A model generated the notes under the pieces. The model was not told where the DNA came from, ran no database searches, and worked only from the letters and a program-made list of their open reading frames with translations. The translations under genes and the position numbers were made by a program. Below, in pieces: positions 1-64,000 of a stretch of 64,000 nt of DNA. The DNA lies in NCBI GenBank assembly GCA_040767195.1, contig JAXGPA010000006.1, forward strand, positions 1-64,000, written 5' to 3'. How positions within the stretch are numbered: the stretch's first letter is position 1; each line of letters opens with the position of its first letter. Origin of the DNA: Syntrophales bacterium. Its GTDB lineage: Bacteria > Desulfobacterota > Syntrophia > Syntrophales > UBA6807.

Positions 1-2199
1 TTATTTCTTTCTTTTTTTCTTTTTGCCCTGGTGCCGGTCCGCGTCGAAGAGCCTTTCCACTTCTTCAAGCCGTCTCGCCTGTTCATCGGTAATTTTTCCC
101 GCCGCTGGAACGAGTTCCCGGATCACGTCGAGCACCTCGGCCCGCTTGTCCCTGTCGTCGGGAAGCATGGACGGAATAGCCGCCATGGCCGCGTTTTGAT
201 CAAGCAAGAGGGCAAAAAACTGTTTGCGGACCAAGTCCTTGTATTCTTTAAGGGTGATCTTGTCGTATCTGGCTCGGAACCGGCGGAGGGCTCTGAAGTT
301 CCTCTCGTCAACCCCCTGTCCGACCATCCTGATGTAAACGAGGCTGCGGACGAAGGCCTCGACCAGACCACCCTCGCCAAGCCGATCTTTGAGTTCGGCA
401 ATCCGTTCCTTGATGAATGCGATCTGTTCCGGTTCCATGCCGGGACGCCGGCGGGGGCTTTCATCCGAAGCCCCGAGACCGACCAGTGACTGCAGGAGCG
501 GTGAGCCGTAAACAGCGAGAAAAACCTGTTCGAGGCCCCTGTCACGCATATCCCGCCAGCCGTTCAGCAGGGCGATGACCGTCTCGGATACGATGGCCTG
601 CATCCGCACCAGGGGGTTGTCCGGCTGGACGGGCCGGCGGTCCTGGCGCACCTCTTCAGCGAGATTCGCAATCTGCTCCATGAAGGGGTTGCGGTCGGAA
701 AAGAGCTCGTAGGGCAGCGTGTAAGGGTTCAGCTTCCGGAGCCATTCGGCGCTTTGCTCGCTGGTGAATGCCTGGATGAAAGGCTGCACCAGAAGGCGGT
801 AAAGGCTCAAGTTCACATCAGACACCCCGCGCACCGCGGCAAACTGGGTGTCATTTTCCGCATCGGGCTGAACGATGGCCCGGATATCGTCCAGGGTCCG
901 GTGTTCGAAACGGGTGATCCACTCTCCCGCGATCAGTTCCTGTCCGGCGTCGTCGGCCTTCCTGGGAGTCAGGACCGCCTCATAAATCCCCGGCGGCAGG
1001 ACATCGATCATGTCGATGTTGGATGCCAATTCCTCGTGTTCCTTCCTCGCCACGCTTCCGGAGACGAAAATCCCGAGATGGCCGATTTGCTTGTGGATCG
1101 TGTAGACGATGGTCTGACCACAGGCGAGGAGGTCTTCATCTTTTTCATAGAGATCGACGATCCAGCCGAGGGCCTGCTGCGGCGGGGTGATGTTGTCGCC
1201 CTCGGAGCAGAAGCAGATAATGGGAGAATGGATGTTCCGCAGGTCGACCCGGACCCCGTCGCTCGTGATAATTTCCGCGGTGGCCAGGCGGTTGCCGATG
1301 AAAAGCTGATCGACGATCCACTGGATTTCCTCGGCATTCAGGTTGACGTGGCCGCCCCAGTAGGTCTCGAAATCGAGAAAGCGCTGCGCTTCCGTGTCCA
1401 CATTTGCCCACACGTTGTAATTCTTGGTCCACAGCGTATTGGCGGGGTTGAGGTTCTCGAAGTTCCCCACCAGCCAGGCGCCATCGAACTTGCCGTGTCC
1501 CAGGTCGCTGGTGAGCGCCGTAAGCCAGCTGCCGCCCAGGAGCCCGCCGGTGTAACGCATCGGGTTCCGGCCCTCCACGCCCGCCCAGTAGGACATGGGG
1601 GAACCGGGGACGATTATCGGCCCGAAGAGTTCCGGCCTCGTCGCGGCCAGCATCATGACCGCCCAGCCGGCCTGGCAGTTTCCAATGACGCAGGGTTTAC
1701 CCTCCGCTTCGGGGTGGAGCTGAATCACTTTTTCCAGGAAGACCGCCTCGGCCCGCATGATGTCCTCGATGGTCTGATGGGGCATGGGCTCGGGGCCGAA
1801 CCCGATGAAATAGCAGGGATGGCCGGCCTTCATCGCGACGCCGATTTCGCTGTCCGCCTTGAACCCGCCGATTCCCGGCCCGTGCCCGGCCCGCGGGTCG
1901 ACCACCACGAAGGGGCGTTTCTGCATGTCAAGGAGCACGCCTTTCGGCGGCTTGATCCTCGCAAGCCCGTAGTTGACAGGCCGCTCAAGCTGCCGGCCAT
2001 CGACCAGAACTTCAGCCTCGAAACGAAGCACATTAGGTATCTTCATGGCCTTGTGCTCGTAATACTGGTTGCTTCTCTGCCGCAGTACATCCCAGAAGAG
2101 AATCGTCCGTTGCCAGAAATCCGTCCAGTAATCAACGTTCTGCGTAATGAATTCAGGCAGGTTCCAGAGATCGGAAAAAGGTTTCGATTTATCTTCCAT
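1..2199 (-). CDS. DUF3141-family alpha/beta-hydrolase (PHA synthase-like)
   Basis: 732 aa. RPFVVVDPRAGHGPGIGGFK signature, Cys lipase box GNCQAG, candidate Asp (GDNITP) and His (GHLGIF). RBS GGAGG upstream; TAA stop at 1-3. Confidence 0.85.
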   Translation of the reverse strand: MEDKSKPFSDLWNLPEFITQNVDYWTDFWQRTILFWDVLRQRSNQYYEHKAMKIPNVLRFEAEVLVDGRQLERPVNYGLARIKPPKGVLLDMQKRPFVVVDPRAGHGPGIGGFKADSEIGVAMKAGHPCYFIGFGPEPMPHQTIEDIMRAEAVFLEKVIQLHPEAEGKPCVIGNCQAGWAVMMLAATRPELFGPIIVPGSPMSYWAGVEGRNPMRYTGGLLGGSWLTALTSDLGHGKFDGAWLVGNFENLNPANTLWTKNYNVWANVDTEAQRFLDFETYWGGHVNLNAEEIQWIVDQLFIGNRLATAEIITSDGVRVDLRNIHSPIICFCSEGDNITPPQQALGWIVDLYEKDEDLLACGQTIVYTIHKQIGHLGIFVSGSVARKEHEELASNIDMIDVLPPGIYEAVLTPRKADDAGQELIAGEWITRFEHRTLDDIRAIVQPDAENDTQFAAVRGVSDVNLSLYRLLVQPFIQAFTSEQSAEWLRKLNPYTLPYELFSDRNPFMEQIANLAEEVRQDRRPVQPDNPLVRMQAIVSETVIALLNGWRDMRDRGLEQVFLAVYGSPLLQSLVGLGASDESPRRRPGMEPEQIAFIKERIAELKDRLGEGGLVEAFVRSLVYIRMVGQGVDERNFRALRRFRARYDKITLKEYKDLVRKQFFALLLDQNAAMAAIPSMLPDDRDKRAEVLDVIRELVPAAGKITDEQARRLEEVERLFDADRHQGKKKKRKK

Positions 2200-2690
2200 G
2201 AACGCCTCCTCGCTCGAAAAGCATGGAATACCACATCTTTTTAAGATGTTTTAGAAAGGGAACCGTCCATCAGGCGAAGATAGGGAACCCTGAAAACCAG
2301 AGCCCGATGAGGCACCCATGGGGAAATATAAAAGTTTTTTCGGTTCGGTGCTACAGATATTTTCGAAGCTGGACTTTTTTGAGCACGTTGACACAGTATC
2401 GGGTCACAGTACCGGGTCGGACCAAGGCAATTTATTTATTTAATTGAACATATCTCTAAAATTAAGATGTTTTTAGGCTTTAGAAGCATCTTTTCAGGGT
2501 TAAAATTGATACTGTAACGCTTCGAGGACTTTCGACTAATCTGCAGATCTGTAAGGAAAGGAAACAAGTCGATGGCCTCCTACAATACTTCAAATTGAAA
2601 GCGTTCCCTTGAATCTCTTTCCTGATGAATTCCAAAAGGGAATATGATATTTTTCACTAAATATTTTCAACATCGAATAGGAGGGTAATC

Positions 2691-3359
2691 ATGAAGCGCA
2701 TCTCATTGATTTCGTTTGCATTGGTAGTCATATTTATCATTTTGACAGGATGTGCCGGATCTGGTCCGATCGGCGGCAAAGGTATTCCACAATCAGAAAA
2801 GATGACACAACATCCTCAAGATGATCGCGCACTGCTTTATGTCAATACGGAAGCCCTCAAAAAAATCTGGTCGAAATTCATTGTCGAGCCGGTTCAGATT
2901 TATCAGGGAGAAGACAACGGCTTCCGTGACATCTCTATGGAGGATCGCCAGATGATGGCCGACTTCACCCGAAGCGAGGTGATTCGGGTCTTGGGGGAAA
3001 AGTACGCCATCGTCGAGAGTCCCGGGTCAGACACGTTGAGAATTAAACTAATCCTCGTGGGGCTTGAGAAAACAAATACCGTCATGAGAGGCCTCACATA
3101 TGGGAACCCGATGGGTCTTGCCATGAACTTGGGCAAAGGAGCCCTCGGAAAACAAGGTAACTTTTTAGGCTCCGTAACGCTTGCAGGAGAATTCGTCGAT
3201 AGCGAGACGGGTATAACTCATGTCGCCTTCATGGGCAAGATCAGTCCTTTTGCTCTGTCCCCCACCTTTATGCCTTGGGACGCTGCAAGGATGGGCATTA
3301 CAACCTTTGCGACTGATTTCAGGGATCGAATGGACCAAAACCGCGAGGGAGGCAAGTAG
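2691..3359 (+). CDS. DUF3313-family lipoprotein
   Basis: Signal peptide with lipobox LTGC; KFIVEPVQIY / PGSDTLRIKLIL / GSVTLAGEFVDS pattern; RBS AGGAGG. Confidence 0.75.
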   Translation: MKRISLISFALVVIFIILTGCAGSGPIGGKGIPQSEKMTQHPQDDRALLYVNTEALKKIWSKFIVEPVQIYQGEDNGFRDISMEDRQMMADFTRSEVIRVLGEKYAIVESPGSDTLRIKLILVGLEKTNTVMRGLTYGNPMGLAMNLGKGALGKQGNFLGSVTLAGEFVDSETGITHVAFMGKISPFALSPTFMPWDAARMGITTFATDFRDRMDQNREGGK

Positions 3360-3505
3360 AACGAAAGAAGAAGGAAAGGGCTGAATGAATAGAGCGAAGG
3401 CAGGCAGATTTGACAGTGCTATCACGTATTGCGTCGGCTTTCCTTGTATTTTTTTAAGTTGGTGATGCACAGACCATTACCCTATTAATTAGAGAGAAGG
3501 GTCTG

Positions 3506-3790
3506 CGGACCATCCTGGCTTTTCCGGAGCCTCTGTTATTTGAGTCCGGCCAGCATGGCCGGTGCTTCCTGTTTCCGATAGTATAAATCTTCGAACTCGG
3601 CGGGCGGGATATTACCGATGGGCTCAAGCATTCGCCGGTTGTTGAACCAATTCAACCAGTCGAGGGTTTCGAACTCAACTTCTTCACACTTGCACCACGG
3701 GCCGAGACGATAAATTACCTCAATCTTATGCAATCCGATCACGGGAGAAAACGTCGATGATGAAAGCCACGTAAACGAAACCGGCCCAAG
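3506..3790 (-). mobile_element. IS3-family (IS51-group-like) remnant: internally deleted orfB plus degenerate right end
   Basis: Minus strand 3743-3790 encodes WAGFVYVAFIIDVFSR (DDE core start). It is joined directly to the C-terminal IGLHKIEVI..GPW..LDWLNWFNNRRMLEPIGNIPPAEFE (3536-3742). 3506-3532 resembles an IS3 terminal repeat. Confidence 0.8.
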
Positions 3791-3796
3791 TGTTAC

Positions 3797-3920
3797 TGAT
3801 CGGTGCTATGGAGCCAATAGGTGATCGCCGTAATGAGGCCACTTGCTGATCGCTGCAATGGAGCCAGCAGATGTTCACCGCAATGGAGCCACTTCGTGAT
3901 TACCGTAATGGAGACAGTGC
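3797..3920 (+). repeat. Five imperfect tandem repeats with exact 25-bp period (consensus TGATCGCCGCAATGGAGCCA-N5)
   Basis: Units start at 3797, 3822, 3847, 3872 and 3897. Such multiple terminal repeats are typical of IS21-family ends. Confidence 0.9.
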
Positions 3921-4018
3921 CTTGGTTCTTCGTTTACGGCACCGGGTTTGAAAAAGAGTCTCGGACCATGATGTGAACTCCGGTATACTCGCTGCATTTT
4001 TATATGGGAGGTGCCGGC

Positions 4019-4270
4019 ATGAGCAACTGGAGGTTCGAGTTGTACGAGTACCGTCAGGTGATTCACCGGATGCTCATGGGGGAGAAGGATCGAGCCATTG
4101 CCAGGACCGGGCTGATAGGCCGGATAAAATGCAAGGATGTTCTTGCCGTTGGCGGCAAGAACGGCTGGCTGGACCCCGGCCGGCCTCTTCCCAACGACGA
4201 GTCGCTGGCAGCGGTTTTCGAGAAACCCTACAATAACAATCCCACCCATGAGTCGTTGAGCCTTGTCCAT
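4019..4270 (+). pseudogene. istA: IS21-family transposase IstA, N-terminal fragment only
   Basis: MSNWRFELYEYRQVIHRMLMGEKDRAIARTGLIGR..GWLDPGRPLPNDESLA after RBS GGGAGG. Resemblance is lost after about 80 aa; no DDE core and no istB. Confidence 0.7.
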
Positions 4271-4416
4271 GTGCGAATGTCAGGAAAGGGTAATGTTGGC
4301 TGTGGTGTTACTTCAGTTTTTGCTACCACCCGGAGAGACCAAGCGGTCATGGCATGGTTGTTACAAGCAATAAGGAAAAACAAAAACGGGGAGAGAATGG
4401 GAAGTAAAATGCCCCG

Positions 4417-4453
4417 AACAAAAACAAGGGGCTACGGTGTTTCCGTAACCCCT
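4417..4453 (-). terminator. Hairpin plus U-tract downstream of tRNA-Lys
   Basis: AGGGGCTACGG-tgttt-CCGTAACCCCT (4427-4453), followed on the minus strand by TGTTTTTGTT. Confidence 0.6.
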
Positions 4454-4462
4454 CGTCTTTCT

Positions 4463-4539
4463 TGGTGGGCCCTGTCGGGATCGAACCGACGACCTACTGA
4501 TTAAGAGTCAGTTGCTGCTACCAGCTGAGCTAAGGGCCC
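4463..4539 (-). tRNA. tRNA-Lys(CTT)
   Basis: GGGCCCT acceptor stem, anticodon arm ACTGA-CTCTTAA-TCAGT, T-arm GTCGG-TTCGATC-CCGAC, encoded CCA; one extra C in the D-arm. Confidence 0.95.
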
Positions 4540-4571
4540 TTTTATTCCTTATTTGAATTTCAGTCGTTTCC

Positions 4572-4648
4572 TGGTACGCCCGGTAGGAGTCGAACCTACG
4601 ACCAACAGATTCGAAGTCTGCCACTCTATCCAGCTGAGCTACGGGCGC
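4572..4648 (-). tRNA. tRNA-Arg(TCG)
   Basis: GCGCCCG acceptor stem, anticodon arm GCAGA-CTTCGAA-TCTGT, GTTCGA T-loop, encoded CCA. Confidence 0.95.
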
Positions 4649-4677
4649 CTTTTTATCGGCTCAGAAGCCGGATGATG

Positions 4678-4706
4678 CTTATAGCAGACCGACGTCGAGA
4701 ATGCAA
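4678..4706 (-). promoter_or_regulatory. sigma70-type promoter for tRNA-Arg/tRNA-Lys
   Basis: TTGCAT-N17-TATAAG, 30 bp upstream of tRNA-Arg. Confidence 0.65.
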
Positions 4707-4771
4707 GGTCCGTCGCCCCGTTCCGGGAAAACTGCTTTTTAATTTCTTTCTTCGCGAAGGTCAAGCTTTTT

Positions 4772-5953
4772 TTAGACGATACCCTCCCGGTAAAAACGGT
4801 CGATCTCCCCTGCCCCGTAACCGAGCTCAGCCAGGATTTTCTCCGTGTGTTCGCCAAGCTGCGGCGGCGCGCTCCGGGCATTCGGCCCGTCTTCCGAAAA
4901 GCGGACGAGAGGAGCCTGCTGCGGAAAAAGCTCTCCGCCGGGGTTTTCCAGCCGTGACCAGAGATTCCGAAAGCGGACCTGGGGGTCATCCAGGGCCTCT
5001 TCGAGGGTGTGGACGGGAGAGAAGCAGATCCGGTGATTCTCGAAGAGGCCGAGCCACGCGTCACGGGTCCTTTCCTTCATGAGGGCCCTCACCTCGGCGA
5101 TGATCTCCTCTCTCCGAGGGCTGGGTACCATGTGTTCCCTGGCCAGGTCCTCCCTCCCGACGGCCCGGCAGAACCCCTGCCAGAACTTCTCCTCCAGGCA
5201 CCCCAGGGCGATGTACTTGCCGTCCCTCGTTTCGTAGACGTTATAAAAGGCATAGCCGCCCCCCACGAGGGTCTTCCCCCTCTCGATGCCCGGAAGGCCG
5301 GCCATGAACTGGGACATGACGAGACCGAGAAAGGGGGTCAGGCTGTCCAGGACGGCCATGTCCAGCCACTGTCCCCTCCCCGTCTTTTCCCGTGCCATGA
5401 GAGCCGCCAGGATCCCCAGGGCCGCTGTAAGACCGGCGCCTGTCCCGGCCACCTGGACGGCGGGCATGGCGGGCGGGCCGCCGTCGGTCCCGATGAGGTC
5501 GAGGACGCCGGACAGGGCGAGGAAATCGAGGTCGTGGGCCGGCCGGTTCCGGTAGGGGCCCTCCTGGCCGAACCCGGTCAGGGAGCAGTAGACGATCCTC
5601 TCGTTCGTTTTCTTTACCTCTTCGTAATCGAGCCCCAGGGACGCCATGACCCCCGGGTTGGCCGACTCGACGAGGACGTCGGCCCTTCGGGCGAGCTTCC
5701 ACAGGATTTCCCGTCCCCGGGGGGTTTTAAGGTTGAGGGTCATCCCCTCCTTGTTCCCGTTCAGGATGGCGAAATAGCTGCCCATGCCGTTGACGAGCGG
5801 GGGGGCCAGGCGGAAACCGTCCCCGGAACCGGGGGGTTCCACCTTGACGACACGGGCCCCCAGGTCGCCGAGAATCTGGGTGCAAAGCCCCCCGGGCAGA
5901 AGCTGGCTGAGATCGAGGACGAAGAGGCCCTCCAGCGGTCTGGTCATGGTCAT
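4772..5953 (-). CDS. CaiB/BaiF family III CoA-transferase
   Basis: PLEGLFVLDLSQLLPG..LGDLGARVVKVEPP..GD, AHDLDFLALSG, APPQLGEHT. Start moved to ATG 5953 (RBS CAGGAG). Confidence 0.9.
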   Translation of the reverse strand: MTMTRPLEGLFVLDLSQLLPGGLCTQILGDLGARVVKVEPPGSGDGFRLAPPLVNGMGSYFAILNGNKEGMTLNLKTPRGREILWKLARRADVLVESANPGVMASLGLDYEEVKKTNERIVYCSLTGFGQEGPYRNRPAHDLDFLALSGVLDLIGTDGGPPAMPAVQVAGTGAGLTAALGILAALMAREKTGRGQWLDMAVLDSLTPFLGLVMSQFMAGLPGIERGKTLVGGGYAFYNVYETRDGKYIALGCLEEKFWQGFCRAVGREDLAREHMVPSPRREEIIAEVRALMKERTRDAWLGLFENHRICFSPVHTLEEALDDPQVRFRNLWSRLENPGGELFPQQAPLVRFSEDGPNARSAPPQLGEHTEKILAELGYGAGEIDRFYREGIV

Positions 5954-6166
5954 GGTCTCCTGTTTCACATGAGTGAGATACGTCAGGCCGGCGAAAGCAG
6001 CCGCCAGAGGCCGGCCCGCGTCGACCCGTCCGTTTTTCCCCGGCAACTGCCGGGCTTCGGACCTGTATCCACGGCCGGCTCTTTCCGGCCTCATCTTCAC
6101 CCGGCGACCGCCGGGCATCGCCCCGGCGCAGCCGCCGTGCGGGAGGCCGGGTTTTCCTTGAGCCCC

Positions 6167-6487
6167 CTATTGTTTGAGCTGTTCCCCGAGCCAGAGAAGG
6201 TAGTCGGAACTCCCCCTCTCGATGGGAAGGGCGACGATCTCCGGGACCTCGTAGGGGTGGACCTCCCGGATGGCCTGTTCCGCCTCGCCGTAGAGTTCCC
6301 CGGCTGTCTTGACGGAACAGAGCCACTCGTCGGCCTTTTCCACCTCCCCTTTCCAGCGGTAGACGCTTTTTATGGGTCCGCTTACCTGGACACAGGCGGC
6401 AAGGCCCTTTCTGACGAGGTGCTCGGCGATGCGTCCGGCGTCCTCCGCCGTTTCGGCGGTGGTGAAAATCACGATGTAGGGCGTCAC
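6167..6487 (-). CDS. cutA: Divalent-cation tolerance protein CutA
   Basis: C-terminal 106 aa of ORF 6167-7840: LAACVQ..IKSVYRWKGEV..HPYEVPEIVALP. GTG start overlaps the oppF stop. Confidence 0.9.
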   Translation of the reverse strand: MTPYIVIFTTAETAEDAGRIAEHLVRKGLAACVQVSGPIKSVYRWKGEVEKADEWLCSVKTAGELYGEAEQAIREVHPYEVPEIVALPIERGSSDYLLWLGEQLKQ

Positions 6488-7524
6488 GGCATTCCTCTCC
6501 TTTCGGCGTCCGTTTCCCGGGGAACGGGGTTTCTCAGGTGGCAGGCCACGAGGCGTCCGTTTCCCGGGTCCTCGAGGGGGGGCTCGACTTTGTCGCAGGG
6601 GTCGAACCGGTAGGGGCACCGGGGGTGGAAGGCGCACCCCGCCGGCGGGTCGATGGGGCTCGGGACATCGCCGCCGAGGAGGACCCGGTCCCGGTGAAAT
6701 TCCGGGTCGGGAACGGGAATGGCGGCCATGAGGGCCTCCGTGTACGGGTGAAGGGGCTCCCGGAAAACGTCGGCGCTTCCCGCCAGCTCCACGATCTTCC
6801 CCAGGTACATGATGGCGATCCGGTCGCTCATGTACCCCACCACGGCGAGATCGTGGCTGATGAAGAGGTACGTGAGGCCCAGCTTCCCCTGGAGCTGTTT
6901 CAGGAGATTCAGGATCTGGGCCTGGACGGAGACGTCCAGGGCCGACACGGGTTCGTCGGCGATGATGAGTTCCGGCTCCAGGGCGATGGCCCGGGCGATG
7001 CCGATCCTCTGGCGCTGGCCCCCGCTGAACTCGTGGGGATACCGCGACGCCTGGTCCCGGTGAAGGCCCACCATCTCGAGGAGGCGGCCGACCCGTTCCT
7101 CCATTTCCCCGCCCCCGGCAAGCCCGTGGACGGCGAGGGGCTCCCCGACGATCGACCGGGCGCTCAGCCGGGGGTTCAGGGACATGTAAGGATCCTGGAA
7201 AACGAACTGGACCTTTCTGCGAAAGGATTTCAGGTCCTCTCCCCGGAGGGTGCCGATGTCCCGGCCGAGGAAACGGATCGTCCCCGCCGTCGGCTCCTCG
7301 AGCCGGACGATGAGGCGGCCCAGGGTGGTCTTGCCGCACCCGCTCTCCCCGACGAGGCCGAGGGTCTCGCCCCGGTAGAGGACGAGATCGACGCCGTCCA
7401 CCGCCCGGACCGGCTTCCCTTTCCCCGAAAGAAACCCTTCCCTGAGGGTGAAATGCTTCTTTACGCCCTCCATTTGGAGGAGCGGCTCCCTGGCGGCTGG
7501 GGGTTTCGGGTTCCCGCCGGTCAT
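6484..7524 (-). CDS. oppF: Oligopeptide/dipeptide ABC transporter ATPase (OppF/DppF type)
   Basis: [46 protein letters not shown] overlap with oppD. Confidence 0.9.
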
Positions 7525-8495
7525 GGCTCCCTCCAGCAGCGGACGAAGTGCCCCTCTTCCCGCTCCTCGAGGGGGGGTTCCTCCTCCAGGCACCGGCCCT
7601 CGGCACCGGGGCAGCGGTCCTGGAATCGGCATCCCGGGGGCAGGGCGAACAGGTCGGGCACCGTGCCGGCGATGGTGGGCAGGAAACCTTTTCCCTCGCC
7701 CGCCGCGGCAAGGCGGGGAACGGATGCCATGAGGCCCCGGGTGTAAGGGTGTCCGGGCCGGGCGAAAATCCCGCGGACCTTCCCCTGTTCAACGATTTGT
7801 CCGGCGTACATGATGGCGGCGTGGTCCGCCGATTCGGCAACGACGCCCAGGTCGTGGGTGATGAGCATGACCGACGTTCCCGTTTCCTCCTTCAGCTTCC
7901 CGATGAGATCGATGATCTGGGCCTGGACGGTCACGTCGAGGGCCGTCGTGGGTTCGTCGGCCAGCATGAGCCGGGGCCTGCAGGCGAGCGCCATGGCGAT
8001 CATGACCCGCTGGCGCATGCCGCCGCTCATCTGGTGGGGATAGTTGTCCACCCTCTCCCGGGGCGAGGGAATCCGAACGAGGCGGAAGAGCTCCAGGACT
8101 TCCCGGTCCGTCTCCTTCCGGGAAAGGCCCCGGTGGAGCCGGAGCACCTCGGCGACCTGGTCGCCCACGGTGAGGACGGGGTTCAGGGAAGTCATGGGTT
8201 CCTGGAAGATCATGGAGATCTCGCCGCCCCGGACGGCCCGCATGTCCCGTTCTTCCAGGGACAGGAGGTCCCGGTCCTGGAAGAGGATTCTTCCGCCGGC
8301 ATACCGTCCCGGCGGGACCGGCACAAGGCGCATGACCGACAGGGCCAGGACCGTCTTCCCGCATCCCGACTCGCCGACGACACCCAGGGTCTCGCCTTCC
8401 CGCAGCCGCAGGCTCACCCCGTCGACGGCCCGGACGGTCCCGTCGCGGGTGTCGAAGTACGTCTTCAGGTCCTGGATCTCGAGGAGAGGGTTCAC
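7521..8495 (-). CDS. oppD: Oligopeptide/dipeptide ABC transporter ATPase (OppD/DppD type)
   Basis: [47 protein letters not shown]. Confidence 0.9.
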
Positions 8496-8505
8496 GGCTC
8501 TCCGG

Positions 8506-10032
8506 TCAGCGGCCGCCGCCGCTCTTTGCCGGGCCTTCCGTCCATGAACGGAGAAGTTCCACGAGAAGCCTCACGGAAAACCCCGTTCCCCCCTTGGGGA
8601 TGTCGGGCCGGTCCTTGGTCGAAAAGGCCGGCCCGGCGATATCCAGGTGGGCCCACGGGACCTTCCCGACAAAGTTTTCCAGGAAAAGGGCCGCCGTTAC
8701 AGCGCCTCCTTCGCGCCCCCCGGTGTTCTTCAGGTCCGCCGTGTCGCTTTTCAGGCGCTCCCCGTATTCCCGGTAGAGAGGAAGCTCCCACACGGGTTCC
8801 CCGGTTTCGTCCGACGCCTTCCGGATCTTCTCGACCAGGCCGCCGTCGTTTCCGAAAAGCCCGGCCACCTCCGGCCCCAGGGCGACGACACAGGCCCCGG
8901 TGAGCGTGGCCACGTCGATGACCGCCTCGGGGTCCAGGCGGTCCGCGTACGCCAGGGCGTCCGCCAGGAGCAGGCGTCCCTCGGCATCGGTGTTGATGAT
9001 CTCGATGGACTTTCCCCGAAGGGACCGGACCACGTCTCCCGGGCGTGTGGCCCGGCCGCCGGGAAGGTTCTCCGCGGCGGGAACGACGGCGGACACGTTC
9101 AGGGGGAGGCCGAGATCCGCCGCCGCCCGCAGGGCCGCCAGGACGGCCGCGCCGCCGGCCATGTCGTCCTTCATCTCGTGCATCCGCTCCGCCGGTTTCA
9201 GGCTGATCCCGCCGCTGTCGAAGGTGACGCCTTTCCCCACGAGGACGACGGGCTTCGCCTTCCGGCCCCCGCCCCGGTACTCGGCGAGGATGAGTTTCGG
9301 CGGTTCGTCGGAGCCTTTCGACACGGCGAGAAGGGCGTTCATGTTCATTTTTTTCAGGGCCGCCCGGTCAAAGACGGTTACCTTGAGGGGCCGGCCCTTC
9401 GCCATGTCCACGGCCCGGCGGGCCAGGAGGCCCGGTGTCATATCGTTGGCCGGCATGTTAACGAGGTCCCGGGCGAAACGGACGGCCTCGGCGACGGCTT
9501 TTCCCGCCTCCAGGCCCTTCGTGGCGAGGGCCTTTCCTTTACGGGACTCTTCAAGGAAAAGGAGGCTTTTCAGTTCCTTCTTCGACTGGTCGTCCTTCTC
9601 CCTGTAAAGGTCGAACCGGTAGAGGCCCAGGAGGGCCCCTTCCGCCGCCGCCCGGGCGATCGCTTCCGGGCCCGCCGGCAGCGCCCCGGGATCGAGGGAC
9701 AGGGCCGCCTCGGACACGCCCCGGTCACGCAGGGCCCGCACCGTCCCGGCCACTCCCTCCCGGAACCTTCCGGGGTGGAACTCCTCTTTCTTCCCCAGGC
9801 CGAAGACGGCGATCCGGGGGGACGGGAGGGCGCCCCGCCCGTCGAGGATCGCCACCTGGCGGCGCTTGCCCTGGAAGGCCTCCCCTTTCAGCCGCTCCGC
9901 GAGGGTCCCAGAAAGGGCGGCGTCGACCGAGGACGCGCCCCCTTCCAGCGGTTCCATTCCTTCGAAAACGGAAACGATGACGGCCTGGGAAGCCACTTTC
10001 GCCGGGCCCTGCGCTTTGACGGTGAATTTCAC
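8506..10032 (-). CDS. pepA: Leucyl aminopeptidase (M17)
   Basis: VGKGVTFDSGG, MKDDMAG, NTDAEGRL, ATLTGA, WAHLDIAG. Start set at GTG 10032 (RBS AAGGAG). Confidence 0.95.
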   Translation of the reverse strand: MKFTVKAQGPAKVASQAVIVSVFEGMEPLEGGASSVDAALSGTLAERLKGEAFQGKRRQVAILDGRGALPSPRIAVFGLGKKEEFHPGRFREGVAGTVRALRDRGVSEAALSLDPGALPAGPEAIARAAAEGALLGLYRFDLYREKDDQSKKELKSLLFLEESRKGKALATKGLEAGKAVAEAVRFARDLVNMPANDMTPGLLARRAVDMAKGRPLKVTVFDRAALKKMNMNALLAVSKGSDEPPKLILAEYRGGGRKAKPVVLVGKGVTFDSGGISLKPAERMHEMKDDMAGGAAVLAALRAAADLGLPLNVSAVVPAAENLPGGRATRPGDVVRSLRGKSIEIINTDAEGRLLLADALAYADRLDPEAVIDVATLTGACVVALGPEVAGLFGNDGGLVEKIRKASDETGEPVWELPLYREYGERLKSDTADLKNTGGREGGAVTAALFLENFVGKVPWAHLDIAGPAFSTKDRPDIPKGGTGFSVRLLVELLRSWTEGPAKSGGGR

Positions 10033-10169
10033 GGGGGACGCTCCTTTCTTCGTGTCGGTAAAACCCGCCGGAAACGGTTTTCTGAACATAGCGGCCGGGG
10101 GTGAAAATGTCAACGGACGAACGGAATCCTCTAAAAAAAGCAGCCGCGGGTTTTCGACCATGAGTTTTC

Positions 10170-10198
10170 TTTACATCGGGCATCTTTTCCAGTATAGA
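10170..10198 (+). promoter_or_regulatory. sigma70-type promoter for the ycaO operon
   Basis: TTTACA-N17-TATAGA; RBS GAGGAGG precedes the TTG at 10236. Confidence 0.5.
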
Positions 10199-10235
10199 AC
10201 CGGCAAGGCGTGTCAAAGGCGCGAGGAGGGCCCCC

Positions 10236-11435
10236 TTGGAAATCCGCCTGAAATCCTGTCCCAAAACCTACGTTAGGGAAACCCACCGGTCCCGCACCCC
10301 GGAAGAGACGCGGCTCTTCGTGAACCGGATGAAGTCGGTCCTGGAGATGCGCGATTTCCGCGAGATCTCTTCCCTGGACAGGATCGGCATACCCGTCTTC
10401 ACCTGTCATCGCGTCCGCCCCGACGGTTCCCGGACGGACCACACGGGAAAGGGTCTGAGCCCCGTGCAGGCCGAGGTGTCCCTGACCATGGAGTCGGTGG
10501 AGCGCTATTCCTCGGAATACCGGGACGTGTGGAAGCCGGGACTGGTTCGCGGGAGTTACCGCGACCTGTGCCGGCAGGAACCCGTCGTCGACCCGGAGGA
10601 CCTCATCCTTCCCCGGGGAAGCAGTTACGCGCCGGACCGGCCCATTCACTGGGTCCGGGGATATGACCTCCTTCAAGGGGAGGACATCCTGGTTCCCGCC
10701 TTCGAGGTCTACCACCCCTTCCCCCTGGACGACCCCCCGATCATCGCGACCCACACCAACGGCATCGCCTCGGGCAACACCCTGGAAGAGGCGGTCTTCC
10801 ACGGCCTGACGGAGGTCATCGAGCGGGACGCCTGGAGCCTCACCAAGTACCGGGAGGAACCGGGCAGGGCCCTCTATCTCACCCCCTCCGAGGACACGCG
10901 CTTCATCACCGAAATCGTCGGCCGTTTCGACGGGGGGGACGTGGAGGTCGTGGCGAAAGACATCACGTCCGACCTGGGCGTCCCGGTCGTGGCCGCCTTC
11001 TCCCGGGACCTGGTTTACCGGAACATGATCCCCATCGACGGGTTCGGGAGCCACCTGGATCCGCGGGTGGCCCTCGCCCGGGCCCTCCTGGAAATCGCCA
11101 CGACCCGGGGGCTGTTTTTCCAGAAGCTGGGCCCCGCCGGGGCGGAAGCCGGCGCGACGGGCTACGTGGGCGACAGCTGGAACGACGAGGACTGGCGGTT
11201 TCTGGCCGACGAAGAGGCATCCCTCGACGACATGGACGCCCGGTTCAGCGGGGACATTCTGACGGACATCGAGACGGTTCTTGACCGGCTGCGGGAAAAA
11301 GGCTTCCGGCGGGCCGTGGCCGTGGACCTGACCAGGGACGAGACGAAAATCCCCACGGCCCGGATCATCGTCCCGGGAATGGAAGTGTACTGCTTCGATC
11401 CTTCCCGGCGGGGCCGGCGCCTGGCGGAGTCGTAA
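10236..11435 (+). CDS. ycaO: YcaO-family protein resembling methanogen McrA-thioamidating YcaO
   Basis: ATP-site motifs [36 protein letters not shown]-terminal [12 protein letters not shown] and [10 protein letters not shown]-terminus [12 protein letters not shown] with no PxP tail. Confidence 0.9.
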
Positions 11436-11447
11436 GGAGGCGGAACC

Positions 11448-11798
11448 ATGCTTGAGGAAAAGGAAATCGCCGAACGGCTCGAGTACTGCTACCTCGTTTA
11501 CTGCCAGCTCGTGGCCCTTCAGATGAACGAATCCGTCGAGCCCTTCGAGTACATCTCGACCCTGAAAAACTCCTCCCTTCACATCGAGGAGGACGGGTTC
11601 ATCGGGGTCTCCCTGAAGGACGGCCTCGTTATGGGAATCGAGGACGGCGGGCTCTCGAACCTGGTCAGCCTTTACGAGGGATTCGTCCACGCCTTCTGCG
11701 AGGTCCTCGAAACGGACATGGAAGCCGTGAAAAACGCCATCCCCGGGGATATCCTTGAGAAAATCATCCGGGAAGTCAACCCCAGGGCGAAGGTCTGA
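11448..11798 (+). CDS. Hypothetical acidic protein (116 aa) coupled to ycaO
   Basis: Strong RBS TAAGGAGG overlaps the ycaO stop; host-like codon usage; no recognisable family. Confidence 0.8.
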   Translation: MLEEKEIAERLEYCYLVYCQLVALQMNESVEPFEYISTLKNSSLHIEEDGFIGVSLKDGLVMGIEDGGLSNLVSLYEGFVHAFCEVLETDMEAVKNAIPGDILEKIIREVNPRAKV

Positions 11799-11827
11799 AC
11801 CCTTCGCCGGAAGACAGGGCACGCGGT

Positions 11828-13669
11828 ATGACCGAAGAAATCAGAAAAAAAGACGGCGACCCCGGAAAATCGGCTTCCTTCTGGCGGAAATGGCTGGGCC
11901 CGTTCGATGAGACGGGCGAGGGAGCGAACGGCGACGAGAGGGGAAGCCTCCCGGAAACGCTGGCGTCTCTTTTTCAACATGTCCTCGACGGCGTCCTCGT
12001 CCTCGATTTCAAGGGAAAGGTCCTCTTCTGCAACGGCGCCGCGGCGCGGATGTTCGGTTTCCAGACCATCGAGGAGTGCCTCGGCCGGAACGCCCTCGAA
12101 TTCGTCACCCGGGAATACCGGTCCCGGGTCATCCGGGACCAGGCTGCCGTCCTCCTGGGAAAAGAGGGGTTTCTCTCCCAGTACCGGGCCGTCCGCGCCA
12201 ACGGCGAGGAATTCTGGATCGAGGGGCTGGGAAGCAAGGTCTCACTCGACGGTCGGGAGATCAACCTCGTCACCATCCGGGACGTGAGCGAACGGATACA
12301 GCTGGAAGAGAAAGTCCGGAGATCGGAGGAAAAGCACCGCTCCATCCTCGACGCCATCGAGGAAGCCTATTTCGAGGTGGACCTCCGGGGAAACATCACC
12401 TACGTCAACCAGGCGGCCCTGGCGATGACCGGGTACGAGGCGGAAGAACTGGTGGGAATGAACAACCGGGACTACACCGCCCCGGAAACCGCCTCGAGAA
12501 TGTTCCGCATTTTCCGGAAAATTCACGACACCGGGCAGACCGCGGAAATCACGAATTACGAAATCATCCGGAAAGACGGCTCAAAGAGGATCCTCGAGGT
12601 GTCCGCCTCCCTGATCCGGAACGACCGCGGGGAGCCGGCGGGTTTCCGGGGCGTCGCCCGCGACGTGACGGCGCAAAACCAGGAAAGGGAAGCCTGGCGG
12701 CAGTACGAATTCATCGTCAACGCCGTGAAGGACCCCATGACGCTCATCAACCGGGATTACGTCTATGAAGTGATCAACGACGCCTACACGAGGGCCTACC
12801 AGATGAAACGGGAGGACATCCTGGGGCGGAGCGTCTCGGAGGTCTGGGGGGAGGAGAGTTTCACCAAGGTCATCCGGCAGCGCGTGGACCGGTGCCTCGA
12901 GGGCCATGAAGTGAACTACCAGGCCTGGTTCGAATTCCCTGCCCTCGGAAAGTGCTACTTCGATGTCACCTACTACCCTTACCGGAACCGGGAAGGCCGG
13001 GTGACCCATGCCGTCGTCGTTTCCCACGACATGACGGAACACCGCAAAGCCCAGGAAAACCTGAAAAAAAGTCTCGACGACCTGGCCAGCACCCTGGAAA
13101 AGACGGTGGATTCCCTCGCCTCCGCCCTGGAAGTGAGGGACCCGTACACGGCGGGTCACCAGCGGCGGGTCGCCTTCCTGGCCTGCGCCATGGCGAAGGA
13201 AATGGGCCTGGAGGACGACAAGGTTCACGCCATCCGGCTCGCCTCCCTGGTGCACGATGTGGGCAAGATCAACGTGCCCACGGAAATCCTGACAAAACCG
13301 GGCAGGCTCACGGAAATCGAGATGAACATGATCAGGCTCCATAGCCAGGTGGGACATGACATTCTGAAGAACGTCCAATTCCCCTGGCCCATTGCCCGGA
13401 TCGTCCTGGAGCACCACGAACGGATCGACGGATCGGGATACCCGGGTGGTCTCCGGTCGGAGGAAATTCTCATGGAGTCGCGGGTCATCGCCGTGGCCGA
13501 CGTGGTGGAGGCCATTTCCTCGCACAGGCCCTACCGGCCCGCCCTGGGCATCGACGCGGCCCTCGGGGAAATCGAGAAGAACCGGGGAATCTTCTACGAG
13601 CCCGAAGCGGTGGACGCCTGCCTGCGCCTGTTCCGGGAAAAAGGGTTTTCCATCGAAACGGTTTCATAA
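11828..13669 (+). CDS. PAS(x3)-HD-GYP cyclic-dinucleotide phosphodiesterase
   Basis: Three PAS/PAC repeats, then DPYTAGHQRRV, HDVGKI, HHERIDGSGYP and ADVVEA. Confidence 0.92.
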   Translation: MTEEIRKKDGDPGKSASFWRKWLGPFDETGEGANGDERGSLPETLASLFQHVLDGVLVLDFKGKVLFCNGAAARMFGFQTIEECLGRNALEFVTREYRSRVIRDQAAVLLGKEGFLSQYRAVRANGEEFWIEGLGSKVSLDGREINLVTIRDVSERIQLEEKVRRSEEKHRSILDAIEEAYFEVDLRGNITYVNQAALAMTGYEAEELVGMNNRDYTAPETASRMFRIFRKIHDTGQTAEITNYEIIRKDGSKRILEVSASLIRNDRGEPAGFRGVARDVTAQNQEREAWRQYEFIVNAVKDPMTLINRDYVYEVINDAYTRAYQMKREDILGRSVSEVWGEESFTKVIRQRVDRCLEGHEVNYQAWFEFPALGKCYFDVTYYPYRNREGRVTHAVVVSHDMTEHRKAQENLKKSLDDLASTLEKTVDSLASALEVRDPYTAGHQRRVAFLACAMAKEMGLEDDKVHAIRLASLVHDVGKINVPTEILTKPGRLTEIEMNMIRLHSQVGHDILKNVQFPWPIARIVLEHHERIDGSGYPGGLRSEEILMESRVIAVADVVEAISSHRPYRPALGIDAALGEIEKNRGIFYEPEAVDACLRLFREKGFSIETVS

Positions 13670-13698
13670 AAAAAGCCGGGACAAAGGTCCCGGCTTTT
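13668..13698. terminator. Bidirectional intrinsic terminator
   Basis: AAAAGCCGGGAC-aaag-GTCCCGGCTTTT between convergent genes. Confidence 0.85.
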
Positions 13699-13722
13699 CC
13701 CAAGTGTGCTTTCGCGACCGCC

Positions 13723-14505
13723 CTACTTCACCTTCCGGGCCAGGAAGTATCCATCGGGGTCGCATTTTTCCCGAAGAAGCTTCAGGTCCTCCTTCGTCGG
13801 CTCCGCCATGGTCTTGAGGTCCGGGGAAATGAGGAGCTCGAAGCTCACCTTTTCCTGGATCTGCTCCGCCGTTCTTCCCGGGGCGACTTCCAGGAGCGTC
13901 ATACGCCGGGTCCCTTCATCGAAGCCGAAAAGGGCCTCGTTGGTGATGACCCGGTAAGGACCGGAGCCCATGACCCCCGCCTTTTCCCGGTAATCCGGGG
14001 CCCCGTCGCCGTAGCCGATGCTGGTTACGAACTCGAGCTTTTTGGAAAAACGCCTTTTTTCCAGGGCCATGATAATGATGGATTTTTCGCAGTTCGCCGC
14101 CATGGCGCCGGCACCGCCGCTCCCGGGAAACCGGGTCTGGGCTTCCGTGTATGTTCCGCCCTCGAAGGTGGAGTTCACGTTCCCGTACATGTCGATCTGG
14201 GCGCCGCCGATGAAGGCGTAGTCGGCATGGCCCCGCTGGGTGAGCTCGAAAACGGCGCAAAGGCCCTTCAGGTAAACGGCCTTGCGGCAGGCCCGGGTGT
14301 CACCCACGGACAGGGGCATCCCCATCTCCAGGACCGGCGACAGGGGGCCGGATTCGAAAATCATCCCGAGCCCCGGGGCATGGGTGAGCTGGGCATGCAT
14401 GGACGCGATGATGGGAAGCCCCGTTCCCACGAAAACGATCTTGTTATCCTCAAGCACACGGGATCCCGTGTAGGCTATCATTTCAAAGGGTGTGTATTCG
14501 GACAT
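13723..14505 (-). CDS. Family I CoA-transferase beta subunit (glutaconate CoA-transferase GctB-like)
   Basis: VFVGTGLP, catalytic Glu in IFESG, GGAQIDMYGNVNS, RFPGSGGA. Confidence 0.85.
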   Translation of the reverse strand: MSEYTPFEMIAYTGSRVLEDNKIVFVGTGLPIIASMHAQLTHAPGLGMIFESGPLSPVLEMGMPLSVGDTRACRKAVYLKGLCAVFELTQRGHADYAFIGGAQIDMYGNVNSTFEGGTYTEAQTRFPGSGGAGAMAANCEKSIIIMALEKRRFSKKLEFVTSIGYGDGAPDYREKAGVMGSGPYRVITNEALFGFDEGTRRMTLLEVAPGRTAEQIQEKVSFELLISPDLKTMAEPTKEDLKLLREKCDPDGYFLARKVK

Positions 14506-14539
14506 TCCTGTATCCTCCTTGCTCCTTGTGTTTTCTCTG

Positions 14540-15628
14540 TCACGAAAGGATGATCGGCTGGCCGCCGTCCATGTCCCGGATCTTCTTCAGCGTCTTGTAG
14601 GGCAGCTTGGCCAGAAAGTCGTCATGGGTCTCGCAGCCGAAGACGAAGTCCTCGTAGTATTTTTTCAGCTTGTCGGCATTCCCCGTCTTCCGGAACTCGT
14701 CGGAGGCGCTCCGGAACATGAGGATGTGCTCCATGTCGAACCAGTAGAATCCGTACTGGGCGCCGGGGTAGGAGGCGAACCGCTGCTCCACCAGGGCATC
14801 CACGGCGGTGAAGGGGATCTCCGTCAGGTTGGGGTATGTCCGGATGTTTTCCGAGGGAATGATCTGTTCCGCCGTCACGATGGTGTTGGCCGAAGCCATG
14901 GCGATCTCGGGACAGGTGCACAGGGCGCCGAAGATCCGGCAGTTGCCGTAGATGTCCGCGGCGGTCACGCTGAGGAGCCCCACGTCGGGGTAACAGGCCG
15001 GCACGAGGTAAGAATTCTTCCCGGTGAAGGGGCTTTCCACCATGACGCCCCGGTTCACCAGTTCCATGTCCGCTCCGCCGTGGTCCCGGACGGGGATGAA
15101 CTCGAGACCCATGGCGGCGGCCTTGAACCGGGCGGACATCCCGTAGTTGGTGTAATCGTCCAGGCGGATCATGCCCTTGGCGTTGAGATGCCGGAGCAGG
15201 GGCGCGATCCCGATCACTTCATAGCCCCACCACGCCAGCTCCACCCGCTTGATGGTGATCTGTTCCGGGTAAAGAAGCATGGCCCCCGCCAGGAGTTCCG
15301 GGCAGATGGAACTGGACTGGAAACACAGGGTGAGATCCTTCGCGCCCTGGCGGATGATCTCATGGATCGTGGCTACAGGCGGGCGGGTGTTGACAAACCC
15401 GCCGATACCGATGCTAAGGCCTTCTCTCCCGTGGATATACTTTTGAACGGCTTCCTTGAGGGTCATTCGCTTGTCGACCATGCCCTTGGGCTTGTTGACC
15501 ATGATCTTCCGGGCTTCTTCCGGAGTGGGTCCCCAAAACTCAAAGGGCTCTTCAGCGTACTTTTTCACCAGGGCTTCATCGAGGCTGGTGATTTTCTTGA
15601 TAGACGATCCTTCTTTTCTCTTGATCAT
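14540..15628 (-). CDS. Family I CoA-transferase alpha subunit (GctA-like)
   Basis: MTLKEAV..IGGF..RPP..HEIIRQG, ARFKAAAMGLEFIP, SPFTG, ADIYGN. Confidence 0.85.
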   Translation of the reverse strand: MIKRKEGSSIKKITSLDEALVKKYAEEPFEFWGPTPEEARKIMVNKPKGMVDKRMTLKEAVQKYIHGREGLSIGIGGFVNTRPPVATIHEIIRQGAKDLTLCFQSSSICPELLAGAMLLYPEQITIKRVELAWWGYEVIGIAPLLRHLNAKGMIRLDDYTNYGMSARFKAAAMGLEFIPVRDHGGADMELVNRGVMVESPFTGKNSYLVPACYPDVGLLSVTAADIYGNCRIFGALCTCPEIAMASANTIVTAEQIIPSENIRTYPNLTEIPFTAVDALVEQRFASYPGAQYGFYWFDMEHILMFRSASDEFRKTGNADKLKKYYEDFVFGCETHDDFLAKLPYKTLKKIRDMDGGQPIILS

Positions 15629-15731
15629 TCCTGACCTCCAATAATTTCCTTTCCCTCAGGACGGAAAAACGGCCCTCGCGGCCCGCCCCCCCGGGGGAAG
15701 TCATTGCTGACCCTCCTTTTCCCGGTTGGCG

Positions 15732-15760
15732 TCTATACAGGAAAGTTCCCTTCCCGTCAA
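15732..15760 (-). promoter_or_regulatory. sigma70-type promoter for the CoA-transferase operon
   Basis: TTGACG-N17-TATAGA. Confidence 0.55.
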
Positions 15761-15830
15761 GAAATGAAAGAGGTTTCCTATTGACAACATCTTTTTCCCT
15801 GTGGTACGTCGTGAAGCGGAAAAACCGCTT

Positions 15831-15916
15831 GGATCCCCTCCAGGGACTGAGACGGGAACCGTGCCTGAAGAAACCTTTTCCGCGCTTCCCCCAAAAAGCG
15901 CGTCCCTTCCGGTATC
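15831..15916 (+). ncRNA. pan RNA motif-like cis-regulatory element
   Basis: GAUCCCCUCCAG-GGA-CUGAGACGGGA hairpin with bulged A (15834-15857) and a partial second unit GCGUCCCUUCCGG. Lies in the leader of panG-panB, downstream of TTGACA at 15781. Match is from memory of the Rfam pan family. Confidence 0.55.
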
Positions 15917-15970
15917 CCCCCGCCCCGAGCCCCTACGTTGTCCGAGCTGAAAGGAACACGGGGGAACATC

Positions 15971-16861
15971 GTGCCAGAAGAAAAAGACACCATCGCCATC
16001 ATCGGCCTGGGCCGGGTCGGCACCGCCATGGGGATTCTTCTCCAGGCCGCGGGCTATCCCGTCACCGCCGTCTCCAGTCGTTCCGCCCCGCCCGCCGGCG
16101 CGGGCGTGGAACCGACAGGCGCCCTTTTCCATGAGAACCCCGCCGACGCGGCGGCGCAGGCCCGATGCGTTCTCATCACGACAAGCGACGACGCCATCGC
16201 GCCCGTTTGCGAACGAATCGCCCGGTCGGGGGCGGTGGGTCCGGGAAAAAAGGTCGTCCACATGAGCGGCGCCGGGGGGCTCGACCTTCTTGCCACCGCG
16301 TCCCGAAAGGGCGCTTTCGTGGCATGCATCCACCCCATACAGGCCTTTGCGAACGCGAAGAGCGCCCTTTCTTCCATCCCGGGAAGCACGTTCGGCATCA
16401 CCGCCGACGAGGCCATCCGGGACTGGGCCGTCGGGCTTGTCCGGGACATCGGCGGTGTTCCATTCTTCGTTCCCGGGAACCGCAAGGCCCTCTACCACGC
16501 CGCGGCCTGCATCGCCTCCAACTACCTCGTCACGCTCCTATACGTGGTCTCGAAAATCGGCGAAGCCTTCGGCCTCGCTGAGCGGGAAACCCTTGACGCC
16601 TACGGGCCTCTCGTCCGGGGAACGATCCGGAATATCGAGGAGCACGGCACCATTTCGGCCCTGACGGGTCCCATCGCCCGGGGTGACGGGGGAACGGTGG
16701 CGCGCCATTTCGAAGCTTTCGAGGAATCCCTTCCCCGGTACCTCGACGCCTACCGGGCACTGGGGGAGATCACCGTGGACATGGCCGTGGAAAAAAAGAC
16801 CGTGGCCCCGGAAAAAGCCGAAACCATACGATCCATATTGAAGGGAGGAAAACAGTCATGA
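15971..16861 (+). CDS. panG: Rossmann-like + DUF2520 protein, probable ketopantoate reductase PanG
   Basis: [46 protein letters not shown]-coupled to panB. Start set at GTG 15971. Confidence 0.8.
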
Positions 16862-17676
16862 GTCAGGAAGTCAAATTGAACCCCGTGACGACGTTCACCG
16901 TCCGGGAGATGAAGCGCAAGGGCGAGAAGATCACCATGCTCACGGCCTACGATTTTTCCACGGCCTCCATCGTGGACCAGGCCGGGGTGGACATGATTCT
17001 CGTCGGAGATTCCCTGGGAATGTGCATCCTCGGCTACGACAGCACCCTTCCCGTCACCATGGACGACATGATCCGCCACACCCAGGCCGTCGTCCGGGGC
17101 GTTAAACGGGCCATGGTCGTCGCCGACATGCCCTTCATGTCCTACCAGGCCTCCATCGATGAGGCCATCCACAACGCCGGCAGGCTCATGAAGGAGGGGA
17201 ACGCCCACGCCGTCAAGCTCGAGGGGGGACGGGATGTGGCCGAGGTTGTCCGGCGGACCGTCTCCGCCGGGATCCCCGTCGTCGGGCACCTGGGGCTCAC
17301 GCCCCAGTCGGTGCACCAGCTCGGCGGCTACAGGGTCCAGGGAAAGGGCGACACGGCAGCCCGGCGCCTCCTGGAGGACGCGAAGATCCTCGAGGAGGCG
17401 GGCGCCTTCAGCATCGTTCTCGAGTGTGTCCCCGAGGGACTGGGTGAGGAGGTTTCAAAGGCCCTGGCGATCCCGACCATCGGCATCGGCGGGGGCGTCC
17501 ACTGCGACGGCCAGGTCCTGGTGGTAAACGACATGCTCGGCATGTTCGAAAAATTCACCCCCAAGTTCGTCAAGAAGTACGCGAATCTGAACGTGAACAT
17601 GAAGGAGGCGGTGGGCCGGTACGTCGAGGAAGTCCGCCAGGGGGTGTTCCCGGGAAAGGAACACTCCTTTCTGTAA
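16858..17676 (+). CDS. panB: 3-methyl-2-oxobutanoate hydroxymethyltransferase
   Basis: [51 protein letters not shown]. Confidence 0.98.
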
Positions 17677-17749
17677 GAGGATCGGGGGCCTCCCCTCCGG
17701 TGAAAGGTCCGCCAGGGGGAGGCCCGGCCGTTGTTACCGGCGCCTTTCC

Positions 17750-18082
17750 TCAGGCCTCCGTCAGCGTTCCGTCGGCCAGCCTGGCCAGGGCGTCCCGGAC
17801 CTTGCCGCCGGCGCCGAGAAAAATCCGGACACCCGCCTCCTTGAGCACGCGGGCGGACTGCCGTCCGATGTGGCCGGTTAGGACGGCGTTCACCTTTTTG
17901 CCGGCTACGATATTCCCGGTAGCCGTTCCCCGGACGGTTCACTGCATGGATCGTCCCTCGTTCGGAACGGCCTCGAAGGACAGCGTTTCAGGATCGACGA
18001 CCACGTAGTAGCTGCAGCGGCCGAACCGGGGGTCGACCAGGTCATCCAGTTCCGGTCCCGTGGACGATACGGCGATTTTCAT
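17750..18082 (-). CDS. NifB/NifX-family (COG1433) protein with in-frame UGA at codon 48; candidate selenoprotein
   Basis: Manual translation: MKIAVSSTGPELDDLVDPRFGRCSYYVVVDPETLSFEAVPNEGRSMQ[TGA]TVRGTATGNIVAGKKVNAVLTGHIGRQSARVLKEAGVRIFLGAGGKVRDALARLADGTLTEA. Family pattern continues on both sides of the TGA (17939-17941). RBS GAGGAG. Absent from the ORF track. Confidence 0.85.
17902..17925 (-). promoter_or_regulatory. Candidate bacterial SECIS element
   Basis: CGGCUAC-CGGGAAUAUC-GUAGCCG: perfect 7-bp stem starting 13 nt after the UGA, with G at loop position 2. Confidence 0.6.
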
Positions 18083-18266
18083 CGGTTTTACTCCTCGATC
18101 CGGCCGCGCTGGGCCGTTAGTCTTTTAAGGAAGCCATGCCCCGGCCGTCGTCCCGCCCGTCCGGGCGGGCGCCGGACTCCTGTCGTTACCACGAAAAAAG
18201 GGCGGCCGCAAGACGGTCCTTGTCATCAAGGATGTTTGTTCTTTTCCGCTGTTTGTGCTAAATTCC

Positions 18267-18295
18267 TTGACATGACTGCCCCTGGCGACTATTTA
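18267..18295 (+). promoter_or_regulatory. sigma70-type promoter for feoAB
   Basis: TTGACA-N17-TATTTA. Confidence 0.45.
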
Positions 18296-18337
18296 CTGGT
18301 GATTCGGAATACCGCTCGAGAAAGAAGCTGAAACAGC

Positions 18338-18586
18338 ATGACAACGGCAGGCCCTCTCAAACCCCTCACGGATATGAAAACCGATGAAACAGGAACCATC
18401 GTCGACATTCTGGGCGGTGAGGGCGTGACCAAGCGCCTGGCGGCCATCGGCGTCATCCCCGGAAAAACCGTGAAAAAGATCAGCTCCATTTCGGCACGGG
18501 GCCCGGTTACGATCAAGATAGACCGTGCCCAGCTCGCCCTGGGATACGGCATGGCCAGCAAGGTCCTGGTGAAAGCGGCCGGGTGA
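18338..18586 (+). CDS. feoA: Ferrous iron transport protein A
   Basis: PLTDMK..GTIVDILGG..KRLAAIGVIPG..GPVTIKI..LALGYGMASKV; directly upstream of feoB. Confidence 0.92.
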   Translation: MTTAGPLKPLTDMKTDETGTIVDILGGEGVTKRLAAIGVIPGKTVKKISSISARGPVTIKIDRAQLALGYGMASKVLVKAAG

Positions 18587-18590
18587 ACCC

Positions 18591-20315
18591 ATGAAGATTC
18601 TCCTCATGGGTAACCCGAACGTCGGAAAGAGCGTGCTTTTCTCCCGTCTCACCGGTGTCAGGGTCATCTCGTCCAACTACCCCGGGACCACCGTCGGCTT
18701 CACCCGGGGATTCCTCAGGGTCCGCGGGGAAAAAGCCGAGATCATCGATGTCCCCGGGTCCTACACCCTCGATCCGTCCTCGGAGGCGGAGCGGGTCGCC
18801 GCCGAGATGGTGAACACGGGGGACGTGATCATCAACGTGGTCAACGCCACGAACCTGGAAAGAAACCTCTACCTCACCCTGCAGCTCCTGGAACGGGACA
18901 TTCCCATGGTCGTCGCTCTCAACATGTGGGACGACACCCGGCACAGGGGCATCGATATCGACCTGAACCGCCTCGAGGCCCTCCTGGGGGTCCCCGTGGT
19001 GCCCACGGCGGCCATTGCGGGGCAGGGCGTCCGGGAACTCGTGGACACCCTTCCCCAGGCCCGGCGGGTCGCCAACCCGCCCCAGAGCCGGGACGAACGG
19101 TGGGTCCGGGTCGGACAGATCATCGACCAGGTCCAGCAGATCTCCCACAAGCACCATCGCTGGTTCGAGCGTCTCGAGGACGCCAGCGTCAAGCCCCTGT
19201 CGGGTTTTTTCATCGCCGCCGCCGTCCTGTCCTTGTCCTTCCTGGTAATTCGATACCTCGGGGAGTCAATCATCGGTTACGGCATGGACCCTCTTTTCGA
19301 GGGCCTGTGGCTTCCCGTTCTCGACCGCTTGAGCGCTTTTCTCGGGGGCGGCGGGATTCTGCACGACGTTCTCATCGGGAAAAAGATCGACGGCGCCATC
19401 GATTTCGTCCAGTCCTTCGGCCTGCTTTCGAGCGGCCTCTACGTCCCCTTCGCCATGGTCCTGCCATACATCGTCTCGTTCTACCTCGTCCTGGGAATTC
19501 TCGAGGATTCGGGCTATCTCCCCCGGCTCGCCGTCCTCATGGACACGGCCATGCACCGGATCGGCCTCCACGGGTTCGCCATCATCCCCACCCTTCTCGG
19601 CCTGGGCTGCAACGTTCCCGCCATCATGGCCACGCGAATCCTTGAAAGCCGGAGAGAGCGGTTCATCGCCGCCACCCTCGTGGCCATCGCCATCCCCTGC
19701 GCCTCTCTCCAGGCCATGATCGTGGGCCTCGTCGGGGGAAAAGGGTGGGTGTACCTGGCAGTCGTCTACGGAACCCTTTTCCTGGTCTGGGTGCTCCTGG
19801 GCGCCATCCTGAACCGGGTCCTGTCGGGTTTGAGCCCGGAGCTTCTCATCGAGATCCCCCCCTACCGGCTACCGCCGTGGCACCTTCTTTTCCAGAAACT
19901 GTGGATGCGGATCTGGGGCTTTCTTCTCGAGGCCGTTCCAATCGTTCTCGCGGCGGTCCTCGTGGTCAACCTTCTTTACCTGACCCATGTCTTCAGCCTT
20001 CTTGCCGATCTCGTGGCCCCCGTCGTCACGGGCGTCCTCGGCCTTCCCCGGGAGGCCATCACGGCTATCGTCGTCGGGTTTCTCCGGAAGGACGTGGCCA
20101 TGGGCATGCTCGCCCTTCTCGACCTGGGCGCGCGGCAGCTGGTCGTGGGAAGCGTCGTGCTGGCCATGTCCTTTCCGTGCATCGCCACTTTCGTGGTTCT
20201 CCTTCGGGAACTGGGCCTCCGCGACCTCATCAAATCCACGGCCATCATGCTTTTTTCCGCCGTTGCCGTGGGCGGGCTCCTGAATGCCATCCTGTCTCAA
20301 CTGGGAATACACTGA
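18591..20315 (+). CDS. feoB: Ferrous iron transporter FeoB (short form)
   Basis: G1 GNPNVGKS, NYPGTTV, DVPG, NLERNL, NMWD; membrane motifs LEDSGYLPRLA, GLGCNVPA, PCIAT. Confidence 0.95.
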   Translation: MKILLMGNPNVGKSVLFSRLTGVRVISSNYPGTTVGFTRGFLRVRGEKAEIIDVPGSYTLDPSSEAERVAAEMVNTGDVIINVVNATNLERNLYLTLQLLERDIPMVVALNMWDDTRHRGIDIDLNRLEALLGVPVVPTAAIAGQGVRELVDTLPQARRVANPPQSRDERWVRVGQIIDQVQQISHKHHRWFERLEDASVKPLSGFFIAAAVLSLSFLVIRYLGESIIGYGMDPLFEGLWLPVLDRLSAFLGGGGILHDVLIGKKIDGAIDFVQSFGLLSSGLYVPFAMVLPYIVSFYLVLGILEDSGYLPRLAVLMDTAMHRIGLHGFAIIPTLLGLGCNVPAIMATRILESRRERFIAATLVAIAIPCASLQAMIVGLVGGKGWVYLAVVYGTLFLVWVLLGAILNRVLSGLSPELLIEIPPYRLPPWHLLFQKLWMRIWGFLLEAVPIVLAAVLVVNLLYLTHVFSLLADLVAPVVTGVLGLPREAITAIVVGFLRKDVAMGMLALLDLGARQLVVGSVVLAMSFPCIATFVVLLRELGLRDLIKSTAIMLFSAVAVGGLLNAILSQLGIH

Positions 20316-20334
20316 AAACGAGGGGGCTTCTTCC

Positions 20335-21240
20335 ATGCCGTCCCTGGAAAATGAAGAAAAGGTTTCCGAGATGTCCCTCCGGACCGCCACGGCCCTGGAC
20401 ATCCTGAAGGACGGCGCCGGGAACTTTCTCGTCAACGGCGACATGAACATGGCCGCGGCCATCGCTTTCTACTTCATCCTTTCCATCGTCCCGCTTCTCA
20501 TGCTCACCATTTTCGTCGCCGGTTTCTTCTTCGGGTCGAACCCCCGCTTCATTGACGATCTCGTCGGCATGATCCAGAAATTCCACCCCTACTTTTCCGG
20601 GGACATCCTCCGGTACCTGGACGAAATCCAGAAAAACATGAAGGTCCTGGGGTCCGTGGGCATCATCCTGCTCACCTGGTCGTCCTCCCTCATCTTCGAC
20701 TCCGCCCAGACGGCCATGAACGTCATCTTCCGCTCCGACAAGCCCCGGAACTTCCTGGTGTCCAAGCTCATCGCCATCGCCATGATCCCCGTGGGCTGGG
20801 TCATGATGCTCCTCATCATCGGAATCACCTACCTGGGGGCCATGATGGAAAGGAACCCCTTCTTCCTGGAAACCCTGAACCTCCCCCTGCTCAACGTGGT
20901 TTTCGGGGTGCTTCTGCCCTTCCTCATCACCATGGTCTTTTTCGCCATCGTCTACAAGGTCATCCCCACGGTAAAGATCTCCTGGGGAAACGCCTTTTCC
21001 GCCGGGGCCCTCTTTTCATCCATGTCCGAGGCGGGCAAGCACGTCTTCACCTGGTACATTTCCAATTACGCCAAGTACCGCCTCATTTACGGGTCTCTCG
21101 AAACGGCCATGGTCTTCATCATCTGGGTATTTTACGTTGGCGTGATGCTTCTTCTGTGCGCCGAGCTCGTCGCCTCCTACCGGAGGCGGGACCTCCTTCT
21201 CCTGGAAAGCCTCTTCCTCAAGTCGGGGGGCCGGCGATGA
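20335..21240 (+). CDS. YihY/virulence factor BrkB family membrane protein
   Basis: AAAIAFYFILSIVP, AMNVIF, YKVIP, YRLIYGSL..WVFY..LLLCAE. Start uncertain (20335 or 20371). Confidence 0.85.
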   Translation: MPSLENEEKVSEMSLRTATALDILKDGAGNFLVNGDMNMAAAIAFYFILSIVPLLMLTIFVAGFFFGSNPRFIDDLVGMIQKFHPYFSGDILRYLDEIQKNMKVLGSVGIILLTWSSSLIFDSAQTAMNVIFRSDKPRNFLVSKLIAIAMIPVGWVMMLLIIGITYLGAMMERNPFFLETLNLPLLNVVFGVLLPFLITMVFFAIVYKVIPTVKISWGNAFSAGALFSSMSEAGKHVFTWYISNYAKYRLIYGSLETAMVFIIWVFYVGVMLLLCAELVASYRRRDLLLLESLFLKSGGRR

Positions 21241-21851
21241 AGACCTACGAGCGGCTACTTCGGAAATTCGGAAAGGTCTACCGGAAGGGCGCCTACGTGT
21301 TCCGGGAAGGGGAAACGGGGCGGGAAATGTATTACATCCTGTCCGGGAAGATCCAGGTGGAGAAAAGCACCGGCCACGTGAAAAAGGTTCTGACGGAAAT
21401 GGGGCCCGGGGAATACTTCGGGGAGATGGCCCTCCTAGCCGACATCCCCCGGAGCGCTTCCACCCTGGCCGTGGAAGACAGCGTCATCGCCGTCATCAGC
21501 GAAGACACCTTTCACAGGCTCCTGCGAGAGAGCACGGGTGTCTCCCTTCTCCTTCTCCGGGAATTCTCCTACCGGCTGAAAAACACCACCGAGGCCCTGG
21601 AAGGCATGAGCCGTTCCTGGCTCAAGCTCCTGGCGGTTCTCTATTTCATCAAGGAGTGGCCTTTCCCCTCTTGCCGGGAGGCCCTGTCGGCTCTTGCCGC
21701 CGTGACGGGGCGGCATGTCCACGAGATCATGGAGATCATCGCGGAACTCGAGCGGGATGGCGTGATCGCGTTGAAGGAAGACGGCGACGTCGGCGCCTTT
21801 CACCGGGACCGGGCCTGGCAGTACCTGGAAGAAGGGGCAAAGGAAGGCTGA
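21237..21851 (+). CDS. Cyclic-nucleotide-binding (Crp/Fnr-like) protein with C-terminal wHTH-like segment
   Basis: VFREGETGREMYYILSG..GEYFGEMALLADIPRSAS. ATGA overlap with the YihY stop. Confidence 0.85.
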   Translation: MKTYERLLRKFGKVYRKGAYVFREGETGREMYYILSGKIQVEKSTGHVKKVLTEMGPGEYFGEMALLADIPRSASTLAVEDSVIAVISEDTFHRLLRESTGVSLLLLREFSYRLKNTTEALEGMSRSWLKLLAVLYFIKEWPFPSCREALSALAAVTGRHVHEIMEIIAELERDGVIALKEDGDVGAFHRDRAWQYLEEGAKEG

Positions 21852-21881
21852 CGTTTCCGGGCGGGCCTTCGGGACCGGTCC

Positions 21882-22376
21882 TCACCCGGGTAACGGCCCC
21901 GCGGCGACGACATCCTTCAGAAAGACGACCTTGTCGTCTCCGGGCCGGTAAAAGTCCCCGAGTACCGCGGCAACAGCGTACCCGTGCCTCCCGTAGAAGG
22001 CCCGGGCGGGACCGTAGGGGTCGGTGGAAGACGTTTCCACGTAGATTTTACCGCCTCCCCGCTCGCGAATGGCCGCCTCCACGAACCGGAGGAGGGACGA
22101 TCCGACGCCCTGTCCTCCCCTCTTTTCGTCCACGGCTATCCAGTACAGGTCGTACCGGCCGTCGGTCATGGGAATGGCCCCGAAGCAGACGTACCCCGCG
22201 AGATCCGTTCCGGCAAAACACCCGTAAGCCTCGTAACCGCTTTCCTCCCCCTTCTCGAAAAACGCGTCGAGAACCTCCAGGGCCACGGGGATCTCCTTCT
22301 CGTTGAAGACCCTTCTTCGGACGAGGATGCGACGAACCGCCTCCCGGTCCCCCGGTGCCAAAGGCCGGATGATCAT
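21882..22376 (-). CDS. GNAT-family N-acetyltransferase
   Basis: LYWIAV..RGGQGVGSSLL acetyl-CoA motif, IYVETSS, ARAFY..GY. Confidence 0.9.
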   Translation of the reverse strand: MIIRPLAPGDREAVRRILVRRRVFNEKEIPVALEVLDAFFEKGEESGYEAYGCFAGTDLAGYVCFGAIPMTDGRYDLYWIAVDEKRGGQGVGSSLLRFVEAAIRERGGGKIYVETSSTDPYGPARAFYGRHGYAVAAVLGDFYRPGDDKVVFLKDVVAAGPLPG

Positions 22377-22377
22377 G

Positions 22378-23370
22378 TCAGGCTCTCCCCAGGGCGAAAT
22401 CGAGAAGTTTCCCCACCAGGGCCGGAAATTCCAGCCCCCGGGCGGCCGCCGCGGCGGGAAAACCCGCGTCGGGGCTGATACAGGGGTTGGCGTTCACTTC
22501 GAGAACCCGGGGAACGCCGTCGGCGCCCAGGCGGATGTCCACCCTCCCGTAGTCCCGGAGACCGAAGAGGTCGAAGGTGGCCCGGGCGGTCTTCCCGAGA
22601 AGGCCCGCCAGCTCCCCGGGCAGTTCCGGGAAAACGCGGGTCGTGTGGCCGTACTCGAAGGATTCCGCATCCCACTTGGCCCTGTAGCCGACTATTTTAT
22701 AGAGTGTCTCCGGAAACCTGTCAAAGACGATCTCCGCCGGGGGAAGAACCTCCGGCTTGGGAAAGCCGAGAAGGGACACGTTGAATTCCCTTCCTTCGAT
22801 GTACTCTTCCACGAGAAGGTCCCCGAAGCGCTCCAGGAGGCCGTCGAGGGCCTGCCGGAGAGACCCTTCGTTCCGGAATACCGATTCCTGGTCGATGCCG
22901 ATGCTTCCGTCCTCGAGGCGGGGCTTCACGAGAACGGGATAGGGGAGAACGGAAAAATCCGGTCTTTCCTTTCCGGTCACGGGAACGGACCGGGGCGTGG
23001 GGATCCCCGAGGCTTCCAGGAGCTTCTTCGACAGGACCTTGTCCGTCGACAGGGTGATCGCCGTGGACGGCGACCCCGTGAAGGGGATCCCGAGAAGTTC
23101 CAGGACAGCGGCAGGGTGGCCGGCGAACCGGGGATTCTCGTCCACCGTTTCGCAGAGATTGAAAACGGCGCGAAGATCAAGGGACAGGAGATTCGGGAGA
23201 ACGTCTCCCAGGTTCTCCGTGAAGGGAACGGGGAAAGGGACGTGACCCATTTCCCGCAAGGCCTTCTCGACGGCGCCGGCCTGGACGAGGACGTCTTCCG
23301 AAGAAGCGGAAAAATCATAGTCCCCTCTCCGGGGGACATTGTGCACAATACCGATGCGGCAGCTTTTCAT
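22378..23370 (-). CDS. D-Ala-D-Ala-ligase-like ATP-grasp enzyme (paralog 2)
   Basis: VFNLCE, LGIPFTGS, DKVLSK, PVLVKPRLEDGSIGI, EEYIEGREF, DYGRVDIRL, LEVNANP. Start set at ATG 23370. Confidence 0.88.
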   Translation of the reverse strand: MKSCRIGIVHNVPRRGDYDFSASSEDVLVQAGAVEKALREMGHVPFPVPFTENLGDVLPNLLSLDLRAVFNLCETVDENPRFAGHPAAVLELLGIPFTGSPSTAITLSTDKVLSKKLLEASGIPTPRSVPVTGKERPDFSVLPYPVLVKPRLEDGSIGIDQESVFRNEGSLRQALDGLLERFGDLLVEEYIEGREFNVSLLGFPKPEVLPPAEIVFDRFPETLYKIVGYRAKWDAESFEYGHTTRVFPELPGELAGLLGKTARATFDLFGLRDYGRVDIRLGADGVPRVLEVNANPCISPDAGFPAAAAARGLEFPALVGKLLDFALGRA

Positions 23371-23393
23371 GACGGGTTTCCGTTTTCGGGGAA

Positions 23394-24368
23394 TCAGCGA
23401 TACCGGGCCGCGGCGGCCTCGACAATCCCCCCGATGAGGTCCCGGTAGGACAGGCCCGTGGCCGAGGCGAGGATGCAGAGATCCGAATGGACGGGGTGAA
23501 GCCCGGCGAGCGGGTTCACTTCCATGAAACAGGGCATCCCGCCGCCGTCGGAGCGGAGGTCCACCCGGCCCCCGTCCCGGCAGCCCAGGGCCTTCCACGA
23601 GGCCAGGGCGACATGGGCCGCCTTCAGGGCTTCCCGGTCTTCCACCAGCCGGTATTCGACGAGGGTCTCGTATTCCTTCTTGTTGTGATAGGAGTATGCG
23701 GCCGGTTCGGCATGCCCCCGGAGAACGACTTCCAGGACGCCCAGGGACCGCGCCTTCTTACCGTTTCCCAGGATGCCCACGGTAAACTCCCGTCCCGGCA
23801 GATACGTCTCCAGGAGGACCGGCTGGCCGTATTCCCGGAGCATGGAGAAACAGACCTCCCCGAGTTCCCCTTCGTTTTTTATTTTAGACCGGGCGCTGAT
23901 GCCCTTCCCCGTCCCCTCCGCCACGGGCTTGGCGAAGAGGGGGAAAGGAAGGGTCACCGACGCGATGTCATCGGGATCGTCGATGACGGCAAAAGGCGCC
24001 GTGGGGATGCCCCGGTCGCGGATCACGTGCTTGGCCATCCCCTTGTGGAGCGTGAGGGTCAGCGTCAGGGGATCGGAAAAGGTGTACGGGATGTCGTAGG
24101 CCTCCAGGAGGGCCGGAACCTGGGCCTCCCGCCCGAATCCGCTCACCCCTTCGGCGATGTTGAAGACGAGATCCCACCGATCCCCCCGGGCGAGGCGGGA
24201 CACGAGGCTTTTCACGTGGCCCACGCGGTCCGTTTCGTGTCCCAGGGCCCGGAGGCTCTCTTCGATGGCCAGGACGGTGTCCTCCCGGTCGAACTCGGCG
24301 GTCTTTTCCTCCGACATGCCGAGGGCAAGATAATCCGCCCGAAGATCGTAGGTCATTCCGATCTTCAT
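23394..24368 (-). CDS. D-Ala-D-Ala-ligase-like ATP-grasp enzyme (paralog 1)
   Basis: AEFD..T, VFNIAEG..GREAQVPALLE, PLFAKPVAEGTGKGI, ETYLPGREFTV, GRVDLR, MEVNPLAGL. Confidence 0.88.
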   Translation of the reverse strand: MKIGMTYDLRADYLALGMSEEKTAEFDREDTVLAIEESLRALGHETDRVGHVKSLVSRLARGDRWDLVFNIAEGVSGFGREAQVPALLEAYDIPYTFSDPLTLTLTLHKGMAKHVIRDRGIPTAPFAVIDDPDDIASVTLPFPLFAKPVAEGTGKGISARSKIKNEGELGEVCFSMLREYGQPVLLETYLPGREFTVGILGNGKKARSLGVLEVVLRGHAEPAAYSYHNKKEYETLVEYRLVEDREALKAAHVALASWKALGCRDGGRVDLRSDGGGMPCFMEVNPLAGLHPVHSDLCILASATGLSYRDLIGGIVEAAAARYR

Positions 24369-24371
24369 GGT

Positions 24372-25748
24372 TCAGTGGGACCTCGAATAAGGGCTGTCTC
24401 CGAGAGGCTCGCCGACGGTCCCGCCGTCGTGGTACCGGTAGAGTCCTCCTTCGTAGTTCCGAAGGACGAGGTCGTCGCCGTCCCGTCCCACCACGTAATC
24501 GGGCATGACGGGGATCTTCCCGCCCCCGCCGGGGGCGTCGATGACGAAGGTGGGGACGGCGAACCCGCTCGTAAAGCCTCTCAGGGCCCGGATGATCTCC
24601 ACGCCCTTTTCCACGGGGGTGCGGAAATGGGAAGACCCCACGATGGGGTCGCACTGGTAGAGGTAGTAAGGCCGGACCCGGATCTTCACCAGGCCCTGGA
24701 CGAGCTTCCGCATCGTTTCCCCGTCGTCGTTGATGCCGGCCAGCAGGACCGTCTGGCTCTGCAGGGGGATTCCCCCGTCGGCGAGCCTCCGGCAGGCCTC
24801 TGCCGTTTCCGCCGTCAGTTCGTCGGGATGCATGAAATGAACGCTCACCCAGAGCGGATGGAACCGTCTCAGCAGGCGCACCAGGGACGGCGTGATCCGC
24901 TGGGGCAGGACCGCCGGGGTCTTGGTCCCGATTCTCAGGACTTCCACGTGAGGGATCTCGCGGAGCTTCGCCAGGATCCACTCGAGCTTATCGTCGGGCA
25001 GGGTCAGGGGATCCCCCCCGGAAATAAGGACGTCCCGGACCGTCGGCGTGGCGGCGATGTAATCGATGGCCTTCTGCCAGCGTTCCGGTGTGGGGATCCG
25101 CTTGTTCTTCCGCCCCACCATCCGCGAACGGGTGCAGTACCGGCAGTAGGTGGAACAGAAGTCCGTGGCGAGAAAGAGAACCCGGTCGGGGTAGCGGTGA
25201 ACGAGACCGCACACGGGGCTGTCTCCCTCCTCGTGAAGGGGATCCTCCGCTTCCCCGGCGGAATGGATCTTTTCGTCGATGAGCGGGACGACGGCCTTCC
25301 GGATGGGCTGAAGGGGATTGTCCCCTTCAAGAAGGCTGGCGTAGTAGGGCGTCACGGCAAAGGGGAAAGCCCCTTCCCGGAGACGGAGGGCCTGCCGCTC
25401 CCGGTCCGTCAGCCGGACAATCTTTTCGAGTTCGCACAGGCTGCCGATGGTGTGGCGAATCTGCCAGCGCCAGTCGCTCCACTCCCTGTCCGTGGCGGCG
25501 GGGAAAAAACGTTCCCGGAAACGGGCGGCTTTCTCGCCGATCGGAAAGATTCGCGACGCCGTTGTTTTTGTCTGGGAAGCGAGGGGATTCTCCGTTCCCG
25601 TCGCGGGAACGGACAGGTGAGGCATCGGTCCCCCTGCCCCGGGAAGCGTGACGACCTGCCCGGATCTACCTGGAGGTTCGTCTTCTTCGACGGTTTTCAG
25701 GGAACCGGGAGGTTCGACATCATCCACCATGACGACATCGTTGGCCAT
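24372..25748 (-). CDS. kamA: KamA-family radical SAM/PLP enzyme (lysine 2,3-aminomutase-like)
   Basis: W.DWRWQ, GLVHRYPDRVL, CSTYCRYC, SGGDPL, YYLYQCD, VPTFVIDAPGGGGK. Confidence 0.92.
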   Translation of the reverse strand: MANDVVMVDDVEPPGSLKTVEEDEPPGRSGQVVTLPGAGGPMPHLSVPATGTENPLASQTKTTASRIFPIGEKAARFRERFFPAATDREWSDWRWQIRHTIGSLCELEKIVRLTDRERQALRLREGAFPFAVTPYYASLLEGDNPLQPIRKAVVPLIDEKIHSAGEAEDPLHEEGDSPVCGLVHRYPDRVLFLATDFCSTYCRYCTRSRMVGRKNKRIPTPERWQKAIDYIAATPTVRDVLISGGDPLTLPDDKLEWILAKLREIPHVEVLRIGTKTPAVLPQRITPSLVRLLRRFHPLWVSVHFMHPDELTAETAEACRRLADGGIPLQSQTVLLAGINDDGETMRKLVQGLVKIRVRPYYLYQCDPIVGSSHFRTPVEKGVEIIRALRGFTSGFAVPTFVIDAPGGGGKIPVMPDYVVGRDGDDLVLRNYEGGLYRYHDGGTVGEPLGDSPYSRSH

Positions 25749-25909
25749 TTTTTCTCTTCTTCCTCCTTTATCGGCCCTGGCGGGCCTGTTATGGTGACGC
25801 AGGTTGCCCCGGCGTTCCTTTTAAAAGCTTTTTGCCGCGATTCTTTTTGAAAACGCGGGTCTACACCTGGTACGCTCAGCCGGCGCCACCTCTGATTGCA
25901 CCCTTTATA

Positions 25910-25925
25910 TGCAACGGTTATACCA
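25910..25925 (-). promoter_or_regulatory. sigma54 (-24/-12) promoter of the kamA operon
   Basis: TGGTATAACCGTTGCA (GG-N10-GC), about 160 bp upstream of kamA and just downstream of a bEBP gene. Confidence 0.8.
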
Positions 25926-25978
25926 TGGAGTTAAAAGCCTGTTTTCAATGTTTATTTCAGGATGGCTTTTTTTGACAG

Positions 25979-26114
25979 CGGAACCGCGGATTCCGATTTT
26001 TGCGACCACCAAGCCCGGAACAAGAGGATCATTTCCTAAGTATTCAGTTTTATTGAAACTAAATAAATCGGAACTTATTGTTCTCATTACCAGGAACAGG
26101 AACCAGGAGTTCCG
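25979..26114. promoter_or_regulatory. Three imperfect palindromes CGGAAC-N5-GTTCCG (putative upstream activator sites)
   Basis: 25979-25995 CGGAAC-cgcgg-ATTCCG; 26069-26085 CGGAAC-ttatt-GTTCTC; 26098-26114 AGGAAC-cagga-GTTCCG. All lie in an AT-rich spacer upstream of the sigma54 box. Confidence 0.65.
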
Positions 26115-26191
26115 ATTAGTCGGGCCGTTCCGGAATCCGGAAACGTCCGTGACGGGCGTTCATCACCTTTTTTGATCCCGAACGGTCCGGC

Positions 26192-27631
26192 TTACCCCGT
26201 TCCCTTGAAATCTTCCTTGCGGAGGCCGTGTTTTTTGAGAAGCTTCGAGATCTGGCGCGGCGTGACTCCCGCCGTCCGGGCCGTTTCGGCGATCTTTCCC
26301 CTGTTCTCCGCCAGGATCTCCCGGAGGTAGGATTTTTCGGCATAGGCAACGCCGAGCTGACGGGCGTCGGCCAGGTTTCCGGCCCGGTGGATGAGGTTCG
26401 CCGGCGGAAGGAGTTCCCGGGAAAAGAGGTCCCCGGGAAAGCTCTCCGGCCTCAGGACCGACGACGATTCGATGATGTAAGCCCGTTCGATGAGGTTTTC
26501 CAGCTCCCGAATATTTCCCGGCCAGCCATAGTTTTCCAGGGCCCGGAGGACTTCGGGATGGACATCCCGGACCTCCTTGGCGGAGGACCGGTTCAACTTT
26601 TTCAGGAACTGCTCGATGAGCAGCGGGATGTCTTCCGTCCGCTCCCGGAGAGGGGGAACCTCGATGGGGAAAACGTTGAGGCGATAGTAAAGGTCCTTCC
26701 GGAACAGTCCCCGGTCGCACATGATCTTGAGGTCCATGTTGGACGCGGCGATCACCCGGACGTCCGCCTCGATGGTCTCCTCCCCGCCGACACGCTGAAA
26801 AATCCCGTCCTGGAGGACCTGGAGAAGCTTGATCTGGGCGGAGGGCGTGATGGTCCCGATTTCATCGAGAAAGATGGTCCCCCCCTTGGCGATCTCGAAC
26901 TTGCCGAGCTGCCGCCGCACCGCCCCGGTAAAGGCCCCTTTCTCGTGCCCGAAAAGCTCGCTTTCCACGAGGGTGTCCGGAATCGCCCCGCAGTGGACGC
27001 TGATGAACCGGGTGTTTCTCCGGCTGCTCGACTGGTGGATGATCCGCGCCACGACGCCCTTTCCCGTCCCCGTTTCCCCGAGAAGGAGAACGGTGCTTCG
27101 CGTCGGTGCCACGGACCGGACCTTGTCGAAGATCGTCCGCATCTTCGGGCTGCGGGTCCGTAGAATTTCCTGGATGTCCATCTCCCCGATCCTGTCCCGG
27201 AGATAATCGAGCTCGGACTGGACGATCAGGGATTCGGTGATGCTCTCCATGACATAGCGAATCTCGTCGGGATTGAGAGGATAGGTCAAGTAGTTGCTGG
27301 CCCCGGCTTTCACGGCCATGACGGCTTCGCGGATGACCCCGGGCTCGGCCATGACGATGACCTGGACATCGGGAAAAGCCATCCAGAAGGGCTGCAGGGC
27401 TTCCTTGTAGCCGTTCCCGGGCACGGAAGCCTTGAGGAGGGGAAGGTCCACGAAGACGAAATCGTAATGCTTCTTCTTGAGGGAATCGAGACCGGCCTCG
27501 ACCCGGGCCGCGTGATCCACCCGGAACTTTCCCCGGAAACCCTCGCGGATCTGCCGAAAAGAGGAAGAATCGCCCGAAATGACAAGGATGGATTTCAATG
27601 TTCCAGGAAACCTCGCGGTGAAATGGCTCAT
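26192..27631 (-). CDS. sigma54-dependent activator (NtrC family) with atypical receiver domain
   Basis: GETGTGK, ESELFGHEKGAFTGA, GGTIFLDEI, FRKDLYYRL, WPGNIREL, C-terminal HTH. Confidence 0.95.
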   Translation of the reverse strand: MSHFTARFPGTLKSILVISGDSSSFRQIREGFRGKFRVDHAARVEAGLDSLKKKHYDFVFVDLPLLKASVPGNGYKEALQPFWMAFPDVQVIVMAEPGVIREAVMAVKAGASNYLTYPLNPDEIRYVMESITESLIVQSELDYLRDRIGEMDIQEILRTRSPKMRTIFDKVRSVAPTRSTVLLLGETGTGKGVVARIIHQSSSRRNTRFISVHCGAIPDTLVESELFGHEKGAFTGAVRRQLGKFEIAKGGTIFLDEIGTITPSAQIKLLQVLQDGIFQRVGGEETIEADVRVIAASNMDLKIMCDRGLFRKDLYYRLNVFPIEVPPLRERTEDIPLLIEQFLKKLNRSSAKEVRDVHPEVLRALENYGWPGNIRELENLIERAYIIESSSVLRPESFPGDLFSRELLPPANLIHRAGNLADARQLGVAYAEKSYLREILAENRGKIAETARTAGVTPRQISKLLKKHGLRKEDFKGTG

Positions 27632-27841
27632 TTTTTACGACAAATCTTCAAAAATAACAAGGTATTTTCAAAAGCCCCGGCACCGCCCGGGAAAGGGCGG
27701 CGGGCAGGCCCCCGGGGACCGGTGACATCCCGACGGCGGACAGCGCCGCGGGCGTTGTCTCCCGGGGTATCGAAAGACGCCGTGCCGTCTTTTCACACCC
27801 CGCGTGCCGGGGTAGCGAAGCGGAAACAGGCGTATTTTCCC

Positions 27842-27870
27842 TTGCCATTCAGGAGGGAATCCCCTATAAG
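27842..27870 (+). promoter_or_regulatory. sigma70-type promoter for adk
   Basis: TTGCCA-N17-TATAAG. Confidence 0.6.
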
Positions 27871-27919
27871 GAGGATGCTTGACACGGGCCACAAAACCTC
27901 TGTGAAAGGAGTTTAAAGA

Positions 27920-28591
27920 ATGAATATTCTGATTTTCGGACCCAACGGCAGCGGCAAGGGAACCCAGGGCGCGGTGGTGCAGAAGAAATATGGCGTGCCC
28001 CACATCGAAACGGGGGTCATTTTCCGGGAAAACATCAAGAAGGGGACGGAACTGGGGAAAAAAGCCAAGGGCTTCATCGACCGCGGGGAACTCGTTCCCG
28101 ACGAGGTCACCATTCCCATGATCCTGGACCGGCTGAAAGCGGCCGACGCGAAAAACGGCTGGCTCCTCGACGGTTTCCCGAGAAACCTCGCCCAGGCCGA
28201 AGCCCTTTACGAAGCCCTGCAGAAGGAAGGAATCAAGCTGGATTTCGTCATCGAGATCGTCCTCGACCGCCAGACCTCCAAGAACCGGATCATGGGCCGG
28301 CGGCTCTGCGCCAATGACAACAACCACCCCAACAATATCTTCATCGACGCCATCAAGCCCGCCGAAAAGGACGGCAAGATGGTCTGCCGGGTGTGCGGCG
28401 GCGCCCTGTCCGCCCGGGCGGACGACCAGGACGAGGGGGCCATCGACAAGCGCCACAACATTTATTACGACACCAAGACGGGCACCATGGCGGCGGTGAA
28501 CTACTTCAAGGACCGCGTCAAGGTCATCGAGGTGGACGGCCTTCCGGGCGTGAAGGACGTGTCCGCCGATCTCCTCAAAAAACTCGGGTAA
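27920..28591 (+). CDS. adk: Adenylate kinase (deltaproteobacterial metal-binding LID type)
   Basis: GPNGSGKGTQ, GELVPD, LLDGFPR; LID motif C-X5-H-X19-C-X2-C; RADD. Confidence 0.98.
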   Translation: MNILIFGPNGSGKGTQGAVVQKKYGVPHIETGVIFRENIKKGTELGKKAKGFIDRGELVPDEVTIPMILDRLKAADAKNGWLLDGFPRNLAQAEALYEALQKEGIKLDFVIEIVLDRQTSKNRIMGRRLCANDNNHPNNIFIDAIKPAEKDGKMVCRVCGGALSARADDQDEGAIDKRHNIYYDTKTGTMAAVNYFKDRVKVIEVDGLPGVKDVSADLLKKLG

Positions 28592-28617
28592 TTTCATCTT
28601 TCGTGACGACACGCCGG

Positions 28618-28652
28618 GCCTTCCCGCCCCCTTGAGGCGGGAAGGCTTTTTT
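28618..28652 (+). terminator. Intrinsic terminator after adk
   Basis: GCCTTCCCGCC-cccttga-GGCGGGAAGGC-TTTTTT. Confidence 0.9.
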
Positions 28653-28859
28653 GTCGAAAAGCGTGGCGCCGCCTCATTTTTCCTTTGACTTTCCGCCTTT
28701 CTTGGATTATGCATTAGCCTGTTTGTACTTCGTTGAAGGACAAGGGCAGCCCCGCAACGGGGTCGCCGCAAGGGGGCTTTTTTCGAAATCCAGCCAGGAC
28801 GACGGACGTCCAATCCCTCGGTAAAAGAAAGACCGGCGGTCTTTCCCGACCATGGAGGC

Positions 28860-28988
28860 ATGACGGTGGAACACCACGATCTGATGGAACTCAGCCACGA
28901 ACCCGTCCCGGGGTACCTGGCGAAATTCTGGGCCGTTTTCGCTCTCGCGTCCCTCTACCTGGCGGTCATCCTCTGGAACACCCTCTAG
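28860..28988 (+). CDS. Small single-TM protein (42 aa), putative Mrp accessory subunit
   Basis: RBS GGAGG; MTVEHHDLMELSHEPVPGYLAKFWAVFALASLYLAVILWNTL*. Below the ORF-track length cutoff. Confidence 0.7.
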   Translation: MTVEHHDLMELSHEPVPGYLAKFWAVFALASLYLAVILWNTL

Positions 28989-29025
28989 GGGCCCGGAAAA
29001 CAGGACTTTTCGAGGAAAAAAACCG

Positions 29026-29268
29026 ATGGAAAAAGAGTATCTCTTTGACAAGCCGAAGAACGTGAAGCGATTTTTCGTGCTGTTTTTCATCATCCTGGGC
29101 GTTTTTCTCGCCGCCGATTTCGTGACGGCCAAGCACGGCGAGTTCGCCTGGGAAAACTGGCCCGGTTTTTACGCCGCTTTCGGCTTCGTCGCCTTCGTCA
29201 TCCTTGTCTTCGGGGCCAAATACATCCTGCGCCCCCTGGTGAAACGGAGGGAGGACTACTATGAGTAA
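29026..29268 (+). CDS. Small two-TM protein associated with Mrp clusters
   Basis: FDKPKNVKR..H..FAWENWPGFYAAFGFV..LRPLVKRREDYYE; overlaps the start of the following mrpD. Confidence 0.8.
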   Translation: MEKEYLFDKPKNVKRFFVLFFIILGVFLAADFVTAKHGEFAWENWPGFYAAFGFVAFVILVFGAKYILRPLVKRREDYYE

Positions 29269-31018
29269 TCCCGTCCCCCCCTTCGCCGTCTTTCTCCTGG
29301 GCGCCTTCCTCGTCCCCCTCGTCCGGAACAGGGTTTTGAAAAGCGCCTTTCTGCTCCTCCTGCCCGTACTCAGTTTTATCAATCTCATCCATCTTCCCGC
29401 GGGGGCTTCCTTCACCCTCCCCTTTCTGGACTACGAACTCGTCCTGTCCCAGGTGGACCGCCTGAGCCTCGTGTTCGGCTACGTTTTCCACCTGGCCGCC
29501 CTCATCGGCTTCATCTACGCCCTGCACGTGAAGGACGACCTTCAGCACATGGCCGCCCTCCTCTACGGGGGCAGCGCCCTGGGGGTCGTGTTCGCCGGCG
29601 ATTTTCTGACCCTCTTCGTCTTCTGGGAGCTTCTCACCCTCGGTTCCGTCTTCCTCGTCTGGGCGAACCGGACGCAGGCCGCCCTCGGGGCGGGGTTCCG
29701 TTATGCTCTCTATCACATCATCGGCGGTCTCGTCCTCCTGGCGGGCATCCTGCTTCACGTCAAGGAGACCGGGTCCACGGCAGTCACCTTTATCGGCCTC
29801 ACCGACGGAAACCTGTCTTCCTGGCTCATCTTCATCGGCGTGGGCATCAACTGCGCCTGGCCCATCCTGCATCCCTGGGTGACCGATGCCTACCCGGAGT
29901 CGACCATTACGGGGATCATCTTCCTGAGCGCCCTGACCACCAAATCCGCCGTGTACGTCCTGGCGCGGGCCTACCCGGGCACGTCCCTTCTCATCTGGAT
30001 CGGCGCCGCCATGGCCTGCTTCGCCATGGTGTACGCCGTCATAGAAAACGACCTGCGGCGGGTTCTTTCCTACAGCCTCATCAACCAGGTGGGGTTCATG
30101 GTCTGCGGAATCGGCATCGGGACGGAACTGGCCATCAACGGGGCCGTCTCCCACGCGGTGAACGACATCCTCTTCAAGGCCCTCCTCTTCATGTCCATCG
30201 GGGCCGTCATGTACCGGACGGGGAAATCCAAGTGCACCGAACTGGGCGGGCTTTACCGGACCATGCCGCTCACCTGCGTCTTCTGCATCATCGGGGCCGC
30301 CTCCATTTCCGGGTTTCCCCTCTTCAGCGCCTTCGTGAGCAAGTCCATGATCATCAGCGCCGCCGCCCACGGCGGGATGGTCCTCCTGTGGTTCCTCCTC
30401 ATGTTCGCCTCCACGGGCGTCCTGGAACACGCGGGCATCAAGGTGCCCTTTTTCGCCTTCTTTTCCCACGATTCGGGGCTCAGGCCCCGGGAAGCCCCCA
30501 TGAACATGCTCATCGCCATGGGCATCGCCGCCTTCTTCTGCATCTTCAACGGTGCCTTCCCCGGCCCCCTGTACAGCCTCATGCCCTTCCCGGTCACCTA
30601 CGAACCCTACACGGTTCCCCATGTCCTGGGACAGACCCTTCTTCTCCTCTTCGCCTCCCTGGCCTTCGTGCTCCTTCTCATGTCGGGGCTCTATCCGGCG
30701 GAAATGCGGGCCGTCAACCTTGACGCCGACTGGTTCTTCCGCAAGGGGTCCCGGGCTGTCGTCACCGTTGTGACAACCGTCTTCGCCTTCGTGGCCAAGG
30801 CCGGCGAAAGCCTGTTCATCCGTTTCCTTCCGTCCCGGCTGTCCGCCTTCACCCGGGAACCGGTGACCCGCCTGGCGGAAACCTTCAGCGCTTCGAAAAC
30901 CTCCGGCGAAGAGAGAGGGCGCCTGGACCACCTCACCATCATCCCCTCCGGGGTCCCGGTGATCCTCGCCGTGGCCTTCCTCTATGTCCTGGCCTTCTAT
31001 TTCATCGTGAAGGGGTAA
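29261..31018 (+). CDS. mrpD: Na+/H+ antiporter MrpD-like subunit (long type)
   Basis: Proton-antiporter family motifs: FVFWELL, LHPWVTDAYP, SALTTK, LRRVLSYS..NQVGFM, FKALLFM, ELGGL. Confidence 0.88.
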   Translation: MSNPVPPFAVFLLGAFLVPLVRNRVLKSAFLLLLPVLSFINLIHLPAGASFTLPFLDYELVLSQVDRLSLVFGYVFHLAALIGFIYALHVKDDLQHMAALLYGGSALGVVFAGDFLTLFVFWELLTLGSVFLVWANRTQAALGAGFRYALYHIIGGLVLLAGILLHVKETGSTAVTFIGLTDGNLSSWLIFIGVGINCAWPILHPWVTDAYPESTITGIIFLSALTTKSAVYVLARAYPGTSLLIWIGAAMACFAMVYAVIENDLRRVLSYSLINQVGFMVCGIGIGTELAINGAVSHAVNDILFKALLFMSIGAVMYRTGKSKCTELGGLYRTMPLTCVFCIIGAASISGFPLFSAFVSKSMIISAAAHGGMVLLWFLLMFASTGVLEHAGIKVPFFAFFSHDSGLRPREAPMNMLIAMGIAAFFCIFNGAFPGPLYSLMPFPVTYEPYTVPHVLGQTLLLLFASLAFVLLLMSGLYPAEMRAVNLDADWFFRKGSRAVVTVVTTVFAFVAKAGESLFIRFLPSRLSAFTREPVTRLAETFSASKTSGEERGRLDHLTIIPSGVPVILAVAFLYVLAFYFIVKG

Positions 31019-31032
31019 AATGAAAAAGCAAA

Positions 31033-31098
31033 GGGGACATGTTTAAATCTGTCCCCACGTTCGAAGAAAAAAAGGGGACAGATTTAAAACCTGTCCCC
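31033..31098. repeat. REP-like inverted doublet, probably also a bidirectional terminator
   Basis: GGGGACATGTTTAAATCTGTCCCC (31033-31056) and GGGGACAGATTTAAAACCTGTCCCC (31074-31098). Each is a hairpin and each is approximately the reverse complement of the other; A/T tracts flank them. Confidence 0.75.
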
Positions 31099-31114
31099 TT
31101 TTTTATTTGTTTTC

Positions 31115-31191
31115 TGGTGGCGGTGCAGGGACTTGAACCCCGGACACTGCGGATATGAGCCGCATGCTCTGACCAGCTGAGCTACACCGCC
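31115..31191 (-). tRNA. tRNA-Met(CAT), elongator type
   Basis: GGCGGTG acceptor with paired G1-C72, anticodon arm TGCGG-CTCATAT-CCGCA, encoded CCA. Confidence 0.93.
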
Positions 31192-31207
31192 TCATTGCAG
31201 AAGTGGG

Positions 31208-31236
31208 TTTTTACACCATTACGGGAGCGATGTCAA
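31208..31236 (-). promoter_or_regulatory. sigma70-type promoter for tRNA-Met
   Basis: TTGACA-N17-TAAAAA. Confidence 0.6.
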
Positions 31237-31395
31237 GATGGCAACGGACCCTTTGCCAAACCTCCCATCGGTAACATTTATTTAGCAACGGGCCTCGCCG
31301 ATCGCTCCCCGTCCCGAGGCGCGAAAGCCCGCTCCCCCGGGGGATGAATGCCGGGATTTCCGCCCCGCTGCGGAAAAGCCGGGCCAGAATCCGCT

Positions 31396-33117
31396 CTATT
31401 GAACCCTCTCCGGTACGGTCAGGTCATAGGCGGCGAGGATGCTCTTCTTGCGAAGGGACCCACTGAAGGACACTACCAGGGAGAGGACGACCTCGTCTTC
31501 CCCGTCGTTGTCGATGTCCTTGATCTGGTAATCCGCCACGTATCCCTGGATTTTCTTCGTTTTCCAGTTCTCCGACAGGCCGATCCCGTCCCACTCGAAA
31601 TCGTAGATCTCGCTCGAGGTGTAGAGGGTCAGGTTTCTCATGATTCTTCCCACGGCGGAGAGGTTCTTAACGATAATCACATCGTTTTTTCCGTTCTTGT
31701 TCATGTCGTAGGTGAGAACGCGAAGCTTGACGTAGGAAACCTTGTCGGGGTTGTCATCGATGGCCCAGTCGGACATGGGCTGTCCCGCGTAGGTGATCCT
31801 CAGGAAGGCGTTGTTGCTGCCGCCGTAGTGGTCGTCGCTTTTCCAGAGGAGTTCCTCGCTTCCCCCGAGGATGTCGAGGTCAATGAAACGTTTGAGGGTC
31901 GGTTCGTAAATCCTTATGCGGTCATACTCGTCGAGCATGACGAGCTTCAGCCGGGTGCTCCCGTCGAGGCTGTCGTACGCGAGACCGTACACGGAAAGCC
32001 CCTCGGGAATGGGCATGCGCTTGCCTTCGACATACGTGCCGTCCTGCCATATGATCTCGTGAATGGCATGGATGAACGGATCGTCGAAACCCTTGGCCTG
32101 ACCGATGAGAACGGGGCGGCCCAGGGGGCGGACCACCCGGAGAAACCACCTGAGATCGGAGGCGATGGTCTGGAAGCGCCCGTCCCGGTACTCGACGACG
32201 AACGAGTTGAGCGTGGTCCAGTTGATACTCGTGACAATGATCTCGGGAATGCCGTTTTCATTGATGTCCGCCACATCCACGGCCAGATAGTCGTCGTATT
32301 CCTTCCCCTCGATCCGTTCGAGAGAGACGAGGGCATCGCCCTTTCTCTGAAAGATGTGAACGGCGGAAGGGGAAATGACGACGACCTCGTTCAGGCCGTC
32401 CCCGTTCACGTCACCGATGTCCAATCCCTTGAACTCGTATGAGTATCTCGGGGTCATCCAGAAACCCTTCCGGTCGATCGGTTCGGGGGCGTTGATGAAG
32501 TCGGGGTTGATGACGGCCGTGAATGTCCCCTCGGGGGTCTTCAAGGCTTCGACGGAACCGGGAGCGGCCGTCGCCGGGGACGGTAGTGAAACCTGGGGGG
32601 ACGAAGGCGGGGCCGCCGGCGCGGGCAGAACGGACTGGGGAACTTTGCCCAGGGCGTACATCTGGATCTTTTTCGCGAAATCGTTGACCCTGGGAATGAC
32701 ATCATCCAGGCTCGGGCACTGCTCGAAGACACCGATGGGGGAAGCGTTCCCGGCGATGTCCATGAGCTTGCCGTCCAGGCTCAGGCTGCTTCCGAACTTG
32801 GTGATGCTCCCCCAGACCACATAATCGGCGTTGAGGGCTTTACCCACCTGGTAAACGTCGTCGGCCTGGTAGTCCTTTCCCTTGAGTTTCGACAGGGCTT
32901 CCAGAACGGCCTGCCGGCTCACCAGGTTGACCTCCCCTCCCGAGGAAAGCCGTGAGTAGAGCATGTCCCAGATGCCGTTTTTAACGTAATCGATGTTCTC
33001 CGCACTGTGAACGGTAAACGGGAGGACGGCGATGGTTTTTTTATCCTCCGCCGCGACGGTGAAAGGCACGATGAGAACCAGCAGAAGGCCGATTCTCTTT
33101 AACCAGCGCAATTTCAT
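31396..33117 (-). CDS. Exported FG-GAP/VCBS-repeat protein with N-terminal TolB-N/CsgG-like domain
   Basis: Signal peptide; IAVLPF..ADYVVWGSITKFG; Pro/Ala linker; repeats GDVNGDGLNEV, ADINENGIPEI, DMNKNGKNDV, DIDNDGEDEV. Start set at ATG 33117. Confidence 0.8.
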   Translation of the reverse strand: MKLRWLKRIGLLLVLIVPFTVAAEDKKTIAVLPFTVHSAENIDYVKNGIWDMLYSRLSSGGEVNLVSRQAVLEALSKLKGKDYQADDVYQVGKALNADYVVWGSITKFGSSLSLDGKLMDIAGNASPIGVFEQCPSLDDVIPRVNDFAKKIQMYALGKVPQSVLPAPAAPPSSPQVSLPSPATAAPGSVEALKTPEGTFTAVINPDFINAPEPIDRKGFWMTPRYSYEFKGLDIGDVNGDGLNEVVVISPSAVHIFQRKGDALVSLERIEGKEYDDYLAVDVADINENGIPEIIVTSINWTTLNSFVVEYRDGRFQTIASDLRWFLRVVRPLGRPVLIGQAKGFDDPFIHAIHEIIWQDGTYVEGKRMPIPEGLSVYGLAYDSLDGSTRLKLVMLDEYDRIRIYEPTLKRFIDLDILGGSEELLWKSDDHYGGSNNAFLRITYAGQPMSDWAIDDNPDKVSYVKLRVLTYDMNKNGKNDVIIVKNLSAVGRIMRNLTLYTSSEIYDFEWDGIGLSENWKTKKIQGYVADYQIKDIDNDGEDEVVLSLVVSFSGSLRKKSILAAYDLTVPERVQ

Positions 33118-33121
33118 GGTG

Positions 33122-33454
33122 TCAACTCCTGTTGCCGGCCCCGGGGACCGGCGATGGCTTTTTATGCTCCTTGTCGGGTGTCCTGCTTCCATCGCGGGCC
33201 AGGCCTTCCAGGCTGCGGGGAAACCACCGTGGATGGTCGCTCTTCCACTGACGGAGGTGTCTCCGCAGGGCTTCGCTGTCGCCGGCGAGAAGTCCCATGC
33301 CCAGGGCGATGAAAAGAAGTCCCTGAAGGAAGGGGAGAAACAGCCCGAACACGCCGAGAACGATGAAGAACCACCCGGCGATTTTCCTTCCCCTCTTTTT
33401 TCGCAGGGACCGGTCCCTGTCGGCTTCTTTTGTTGTCTGTTCCGTACGCATCAT
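33122..33454 (-). CDS. Small membrane protein (PGPGW/DUF454-like)
   Basis: IAGWFFIVLGVFGLFLPFLQGLLFIALGMGLLA hydrophobic hairpin. Start uncertain. Confidence 0.65.
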   Translation of the reverse strand: MMRTEQTTKEADRDRSLRKKRGRKIAGWFFIVLGVFGLFLPFLQGLLFIALGMGLLAGDSEALRRHLRQWKSDHPRWFPRSLEGLARDGSRTPDKEHKKPSPVPGAGNRS

Positions 33455-33656
33455 CGCCTGAAACTTGTCATCCCCCAAGGGGTTCCTCGCAAGGGGCCAA
33501 GGGGTTTCCTCCGGGGGTCCTCCCCAGCGGCATGCGGGGCCCGGGTTAACCGCCGGATCCCCGGCCGCGGGGCCCACCCGCCGGTATCCCGCTTCAGCAG
33601 CGGGTAAATAGTGGCAACACCCTGGGCGTTCCGTTGCAGCCGTCTTTGTTGCGGGG

Positions 33657-33685
33657 AATTTACGCGTCATGAGGCGATGTGTCAA
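33657..33685 (-). promoter_or_regulatory. sigma70-type promoter preceding a ~200-nt structured region
   Basis: TTGACA-N17-TAAATT. Confidence 0.6.
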
Positions 33686-33778
33686 GGAAAAGTGTCTCCT
33701 TGTCCCCTCCTGCCGCCGGAAACCGCGCTTTTCTCTGCCCGGCGGAATCGCTGGGAAAGGGCCCTGAAAAAGCCCCGT

Positions 33779-35293
33779 TCAGAGAACGGGCACGGCATAC
33801 TGGATGATGTTTCCCATGAGGGCCTGGTTGTAAAAGCCGAGGATGACAATGGCCGCGGCCGCGATGATGAGAGGCAGAAGCATGCTCAAGGGGGCCTCCC
33901 GGATGACCGCGGCCTCTCCGGCCTCCTCGCCGTGATGGCCATGGCCGCCGTGGAACCCGTACCCGATCTCGAAGATCCGGAAGAAGAGAATGATGTTGAT
34001 CAGGCTCGAGGACAGGAGTGCGACGACAAAAAGCCAGCTTCCCGCCTCCAGGGCCCCCTGGATGAGATACCACTTGCTGAAGAACCCGCCCGTCGGCGGC
34101 ACCCCGATGATGGACAGGGCAATGACGACGAAAGCGGCCATGGTGAAGGGCATCCTCTTGAAGAGGTCCTTGAAGTCGGAAAGATTGTGTTCACGCATCT
34201 TGTAGGCGATGATCCCGGCGACGGCAAAGAGGCCCGCCGTCATGACCACGTCGTTGGCGATGTGGAGGACCGTTCCCCTGAGGGCCACCGTGTTCGCCAG
34301 CCCGACCCCGCCGACCATGTACCCCACCTCGGCCACGACGATGTAGCAGAGCATCCGCTTGAAGTCCTTCTGGGCGAGGGCCATGAGGGCGCCGGCGAAG
34401 ATGGCGATGACCCCGGCAACGAGCATGATCTGGGTGACGGGAAGAAATTCAATGGAAAAGGAGGGCTGAAAGACGGTGAACATGATCCGGATCATGACGT
34501 AGATGGAAACCTTGGTCATGAGGGGCGCCACCAGGGCGCTCACCGCCGACGGGGCCTTGGTGTAGGCGTCAGGGAGCCACAGGTGAAGGGGAAAGAGGGC
34601 CATCTTGACGGCGATGCCCACCATGAAAAAGGCGAAGGCTGTGAGCACCACCTTGGAGCCATAAAGAGGAGGGAGAAGCCGGGCCAGGTCTGCCATGTTG
34701 AGGGACCCCGTGACGATGTAGAGATACCCGACGGAGAGGAGATAGAAACAGGCCCCCACGGTGCCCATGATGACGTAGCGGAAGCTGGCGAAGGCGGCCC
34801 CGTCTTCGCCGGCGGCGATGAGGGCATAGCCGGCGATGGAGGCGATTTCCAGGAAGACGTAAAGGTTGAAGGCGTCGCCTGTCACCACGATCCCCAGGAA
34901 CCCCGTCACCTGGAGAAGGAAGAGGCACCGGAAATAGACTTCCTTCCCCGGCAGTTCCTGTTCCACGCTTCTATTGCCGTAGACGGCCACGAGAAGGGAT
35001 GTTCCCGACACGAGGACGAGCATGAGGCCGTTCAGGTGGTCGATGACGTACTCGATGCCCCAGGGCGGGGCCCAGTTCCCCATCCGGTAGCGGATGACCC
35101 CGTTTAACATGACGTCCCGCAGCGCCTCTACCGAAAACAGCGTGGAGAGGATAAGGGCCAGGACCATCCATGGAAAGGTCCAGTCCCTGCGAACGAGTCC
35201 GATCACCGGCGTGAGGAGGGCGAACATGAGGGGAACGACGACGATGAGAACCGGCGATGAATGAACCAGGAAGGGAAACTGTTCGAGAATCAT
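33779..35293 (-). CDS. mrpD: Na+/H+ antiporter subunit D
   Basis: GNWAPPWGIE, TGDAFNLYVFLEI, KMALFPLHLWLPDAY, GVPPTGGFFSKW. Confidence 0.92.
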   Translation of the reverse strand: MILEQFPFLVHSSPVLIVVVPLMFALLTPVIGLVRRDWTFPWMVLALILSTLFSVEALRDVMLNGVIRYRMGNWAPPWGIEYVIDHLNGLMLVLVSGTSLLVAVYGNRSVEQELPGKEVYFRCLFLLQVTGFLGIVVTGDAFNLYVFLEIASIAGYALIAAGEDGAAFASFRYVIMGTVGACFYLLSVGYLYIVTGSLNMADLARLLPPLYGSKVVLTAFAFFMVGIAVKMALFPLHLWLPDAYTKAPSAVSALVAPLMTKVSIYVMIRIMFTVFQPSFSIEFLPVTQIMLVAGVIAIFAGALMALAQKDFKRMLCYIVVAEVGYMVGGVGLANTVALRGTVLHIANDVVMTAGLFAVAGIIAYKMREHNLSDFKDLFKRMPFTMAAFVVIALSIIGVPPTGGFFSKWYLIQGALEAGSWLFVVALLSSSLINIILFFRIFEIGYGFHGGHGHHGEEAGEAAVIREAPLSMLLPLIIAAAAIVILGFYNQALMGNIIQYAVPVL

Positions 35294-35670
35294 TTCATAA
35301 CCTTCAGGATTTCGTCTTCATTCAGGGTCTTGTAGCGGCGGTAAATGTGAATCAGGATGGCCAGGGCCACCCCGAGGGTGGCCACCATGACGACGATGGC
35401 CGTGAGCATGAGAACGTGGGGAAGGGGGTTGATCACCCGGGCCACCTCCACGGCCTCGTGGCCATGCGCCTGGGCGTCCGTGAGAATGGGAAGGGTCGCC
35501 CCTCCCAGCTTGTAGGCGGTGGACACGTAAAAAAGAATGATGGCCGTCTGGAATATGTTCATGCCGATGACCTTCTTGACCAGGTTCGTCTTGGCGATCA
35601 TGGCGTAAAAGCCGATCATCATGAGGATAATGTATATCCAGTAGTTGTACTTGGCGATGACAAATTCCAT
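35290..35670 (-). CDS. mrpC: Na+/H+ antiporter subunit C
   Basis: NLVKKVIGMNI, NPLPHVLMLTAIVV. Confidence 0.92.
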   Translation of the reverse strand: MEFVIAKYNYWIYIILMMIGFYAMIAKTNLVKKVIGMNIFQTAIILFYVSTAYKLGGATLPILTDAQAHGHEAVEVARVINPLPHVLMLTAIVVMVATLGVALAILIHIYRRYKTLNEDEILKVMK

Positions 35671-35740
35671 CCAGGTCCCTCCGTTTTCCGCGGACGATCC
35701 GCCCGGGCCGGCTGCCCCTGCGGGGCTTTTGATGGAGCCG

Positions 35741-36013
35741 TTATTTTTTGCGCCTCCGAAGGAGGAAGATGCAGGATATCCCGGCCGTGAAAATCACCGT
35801 CGTTTCCCCCATGGTGTCGTATCCCCGGTAATCGGCCAGGACCGATGTCACCATGTTGGGGGTTGCCGTTTCTTCCTCCGTTTTCTCGATATACCGGGGA
35901 GACACGTGCCGGCTCGCCGGTGAGTCGGGGTCACCGTAAGCGGGCATGTCGATGGTCCCGTAAACCAGGACGGCCCCGGTGAGAAGCGTGATGAGAAAGC
36001 TCAAAAACTTCAA
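35741..36013 (-). CDS. MnhB-related/MbhE-like small subunit (equivalent to the MrpA C-terminal part)
   Basis: PNMVTSVLADYRGYDTMGETTVIF. TTG start overlaps the upstream stop (TTGA). Confidence 0.85.
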   Translation of the reverse strand: MKFLSFLITLLTGAVLVYGTIDMPAYGDPDSPASRHVSPRYIEKTEEETATPNMVTSVLADYRGYDTMGETTVIFTAGISCIFLLRRRKK

Positions 36014-36255
36014 TCCTTGGTCCTCCTCGTTGTCTTCATCACGGCGGCGACGAACAGGATCGTTCCGATGCCGGCGCTCACCGACGCCTCCGTGAAGGCC
36101 ACGTCCACCGCCCCCATCTGGGCCCACATGATGCACATGAAAAAGCTGTACGCCCCCAGGATCATCGCGGCGCTCAAAAGATCCCTGACGACGATGGACG
36201 CGACGGCACAGATGACGACGAAAATCTGAAGCACGATGTCTATGGGGAGAGTCAT
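36010..36255 (-). CDS. DUF4040/MbhD-like small subunit
   Basis: RDLLSAAMILG..MGAVDVAFTEASVSAGI. Confidence 0.85.
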   Translation of the reverse strand: MTLPIDIVLQIFVVICAVASIVVRDLLSAAMILGAYSFFMCIMWAQMGAVDVAFTEASVSAGIGTILFVAAVMKTTRRTKD

Positions 36256-36575
36256 GGTTTTTCTTCCTTCCCTTCCTTCCGCCAGATTTCAAGGCCGCAC
36301 CGGACACCGGCCCGGGAGATGGCGTGAGTCGCCGTGGGCTGGGCGAGGAACATGAAGACGGCGATCATGAGAATCTTGACGCTCGTCACGTTCATGCCCT
36401 CGTGGATCGCCAGGCCGACGAGAGACAGGGTGACCGCCAGGGTGTCGCCCTTTCCCGTGGCGTGAAGCCGGGTAAAGAAGTCGGGGAACCGGAGAAGCCC
36501 GATCGTAGCCGTGGCAAAGAAAAAAACACCGCCGAGAAGAAAAAAGCCGGAGAGAAGATTCTGTATCGTTTCCAT
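36252..36575 (-). CDS. mrpG: Na+/H+ antiporter subunit G
   Basis: IGLLRFPDFFTRLHATGKGDT, QPTATHAISRA. Start set at ATG 36575. Confidence 0.92.
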   Translation of the reverse strand: METIQNLLSGFFLLGGVFFFATATIGLLRFPDFFTRLHATGKGDTLAVTLSLVGLAIHEGMNVTSVKILMIAVFMFLAQPTATHAISRAGVRCGLEIWRKEGKEEKP

Positions 36576-36577
36576 GG

Positions 36578-36838
36578 TTATCTTTCCATTTCCAGGTACT
36601 TCGCCACGGCGACGCATCCGATGAAATTGAGGAGGGCGTAAACGATGCTGATGTCGACGAACATGTCCACCCGCTGGTAGAGAAAGCCGACAATGAGGAG
36701 AATGATGAGGGTCTTCGTCCCCACGGCGGAAATGGCGGCCACCCGGTTGAAGACGCCGGGGCCGTAAACGACCCGGTAAAGGACCAGGAGAACGAGAAAA
36801 CAAATCCCGAGGGCTACGGCAAGAAAAAACGTGTCCAT
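36578..36838 (-). CDS. mrpF: Na+/H+ antiporter subunit F
   Basis: YRVVYGPGVFNRV, VDISIVYALLNFIG. Confidence 0.9.
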   Translation of the reverse strand: MDTFFLAVALGICFLVLLVLYRVVYGPGVFNRVAAISAVGTKTLIILLIVGFLYQRVDMFVDISIVYALLNFIGCVAVAKYLEMER

Positions 36839-36839
36839 T

Positions 36840-37325
36840 TCAAGCCTCTTTTACGGGGGGTTCCCCGACGTCTTCCTCTTCGCCGGGAAGGACGCCGCCC
36901 GTGGAGATATCGAGAAAAATGGAAACCATGACGGCCATGACGGCGAATCCGACACCGATTTCGACTCCCAGTATGCCCAGGGACCGGGCGTGGGCCGGAT
37001 CGACATGAAGAATTCCCGCCAGCATGCTGTAATCCAGGAAATTTCCCAGCAGAACGAGGCACAGGAAACCGATTCCCGCATAAATGAGAACGCCCATGCT
37101 GCTGAAGACGATCATGGTCTTTTCCGAAACCCGGGACCTGGCGTCGTGGTAACCGTGGGTAAGGAGAAGAAGGACGAAGCTCGCGCCGAAGATGACGCCC
37201 CCCTGGAATCCCCCGCCCGGGCTGTAGTGACCGTGCATGATCACGTAAAGGGCATAGATCTGTATGAAAGGGATGAGCATCCGGGAGATGGTCCGGATGA
37301 TGACGTCTTCACCCCGGTGTATCAT
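36840..37325 (-). CDS. mrpB: Na+/H+ antiporter subunit B
   Basis: HGHYSPGGGFQGGV, VEIGVG. Confidence 0.92.
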   Translation of the reverse strand: MIHRGEDVIIRTISRMLIPFIQIYALYVIMHGHYSPGGGFQGGVIFGASFVLLLLTHGYHDARSRVSEKTMIVFSSMGVLIYAGIGFLCLVLLGNFLDYSMLAGILHVDPAHARSLGILGVEIGVGFAVMAVMVSIFLDISTGGVLPGEEEDVGEPPVKEA

Positions 37326-37336
37326 GGTCTGCCTCC

Positions 37337-38050
37337 CTATTTCAGCGCCGCGAAGATCCGGGCTACGTCGAGAACGTCCTGGATGTAGATGTGGTCCGCT
37401 TCCATGAAGATGTGGGCGACCTTGTCTTCCATGTCCCCGGCGTTCAGGTCGTCGGCCACTTTCCGGGACAGGGCGTGGACGACGAATTCACCGTTTTCGA
37501 TGGCGATGGTGATGGTTCCCGGCGTCAGGGTGATCGAGTTCGCCAGGGTCACCATGGATGTGTCGCTCTCCAGTTTCGTTTTGTAGCGAATCAGCTTGGG
37601 GTCGATGGGGAGCCTCGGGGACAGCACCAGGCGGGCTACGTGAAAATTGGACAGGACGACCTGGTAAAAGAGCCACGGAACATACAGGAAAAACCGCCCG
37701 GCGATGACCCGCATGTCACCGGCCCGGACGTTGTGAAACAGGAGATCGTGGCCGAAAGAGGCGACGATACCGCAGCAGATGACCCCCAGGGACAGGTGGA
37801 AAGTGTCGTATTTTCCTGAGAGAAGGGCCCAGAAGAAAAAAAGGATGACAAAGGTGACGACAAAATTCTGCAGTCCCGCCCGGGTTTCCTGGGCCCCGCG
37901 AAAGATGGCCCGGACCTTCTTTTCCTCCATCCAGCGGGTTTCCGAGGTCAGCTTGGCGGCCGTGTTCATGAGATCGACCGCCCGGACCCTGGCCCTTTCC
38001 AGGATGGCGAAAGATTCATCCGCCGCTTGCACGAGAAGGGTGACTTCCAC
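37337..38050 (-). CDS. mrpE: Na+/H+ antiporter subunit E with N- and C-terminal extensions
   Basis: FWALLSG, SNFHVA..PIDP, LANSITLTPGTIT, VHAL. RBS AGGAGAGG before GTG 38050. Confidence 0.9.
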   Translation of the reverse strand: MEVTLLVQAADESFAILERARVRAVDLMNTAAKLTSETRWMEEKKVRAIFRGAQETRAGLQNFVVTFVILFFFWALLSGKYDTFHLSLGVICCGIVASFGHDLLFHNVRAGDMRVIAGRFFLYVPWLFYQVVLSNFHVARLVLSPRLPIDPKLIRYKTKLESDTSMVTLANSITLTPGTITIAIENGEFVVHALSRKVADDLNAGDMEDKVAHIFMEADHIYIQDVLDVARIFAALK

Positions 38051-38253
38051 GCCTTAATCCTCTCCTGACAACGTTTTAATCGAGCCGCCGGCCCTGGTGC
38101 CCGCCACTCCCGGTCACTGCGGCGCGCCTTCCCCGCCTCGCTCCCCGATATTCGAGCGCCTTGACCCGCGATCTTTTACAAAACCGTCTCAAAAAATGGT
38201 CTTTCGAGACGCCTGGGGTTTTATCTCTCTCAAAAGCCTGAATATGGTGGGAA

Positions 38254-39021
38254 TCAGGGCACGATCAGGACGGGAACGGGAGACCGCTTCAGAACACCGA
38301 ACACCGGCTCCTCCTGAAGAAGCCGGGCGAGAAGCGGTTTCGCTGTGATCCCTCCCACGACGATCACCGACCCCCTGTAATCCCTCGATGATGTCACAAT
38401 TTCCTCTGCCGTGTCCCCCGCGTAATAATGGGCTTCCGCGTCGATGCCTTGATCGAGGCACCTTCTTCGCGTTCCCGTAAGTTTTTCCTTGATTTCCCGC
38501 ATGTCCCGGACGGTGAGCTTTTCGTTTATCACGTGGACCACTTCCATCGCGACGATGAAGTCACGCAACGGGAGCAGAAGACCCAGGGCCCTCTCCGCCG
38601 GTTCCGTCCAGTTCGTCCCGTAAATGACGTGCGAAAAAAGACCCTTCACGGTCTTATCCCCGCTCTTTTCGAGAATGATGAGAACGGGAACGGGAGAGTC
38701 CTGGACGAGATCTTTCAGGACCGGGCCGGGAAAGGCGTCCCTCTCTCGAAGGCTGTCCTCCTCCAGTATGACGACCATGGACGCCTCCGCCTCTTTCGCG
38801 GCCCCGAGGATGTGGACGGCGTCGTTTCCTTCCGACGGCATGACCCGCGCCGTCATGGAGACCTGCCCGAGAGTTTCCCGCCACGGGTCAGGCGGTTCCA
38901 CACCGTAAAAGACCACTTCCCCGAAGCCGGCGCCGCGGAGCTCGGAAATCTTTTCCAGGGTGGACGGCAGAAAAAGGCATTTTTCCCCCGTCGAAGCGCA
39001 AAGTAACCGTGTCATTTTCAC
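38254..39021 (-). CDS. Universal stress protein (tandem, divergent N-terminal domain)
   Basis: LFSHVIYGTNWTE, GDTAEEIV, SPVPVLI twice. Confidence 0.8.
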   Translation of the reverse strand: MKMTRLLCASTGEKCLFLPSTLEKISELRGAGFGEVVFYGVEPPDPWRETLGQVSMTARVMPSEGNDAVHILGAAKEAEASMVVILEEDSLRERDAFPGPVLKDLVQDSPVPVLIILEKSGDKTVKGLFSHVIYGTNWTEPAERALGLLLPLRDFIVAMEVVHVINEKLTVRDMREIKEKLTGTRRRCLDQGIDAEAHYYAGDTAEEIVTSSRDYRGSVIVVGGITAKPLLARLLQEEPVFGVLKRSPVPVLIVP

Positions 39022-39043
39022 TACTTCAGCCGCTCCATCACCC

Positions 39044-39934
39044 TCAATGGTTTTCAGCTTTCAATTGAGCCGGGATGAGCAAGGTGGGAAATGCCGAGTT
39101 TTCCGCGAGACTCCGGGCCACGTTGCCCAGGAAGATCTCTTTCAGTTTGCTTTGCCCCGTTGCCCCCACAACGACCATGGTCGCCTCTCTTTCCCTGGCG
39201 GCCTTTTCTATCTGCTCGGAGACGTTCCCGATATAGAGGTGCGGTTCCGCTTCGATCCCCTCTTTCTGGAAAATGTCGCACACCTGGTCCATTTTCTGCC
39301 TGTTTTCCTTGCGGATGGCCTGGATCTCCATGGCCGACGGGCTCTTGAAGGTCTTTTCGCTGGCCACGTGAACGACGACGACTTTCTTGATGATGTCTTT
39401 GTAGTTGAGAAGATACCGGACGATGTGGTCCGTCGGTTCGGACCAGTCCAGCGCCAGAAGGGGCTGCTCGAAGGGCTTCTCGTTGATCTTGCCCGATGGC
39501 AGCATGTACTTGTAAACCAGCACCGGGGTGGAGGTTCTTCTGAGAATTTCAACGGTCTCCGATCCCGCGTACAGTTCCTCGATCTTCCCTTTCTTGTGGC
39601 GGCCCGTGACGATAAGGTCGACGCTTTCCTCCTCTACCGTAGAAATGATCTTGGGCAGGACGTTTCCGACGATGATGTAGGCACCGACCTCCATGCCCTG
39701 TTCGAAAAGGCTTTCCGCCCAGTCTATGAAACGGACATTGGCGATCTCTCTCAGCTTGACTTCCTCGTCCTTGAGATAGCCCTTCCCCCGTTTCATGGCC
39801 ACCTTGTCCCTCTCGATGACGTGAAGAAAAACGACATGATTGAAACCGGCCTTCCGGAGATCCATGAGGGACTGAAGGGCGTCGAACCACAACTCTTCAA
39901 ACTGGGTAACGAAAAGCAGTTTTTTGGTCTTCAT
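39044..39934 (-). CDS. Universal stress protein (tandem domains)
   Basis: Two USP folds: DLIVTGRH..AGSETVEILRR..PVLV and MVVVGATG..FLGNVARSL..PTLLIP. Confidence 0.9.
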   Translation of the reverse strand: MKTKKLLFVTQFEELWFDALQSLMDLRKAGFNHVVFLHVIERDKVAMKRGKGYLKDEEVKLREIANVRFIDWAESLFEQGMEVGAYIIVGNVLPKIISTVEEESVDLIVTGRHKKGKIEELYAGSETVEILRRTSTPVLVYKYMLPSGKINEKPFEQPLLALDWSEPTDHIVRYLLNYKDIIKKVVVVHVASEKTFKSPSAMEIQAIRKENRQKMDQVCDIFQKEGIEAEPHLYIGNVSEQIEKAAREREATMVVVGATGQSKLKEIFLGNVARSLAENSAFPTLLIPAQLKAENH

Positions 39935-39989
39935 TTCAGGTCTAAAATCCTCTCTGTATCATCAAGGAGGGACGGTTTCGAGGCCCCCT

Positions 39990-40382
39990 CTATTTCACAA
40001 ACCGGGCAATTATATCCGCGAGTTCCTGGGGATCGACGGGTTTTTCGATGTAGGCCGACGGCTCGGGGACGGGTTCGTCTCCGAATTCTGTCAGGGCCTC
40101 CTGGGACCTGAGAAAGGTCCTCTTGGCGATCCCCGAAAGGATGATCACGGGAATGTCCCTGAGCTCGGGATCGTTCTTGAGTTCCCGGTACATCCGGATG
40201 CCGCTCTGCTTCGGCATCAGGACATCCAGAATGATGAGAGACGGCTTTTCCACTTTCGCCATGGCCAGGCCGGTCTCGCCGTTTTTCGCGATAAGAGGCG
40301 TGTATCCGTTCTCTTCCAGGACCGTTTTCACAAATACGGTGATATCGGGATCATCATCTACGGAAAGGATTTTTTTTGACAT
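39990..40382 (-). CDS. Single-domain response regulator
   Basis: ILSVDDD, LDVLMP, IPVIILSG, YIEKP; about 15-aa insertion before the KP motif. Confidence 0.92.
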   Translation of the reverse strand: MSKKILSVDDDPDITVFVKTVLEENGYTPLIAKNGETGLAMAKVEKPSLIILDVLMPKQSGIRMYRELKNDPELRDIPVIILSGIAKRTFLRSQEALTEFGDEPVPEPSAYIEKPVDPQELADIIARFVK

Positions 40383-40399
40383 GGAAGCCCCCTGAGTGA

Positions 40400-41962
40400 T
40401 TAATGTTTTTTTCCGACGCGGGCCCTTCTCCGGATTTCGTCACCGGCCTCCTTCCGGTAGGGCAGGTAGATGGTAAAGGTGGAACCTTTCCCCGGTTCCG
40501 ACGACACTTCGATCCGTCCACCGTTTTCCTGGATGAGCTTGTGGGTGACGAGAAGGCCGAGTCCCGTCCCCTTCCCCCCCTTGGTGCTGAAAAACGCCGA
40601 GAAAAGCTTTTTTCTGACGTCGGCGGTCATGCCAGCCCCATTGTCCGTCACGTCAAAACGGATGGTGTTCTCCTCTTCCTGTTTTGTCCTGACGGAAACA
40701 CGCCATTCCTTGTTTTCGCTGAGGTCGAAAAGGCAGGCGTCTATGGCATTGGAAACGAGGTTGAGAAGACAGCGGTGAACGGCACTCGGATCCATGGTCA
40801 CCTGGCCGATGGCGGGATCGAGATCCCGGACCAGAGCGATCTGGTTCTGGGCCGCTTTCACTTCCATGAGTTCGCAGACATCCTCGACGATATCGTTTGG
40901 AAAGCAGTCGCGGTACTCCGGTTCTCTTTCCTTCGAGTAGGTCAGAAGGTCCATCACGAGATCCGACACGCGGCCGATGTTCCTCTGGACCATGGTCCAA
41001 CCCGCTTTTAGCTTATCCTTGTCATCTTTGTCAAGGCCAATATTGACAACGTACATGCCTCCCTGGAGGCCCGTCAGGATGTTCTTGATGTAGTGGGCGA
41101 GCCGGGCCACGGTCTGCCCGATGGCGGCCAGCCGCTCCGACTGGACGAGTTCTCTCTGGAGGCGGCGGATCTCCCGGAGGTCCTGGAAAAAACCCACGCT
41201 CCCGATGACATTGTCCCCCTCGTAGAGCAGGGCCCCGGAAAAGCGGACGGGGACGGGCTGCCCGCCCTTGGCCAGGATGGTCACCTCTTTCCATCCCCAG
41301 CCCCTCTTATCACGTTTTCTTCGGAATCCGCTCTGGAACTCCCGGGCCACTTCCTCGGGATAGAGGTCGATAAAGGTCTTCCTGTCCACGAGCTCTCTCC
41401 GGGAATAGCCGAAAATGCTCTCCGCGCCCGGATTGAAAAGGATGATGGTCCCATGCTCGTCGGTGGCCACGATCCCGTCGTTGGAGCTGGTGATGAGCTT
41501 GTCCTGGAACTCCGACTTTCGCCGCACCTCTTCCGTGGCGATCTGGCACATCTGCTCCAGGTCGGTGGTGTAGGCCTGGAGCTGCCGCTTCATCTCCAGC
41601 TTTTCCTGCGCCCGGTCCAGGGCGATCCGGAGGGCTTCGTCGCGAACGGGCTTGTTGATGAAATCGGAGGCGCCGTACCGAAGGGCCTCGATGGCCGAGT
41701 CCATGTCCCCGTGGCCGGTGATGACGATGACTTCCGCGTCGGGATCGATTTCCTTCACCCTTCGGAGGACCTGGAAACCGTCCATGCCGGGCATCTTGAG
41801 ATCCGTGAGAACGACGGGAGGGTGTTCCTTCTCGAAAACGGCCAGGCCCTCCCGCCCGTTCAGGGCGGTGTGGACCTGGTACCCCTCGTGTCTCAGGGAC
41901 ATGGAAAGGACCTTGAGGATGCCCTCCTCGTCGTCTATGAGCAGTAACTTATTCATTTTCAC
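40400..41962 (-). CDS. Hybrid REC-PAS-histidine kinase
   Basis: REC (LIDDEE, TDLKMP, ITGHG, FINKP); PAS; H-box LAHYIKNIL; NLVSNAID; DNGAG; GTGLGL. Confidence 0.92.
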   Translation of the reverse strand: MKMNKLLLIDDEEGILKVLSMSLRHEGYQVHTALNGREGLAVFEKEHPPVVLTDLKMPGMDGFQVLRRVKEIDPDAEVIVITGHGDMDSAIEALRYGASDFINKPVRDEALRIALDRAQEKLEMKRQLQAYTTDLEQMCQIATEEVRRKSEFQDKLITSSNDGIVATDEHGTIILFNPGAESIFGYSRRELVDRKTFIDLYPEEVAREFQSGFRRKRDKRGWGWKEVTILAKGGQPVPVRFSGALLYEGDNVIGSVGFFQDLREIRRLQRELVQSERLAAIGQTVARLAHYIKNILTGLQGGMYVVNIGLDKDDKDKLKAGWTMVQRNIGRVSDLVMDLLTYSKEREPEYRDCFPNDIVEDVCELMEVKAAQNQIALVRDLDPAIGQVTMDPSAVHRCLLNLVSNAIDACLFDLSENKEWRVSVRTKQEEENTIRFDVTDNGAGMTADVRKKLFSAFFSTKGGKGTGLGLLVTHKLIQENGGRIEVSSEPGKGSTFTIYLPYRKEAGDEIRRRARVGKKH

Positions 41963-44900
41963 GGTTCGCCCTGTCTTCCCCTGCCGCGGGAAAGGTCACC
42001 CGGAAGGTCGTCCCCGCGTTCATGTCGCTTCTGACCTCGATCGTCCCGCCGTAATCCTTGACAATGCCGTAGCTGATGCTCATACCGAGCCCCGTCCCCT
42101 TGCCCACCTCCTTGGTGGTGAAGAAAGGCTCGAAAATCTTGTCCATGTTCTCCGGGGGGATGCCGATCCCCGTGTCCTCCACGGTGACGACCACGGACTC
42201 CCCCTCCAGACGGGACCGCAACGTTAGTATCTTTTTTTCGTCCCCCCTGTCAATCCCCGATTTCTTCTCGTCCATGGCATCCATGGCGTTCGTCACGAGG
42301 TTGATAAACACCTGCTCCAGCCGGTTGTGGTCCGCCAGGACGGGGGGAAGGTTTTCCTGGAGGTCGAAGCGGACCTCGATTTCATGGACCCGAAGCTGCT
42401 GGCCCAGGATCTTGAAGACGTCCATGATGGGACGGTTGATGTCGATCCGGTCCTTCGTCACCTCCGACTTGCGGGTGAAGTCCCGCATGTGCCTGATGGT
42501 ATTGGCGGCCCGCTGGACATTCCGGCCGATCTCCTCGGCCACCGTGTTGAGCTCCTCGCCGGTGATTTCCTGTCCCCCGGACAGCTTCTTCCGCATGAAA
42601 TCGGAGCACACCTGGATCACGTTGAGGGGCTGGTTGATCTCGTGGGCGATCCCCGAGGCCATGGTGCCCAGGGTGGCCATCTTTCCCGCCTGGATGAGCT
42701 GGGCTTCTTTTTTCACCGTTTCCGTGACGTCGGGCGTCGTGGCGATGAGGCAGTCCCGGCCCATGAAGTCGGCGGCCCGGATGTGGATGTTGACATAAAA
42801 GGGAATCCCTCCCTTCTTGCGGAAAAGCTTCTTCGAGAAGAAGACGGACTGGTTGGCCGCGATTTTCCGGAGTCCCTCCTCCAGTTCGGCATCCTTCTGG
42901 AATACCAGGTCGGGAAGGGACATCCCCAGGAATGCCTTCCGGGTGTAGCCGTAACAGTCCAGGGCCGTGGCGTTCACATCCAGGATGGCCTGGGATCCTC
43001 GGTCGGCGATGAGAATGGGATTGGGGTCGGCGTCGAACATGGTGCGGTATTTTTCTTCCGATTTCCGGATCTCACGGTAGGACTCCTCCAGTTCCGCCGT
43101 CTTTTCCCGGACCTTGACCTCCAGCCTCTGGCCGAACATTTTCGCTTCCTGGTGCAGCCGGGCGTTTTCCATGGCCAGGGCGATCCGGTTGCAGACGAGG
43201 GCCACGAGGTTTTTGTCCTCCTCGGAAAACCGCTTCATCTTGAGGCTGGAGACGCGCAGGACGCCGATGACGCCCTCCTTCGAGGCCAGGGGGAGATAGG
43301 CTGCCGACTTGAGGTGCTCCTGATCGACGAAGGCGTCGAAAGGCGCGCTTTCCTCATCCACGTTCTCAAAAAAAACGGCCTTGCCCCTCAGGGCGACTTT
43401 TTCGACCACGCTGTCATCGCCGACGCCGGCTCCCCGGGGGTAGAAGGTTTCCGCGACACCCCGGGAATAGGCCACCCGGAGCGGTCCCCCGGCCTCCCGG
43501 AGATAGATGACAACGCCGTCCACGTTCAGGTTCGCCAGGATTCCCTGGGCCCCGGCGACGAGACGCTCCTCCATGTCCAGGGACTCGCTCAGGGCGCTCG
43601 TGATCTCCCAGAGCGTGGAAATCTGGCGGAGATGCCTTTCCCTTTCCTCCTGGAGAAGCTTGGAGTCGGTAATGTCCCACAAGGTCTCGATGGCCCCGAC
43701 GATGGTCCCGTCAGGCCCCTCAAGGGGGGCGCCGGTGAAATAGAGCCACTTCCCGTTTTCGCCCATGTGGGGGAAAAAATCCTCCGCTTCGTAAGCCTTG
43801 TCGATGAGGATGGACTTTCGCCACCGCTCCCCGTAGAGTTTACCGATTTCCTCCTCCGACATGCGGTCCACGATGACATCGGCCATGATGGGTTTCCGGG
43901 TGGGGTAAAAGGCCTTCCAGTGATCCTTCGTTCCCACCGTTTCCCGGGCCGGCCGTCCCGTCAGGGTCTCGATGGCCCGGTTCCAGTGGGTCACCCGGTG
44001 ATCCCTGTCTATGACGAAGGTGGGAATGGTGCTTCCCTCGATGATCTGAAAAAGCGTGTACTCCCGCTGGCGGAGTTCCGCCTCCGCCTTCTTCCGTTCC
44101 GTGATGTCCTCGTACGTGGCGACGATGGCCTGTTCCTTCAGCCGCTCACCGATCCGGGAAGCCCGGACCATGCAGAGGATTTCCCGTCCGTCCTTGCGGA
44201 CACAGGGGTATTCACCGCTGAAGGTGCGCTGCTGCTCCAGGGCCTCGTAGAAGGCTTTTCCTACGCTCTGGTAGACGGCTTCACCGGGATAGAGGATTCG
44301 CGTGTTCTGCCCGATGAGGTCCCCCGCTTTCCAACCGAAGACGGACTCGGCCGCCTCGTTGGCGAAAAAGATGCGCCTTTCCCGCAGGACCAGGGCGGCG
44401 ACGTGAAGGGTATCCAGGATGGAAGCCTCTATCGCTTCGATTTCCTTCAGTTTTTCCCTTGCCTCCCGCTGGGCCGTCACGTCCCAGAGCGTCTCGATGG
44501 CCCCGAGCGTCTCCCCGACCGGTCCCCGGAGGGGGGCGGCGGTGAAATAGAGCCACTTTCCCTTTTCCCCCATGTGGGGATAAAAGTTTTCCGCCTCGTA
44601 GGAGCCTTTCAGGTAGGCTGACGGCCGGGCCCTCTTCCCCAGGTGCTTCCTGATTTCCCGCTCGCTTTTTCCGTCCACGACGAGGTCGGCGAGGCAGGGT
44701 TTTTTCTCCTCGTAGAAGGCCGTCCAGTGGTTCTTCGTCCCCACCATCTCTTCCGCCCGGCGCCCCGTGACCTGCTCCAGGGCCTGGTTCCAGTGGGTCA
44801 CCACGTGGTTCTCGTTGATGACGAACGTGGGGATCGTGCTGCCATGGATGATCTGGGAAACCATCCGGTCATGACGGAGCCGCCTCTTTTCCACGGCCTG

Positions 44901-45398
44901 GAGAAGGCGGTTTTTCCCCTCGATCATGGAAAGGGCTTCCGCGGTGAACCGTTCCAGGGCCGGGAGGACCTCCGACAGGACCGCTTCAGGGGCCGGCCGG
45001 CCCGTCCCGGCCACCGCCTTCAACCCGTCGACAAGCTTCTTCTTTTCCCCCAGGACCCGAAGGCGGTCCGCCAGGGCTCGGGCCTGGTGAGAATCGAGGA
45101 CCTTTACGGAAGACGGGCGGTTCCGGCGGACTTTTTTGAGGAAAACCTGGTCGTCCTCCGTTACGGCGAGGGCCTGCAGCCCGGGAAGATCAAAAAAACG
45201 CCTGTAATCCCCCGTTACGGGCACGCCCCTGGACCGGGCGTATCGGAGCGCCGGGGCGCGGGGGTCGGCGTCGCTCACCCCGAGAACGCGGACAAGGCCG
45301 TCACCATTCCCGCCGGAAAGGGCAAGGCGGAGCAATTCGAGGGCCAGGGGTCCGCCGCCGATGACGGCGATTGTTATGGGAAGTGAGATTTCCTTCAT
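41949..45398 (-). CDS. Cytoplasmic sensor histidine kinase (Rossmann-like N-terminus, 4 PAS, GAF)
   Basis: IAVIGGG N-terminus, duplicated PAS, GAF, H-box IAHEINQPL, NLVTNA, DTGIG, FEPFFTTK, GTGLGM; no TM segment seen. Confidence 0.92.
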   Translation of the reverse strand: MKEISLPITIAVIGGGPLALELLRLALSGGNGDGLVRVLGVSDADPRAPALRYARSRGVPVTGDYRRFFDLPGLQALAVTEDDQVFLKKVRRNRPSSVKVLDSHQARALADRLRVLGEKKKLVDGLKAVAGTGRPAPEAVLSEVLPALERFTAEALSMIEGKNRLLQAVEKRRLRHDRMVSQIIHGSTIPTFVINENHVVTHWNQALEQVTGRRAEEMVGTKNHWTAFYEEKKPCLADLVVDGKSEREIRKHLGKRARPSAYLKGSYEAENFYPHMGEKGKWLYFTAAPLRGPVGETLGAIETLWDVTAQREAREKLKEIEAIEASILDTLHVAALVLRERRIFFANEAAESVFGWKAGDLIGQNTRILYPGEAVYQSVGKAFYEALEQQRTFSGEYPCVRKDGREILCMVRASRIGERLKEQAIVATYEDITERKKAEAELRQREYTLFQIIEGSTIPTFVIDRDHRVTHWNRAIETLTGRPARETVGTKDHWKAFYPTRKPIMADVIVDRMSEEEIGKLYGERWRKSILIDKAYEAEDFFPHMGENGKWLYFTGAPLEGPDGTIVGAIETLWDITDSKLLQEERERHLRQISTLWEITSALSESLDMEERLVAGAQGILANLNVDGVVIYLREAGGPLRVAYSRGVAETFYPRGAGVGDDSVVEKVALRGKAVFFENVDEESAPFDAFVDQEHLKSAAYLPLASKEGVIGVLRVSSLKMKRFSEEDKNLVALVCNRIALAMENARLHQEAKMFGQRLEVKVREKTAELEESYREIRKSEEKYRTMFDADPNPILIADRGSQAILDVNATALDCYGYTRKAFLGMSLPDLVFQKDAELEEGLRKIAANQSVFFSKKLFRKKGGIPFYVNIHIRAADFMGRDCLIATTPDVTETVKKEAQLIQAGKMATLGTMASGIAHEINQPLNVIQVCSDFMRKKLSGGQEITGEELNTVAEEIGRNVQRAANTIRHMRDFTRKSEVTKDRIDINRPIMDVFKILGQQLRVHEIEVRFDLQENLPPVLADHNRLEQVFINLVTNAMDAMDEKKSGIDRGDEKKILTLRSRLEGESVVVTVEDTGIGIPPENMDKIFEPFFTTKEVGKGTGLGMSISYGIVKDYGGTIEVRSDMNAGTTFRVTFPAAGEDRANRENE

Positions 45399-45457
45399 GG
45401 GAGGCGCTCCTGAAGGGTGTCACGGCGCTTTCGGGAATCTCTGCCCCGGGAAGCCCG

Positions 45458-46942
45458 TCATGGATGACCGAGGGACCCCTTGGCGGCCATCCGAGCCAGT
45501 TCGAGAAACACCGAGGGATAGACGAAGAGGACGAACGAGACCGCGGCGGTGAAGACAGGCGGGATGACGGCGAAAATCGGGGCCTCCTTGACGGGCGTTT
45601 TTTCGTTGAAGCGATTCCCCGTGGCGAAAAAGGCATTGTAGGCGATGGGGAGAAAGTAGGCGGCATTGAGCAGGGAACTGGTCAGCAGGACCACCAGTAT
45701 GGGAAGCTGGTGGGACTCGATGGTTCCCAGGGCCAGGTACCACTTGCTGATGAACCCGCCGAAGGGGGGCACGCCGATGACGCTGAGGGACCCGAGGAAA
45801 AAAGCGGCCATGGTGACGGGCATCATTTTGCCGATCCCTTTCATCTCGCTTATCTTCTTGATCCCCGTGTTCACCAGGATGGCCCCGGCACAGAAAAAGA
45901 GGGTGATCTTGCCGAAAGCGTGCATGACGATGTGAACGATGCCGCCGGTCATTCCCATGATGCTGAGAAGGCCGCCGCCCATGACGATGTAGGAGAGCTG
46001 GCTCACCGTGGAGTAGGCCAGGCGGGCCTTGAGGTCGTCCTGCCGAAGGGCGAAAAGGGAACCCACGAGGATCGTCACGGAAATGAAATAGATGAGGAAC
46101 ACGTCCAGCGACAGGGCGTGCATGAGATCGATGCCGAAGACGTGAAAGCACACCCGGAGAACGGAAAAGACACCCACCTTGACGACCGCCACGGCATGGA
46201 GGAGAGCGCTCACCGGCGTGGGGGCCACCATGGCCGAGGGAAGCCAGGAGTGTATGGGCATGATGGCCGCTTTTCCGATCCCGGCGATGAACAGGGCGAA
46301 AAGAATCGTGAGCGCCGCCGGGGAGGCCTTGCCGGCCAGGATCCCCTGGTCGGCGAAGTCGAGGGTCCCCGCGTACAGGTAGGTCAGGATGACCGCCGGC
46401 AGGAAAAAAGCGATGGAGGTCCCCATGAGATACGTCAGGTATTTTCGTCCCGCCGAGCGGGCGTCCATGTCCTGGTGGTGGGTCACCAGGGAATAGGTTG
46501 AAAGGGAAAGCATCTCGTAGAAGAGATAGAGGGTCACGAGATTCCCGGCGAAGGCGACGCCGACGGCGGAGGAAAGGGCCAGGGCGAAAAAGGCGAAAAA
46601 CCGGGTCTGGGAGTGCTCCTGGAGGGGGCGCATGTACCCGATGGAATAAAAGGTCGTGACGATCCACAGGGAGGAAGCCACCAGGGCGAAGAGGAGACCG
46701 AGGGGATCCACCCGGAAGGAGATTCCCACGCCGGGGAGGATCTCCACAAGGCTCCAGACGATCGTTTTTCCCTGGAGGACCAGGGGGACCATGGAGGTGA
46801 CGATGTAGAGCTTCACCAGGGCGATGGCGAAGGTGAAGAACTCCCTCACGTTGGGATTCTCCCTGAAAAGAACGATGAGAAGGGATCCGAAAAGAGAAAC
46901 GGAAACGGCGAGCAGCGGCTTGACCGAAACAATCGTCTCCAT
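45458..46942 (-). CDS. mrpD: Na+/H+ antiporter MrpD-family subunit
   Basis: NLVTLYLFYEML, KAAIMPIHSWLPSAMVAPTPVSALLHAVAVVK, KARLAYSTVSQLSY, GFISKW. Confidence 0.9.
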   Translation of the reverse strand: METIVSVKPLLAVSVSLFGSLLIVLFRENPNVREFFTFAIALVKLYIVTSMVPLVLQGKTIVWSLVEILPGVGISFRVDPLGLLFALVASSLWIVTTFYSIGYMRPLQEHSQTRFFAFFALALSSAVGVAFAGNLVTLYLFYEMLSLSTYSLVTHHQDMDARSAGRKYLTYLMGTSIAFFLPAVILTYLYAGTLDFADQGILAGKASPAALTILFALFIAGIGKAAIMPIHSWLPSAMVAPTPVSALLHAVAVVKVGVFSVLRVCFHVFGIDLMHALSLDVFLIYFISVTILVGSLFALRQDDLKARLAYSTVSQLSYIVMGGGLLSIMGMTGGIVHIVMHAFGKITLFFCAGAILVNTGIKKISEMKGIGKMMPVTMAAFFLGSLSVIGVPPFGGFISKWYLALGTIESHQLPILVVLLTSSLLNAAYFLPIAYNAFFATGNRFNEKTPVKEAPIFAVIPPVFTAAVSFVLFVYPSVFLELARMAAKGSLGHP

Positions 46943-47124
46943 AAAAAGATGTCCTCTCCTTTTTTTACGTAACGGAACGGGAAAAAAACCAGGACCCCTG
47001 AAAGGCGTTCCCTTTCCCGTGAAAAGCCCCCCGCGGCTTGAATGAACACCCCGCCCCCGTCCCGGAAAACCCCTTCACGCCACGCCCGGATGACGAGGCA
47101 GCCGGGACAGGGCAACGGTCATTT

Positions 47125-47153
47125 CCTATATAAATTATGAAATCATATGTCAA
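47125..47153 (-). promoter_or_regulatory. sigma70-type promoter with palindromic spacer, upstream of the mrpD-kinase operon
   Basis: TTGACA-N17-TATAGG; TATGA-AA-TCATA palindrome at 47136-47147 in an AT-rich patch. Confidence 0.55.
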
Positions 47154-47213
47154 ACGAAATCATCGGTGAACCTCGGCTGGCGGGAAAACGGCCCTCCCGC
47201 CGGGCGGGGTCTC

Positions 47214-47981
47214 TCAGCCCTCCTGCTTCTTCGCTTTTTCATAGATGTCCATGAAAGGCCTGACGAGGTCGATGGGAATGGGGAAGAGGGTCGTCGAGTT
47301 GTTCTCCGAAGCCACCGAAACCAGGGTCTGAAGATAGCGGAGCTGAAGGGCGATGGGCTGCTCGGCGATAACCTTTCCCGCCTCCGCCAGCTTCTGGGCC
47401 GCCTGGAATTCGCCCTCGGCGTTGATGACCTTCGCCCGTCGATCCCGTTCCGCCTCGGCCTGCCTGGCCATGGCCCGCTGCATTTCCTGGGGGAGGTCGA
47501 TGTGCTTCACTTCCACCGTGGATACCTTGATGCCCCAGGGGTCGGTGCTCCGGTCGAGGATTTCCTGGATATGGGTGTTGATCTTGTCCCTTTCCGCCAG
47601 AAGCTCGTCCAGCTCCACCTGGCCGCAGACGCTCCTGAGGGTGGTCTGGGCCAGCTGGGACGTGGCATAGAGAAAGTTTTCCACCTCGATGACCGCGTCA
47701 TTGGCGTTCATGACCCTGAAGTAGATGACGGCGTTCACCTTGACGGAGACGTTGTCCCGGGTGATGACGTCCTGGGGAGGGACGTCCATGGTGATGATCC
47801 GCAGGTCCACCTTCGTCATGCGGTCGATGACGGGGATCAGGATGATCAGTCCCGGCCCCTTCACGTCGATGACCCGCCCGAGACGGAAAATGACGCCCCT
47901 CTCGTACTCGTTCAGGATCCGTATGGCGGCGGCCAGAAACATGATGACCAGGATGACGACGGACAGTATGGTGTACATCAT
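47214..47981 (-). CDS. Slipin/stomatin (SPFH) family protein
   Basis: [55 protein letters not shown]. Confidence 0.95.
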
Positions 47982-49303
47982 TTCGTTTCCTCCTTCGTTT
48001 TTGTCGTCTTCTCCACTTCAAGGACGAGTCCCCGCATTCCTGTCACGAGGACGGCCTCTCCTTCCTCGACGGGTTCCCGGCTCACGGCGTTCCAGAATTC
48101 CCCCCGAACGAACACCCTTCCCTCCTCATGGATGTCCGTCACGGCCTTCCCCTCTTCCCCGACCATGCCCTCTCCCCCGGTCCGCGGTTTTCGCATCTGG
48201 GCCTTCACCGCCAGGCTGACCACGGCGACGAAAAAGACGGAGGCGATGATCACCGTGGGAATGAGGACCTGGAAGGACACCCGGAGGGCGGGAATGGGGG
48301 ATTCGAAAAGGAAAAGGGAGCCCAGGGCCAGCGAGAGGATCCCCGCCACTGTCAGCAGGCCGTGGCTCACGATCTTGATCTCGGCGATGAAAAGGATGAC
48401 CCCGAAGAGGATGAGGAGGACGCCGGCGAAATTCACGGGCAGGGTCTGGAGGGCGAAAAAGGCGAGGATCAGGGAGATGGCGCCGACAACCCCGGGGAGA
48501 ACGGCCCCGGGATTGGAAAATTCGAAATAGAGGCCGGCCAGGCCGATCATGAGGAGAAGATAGGCGATGTTGGGGTCGCTGAGAGCCATGAGGACCTTCT
48601 CCCGGAAACCCATGGTGATTTCACGAAGCTCGGCGCCGTCGGTCTTCAGGGTAATCCTTCCCGACGGAAGAGGGACATCCCGGCCCTCGGCCTTCCGGAG
48701 GAGGTCCCGGACATCGGAAGCCACGTAGTCGATGACGCCTAGCTTCAGCGCTTCCTCCGCCGTGATGGATTCGCTTTCCCTGACGGCTTTTTCAACCCAC
48801 TCGAGATTTCGGCCCCGCTCTTCGGCAATGCTTTTCACATAGGCCACGGCGTCGTTTTCCACCTTCTTGGACATGGTTTCGTCCATTTTTCCCGACCCGA
48901 TAGCTACGGGATGGGCCGCCCCGATGTTCGTTCCCGGCGCCATGGCCGCCACGTGGGCGGCGATGGTGATCATGACGCCCGCCGAGGCCGCCCGGGCCCC
49001 CGCGGGATAAACATAGACGAAAACGGGAAGCGGGGCGTTGAGGATGTCCTTGACGATGTCCCGCATGGCCAGGTCGAGACCTCCCGGCGTGTCGAGGAGA
49101 ATGATGATCCCCGACGCGCCGTCCTCCAGGGCTTCGTTGAGGGCCCGGCTGAAAAACTTGTACACCGCCGGCGTGATGGGGGCGTTCACGGTCAGAACGT
49201 GGTAGACGGGGGCCTCCCCGCCGGGCGGCGCCGCCGACCCGGGCGGAAGAAGAAGGCCCAGGCCGATGAGGGTCAGGCAGAAGATCCATCCTGTCTTTTT
49301 CAT
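47978..49303 (-). CDS. nfeD: NfeD-family membrane serine protease (long form)
   Basis: Signal peptide, [27 protein letters not shown] region, C-terminal OB fold ([12 protein letters not shown]); coupled to slipin. Confidence 0.92.
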
Positions 49304-50058
49304 GTCGCTCTTCCTTTGTCAGGGACATCGCCCGCCGCGGCCGGCGGGACCTCGTCCCGGCCTTCGGCAAGCCGTTTCATGATCGCCTGGACATCTTCCC
49401 AGACCTGTTTCTTGGAGCCGGGGTTCCTGAGGAGATAGGCGGGATGAAACGTCGGCATGAGCGGAATGCCCTCGTAAGCGTGAAACCGTCCTCTCAGCCG
49501 GGAGATGGGGTCGGACACCTTGAGCAGCGTCTGGGCGGAAAAGGTCCCCAGGGCGCAGATGACCCGGGGCCGGATCGCCTGGAGCTGCTTCACCAGGAAC
49601 GGTTCGCACACCCGGATCTCTTCGGGCCGCGGATTCCGGTTCCCCGGGGGTCGGCACTTGAGAATGTTACAGATGTAAACGTCCTCTCGGGACAGGCCCA
49701 TGGCTTCGATGATCCGGGTCAGGAGCTGTCCCGCCCGCCCGACGAAGGGACGGCCCTGGCGGTCCTCGTCCTCTCCAGGGGCCTCGCCGACGAACACGAG
49801 TTCCGCCTTTTCATCCCCCTCCCCGAACACGAGGTTTCTCCGCCGGTCCGCGAGTTCGCACCGCCGGCAGTCCCCCAGTTCCTCCCGAACCCCGGCGAGG
49901 GTCAGGGACGGTCCCGCCGCGGCTGTCGCCAACGGTTCCTCCCGTCCTCCCCCTCCGCGGGTGAAAACGGTCAGTCTTCTCGACTCTTCCTTGCCGGCAA
50001 GGAGGTGACTTTTCAGGTCTTTCAGGATTCCCGCCAGGATCTCCCGTTCCGGTTCCAC
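49300..50058 (-). CDS. Uracil-DNA glycosylase family 4
   Basis: CRRCEL, VGEAPG, PFVGRAG, NILKCRPPGNR, TFHPAYLLR. Confidence 0.95.
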   Translation of the reverse strand: MEPEREILAGILKDLKSHLLAGKEESRRLTVFTRGGGGREEPLATAAAGPSLTLAGVREELGDCRRCELADRRRNLVFGEGDEKAELVFVGEAPGEDEDRQGRPFVGRAGQLLTRIIEAMGLSREDVYICNILKCRPPGNRNPRPEEIRVCEPFLVKQLQAIRPRVICALGTFSAQTLLKVSDPISRLRGRFHAYEGIPLMPTFHPAYLLRNPGSKKQVWEDVQAIMKRLAEGRDEVPPAAAGDVPDKGRAT

Positions 50059-50074
50059 GGCCCAACCCCCTTCC

Positions 50075-51280
50075 TCAATGCCCTTCTTTCCGGCGGGCGA
50101 TTTCCTTCACCCGGTCGAGGATGCGGTGGGCCACCTCGAGCTTGTCCATGAGGGGAAGCTCTTCCGTCCCCCCTTCCCCGTCGATGATCTTGACGATGTT
50201 CGTGTCGTACTGGAAGCCCGATCCCGGGCGGCCGAGGTCATTGGCCACGATGAGATCCATGTTTTTCGCCGCCAGCTTTTTCCGCGCGTTCTCCACGAGA
50301 TCCTCCGTCTCCATGGCGAACCCGACGAGTACCCGGTTCCCCTTCTTCAGCCCCACCTCGGCGATGATGTCAGGGTTCCTTTCCAGGTCAATGACAAGTC
50401 CGTCAGCGCTTTTCTTGATTTTCGAGGCCGATTTCCTGGCAGGCCGGTAATCGGCCACCGCCGCCGCCTTGATGACGACGGTGGACTTTTCCAGGTTTTC
50501 CAGGACGCGGTCCCGCATTTCCGAAGCGCTCGACACGGCCACAACCCGGACGCCTCGAGGCGGTAAGAGGGCCGTCGGACCGGTGATGAGGACGACCTCC
50601 GCGCCCCGTCGTTTCGCGGCCAGGGCGAGGGCGTATCCCATTTTCCCGGAAGAGTAATTGGTGATGTACCGGACCGGGTCCAGGGGTTCACGGGTCGGTC
50701 CCGCCGTGATCAGGATGCGCTCTCCCTCGAGATTCTTTTCCGTCAGGAGGGATTCGATCTCGTCGGCGATCTCCGAAGGATCGGGAAGCCGGCCCGCCCC
50801 CTCGGTCCCGCAGGCCAGTTCGCCCTCGCCGGGAACCATGAAGCGGCAGCCCGCCTTTTTCAGACGTTCCACGTTTTCCTGGAAAATGACATTCCGGTAC
50901 ATGTTCGTGTTCATGGACGGGCATAAAAGGACGGGTTTCACCGAGGCCATGACGGTTGTGGAGAGGAGGTCGTCGGCGATGCCCGAGGCCATTTTTCCGA
51001 TGATGTTGGCCGTCGCCGGGGCGACGACCAGGACATCCGCCTCGTCAACGAGCGAGATGTGGCCGATCTGCCAGTCCCCGGTAAGCGAAAAGGTGTCCGT
51101 ATAGACGGGGTTACCCGACAGGGTCTGGAGTGTGAGCGGCGTTATGAACCGGACGGCGTTCTCCGTCATGATGACCTTGACTGTCGCCCCCCGCCGCACC
51201 AGCTCACGGGTCAGTTCCGCCGCCTTGTAGGCGGCGATGCCCCCTGTTATTCCAAGAAGAATCTTCTTATTCCCAAGCAT
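50075..51280 (-). CDS. coaBC: Bifunctional phosphopantothenoylcysteine decarboxylase/ligase
   Basis: GITGGIAAYKA, APATAN, PSMNTNM, LACG..G.GR, TAGPTREPLDPVRYITNYSSGKMG, AAVADY. Start set at ATG 51280. Confidence 0.97.
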   Translation of the reverse strand: MLGNKKILLGITGGIAAYKAAELTRELVRRGATVKVIMTENAVRFITPLTLQTLSGNPVYTDTFSLTGDWQIGHISLVDEADVLVVAPATANIIGKMASGIADDLLSTTVMASVKPVLLCPSMNTNMYRNVIFQENVERLKKAGCRFMVPGEGELACGTEGAGRLPDPSEIADEIESLLTEKNLEGERILITAGPTREPLDPVRYITNYSSGKMGYALALAAKRRGAEVVLITGPTALLPPRGVRVVAVSSASEMRDRVLENLEKSTVVIKAAAVADYRPARKSASKIKKSADGLVIDLERNPDIIAEVGLKKGNRVLVGFAMETEDLVENARKKLAAKNMDLIVANDLGRPGSGFQYDTNIVKIIDGEGGTEELPLMDKLEVAHRILDRVKEIARRKEGH

Positions 51281-51339
51281 GTCCGCCCCCAGGGAACAGG
51301 GCCTCCTTTCCCGCACCGGGCCATGGAGGCGCGCAGTCA

Positions 51340-51389
51340 TTGATATATGGCGCTTTCTTTTCTATAACAGGTCTCCCCATCCAGGTCAA
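51340..51389. promoter_or_regulatory. Overlapping divergent sigma70 promoters (coaBC and M23 peptidase)
   Basis: Plus: TTGATA(51340)-N17-TATAAC(51363-51368). Minus: TTGACC(51389)-N17-TATAGA(51366-51361). Confidence 0.6.
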
Positions 51390-51541
51390 CGATCTGCCCG
51401 CGGGGGAAATTTTTCTTCCGGGCCCCTGTCGGCATCTTCTCCCGTACCGTCCCCCCCACCCGGGATCGGGCGGCCGGCCTTCCGGTTCTCACGAACAGGC
51501 CCGTCTTGAAAAAAAACCGCCTTCGGGTTATAGGGGGCCCT

Positions 51542-52891
51542 ATGAAAGCAAAAAACGTCATCAAGATGAAAAAAATCATCCGTTATTCGGGGATCCTCAT
51601 TATCGCGGCCGCCCTCGTGACCGGGGGATGGGTTTTTTACCCCTACGTGGAGGGTGAGGTTCCGGAAATCGTCCTGTCCCCCGACTTCCAGGTCCTGGGG
51701 CAGGAAAAAACCTTTTCCGTTTCCTTCGGGGATCGGAAAAGCGGCCTGAAAAGCACGGCCGTCGTCCTGTCCCAGGGCGACAGGCGTCACGTTCTCCAGA
51801 GGGAGGACTTTCCCCGAAAAGGGGTCGCCGCCCGAACCCTGACCCTCAAGGTCCGGGCCGGGGACCTGGACCTGAAAAACGGCGAGGCCCTCCTGGAAAT
51901 CAGCGCCCAGGACCACTCTCTCCGAAAGAACCGGGGCACCCTCACCCGGACGCTCCGGGTCGACGTCATCCCGCCCCACATCCAGGTTCTCACCGACAGG
52001 CACTACCTGAACCCCGGCGGCGCGGGGCTCATTGTCTACCGGGTCTCCAAGGAGCGGGTGAAAACCACCGTCATGGTGAACGACAGGACTTACGACCCCT
52101 ATGAAACCACCCTGTCCGGGCTGCCCGCCTACCTCTCCTACGTGGCCGTCCCCCTTGACGCGGGAAAGGGAAATCTCACCGTCACCGTCAAGGCGGAAGA
52201 CGAGGCGGGGAACCTGGCGCAGCGCGCCGTGGACTGCCACGTTCGAAACAGGTCTTTCCGAAAGGACGACATGGTCATCACGACCCGTTTTCTCGAGAAG
52301 AAAATGCCCGAGTTCCGGGCTTTCGACGAGAACCTCGGGAACCTGGATCTCCTGGGCGTTTTCTGCCACGTCAACACCATCATGCGGGAGGAAAATTTCA
52401 AAACCATCGCCGCCCTGTGCCGTTCGTCGGAACCCCGCCGGCTGTGGGAGGGCCCCTTTCTCAGGATGAATAACGCCGCCAACATGGCCCGTTTCGGAGA
52501 CCACAGGACCTACATTTACGAGGGCAGGCCCATCGGAGAGAGCCTCCACAACGGCATAGACCTGGCCTCGACGGCCCATGCCCCCGTGGAAGCGGCCAAT
52601 CACGGGAAAGTCGTCTTCTCGGGCTTCATCGGTATTTACGGAAACGCGATCCTGATCGACCACGGGCAGGGAATTTTCAGCTTTTACTCTCACCTGGGCA
52701 TGATGGACGTCCAGGTGGGCCAGTCCGTCCGGAAAGGGGAAATGATCGGGCGGACGGACACCACGGGACTGGCCGGAGGGGACCATCTCCACTTCGGCAT
52801 CTTTGTCGGACGCGATTTCGTCAATCCCCAGGAATGGTGGGATCCGCACTGGATCCGGGACAACATCACGGCGAAGCTCGGCGAGCCCTGA
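51542..52891 (+). CDS. M23-family metallopeptidase
   Basis: N-terminal anchor; HNGIDLA, IYGNAILIDHG, YSHL, GDHLHF. Confidence 0.92.
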   Translation: MKAKNVIKMKKIIRYSGILIIAAALVTGGWVFYPYVEGEVPEIVLSPDFQVLGQEKTFSVSFGDRKSGLKSTAVVLSQGDRRHVLQREDFPRKGVAARTLTLKVRAGDLDLKNGEALLEISAQDHSLRKNRGTLTRTLRVDVIPPHIQVLTDRHYLNPGGAGLIVYRVSKERVKTTVMVNDRTYDPYETTLSGLPAYLSYVAVPLDAGKGNLTVTVKAEDEAGNLAQRAVDCHVRNRSFRKDDMVITTRFLEKKMPEFRAFDENLGNLDLLGVFCHVNTIMREENFKTIAALCRSSEPRRLWEGPFLRMNNAANMARFGDHRTYIYEGRPIGESLHNGIDLASTAHAPVEAANHGKVVFSGFIGIYGNAILIDHGQGIFSFYSHLGMMDVQVGQSVRKGEMIGRTDTTGLAGGDHLHFGIFVGRDFVNPQEWWDPHWIRDNITAKLGEP

Positions 52892-53758
52892 TCAGGTCCT
52901 CTGGATGTCCCGGTGATGAATGTTCACCCGGTAGTTCCGCTCGTCGAAATACCGGGAGAGCTGGTTGACCATGACGACGGAGCGGTGCCTGCCGCCGGTG
53001 CAGCCCAGGGCGATGTTCAGGTAGGCCTTCCCTTCCTTTTCGTAGAGAGGAGTAAGAAAGGTCATGAGTTCGTAGAGCTCCTGAAGAAATTTCCGGCTTT
53101 CGTCCCAGCCCATGACGTAGTCCACGATCTTCGGGTTGTTGCCGTCGAACTGTTTCAGATCCTGGACAAAGTAAGGGTTGGGGAGGAAGCGGGCGTCGAA
53201 AACCATGTCTGCTTCGGGGGGCAGCCCGTAGCGGTACCCGAAGGAGATGAGGTTCACCACCAGTTTTTTGCTCTCCGAGGGGGTGGTGTAGTAGCGCTGG
53301 ATGAGTTCCTTCAGCTGGTGGACGTTGTAAAGGGACGTGTCCACGACCATGTCGGCCATGGACTTGAGTTCCCTCATTTTCTCCCTCTCCAGGCGAATGC
53401 TTTCCGCCACCGTTCTCCGGTCCGACAGGGGGTGAGACCTTCGGGTCTCGCTGAAACGGTGGAGCAGGGTCTCGTCACCGGCCTCGAGGAAGAGAATCTC
53501 GATCATGTAACCCTGTTCCTTGAGTTCCCTGAAAATCTCCCCGTACCGGTCCAGGAAGTGCTTTTCACGGACGTCCATGACCAGGGCGATCTTGGAAATC
53601 TCGTCGGCCCTCCCGAGCTGCATGTCGAGAAGCTTCGGCAGGAGGGAAACGGGAAGGTTGTCCACGCAGAAAAAGCCGATGTCCTCGAGGGAGCGGAGCA
53701 CCGTGCTCTTTCCCGAACCGGACATGCCCGTTACGACGACGATGCGGATGTTTTTCAT
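52892..53758 (-). CDS. rapZ: RNase adapter RapZ (YvcJ/YhbJ)
   Basis: TGMSGSGKS, VDNLP, RFSETRRSHPL, SFGYRYG, DARFLPNPY, GCTGGRHRSV. Confidence 0.97.
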   Translation of the reverse strand: MKNIRIVVVTGMSGSGKSTVLRSLEDIGFFCVDNLPVSLLPKLLDMQLGRADEISKIALVMDVREKHFLDRYGEIFRELKEQGYMIEILFLEAGDETLLHRFSETRRSHPLSDRRTVAESIRLEREKMRELKSMADMVVDTSLYNVHQLKELIQRYYTTPSESKKLVVNLISFGYRYGLPPEADMVFDARFLPNPYFVQDLKQFDGNNPKIVDYVMGWDESRKFLQELYELMTFLTPLYEKEGKAYLNIALGCTGGRHRSVVMVNQLSRYFDERNYRVNIHHRDIQRT

Positions 53759-54651
53759 GAGCCTTTGCCCGATTCCCTTTCCCTGTCCTTTCTGAGAATG
53801 TGGTTTTTCGCCACGATCTCCACGATGGTCGCCATGTTTCCCCCGGAACGGACGGGAACGCGAATCACGGGAACGGGAACGCCCAGGATGGAGCGGCGCC
53901 GTTCTTCCGATTCGATCCTGTCAAAGGCGGCCCCGGTCTTCCAGCGGACCAGTTCCACGTCGATTTCCACGACCGTTTCCTCCGCCACGGCGGCAACGCC
54001 GAAGAGGCTCTTCACGTTCACCAGGCCGAGCCCCCGGATCTCCATGACGTGTTTGATCAGCCCGGGGCTTCGGCCCCGCAGGCGCCCGTATTCCCCTTTT
54101 TCCACCCGGATGAGATCGTCGGAGACAAGCTTGTGCCCCCGGTTCACCAGTTCGAGAGCGCATTCGCTCTTGCCGATGCCGCTTTCGCCGGTGATGAGGA
54201 TACCGATGCCGAATATCTCGACGAGGACGCCGTGCAGAGAGGTGGTTCCGTGAACCACTTCGCCGATCCGGCGAAGGATTTCGTTTTCCGCCCCCCAGGC
54301 GTCACGGTGGCAGAGAAGAAGGGGCGTGTTTTTCCCGTCGGCGGCCTGGACAAGAAAGGCAGGGGCTTCCCCCGTTCCCGCGAGGACGATGAAATCGGGC
54401 TGGTGATCGAAGAGACCCTTCAGGAAAAGGTCCTGTTCCGGGGCCGGCGCCGCGGACATCCGGGAAACGAGGCTCCCGGGCAGGATGATCCCTCCCCCGG
54501 AAAACCCGGGGAACCCTGGCGGGAGTTCCTCGAAAACGCGAACCGACGGGGCCTGGAGATTCCTGTCCATTCCTCCCTGCCCGGCAACCGGGAGAAAGGG
54601 ATCCTCCCCGTCTCCGGCCTGAAGAAGATCCATCACCGAGGGGTCAGCCAT
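53755..54651 (-). CDS. hprK: HPr kinase/phosphorylase with divergent N-domain
   Basis: LHGVLVEIFGIGILITGESGIGKSECALELVNRGHKLVSDD, MEIRGLGLVNV..LFG. Confidence 0.9.
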   Translation of the reverse strand: MADPSVMDLLQAGDGEDPFLPVAGQGGMDRNLQAPSVRVFEELPPGFPGFSGGGIILPGSLVSRMSAAPAPEQDLFLKGLFDHQPDFIVLAGTGEAPAFLVQAADGKNTPLLLCHRDAWGAENEILRRIGEVVHGTTSLHGVLVEIFGIGILITGESGIGKSECALELVNRGHKLVSDDLIRVEKGEYGRLRGRSPGLIKHVMEIRGLGLVNVKSLFGVAAVAEETVVEIDVELVRWKTGAAFDRIESEERRRSILGVPVPVIRVPVRSGGNMATIVEIVAKNHILRKDRERESGKGS

Positions 54652-54795
54652 GATGAACTCACAGAAGGTCCGATGTATGACGGCTTCTCGGAAAGCCGTC
54701 CGAAAAAAGAGCGTTTCCAGGCTTTTCAGGGTTTGTCACGACGGGTTCCCCCAGGGGATCGCCGAACCCGCCGGAAAGCTGGAAATGCCGGGAAC

Positions 54796-55263
54796 CTACA
54801 TGAAGGACAGGTCCTTCTCCCGAATGAGGTTGTAGAGATCCGTTTTCGACTCCGCCTTCATCAGGCTCTGCCGGAACGTTTCGTCCTTGAGCATTCGCGA
54901 GATTTTTGCCAGGGCTTTCAGGTGCTGGCCCGCCGAATTTTCAGGGGCCATGAGCAGGAAGAAGAGGTAAGCCGGCTTGCCGTCCAGGGCTTCGAAATCG
55001 ACCCCCCTTGTGCTTCTTCCGAAAGAGACGATAAGCCGTTCAAGTGACGCCATCTTGCCGTGAGGAATGGCGATTCCCTCACCGATACCGGTGCTTCCGA
55101 GTTTCTCCCGGTCCAGAAGGACATCCACGACGGCGGCGCTGTCCAGGGATGGTTTTTCCTCGAGAAGAATCTCCGAGAGTTCGCAGAGAACTTCCTTTTT
55201 TGTTTTCGCCTTCAGTTCGTCTATGACGCAAACTTCTGAAAGAAGGTCGGTAATCGATATCAT
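54796..55263 (-). CDS. ptsN: PTS IIA(Ntr)-like protein
   Basis: REKLGSTGIGEGIAIPH, DFEALDGKP, HLKALAKISR; rpoN operon context. Confidence 0.92.
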   Translation of the reverse strand: MISITDLLSEVCVIDELKAKTKKEVLCELSEILLEEKPSLDSAAVVDVLLDREKLGSTGIGEGIAIPHGKMASLERLIVSFGRSTRGVDFEALDGKPAYLFFLLMAPENSAGQHLKALAKISRMLKDETFRQSLMKAESKTDLYNLIREKDLSFM

Positions 55264-55276
55264 CTCGGCTCCGTAA

Positions 55277-55813
55277 TCAGGATTTTGTTTCGATGAGACC
55301 GTAATTCCCGTCGTTCCTGCGATAGAGAATGCTCACGTTCTCCGTGGAAAAATCCCGATAGACGACGAAAGGCGCCCTCGACCCCTCGATCTGCAGAACG
55401 GCGTCGTCCACGGACATGGGCTGAAGAACGACTTTTCGCGTCTCCACGATCTGAGGTTCCGTCTCCCCGGAGACCGCCTCCGCCCCTTCCTCGAGAAGCT
55501 CGGAACCGGCCTTGACGGCGTTCTCCTTCCGGTTCTGAATCTTTTCCTTGTGTTTTTTCAGCTGGCGCTCGATCTTGTCCACCACCTCGTCCACGGCGGT
55601 GATCATGTCCTTGGCCTCTTCCTTTCCGACGATATTCACGCCTTTCCCCAGGAGCTTGACCTCCGCCACGTTCCTGAATTTCTCCACGGAGAGAATGACG
55701 CTTGTTTCGACGGGTTTGTCGATGTATTTCTTCAATCGCTGAATTTTCTTGCTCACATGGTCTTTCAGCCAGTCTTCCCCTTCCATGTTACGGAAGGTCA
55801 GGGAAATCTGCAT
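55277..55813 (-). CDS. hpf: Ribosome hibernation promoting factor (long HPF)
   Basis: MQISLTFRNM, DMITAVDEVVDKIERQLKKHK, PMSVDDA, YRRNDGNYGLIE. Confidence 0.93.
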   Translation of the reverse strand: MQISLTFRNMEGEDWLKDHVSKKIQRLKKYIDKPVETSVILSVEKFRNVAEVKLLGKGVNIVGKEEAKDMITAVDEVVDKIERQLKKHKEKIQNRKENAVKAGSELLEEGAEAVSGETEPQIVETRKVVLQPMSVDDAVLQIEGSRAPFVVYRDFSTENVSILYRRNDGNYGLIETKS

Positions 55814-55959
55814 ATGCCTGTTCCTCCTCTGTCGATGCTTTCCGTTCCCGGGGATTCGCGTACAAGGAAGCTGAACTTTTTTCTTTCACCCGGGAAGGCG
55901 AATATGAATCGTCCCTATAATGGAAAAAGGCCGGGAAAGTCAACCCATTTCGCCGGGAC

Positions 55960-57411
55960 TCAAAAGAATTTTTTTCTTTTCAGGGACGGCAGGATCCCCA
56001 TGAGCTCGCGGTACTTGGCCACGGTCCTCCGGGCGATGCGTATTCCCGACTTCCCCAGGAGCGACACGATCTGGCCGTCGTGAAGAGGCTTCCGGGGGTC
56101 TTCCCGGGCGATGATGTCCCGGATCCTTTCCCGGACGCTCTCCGACGCCACGGCGTCGCCGTCGGTCCTGTTGATGCCGCTGTTGAAAAAATACTTGAGC
56201 TCGAAGATGCCCCGGGGCGTGTGCATGTACTTGTTGGTCGTCACGCGGCTGATGGTCGACTCGTGCATCTCCACGTCCTCGGCGATGTCCCGGAGCACCA
56301 TCGGTTTCAGGTACTGGATGCCCTTGTCGAAAAACGCCTGCTGCTGCGCGACGATGCTTTCCGAGACGCGGTAGATCGTCCTTTGCCTCTGCTGGATGCT
56401 CTTGATGAGCCAGGTGGCCGACTGCAGCCTCTCCCGGATGTAGTCCTTGTTCTGCTCGGTGCCGACCCCGCCGTTCGCGGCGCCTGCCAGGATGTCCCGG
56501 TAAGCGCTGCTCAACTTGATCCGCGGCAGGCCGTCGTCGTTAAGCACGATCCGGTAGGCGTCCCCCATTTTGAACACGAAGACATCGGGAACGATGAAAT
56601 GGGGCTTCTCGTCGCTGTAAACCATGCCCGGGCGCGGGTCCAGGTTGGTGATCACCCGGACGGCGACCAGGACCTCCTCCAGGGTAACCTTCAGTTTCCG
56701 TGCGATGAGCGGGTAATTCTTCGTTTCCAGGTCTTTCATGTGCTCGTCGAGGATTCGCTCGATGAGCGGTTCGTTGAGGCCCAGGCTCTCAAGCTGGTTC
56801 ACCAGGCACTCCCGGAGATCCCGGGCGGCGACGCCGGGGGGATCGAAATCCTGGATCCTTTTCAGGACCCGTTCCACCAGGGCCGTGTCCGCCTTTTCGA
56901 TTGCCGCGATTTCCTCAACCGTGGCCAGGAGGTAGCCTCCGCTGTCGAGATTGCCGATGATCTGGCCCCCGATCCGCTTCTCCTCCTCCGTTGAAGGTGA
57001 CAGGTTGAGCTGCCAGTGAAGATAGTCCGCCAGGGTTTCTTTCCGGGTCATGAGGTTCTCGACGGGCGGAAGATCGCTCTCCTCCCGGTAGTAAGTGACC
57101 CCGACGGGCCCGTAATCCTCCAGGTAGCTGTTCCAGTCGAAATCCTCCTTCCCGTCGCCCTCGCCGGTCACCTCTTTCGTGCGGATGATCTCCTGTTCGC
57201 CGGACCCTTCCAGTTCGTGCCGCCGGTCCTCCTTTCCCTCCATCTCGTCCGGCGCCTGTTCCTCCAGGAGAGGGTTCTGCTCCATTTCCTGGGCCACCAG
57301 GTCGGCAAGCTCGATCCGGGAAAGCTGGAGGAGTTTTATCGCCTGCTGCAGCTGGGGCGTCATGATCAGCTGCTGGGTGAGCTTCAGGCTCTGTTTCAGC
57401 TCAATGCTCAT
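55960..57411 (-). CDS. rpoN: RNA polymerase sigma-54 factor
   Basis: MTPQLQQAIKLLQL, MHESTISRVT, RpoN box ARRTVAKYRE. Confidence 0.99.
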   Translation of the reverse strand: MSIELKQSLKLTQQLIMTPQLQQAIKLLQLSRIELADLVAQEMEQNPLLEEQAPDEMEGKEDRRHELEGSGEQEIIRTKEVTGEGDGKEDFDWNSYLEDYGPVGVTYYREESDLPPVENLMTRKETLADYLHWQLNLSPSTEEEKRIGGQIIGNLDSGGYLLATVEEIAAIEKADTALVERVLKRIQDFDPPGVAARDLRECLVNQLESLGLNEPLIERILDEHMKDLETKNYPLIARKLKVTLEEVLVAVRVITNLDPRPGMVYSDEKPHFIVPDVFVFKMGDAYRIVLNDDGLPRIKLSSAYRDILAGAANGGVGTEQNKDYIRERLQSATWLIKSIQQRQRTIYRVSESIVAQQQAFFDKGIQYLKPMVLRDIAEDVEMHESTISRVTTNKYMHTPRGIFELKYFFNSGINRTDGDAVASESVRERIRDIIAREDPRKPLHDGQIVSLLGKSGIRIARRTVAKYRELMGILPSLKRKKFF

Positions 57412-57452
57412 TTATCCTGTCTCAAGGTCTCCTGTGGACCTTCGATAAGTCG

Positions 57453-58181
57453 TCAAAAATTAAATCGTTCACCAAGATAGAATTTCCGCGCCAGGTCGCT
57501 TCCGGCGATCCGCTCCGGGGGCCCCTCGATGAGGAGGCTTCCCTCGTTGAGAATGTAAGCCCGGTCACAGACGGTCAGGGTCTCCCGGACATTGTGATCG
57601 GAAATCACCACCCCGATGTTCCTGGCCTTCAGGTCCAAGATGATCTTCTGTATGTCCTCGATGGCCAGCGGGTCTATCCCGGCAAAGGGCTCATCGAGGA
57701 GGATGAACTGGGGCGACGTGACGAGAGACCGGGTAATCTCCACGCGCCTTCTTTCGCCTCCCGACAGGGCATAAGCGGGGCTTCCCGCCAGGGGGGCGAG
57801 ACCCAGTTCCTCCAGAAGCTCGGCCAGGCGCCTTTTCGTCTCCTCCCGGCTCGTCCCCAGCATCTCGAGGATGGCCAGGATGTTTTCCTCCACGGTAAGC
57901 TTCCGGAAGACCGAGGGCTCCTGAGGCAGGTAGCTGATCCCTTTCCGGGCGCGAAGGTACATGGGCTCACCGCCGATTTCCTGCCCGTTCAGGCGAATGG
58001 ACCCCTGGTCGGGGCGGATCAGCCCGACGATCATGTAAAAGGTCGTCGTCTTCCCCGCGCCGTTGGGCCCGAGAAGGCCCACGACTTCGCCCCGCCTGAG
58101 GGAGAGGGTGACCCCTTTCACCACCGCCCTTCCGTGGTACGTTTTCAAAAGATCGATTGCCTCGAGGGTTGCCGGATTCAC
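57453..58181 (-). CDS. lptB: LPS export ABC ATPase
   Basis: GLLGPNGAGKTTTF, YLPQEPSVFRKL, LSGGERRRVEI, LDEPFAGIDP, DHNVRETL. Confidence 0.97.
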   Translation of the reverse strand: MNPATLEAIDLLKTYHGRAVVKGVTLSLRRGEVVGLLGPNGAGKTTTFYMIVGLIRPDQGSIRLNGQEIGGEPMYLRARKGISYLPQEPSVFRKLTVEENILAILEMLGTSREETKRRLAELLEELGLAPLAGSPAYALSGGERRRVEITRSLVTSPQFILLDEPFAGIDPLAIEDIQKIILDLKARNIGVVISDHNVRETLTVCDRAYILNEGSLLIEGPPERIAGSDLARKFYLGERFNF

Positions 58182-58222
58182 CGCGCCTCAACCGTGTTCG
58201 GTCCCTTCTTCCAGGCCCGCCG

Positions 58223-58783
58223 TCATTTCTCGTCGGGGAAAAGGGTGGCCTTGACCCGCTTTTTTTCCGAGCCTTCCACCATCCCGACATTTTCATCGAG
58301 ACGATAGACGATCCTGTCGCCCTCGATGCGATTTTTGCCGTCTTCCAGGACCGCGTGGCCGGTGACGACGACTTTCCGCTCACCGGCGAAAAAGTCCGCT
58401 TCGTCCCCGGTGACCCGGCGGCCCTCCTTGAAAATTTCCACGTCCCCTTTCGCCGTCACCCGGTCCACCTCCCCCAGGCCGGACCCTTCCGCCGAGCCGG
58501 GGGAAGACCGGTAATGGACGACGAGTTCCCGGGACCGGACCGTCATGTTCTCGCGAACCGCCCGGACATCACCGGAAAAAACGGCGATGTTCTTCTCTCC
58601 CTCGATGGTGAGCCGCTCGGCGGTCACCAGGAGCGGCGGCCCTTCTTCTTCCGCCGCGGCGTCGCCCGGGCCCGCCAGGAGGAGCGCCAGAAAGAGGAGC
58701 GTCGATACCGCCAGATTGTTTCTTGTCCAGGCACTCTCAAGAAATCTTCTCTTCACCGTAACACCGAAAACGCGAATTGTCAC
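58223..58783 (-). CDS. lptA: LPS transport periplasmic protein
   Basis: OstA-like beta-jellyroll pattern (VTAERL..AVFSGDVRA..AKGDV..IEGDRIVY..RVKATL) between lptC and lptB. Start uncertain. Confidence 0.85.
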   Translation of the reverse strand: MTIRVFGVTVKRRFLESAWTRNNLAVSTLLFLALLLAGPGDAAAEEEGPPLLVTAERLTIEGEKNIAVFSGDVRAVRENMTVRSRELVVHYRSSPGSAEGSGLGEVDRVTAKGDVEIFKEGRRVTGDEADFFAGERKVVVTGHAVLEDGKNRIEGDRIVYRLDENVGMVEGSEKKRVKATLFPDEK

Positions 58784-59346
58784 CGCCCCGGGAAAGACAG
58801 GGAAAAGCCGGCTATCCTGGCCCGGACGGCCCCGGCCGCCTCGAAGCGCTTCTCCCCGGGCCGCAGGATCAGGCCCTCACCCCGTATTTCCATGTCCCCA
58901 TAGGCGATCCTGAATTCCCCCGGCGTGAAGATCTTTCCCTCTTCATGCCGGTAATGAAGTTCATCGGCTTCGCAGCGGTCTCCCCGGTCGGAGGTGAGGA
59001 CCACGTCCCCGTAAAGATCCATGTTCCTCTTTTCCGTGTCCACCTCGCCACGGCGGGCGGTGATGTCGTAAACACCGCCGGTGTCCTTCATCTCCACCCG
59101 GACATTTTCCAGGGTCACCTTCTTTTCCTTCATGGAATAGCGCGCCGTGTCGGCGAAAACGGTCCACTGAACGGTGGATTCATCCACCTGGTCGAGCCGG
59201 AAGTCCCGCACCACCACGTCGGCCTTTTCCGAAAACACCTTGAGGGCTTTTCCCGGTTCGTTCCCGCCGCGACTGAAGAAAAAAGCGAGGAAGAAAAAAA
59301 AAGCAATGAAAAGAGCAAGGGAAACGAGAACCTTTTTTCGTTTCAT
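58780..59346 (-). CDS. lptC: LPS export protein LptC
   Basis: Basic N-terminus with single TM, W...A..A, LYGDVVL, GEGL; synteny with lptA and lptB. Confidence 0.85.
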   Translation of the reverse strand: MKRKKVLVSLALFIAFFFFLAFFFSRGGNEPGKALKVFSEKADVVVRDFRLDQVDESTVQWTVFADTARYSMKEKKVTLENVRVEMKDTGGVYDITARRGEVDTEKRNMDLYGDVVLTSDRGDRCEADELHYRHEEGKIFTPGEFRIAYGDMEIRGEGLILRPGEKRFEAAGAVRARIAGFSLSFPGR

Positions 59347-59363
59347 GACGAGGTCCTGATTTC

Positions 59364-59392
59364 AATATATCACTGTCCCCGCGGCCTGTAAA
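59364..59392 (-). promoter_or_regulatory. Internal sigma70-type promoter for lptCAB-rpoN
   Basis: TTTACA-N17-TATATT. Confidence 0.5.
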
Positions 59393-59400
59393 GCGAACCG

Positions 59401-59976
59401 TCAGGGCAGATCCAGCTCGTACCGGGATGCTATTTCCTCCCACTTGCCCTGGACCTGGAGAATCAGCTCGCAGACTTCCCGGACGGCCCCCCGGCCGCCG
59501 GGCCGGCGGGTCACGTAATGGGCCTGCCTTTTCGCGTATTCGGAGGCGTCGGCCACCGATACGGCAAACCCCACCCGCCGGAAAAGAGGGACATCGACGA
59601 TGTCGTCTCCCATGCAGGCGATTTCGGCGGCCCCGATGCCGTGGCGTTCCATGATTTCACGAAGGACCGCCGGCTTATCCCAGGCCTTCTGGTGAACCTC
59701 CGAGACGCCCAGGTCGGCGGCCCGGCGGGGGACGACCCCCGAGGTCCGACCGGTGACGAAGATCACCCGGATTCCCGCCCGCATGAGAAGTTTCAGTCCG
59801 TGACCGTCCCGGACGTCGAAATGCTTGGTTTCCCGGCCTTCGTCGTCCATGATGATCCGCCCGTCGGTGAGAACGCCGTCCACATCGGTGATGAAGTAGG
59901 TCACGGGAAGAATCCGTTTCCGCAGGTCGTCGGAAACCGCCGCCGGTCCCAGGTTCTCCTGTCTTTCCGCTTTCAC
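59401..59976 (-). CDS. kdsC: KDO 8-phosphate phosphatase
   Basis: DVDGVLTDG, FDVRDGHG, MGDDIVD, GGRGAVRE. Confidence 0.95.
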   Translation of the reverse strand: MKAERQENLGPAAVSDDLRKRILPVTYFITDVDGVLTDGRIIMDDEGRETKHFDVRDGHGLKLLMRAGIRVIFVTGRTSGVVPRRAADLGVSEVHQKAWDKPAVLREIMERHGIGAAEIACMGDDIVDVPLFRRVGFAVSVADASEYAKRQAHYVTRRPGGRGAVREVCELILQVQGKWEEIASRYELDLP

Positions 59977-60809
59977 AGGCGCTCCTTTTCCTTGACGAGA
60001 TCATCGATGCCCCTGAGGAGGCGCAGAATGTCCGGCAGGCGGTCCAGGTAGAGGGAGTTGGGCCCGTCGCAAAGGGCCCGGGGCGGGTCGGGGTGGGCTT
60101 CCACGAAAAGACCGTCCACCCCCGCCGCGACGGCGGCGCGGGCCAGGAAAACGGCCATTTCCCGGTCACCGCCCGACGCGTCTCCCTCGCCGCCGGGAAA
60201 CTGCACGCTGTGGGTAGCGTCGAATATGACGGGGTATCCCGTCTTTCTCAGAACGGGAAGGGACCGCATGTCCGCCACCAGGTCGTTGTACCCGAAGGTG
60301 TAGCCCCGCTCCGTGATGGTGATGTTTCCGTTCCCCGCGGCGGCCGCCTTGTCGAGGATCATCCGGCCGTCGTGGGGGGCGACGAACTGTCCCTTCTTGA
60401 TGTTGAGGACCCGGGCCTTGCGGGCCGCTTCCTGGACGAAATCGGTCTGGCGGCAGAGAAAAGCGGGCACCTGGACGATGTCGAGAACCGCCGAGGCCGC
60501 CTCGATCTCCTCGAACCGGTGGACATCGGACAGGACCGGGACGGCGATTTCCCTTTTAACCTTCTCGAGTACCCGAAGCCCCTTTTCGAGTCCCGGTCCC
60601 CGGAAAGACGCCCGGGACGTCCGGTTCGCCTTGTCGTAGGAGGCCTTGAAGACGAAGGGGATCCCCAGGGCTTCGGCGGTTTCCCGAAGCTTTTCCGCCG
60701 TCCTGAGGGTCATGTCCTCGCTTTCGATGACGCAGGGACCTGCGATGAGGACGAAGGGGCGGCCCCCCCCGATAACCACGCCCGGCCGGATTTCGATTTC
60801 TCTTGTCAT
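59973..60809 (-). CDS. kdsA: KDO 8-phosphate synthase
   Basis: IAGPCVIE, KASYDKANRTS, QVPAFLCRQTD, NIKKGQF, FDATHSVQ, CDGPN. Confidence 0.98.
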   Translation of the reverse strand: MTREIEIRPGVVIGGGRPFVLIAGPCVIESEDMTLRTAEKLRETAEALGIPFVFKASYDKANRTSRASFRGPGLEKGLRVLEKVKREIAVPVLSDVHRFEEIEAASAVLDIVQVPAFLCRQTDFVQEAARKARVLNIKKGQFVAPHDGRMILDKAAAAGNGNITITERGYTFGYNDLVADMRSLPVLRKTGYPVIFDATHSVQFPGGEGDASGGDREMAVFLARAAVAAGVDGLFVEAHPDPPRALCDGPNSLYLDRLPDILRLLRGIDDLVKEKERL

Positions 60810-62794
60810 CCCTTTTTACCGTATTTCTGTTTCAGGATCCGGATTTTCATTTCCGGGATCTTCCGGGCCGCCTCGGCCGAGTCGGGGTTGAGCTGATAGG
60901 CCATGGTGTAGGCCTTCAGGGCGTCCTCATACCGTCCCTTCTTCTCGTAGGCGGCGGCCAGGTTGAGGTGGGTCACGTCGTCCTCCCGGTCGTACCGGAG
61001 GGCCTTGCGGTAATTCTCTATGGCCCTGTCCAGGTCCCCCTTGGCGCTGTAAGCCAGCCCCAGGCCCGCGTAAAGTTCCCCCCGTTTCGGATCCAGGGCG
61101 ATCATTTTTTCATAGGCCTTGATGGCCCCCGAATACTCCTTGTACCGCATGGAATATTCCGCCCAGAGCGTGAACGCCTCCGGGGCGGGCTTCACCGCGG
61201 CGTAACGCTCGCAAACTTCGAGGACCTTCTTCTTTTTTCCCAGGCGGTCGTAAAGGACGGCCAGGTCCCGGTAAAGCTCCGGGTCCTTCCACCCGTTCTT
61301 CAGGGCGAGATCGAAATGCTCCGCCGCCTTACCGTCGTTCTTGAGGCCCCGGTACGCCGTTCCCGCCTTGACGTGGAGGGCGGCGTCCCCCGGCGCCCTG
61401 GAGAGCAGTTCGTCGTAAGAAGCCGCCGCTTTCCCGTAGTTTTTCGCCGCCAGGGAGACGTCGGCCAGGCGCCCCAGGGCGTCCCCGTCGCCGGACTTTA
61501 GCGTGAGAATCCGCTCGTATTCGGCGGCGGCCTCATCGTAAAGCTTCCGCTTTTCATAGGCGAGAGCCAGGTTCATCCGGACGACCGTGTCCTTCTCGTT
61601 CAGGGAGAGGGCCTTCCTGTAGTTGGCCACTTCCCGGTTCCACTCGCCCATGCCGGCGTAGGCGAGCCCGATGTTGGCGTAGGCCGCCCCGTTTCGGGGC
61701 TCCCTGGCGATGACCTCCCGGTAGAAGGGAATGGCCTTCTCGTATTGCCCCGCCTTGAGGTAGCCGTCCGCCAGGGCGTTCAGGACCGCCGGGTTTTCGG
61801 GCATGTCCTTGTGGACGGACTCGTAAAGGGCCAGGGCCTCCTTTTCACTTCCCGTCTTCTCCAGGACCCGGGCCAGCCGGTAGCGGATTTCCCCGTTGTC
61901 CCGGTTCAGCTCCAGGGACGCCCGGTAGTTGGCGGCGGCCCGCCCCCACTGGCCGAGTTTTTCGTAGGCATAGGCTATGTTGGCGTAAGCGCCGGCGTCC
62001 TTCGGGTTCTGCCCGATGATCTCCCGGTAGAGGGGAAGAACTTTCTCATATAGATCTTCCTTCAGGTACAGTCTCGACAGGGCTTCCAGGGCCGTCGCGT
62101 CCCCGGGGGATGAAGCGAGTACCTTCTCGTACTCCCGGGCCGCCTTCTCCGTCATGCCCGCCTTGACGTACAGGCTCGCCAGGGCCTTCCGGGCGTTGAC
62201 GTCCCCTTTCTGCATTTCCACCGCCCGGGCCAGAAGCCTGATCTGCTTTCGGGTGTCCTCCGTTTTCCGGGCCTGGCGAAGCCAGTCCTGGGCGGTGATG
62301 TTGATTTCAACAGGTATCAGGGCGATTTCCCGTTCCCCATAGAGGACATGGATTCCCGGCTTGGGAGCCCCGGCGCCGCTTTCCGCGGACAGGAAGCGAT
62401 CCACGATGTCCACACCCTTCAGGAGCCGGCGAAGATCGTTTTCCTCTCCCGCCCCGTCCACATCCACGGTGACTCCCCGCTGCCACAGCGTGTCCGTCTC
62501 CACGGCAACAATGACGAACTCATCCCGGTAGGTTATTTCCAGGGAGCCGTCCCTTGCCACCTGGAGATTTTCCCCGTTTTTCTCCACGGTGAGAAAGCGG
62601 AACGCGGGCGTGCGGCCCTTCACGGCGGTGAGAACGGTATTCCTCAGCCTGACGGTGAAATCCTCCACGGGCTGCCAGGACCCCGGGAGAAAACGCCAGG
62701 CCAGGACCCCCGCCGCGGCGATAACGAGGACGGCGACGGTTCCGGCGGCCAGGGCTTTCAGCCGCCGTCTTTTTCTTTCTTCTCTTTTTTTCAT
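60806..62794 (-). CDS. Membrane-anchored tetratricopeptide-repeat protein
   Basis: Basic N-terminus with TM, a beta-rich domain, then many consecutive TPR units; stop overlaps the kdsA start. Start uncertain (62794 or 62842). Confidence 0.85.
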   Translation of the reverse strand: MKKREERKRRRLKALAAGTVAVLVIAAAGVLAWRFLPGSWQPVEDFTVRLRNTVLTAVKGRTPAFRFLTVEKNGENLQVARDGSLEITYRDEFVIVAVETDTLWQRGVTVDVDGAGEENDLRRLLKGVDIVDRFLSAESGAGAPKPGIHVLYGEREIALIPVEINITAQDWLRQARKTEDTRKQIRLLARAVEMQKGDVNARKALASLYVKAGMTEKAAREYEKVLASSPGDATALEALSRLYLKEDLYEKVLPLYREIIGQNPKDAGAYANIAYAYEKLGQWGRAAANYRASLELNRDNGEIRYRLARVLEKTGSEKEALALYESVHKDMPENPAVLNALADGYLKAGQYEKAIPFYREVIAREPRNGAAYANIGLAYAGMGEWNREVANYRKALSLNEKDTVVRMNLALAYEKRKLYDEAAAEYERILTLKSGDGDALGRLADVSLAAKNYGKAAASYDELLSRAPGDAALHVKAGTAYRGLKNDGKAAEHFDLALKNGWKDPELYRDLAVLYDRLGKKKKVLEVCERYAAVKPAPEAFTLWAEYSMRYKEYSGAIKAYEKMIALDPKRGELYAGLGLAYSAKGDLDRAIENYRKALRYDREDDVTHLNLAAAYEKKGRYEDALKAYTMAYQLNPDSAEAARKIPEMKIRILKQKYGKKG

Positions 62795-62999
62795 CCGGTC
62801 CCCGGGGTCCGGGTCGGAACGGGTTTTGTAAATTTCCACCATCTTTCCAGCGTGCAGAAAAAAGTGAACCTGTGTCAAGGGAACAGGCGGGCCGAAGCCC
62901 CTTTCAACGGACTTTCATTACCACATTTGCCGCCCATGTTCCATAGCGGCCGAATGGGGGGCCCGGTGAAAAAGGGAACCGGGAGGGCCGCCGGGCGGG

Positions 63000-63767
63000 T
63001 TATCTGGAAGGGCCGGTCTCCCCGGGGGGGAACATCCGCGATCGAAGGAGGCCCATCCGGGCCAGGCGGAATTTCAGGGCTGTCCGCAGGCAGCCGAACC
63101 CGTAGGCGAGGCTTCTTCTGAAGTTGATGGACGAGGCTTCCTCGAAATACCGGGTAGGGCAGCTGACCTCGGCGATGGTCTCCCCCCGCCATAGAATCTC
63201 CGCCAGGATCTCGTTGTCGAAGACGAAGTCGTCCGAGTTTTCCTCCAGGGGAAGCGACTGGAGCAGCTCCCGGGAAAAGGCCCGGTATCCCGTGTGGAAC
63301 TCGGAGAGCTTGGCGTCCATGAGAATGTTTTCCACGAAGGTGAGAAACCGGTTTGACAGGTACCGCCACAGGGGCATTCCCCCTTTCAGGGCGTGGCCGC
63401 CCAGGATCCGGGACCCGAGAACGCACGAATACAGGCCGTTTCCGATGAGGGCGGCCATGGCGGGAATGAGCTTGGGCGTGTACTGGTAGTCCGGGTGGAC
63501 CATGATGACGATGTCCGCACCCGCCTCCAGGGCCAGGCGGTAGCAGGTCTTCTGGTTCGCCCCGTAGCCGAGGTTTCGTTCATGGGTGAAAACCCTCGTT
63601 TTCGGAAGGGTGCGGGCGAGGCCGACGGTCTCGTCCCCGCTGGCGTCGTCCACGAGGATGATCTCGTCCACCATTTCCTGGTCCATCACGTCCCGGTACG
63701 TCTGGTGGAGCGTTTTCGCCGCGTTGAAGGCGGGCATGACGACGATCACTTTCTTTTGCCTGTACAC
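63000..63767 (-). CDS. Glycosyltransferase family 2 (polyprenol-phosphate sugar transferase-like)
   Basis: VVMPAFNA, LVDDASGD, NLGYGANQKT, HPDYQY, VLGSR, HTGYRAF. Start set at GTG 63767 (RBS AAGGA). Confidence 0.92.
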   Translation of the reverse strand: MYRQKKVIVVMPAFNAAKTLHQTYRDVMDQEMVDEIILVDDASGDETVGLARTLPKTRVFTHERNLGYGANQKTCYRLALEAGADIVIMVHPDYQYTPKLIPAMAALIGNGLYSCVLGSRILGGHALKGGMPLWRYLSNRFLTFVENILMDAKLSEFHTGYRAFSRELLQSLPLEENSDDFVFDNEILAEILWRGETIAEVSCPTRYFEEASSINFRRSLAYGFGCLRTALKFRLARMGLLRSRMFPPGETGPSR

Positions 63768-63925
63768 ACCCGATTCCTTTCCCCGGAAACGTCCGCGATC
63801 CTTACATCGCACAAAATGCGCCTTGAACGCAATCCCCCTTTTCGGAACGCCCCGTTCGCCGTTCAGGAGAATGCCGCCACGGCTTTTTCACACCCTGCCC
63901 TGGCGCGGGACGCTCGGAGGAAATC

Positions 63926-63951
63926 AAAAAAAGAGGCGGCAGGGCCGCCTC
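63926..63951 (-). terminator. Intrinsic terminator of an upstream gene outside the window
   Basis: GAGGCGGC-cct-GCCGCCTC-TTTTTTT on the minus strand. Confidence 0.8.
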
Positions 63952-64000
63952 CGCGGGGTCTTTGCAGACCGGATTTTTCAAGGTTTCACTTGGCCCTCAG

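Follow-up and report, generated by a model that had tools for sequence, protein, structure and literature searches.

The locus studied here raises the question of whether a TGA codon inside a bacterial reading frame ends a 47-residue peptide or is decoded as selenocysteine (Sec) within a 110-residue protein, and, if it is decoded, what Sec does there. The window, a stretch of 64,000 nucleotides from a Syntrophales contig, had been interpreted previously from its letters alone (the sequence-only reading), and a minus-strand gene with a GAGGAG ribosome-binding site had been proposed. We recovered both the frame and the GAGGAG, which lies 8 nt before the ATG. The frame runs from 18082 to 17750 on the minus strand and has 110 sense codons plus a TGA stop, and its sole internal TGA is codon 48. 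The features of the gene are:

17750..18082, minus strand: coding sequence of the predicted selenoprotein, a 110-aa PF02579 (ORP-like) protein, based on the ORF, Pfam and a structure model
17939..17941, minus strand: in-frame TGA at codon 48, predicted Sec; TGA in 45 of 46 genes and TGC in one
17750-17752, minus strand: true stop TGA of the predicted selenoprotein gene, from the reading frame
18091..18096, minus strand: Shine-Dalgarno-like GAGGAG; the upstream sequence is purine-rich in most orthologs shown

The Pfam family PF02579 matched residues 13-102 (E 3.3e-18; 66.2 bits against a cut-off of 26.3). This match crosses the TGA, as expected from the earlier claim that the protein pattern runs through codon 48 without a frameshift. 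The A/T-ending codons that had been described as uncommon are rare genome-wide: GCT accounts for 6.5% of Ala codons, GTA for 4.4% of Val and AAT for 22% of Asn. A promoter scan at the gene gave no result.

The sequence-only reading had also called this an unannotated frame of 111 codons. The frame stands, but "unannotated" does not, because a 47-aa piece ending at the UGA is carried by public collections (NCBI, NCBI nr, JGI, ENA and, in 12 contigs, Logan). This short form favors a reading in which UGA48 is a real stop, leaving a pseudogene, a split gene or a 47-aa peptide, or in which the lineage has lost Sec decoding. We consider that reading highly improbable, and the evidence on it is given with the results below.

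The in-frame TGA is not an error, a reassigned codon or a frameshift

For a check of positions 17939-17941 in other assemblies, contigs from four of the 24 listed sequencing runs were compared with the window. A contig from a DNA run that is not flagged as source (X5, 17880-18157) spans TGA48 with 0 differences. A contig from an RNA run (X10, 17377-18159) has 11 differences, all within 17410-17526, in panB; contigs from RNA runs over the gene are read here for presence only, as strand and level are unreadable from them. Most of the sequencing runs containing the window are from digesters or sludge. A sequencing or assembly error was ruled out by the contigs bridging the TGA together with the TGA in the order's genomes.

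Genome-wide reassignment of TGA (codes 4 or 25) was ruled out as well, with TGA terminating 582 of 928 filtered long ORFs. That the gene's own terminator is TGA also counts against reassignment. As for a frameshift, the only overlapping frame is a 204-aa shadow ORF, rich in R, P and G, that lies antisense to panB. A translational restart would depend on in-frame GTG codons at positions 64 and 79, which have no evident ribosome-binding site. Codon 64 is the first of these and lies inside the domain, which argues against UGA48 as a real stop.

The TGA codon is conserved among orthologs

In an initial survey of 41 genomes (the window's own and 40 relatives), each of the nine best matches had one TGA at codon 47/48. 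When all 339 genomes of the order were searched with a profile, the gene turned up in 35, representing five families and 12 of 72 genera. Exactly one TGA was present in 34 of the 35 carrier genomes; the remaining genome (G467), which is a single contig, has no TGA and carries TGC. A sample of 401 genomes from the phylum yielded no TGA form beyond the window genome (G000). A search at class level drew on an identical set of 339 genomes, and the clade was not found beyond them. Outside these genomes, at least 13 subfamily members were present among 80 of 589 metagenome relatives, all 13 with TGA. A single-protein search of genome contigs gave at least one ortholog among the four loci listed, one Syntrophaceae MAG record carries the gene, and a profile search of 1.84 billion representatives gave one subfamily representative (P0005) among the best 150.

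After merging identical sequences we obtained 46 distinct genes, 45 with TGA and one with TGC (L199, from G467) in the same column. The TGA genes share about 50-70% protein identity. A search with the Cys-form protein returned 16 matches: eight with Cys at the Sec column, two with Trp, one frameshifted after Cys and five from the outgroup. The Cys forms (P0002-P0008 and P0010) are full-length subfamily proteins. Thus, the orthologs with TGA or Cys that the sequence-only reading had proposed to look for exist, with eight Cys proteins in addition to the TGC gene.

The Trp forms are one single protein and one cluster with Trp in 4 of 4 members (P0009 cluster and P0011), the members of the cluster coming from three sources, and both forms sit on short branches within Sec clades. 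They seem to reflect either genuine replacement of Sec by Trp or a TGA translated with code 4. Trp at this column counts against an absolute need for a chalcogen; if the codons are TGG, the chalcogen would be dispensable in those lineages. The earlier reading had regarded Gly, Trp or Arg in close orthologs as a sign of recent nonsense mutation. Conservation of TGA in 45 of 46 genes goes against that outcome.

We compared pN/pS on the two sides of the UGA in 44 of the 45 genes, leaving out L202 because its start is ambiguous. The ratio was 0.41 after the UGA and 0.33 before it, which indicates that the half 3' of the UGA is under purifying selection as protein. A codon kept in 45 genes at this level of divergence, with purifying selection behind it, argues against a real stop.

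A conserved bSECIS-like hairpin follows the UGA

The sequence immediately 3' of the UGA contains the following feature:

17902..17925, minus strand: SECIS-like hairpin with a 7-bp stem, a bulged C, two weaker pairs and a 5-nt apical loop

The geometry that we found is that of the sequence-only reading, a perfect 7-bp stem starting 13 nt 3' of the UGA. CGGCUAC (17925-17919) pairs with GUAGCCG (17908-17902), and the 7-bp stem alone encloses a 10-nt loop with G at loop position 2. When the two inner pairs are included, the loop is 5 nt, opens with G and lies 23 nt from the UGA, and the hairpin has a predicted energy of -11.7 kcal/mol. The bSECIS model describes a 4-16 bp stem whose loop measures 3-9 nt, carries an early G and lies 16-37 nt from the UGA, with a minimum free energy of at most -7.5 (PMC13188914). 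With its inner pairs the hairpin falls within these limits; the 10-nt loop of the 7-bp stem alone is one over.

A comparable stem follows 421 of the 70,357 TGA triplets in the genome (0.6%). The 51-nt stretch alone had no extra stability relative to shuffled sequences (z 0.14; 110 of 200 as good). Because the single-sequence fold is unremarkable, the weight of the hairpin rests on comparison among relatives.

We aligned the stem in 39 distinct rows, derived from 41 of the 45 TGA genes, and found it paired in 273 of 273 cells. Three of the pairs are invariant, three show wobble variation and the seventh changes on both sides in 4 cells. The observed pairing and the two-sided cell count were matched by none of 500 shuffles, and 183 of 500 reached the count of one two-sided pair, in controls for stem pairing that are inflated by the kinship of the sequences. 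Only one of the seven pairs is two-sided, and the invariant pairs coincide with invariant amino acids. RNAalifold, unaided, predicted the same stem. The two inner pairs are kept in 33 of 39 and 36 of 39 rows, and the loop G is conserved. Synonymous change was also low within the hairpin, with a pS of 0.21 in hairpin codons versus 0.69 and 0.65 in the flanks, and third positions of the stem are locked (ACG in 45 of 45, GCT in 40, GGG in 43, GTA in 36 and GCC in 44). The TGC gene has a decayed stem (-6.6 kcal/mol, versus -10.9 to -13.1 for the four Sec genes folded alongside it), which in this one case is what would be expected if the stem serves recoding only. Conservation of the hairpin, which the earlier reading had put forward as a check, is therefore borne out by its pairing among the TGA genes and its loss in the Cys gene.

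Selenocysteine machinery in the carrier genomes

The sequence-only reading had also pointed to the Sec machinery as a check, and here the result was divided. The window genome encodes selA and one full-length selB (642 aa), both over the curated cut-off, and selC and selD were not found in its assembly, which also misses other blocks. Relaxed ARAGORN and a loose Sec-motif scan returned noise only. A 3' stub of tRNA-Sec is present at C1:720241-720279 of this genome, beside an AT-rich stretch, and resembles the scar of an element integrated at selC. Both copies of MvhD in the genome are without TGA. These three observations (no selC or selD found, the stub and the TGA-free MvhD copies) are the points in favor of lost Sec decoding.

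The same assembly, although rated 98.8% complete, also lacks uvrA, nadA, moeA, dnaX, recR and all tRNA-Ser and tRNA-Asn genes. In genomes G001 and G005, selC is flanked by uvrA, nadA and moeA. Since the neighbors of selC are absent together with dnaX, recR and the tRNA-Ser and tRNA-Asn genes, missing assembly blocks are the simplest reading, and the absence of selC and selD is probably an assembly gap. These missing blocks weaken the case for lost decoding. So do four fdhA genes that keep the UGA within an RxUH motif, with hairpins (C1:468169, C8:137755, C8:151971 and C8:157662). Among other carrier genomes, selC was found in 9 of 10 tested and selD in 8 of 10. Of the 35 carriers, 32 have selA, but so do 309 of all 339 genomes of the order, so its co-occurrence with the gene does not discriminate.

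A congener of the window organism (G001) has a second tRNA with a UCA anticodon, A1:U72 and U73 (L048; G001:C15:7918-8005), and a second selB directly downstream of it at 8096-9166, forming a selC*-selB* locus. PMC5389517 describes selC*/selB* arrangements that can place Cys at UGA, and the genomes in which it reports selC* possess a complete Sec apparatus. One could argue that a selC*-type tRNA-Cys(UCA), together with a dedicated SelB*, reads UGA48 mainly as Cys, given that the G001 tRNA with U73 upstream of a second selB matches that arrangement and that selC was not found in the window genome. We judge this very unlikely. The window genome has one selB, and selC* was not found in its incomplete assembly; canonical selC is present in nearly all of the carriers tested; and the reported occurrence of selC* alongside a full Sec apparatus makes it a back-up at most. 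In some carriers selC* may act as such a back-up.

Taken together, the conserved TGA, the Cys homologs, the kept stem and the Sec machinery strongly support the claim of the sequence-only reading that UGA48 encodes Sec with the help of a SECIS element. We conclude that the gene very likely encodes a selenoprotein with Sec at UGA48.

The protein belongs to a distinct clade of ORP/TM1290-like proteins

The sequence-only reading had assigned the protein to a NifB/NifX family and placed Sec48 in a flexible loop with Cys23, and these details are less well supported. We built an AlphaFold2 model with Cys in place of Sec (pLDDT 90.9). Its best structural match is ORP (Orp8) of Desulfovibrio gigas (2WFB; TM-score 0.94, Z 20.8, rmsd 1.0 over 109 residues), and the match to NifX (9IAN) is far weaker (Z 11.3). 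In the model, residue 48 is not in a flexible loop but is the first residue of helix 48-61. At E values up to 1, NCBIfam gave no NifB-, NifX- or NafY-specific match to the 110-aa single domain, and there was a weak match to MrpORP (E 2.4e-5). Three conserved segments characterize the protein:

18014..18034, minus strand: DPRFGRC motif (D17-C23), common to ORP-type proteins; D17, R19, F20 and C23 are invariant in 56 of 56 subfamily rows
17915..17941, minus strand: U-x-x-R-G-T-x-x-G signature, where the outgroup has x-G-G-A-G-I-Q; R51, T53 and G56 are invariant in 56 of 56
17855..17878, minus strand: TGHIGR(K/Q), T69-S76, where the outgroup has TGNxGPNA; it adds His71, Arg74 and usually Lys75

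To place the clade we built a tree from every one of the 56 subfamily rows plus 30 of the 239 outgroup rows, with a midpoint root and the base of the clade unresolved. The subfamily formed one branch with 100/100 support, within which Cys forms were nested twice and Trp forms twice. At the Sec column, the outgroup most often has Ser (69 of 239), Ala (62) or Gly (54), and Cys anywhere in that loop is confined to 2 of 239 outgroup rows. This suggests, as the simplest history, that Sec was gained at a non-Cys site and that the Cys forms are later reversions, with an unsampled Cys ancestor as another possibility. Cys23 is present in all subfamily rows, and also in 202 of the 239 outgroup rows, which are without Sec; 31 outgroup rows have Ala there. 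No CxxU or UxxC motif is present, Cys23 being 25 residues from Sec48. The mean net charge is +1.7 for the 46 subfamily genes versus -2.3 for 133 outgroup genes.

ORP shares with the Sec protein its fold, 36% identity, DPRFGR, Asn41 and TG-x-x-G. ORP Ser52 aligns with residue 48, and ORP His53 adjoins it. Unlike the Sec protein, ORP has no Sec and carries GAGI and GPKA where the Sec clade has RGT and GRK; likewise, the motifs of Orp8 proper, GAGIQ and GP(N/K)A, are absent from the subfamily. The single-domain PF02579 proteins TM1290 (1RDU), MTH1175 (1EO1), TM1816 (1T3V/1O13) and PH0822 (2YX6) also match the model (Z 12.7-17.4); they have no Sec at this column in the alignments shown and are hypothetical proteins in their PDB titles. 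NifX (17% identity) and NafY (1P90, Z 13.0) have the same fold. The Sec protein differs from NifX, NafY and NifB in having DPRFG and in having no nif genes beside the examined loci, and from NifB also in having no radical SAM domain. Arg19 of the Sec protein presumably occupies the place of NifX His35. IssA of P. furiosus and the Di-Nase domain of MrpORP are PF02579/IPR003731 domains like that of the Sec protein, but the latter has no cationic Gly-rich tail, no CxHFGHCE/CDH motifs and no P-loop domain. We conclude that the protein is, by its alignment and modeled fold, a member of a distinct clade of ORP/TM1290-like proteins and neither a NifB nor a NifX.

The gene lies beside panB and outside an ORP operon

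The features surrounding the gene are:

16858..17676, plus strand: panB, convergent neighbor, kept in 37 of 46 loci with its position conserved
17677..17749, no strand assigned: GC-rich hairpin region and possible terminator between the stops of the gene and panB (-45.7 kcal/mol for 17677-17752)
18338..20315, plus strand: feoA-feoB, divergent neighbor, in 8 of 43 loci with enough flank

Across 46 loci, the convergent panB was the only conserved partner gene that we found. Contigs from related strains show many small changes and indels in 17677-17749. Of the 43 loci whose flank is 700 nt or longer, 23 have yihY upstream of the gene; at other loci an FKBP gene lies there. The divergent feoAB had been taken as a hint of iron or metallocluster handling, but this neighborhood is not conserved. 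Wherever the genome behind one of the eight feoAB loci is known, it comes from the window's own family, and a neighborhood confined to so few loci of one family says little about function. At six loci of one family (f13), a MoaE-like gene lies directly upstream on the same strand, and at one of the six (L114:472-1416) it is fused in one ORF to a NifU N-terminal domain.

ORP genes occur in orp operons, whereas the Sec gene stands alone beside panB, and the Orp8 context of MinD-like ATPases plus MrpORP is absent from its loci. The window genome does contain an ORP-type cluster elsewhere (C1:294488-300505), whose own PF02579 genes have no TGA. By their motifs, the genes of this cluster appear to be three of the small PF02579 type, two for MinD-like ATPases, one radical SAM-like and one MrpORP-like.

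Two further observations concern neighboring and dispersed DNA. On the minus strand of the window, 21882-25748 holds a lysine 2,3-aminomutase-like radical SAM gene, two D-Ala-D-Ala-ligase-like ATP-grasp genes and a GNAT acetyltransferase, possibly a cassette for modification of a small molecule or the cell wall. A dispersed repeat of ~97 bp at L040:2455-2557 has 21 matches in the window genome at 75-85% identity.

A possible role for Sec48 in metal-sulfur cluster binding

Our proposed mechanism has three steps. In the first, which is in all likelihood correct given the conservation of codon and hairpin, SelB would bind the hairpin just 3' of UGA48 and Sec would be inserted, giving the 110-aa protein. 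In the second, based on the structure model, Sec48 would sit at the start of helix 48-61, adjoining the position of ORP His53, among the new basic residues Arg51, His71, Arg74 and Lys75. The conserved motifs of the Sec protein presumably form one pocket. In the third, provided that Sec is inserted, it is fairly probable by analogy that this cationic pocket holds an anionic metal-sulfur species (Mo/W-S or Fe-S), with the selenolate as a single exchangeable ligand, and that the species is delivered to apo-enzymes.

The analogy draws on characterized PF02579 members, which are reported to bind anionic metal-sulfur species (PMC6345978, PMC5524996, PMC13128457). NifX is described as holding the anionic cluster NifB-co in a positive pocket with a single ligand, His35 (PMC13128457), and IssA and the Di-Nase domain of MrpORP as binding Fe and S in vitro (PMC6345978 and PMC5524996). 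ORP is reported to hold a Mo-Cu-S cluster non-covalently (PMC6345978). The ability of Cys to replace Sec fits a role as ligand. Against such a role, the gene lies outside an ORP operon, and the genome has its ORP-type cluster at another site. Overall, we lean toward a selenolate ligand on a metal-sulfur cluster carrier as the likeliest role.

Two other readings accept Sec insertion. According to one, Sec48 serves in redox chemistry or chalcogen transfer, through a selenenylsulfide with Cys23 or as a persulfide/perselenide carrier, rather than as a cluster ligand. A position at the start of a helix would lower the pKa of a thiol or selenol, which would suit this function, as would the invariance of Cys23 within the subfamily and the MoaE-like neighbors at the six loci; most catalogued bacterial selenoproteins are also thought to be redox proteins (PMC13188914). 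However, the protein lacks CxxU and UxxC and Cys23 is distant in sequence, the frequent presence of Cys23 in the outgroup and its replacement there by Ala make it look like a small structural residue, and no fold relative is described as a thiol oxidoreductase in the literature covered here. We therefore find this reading rather unlikely, though worth keeping in mind. According to the other, Sec is inserted but matters little, being tolerated at this position of a carrier that acts through electrostatics, as ORP reportedly does. The non-covalent cluster of ORP (PMC6345978) is a precedent for such a carrier, and the appearance of Cys at least twice and of Trp twice inside the clade also favors this reading. 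Yet a costly UGA and hairpin are kept in nearly all of the genes across five families with Cys as the usual replacement, which points to a chemical role and makes a minor Sec improbable.

Combining the preferred ligand role with the tree, we tentatively suggest that an ORP-like carrier may have acquired Sec de novo at a Ser/Ala/Gly position and thereby gained a new selenolate ligand site for the trafficking of metal-sulfur clusters. The Cys forms would then be later reversions.

Relation to known selenoproteins and significance

The sequence-only reading knew of no established selenoprotein family of NifX-like proteins, and a 2026 review agrees, with no PF02579 entry among the 119 families of its Table 1 (PMC13188914). 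NCBIfam of June 2026 contained no matching selenoprotein model. In literature full text, no paper joined selenoprotein with "dinitrogenase iron-molybdenum cofactor", NifX or Syntrophales, and the combination of selenoprotein and NifB gave unrelated-looking titles only. We found no mention of the family in the main text of the Haft and Gwadz preprint, in deep-Sep (main text and four supplements) or in BSepDB (main text and one supplement, about 4 million characters). The family is thus absent from the catalogues covered; the candidate lists of Haft and Tolstoy 2025 and Deng 2026 could contain it.

Like the catalogued bacterial selenoproteins (PMC13188914), the family shows conservation of the UGA, Sec/Cys pairs and a bSECIS-like hairpin, alongside Sec machinery. 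It differs from them in having no CxxU, UxxC or CU motif and in having Ser, Ala or Gly, not an ancestral Cys, at the Sec column in the outgroup. From these comparisons of sequence, the protein is very probably an uncatalogued selenoprotein that is cut to half its length in databases, and its standing as a new selenoprotein subfamily within the known PF02579 fold is well supported.

With this family, the bacterial selenoproteome would gain a member that is not of the thioredoxin type, and a systematic truncation in databases, from 110 aa to 47 aa, would be corrected. ORP-like PF02579 proteins have long been unexplained and conserved ligands are few among them; a position at which one lineage keeps Sec points to a site of likely functional importance. 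The natural Sec, Cys and possibly Trp variants allow comparison at that site. The gain of Sec at a non-Cys position followed by Cys, as suggested by the tree, bears on the origin of new selenoproteins. If the proposed role is correct, syntrophic bacteria would have in this protein a metallocluster chaperone that uses selenium and serves their Mo/W/Fe-S enzymes.
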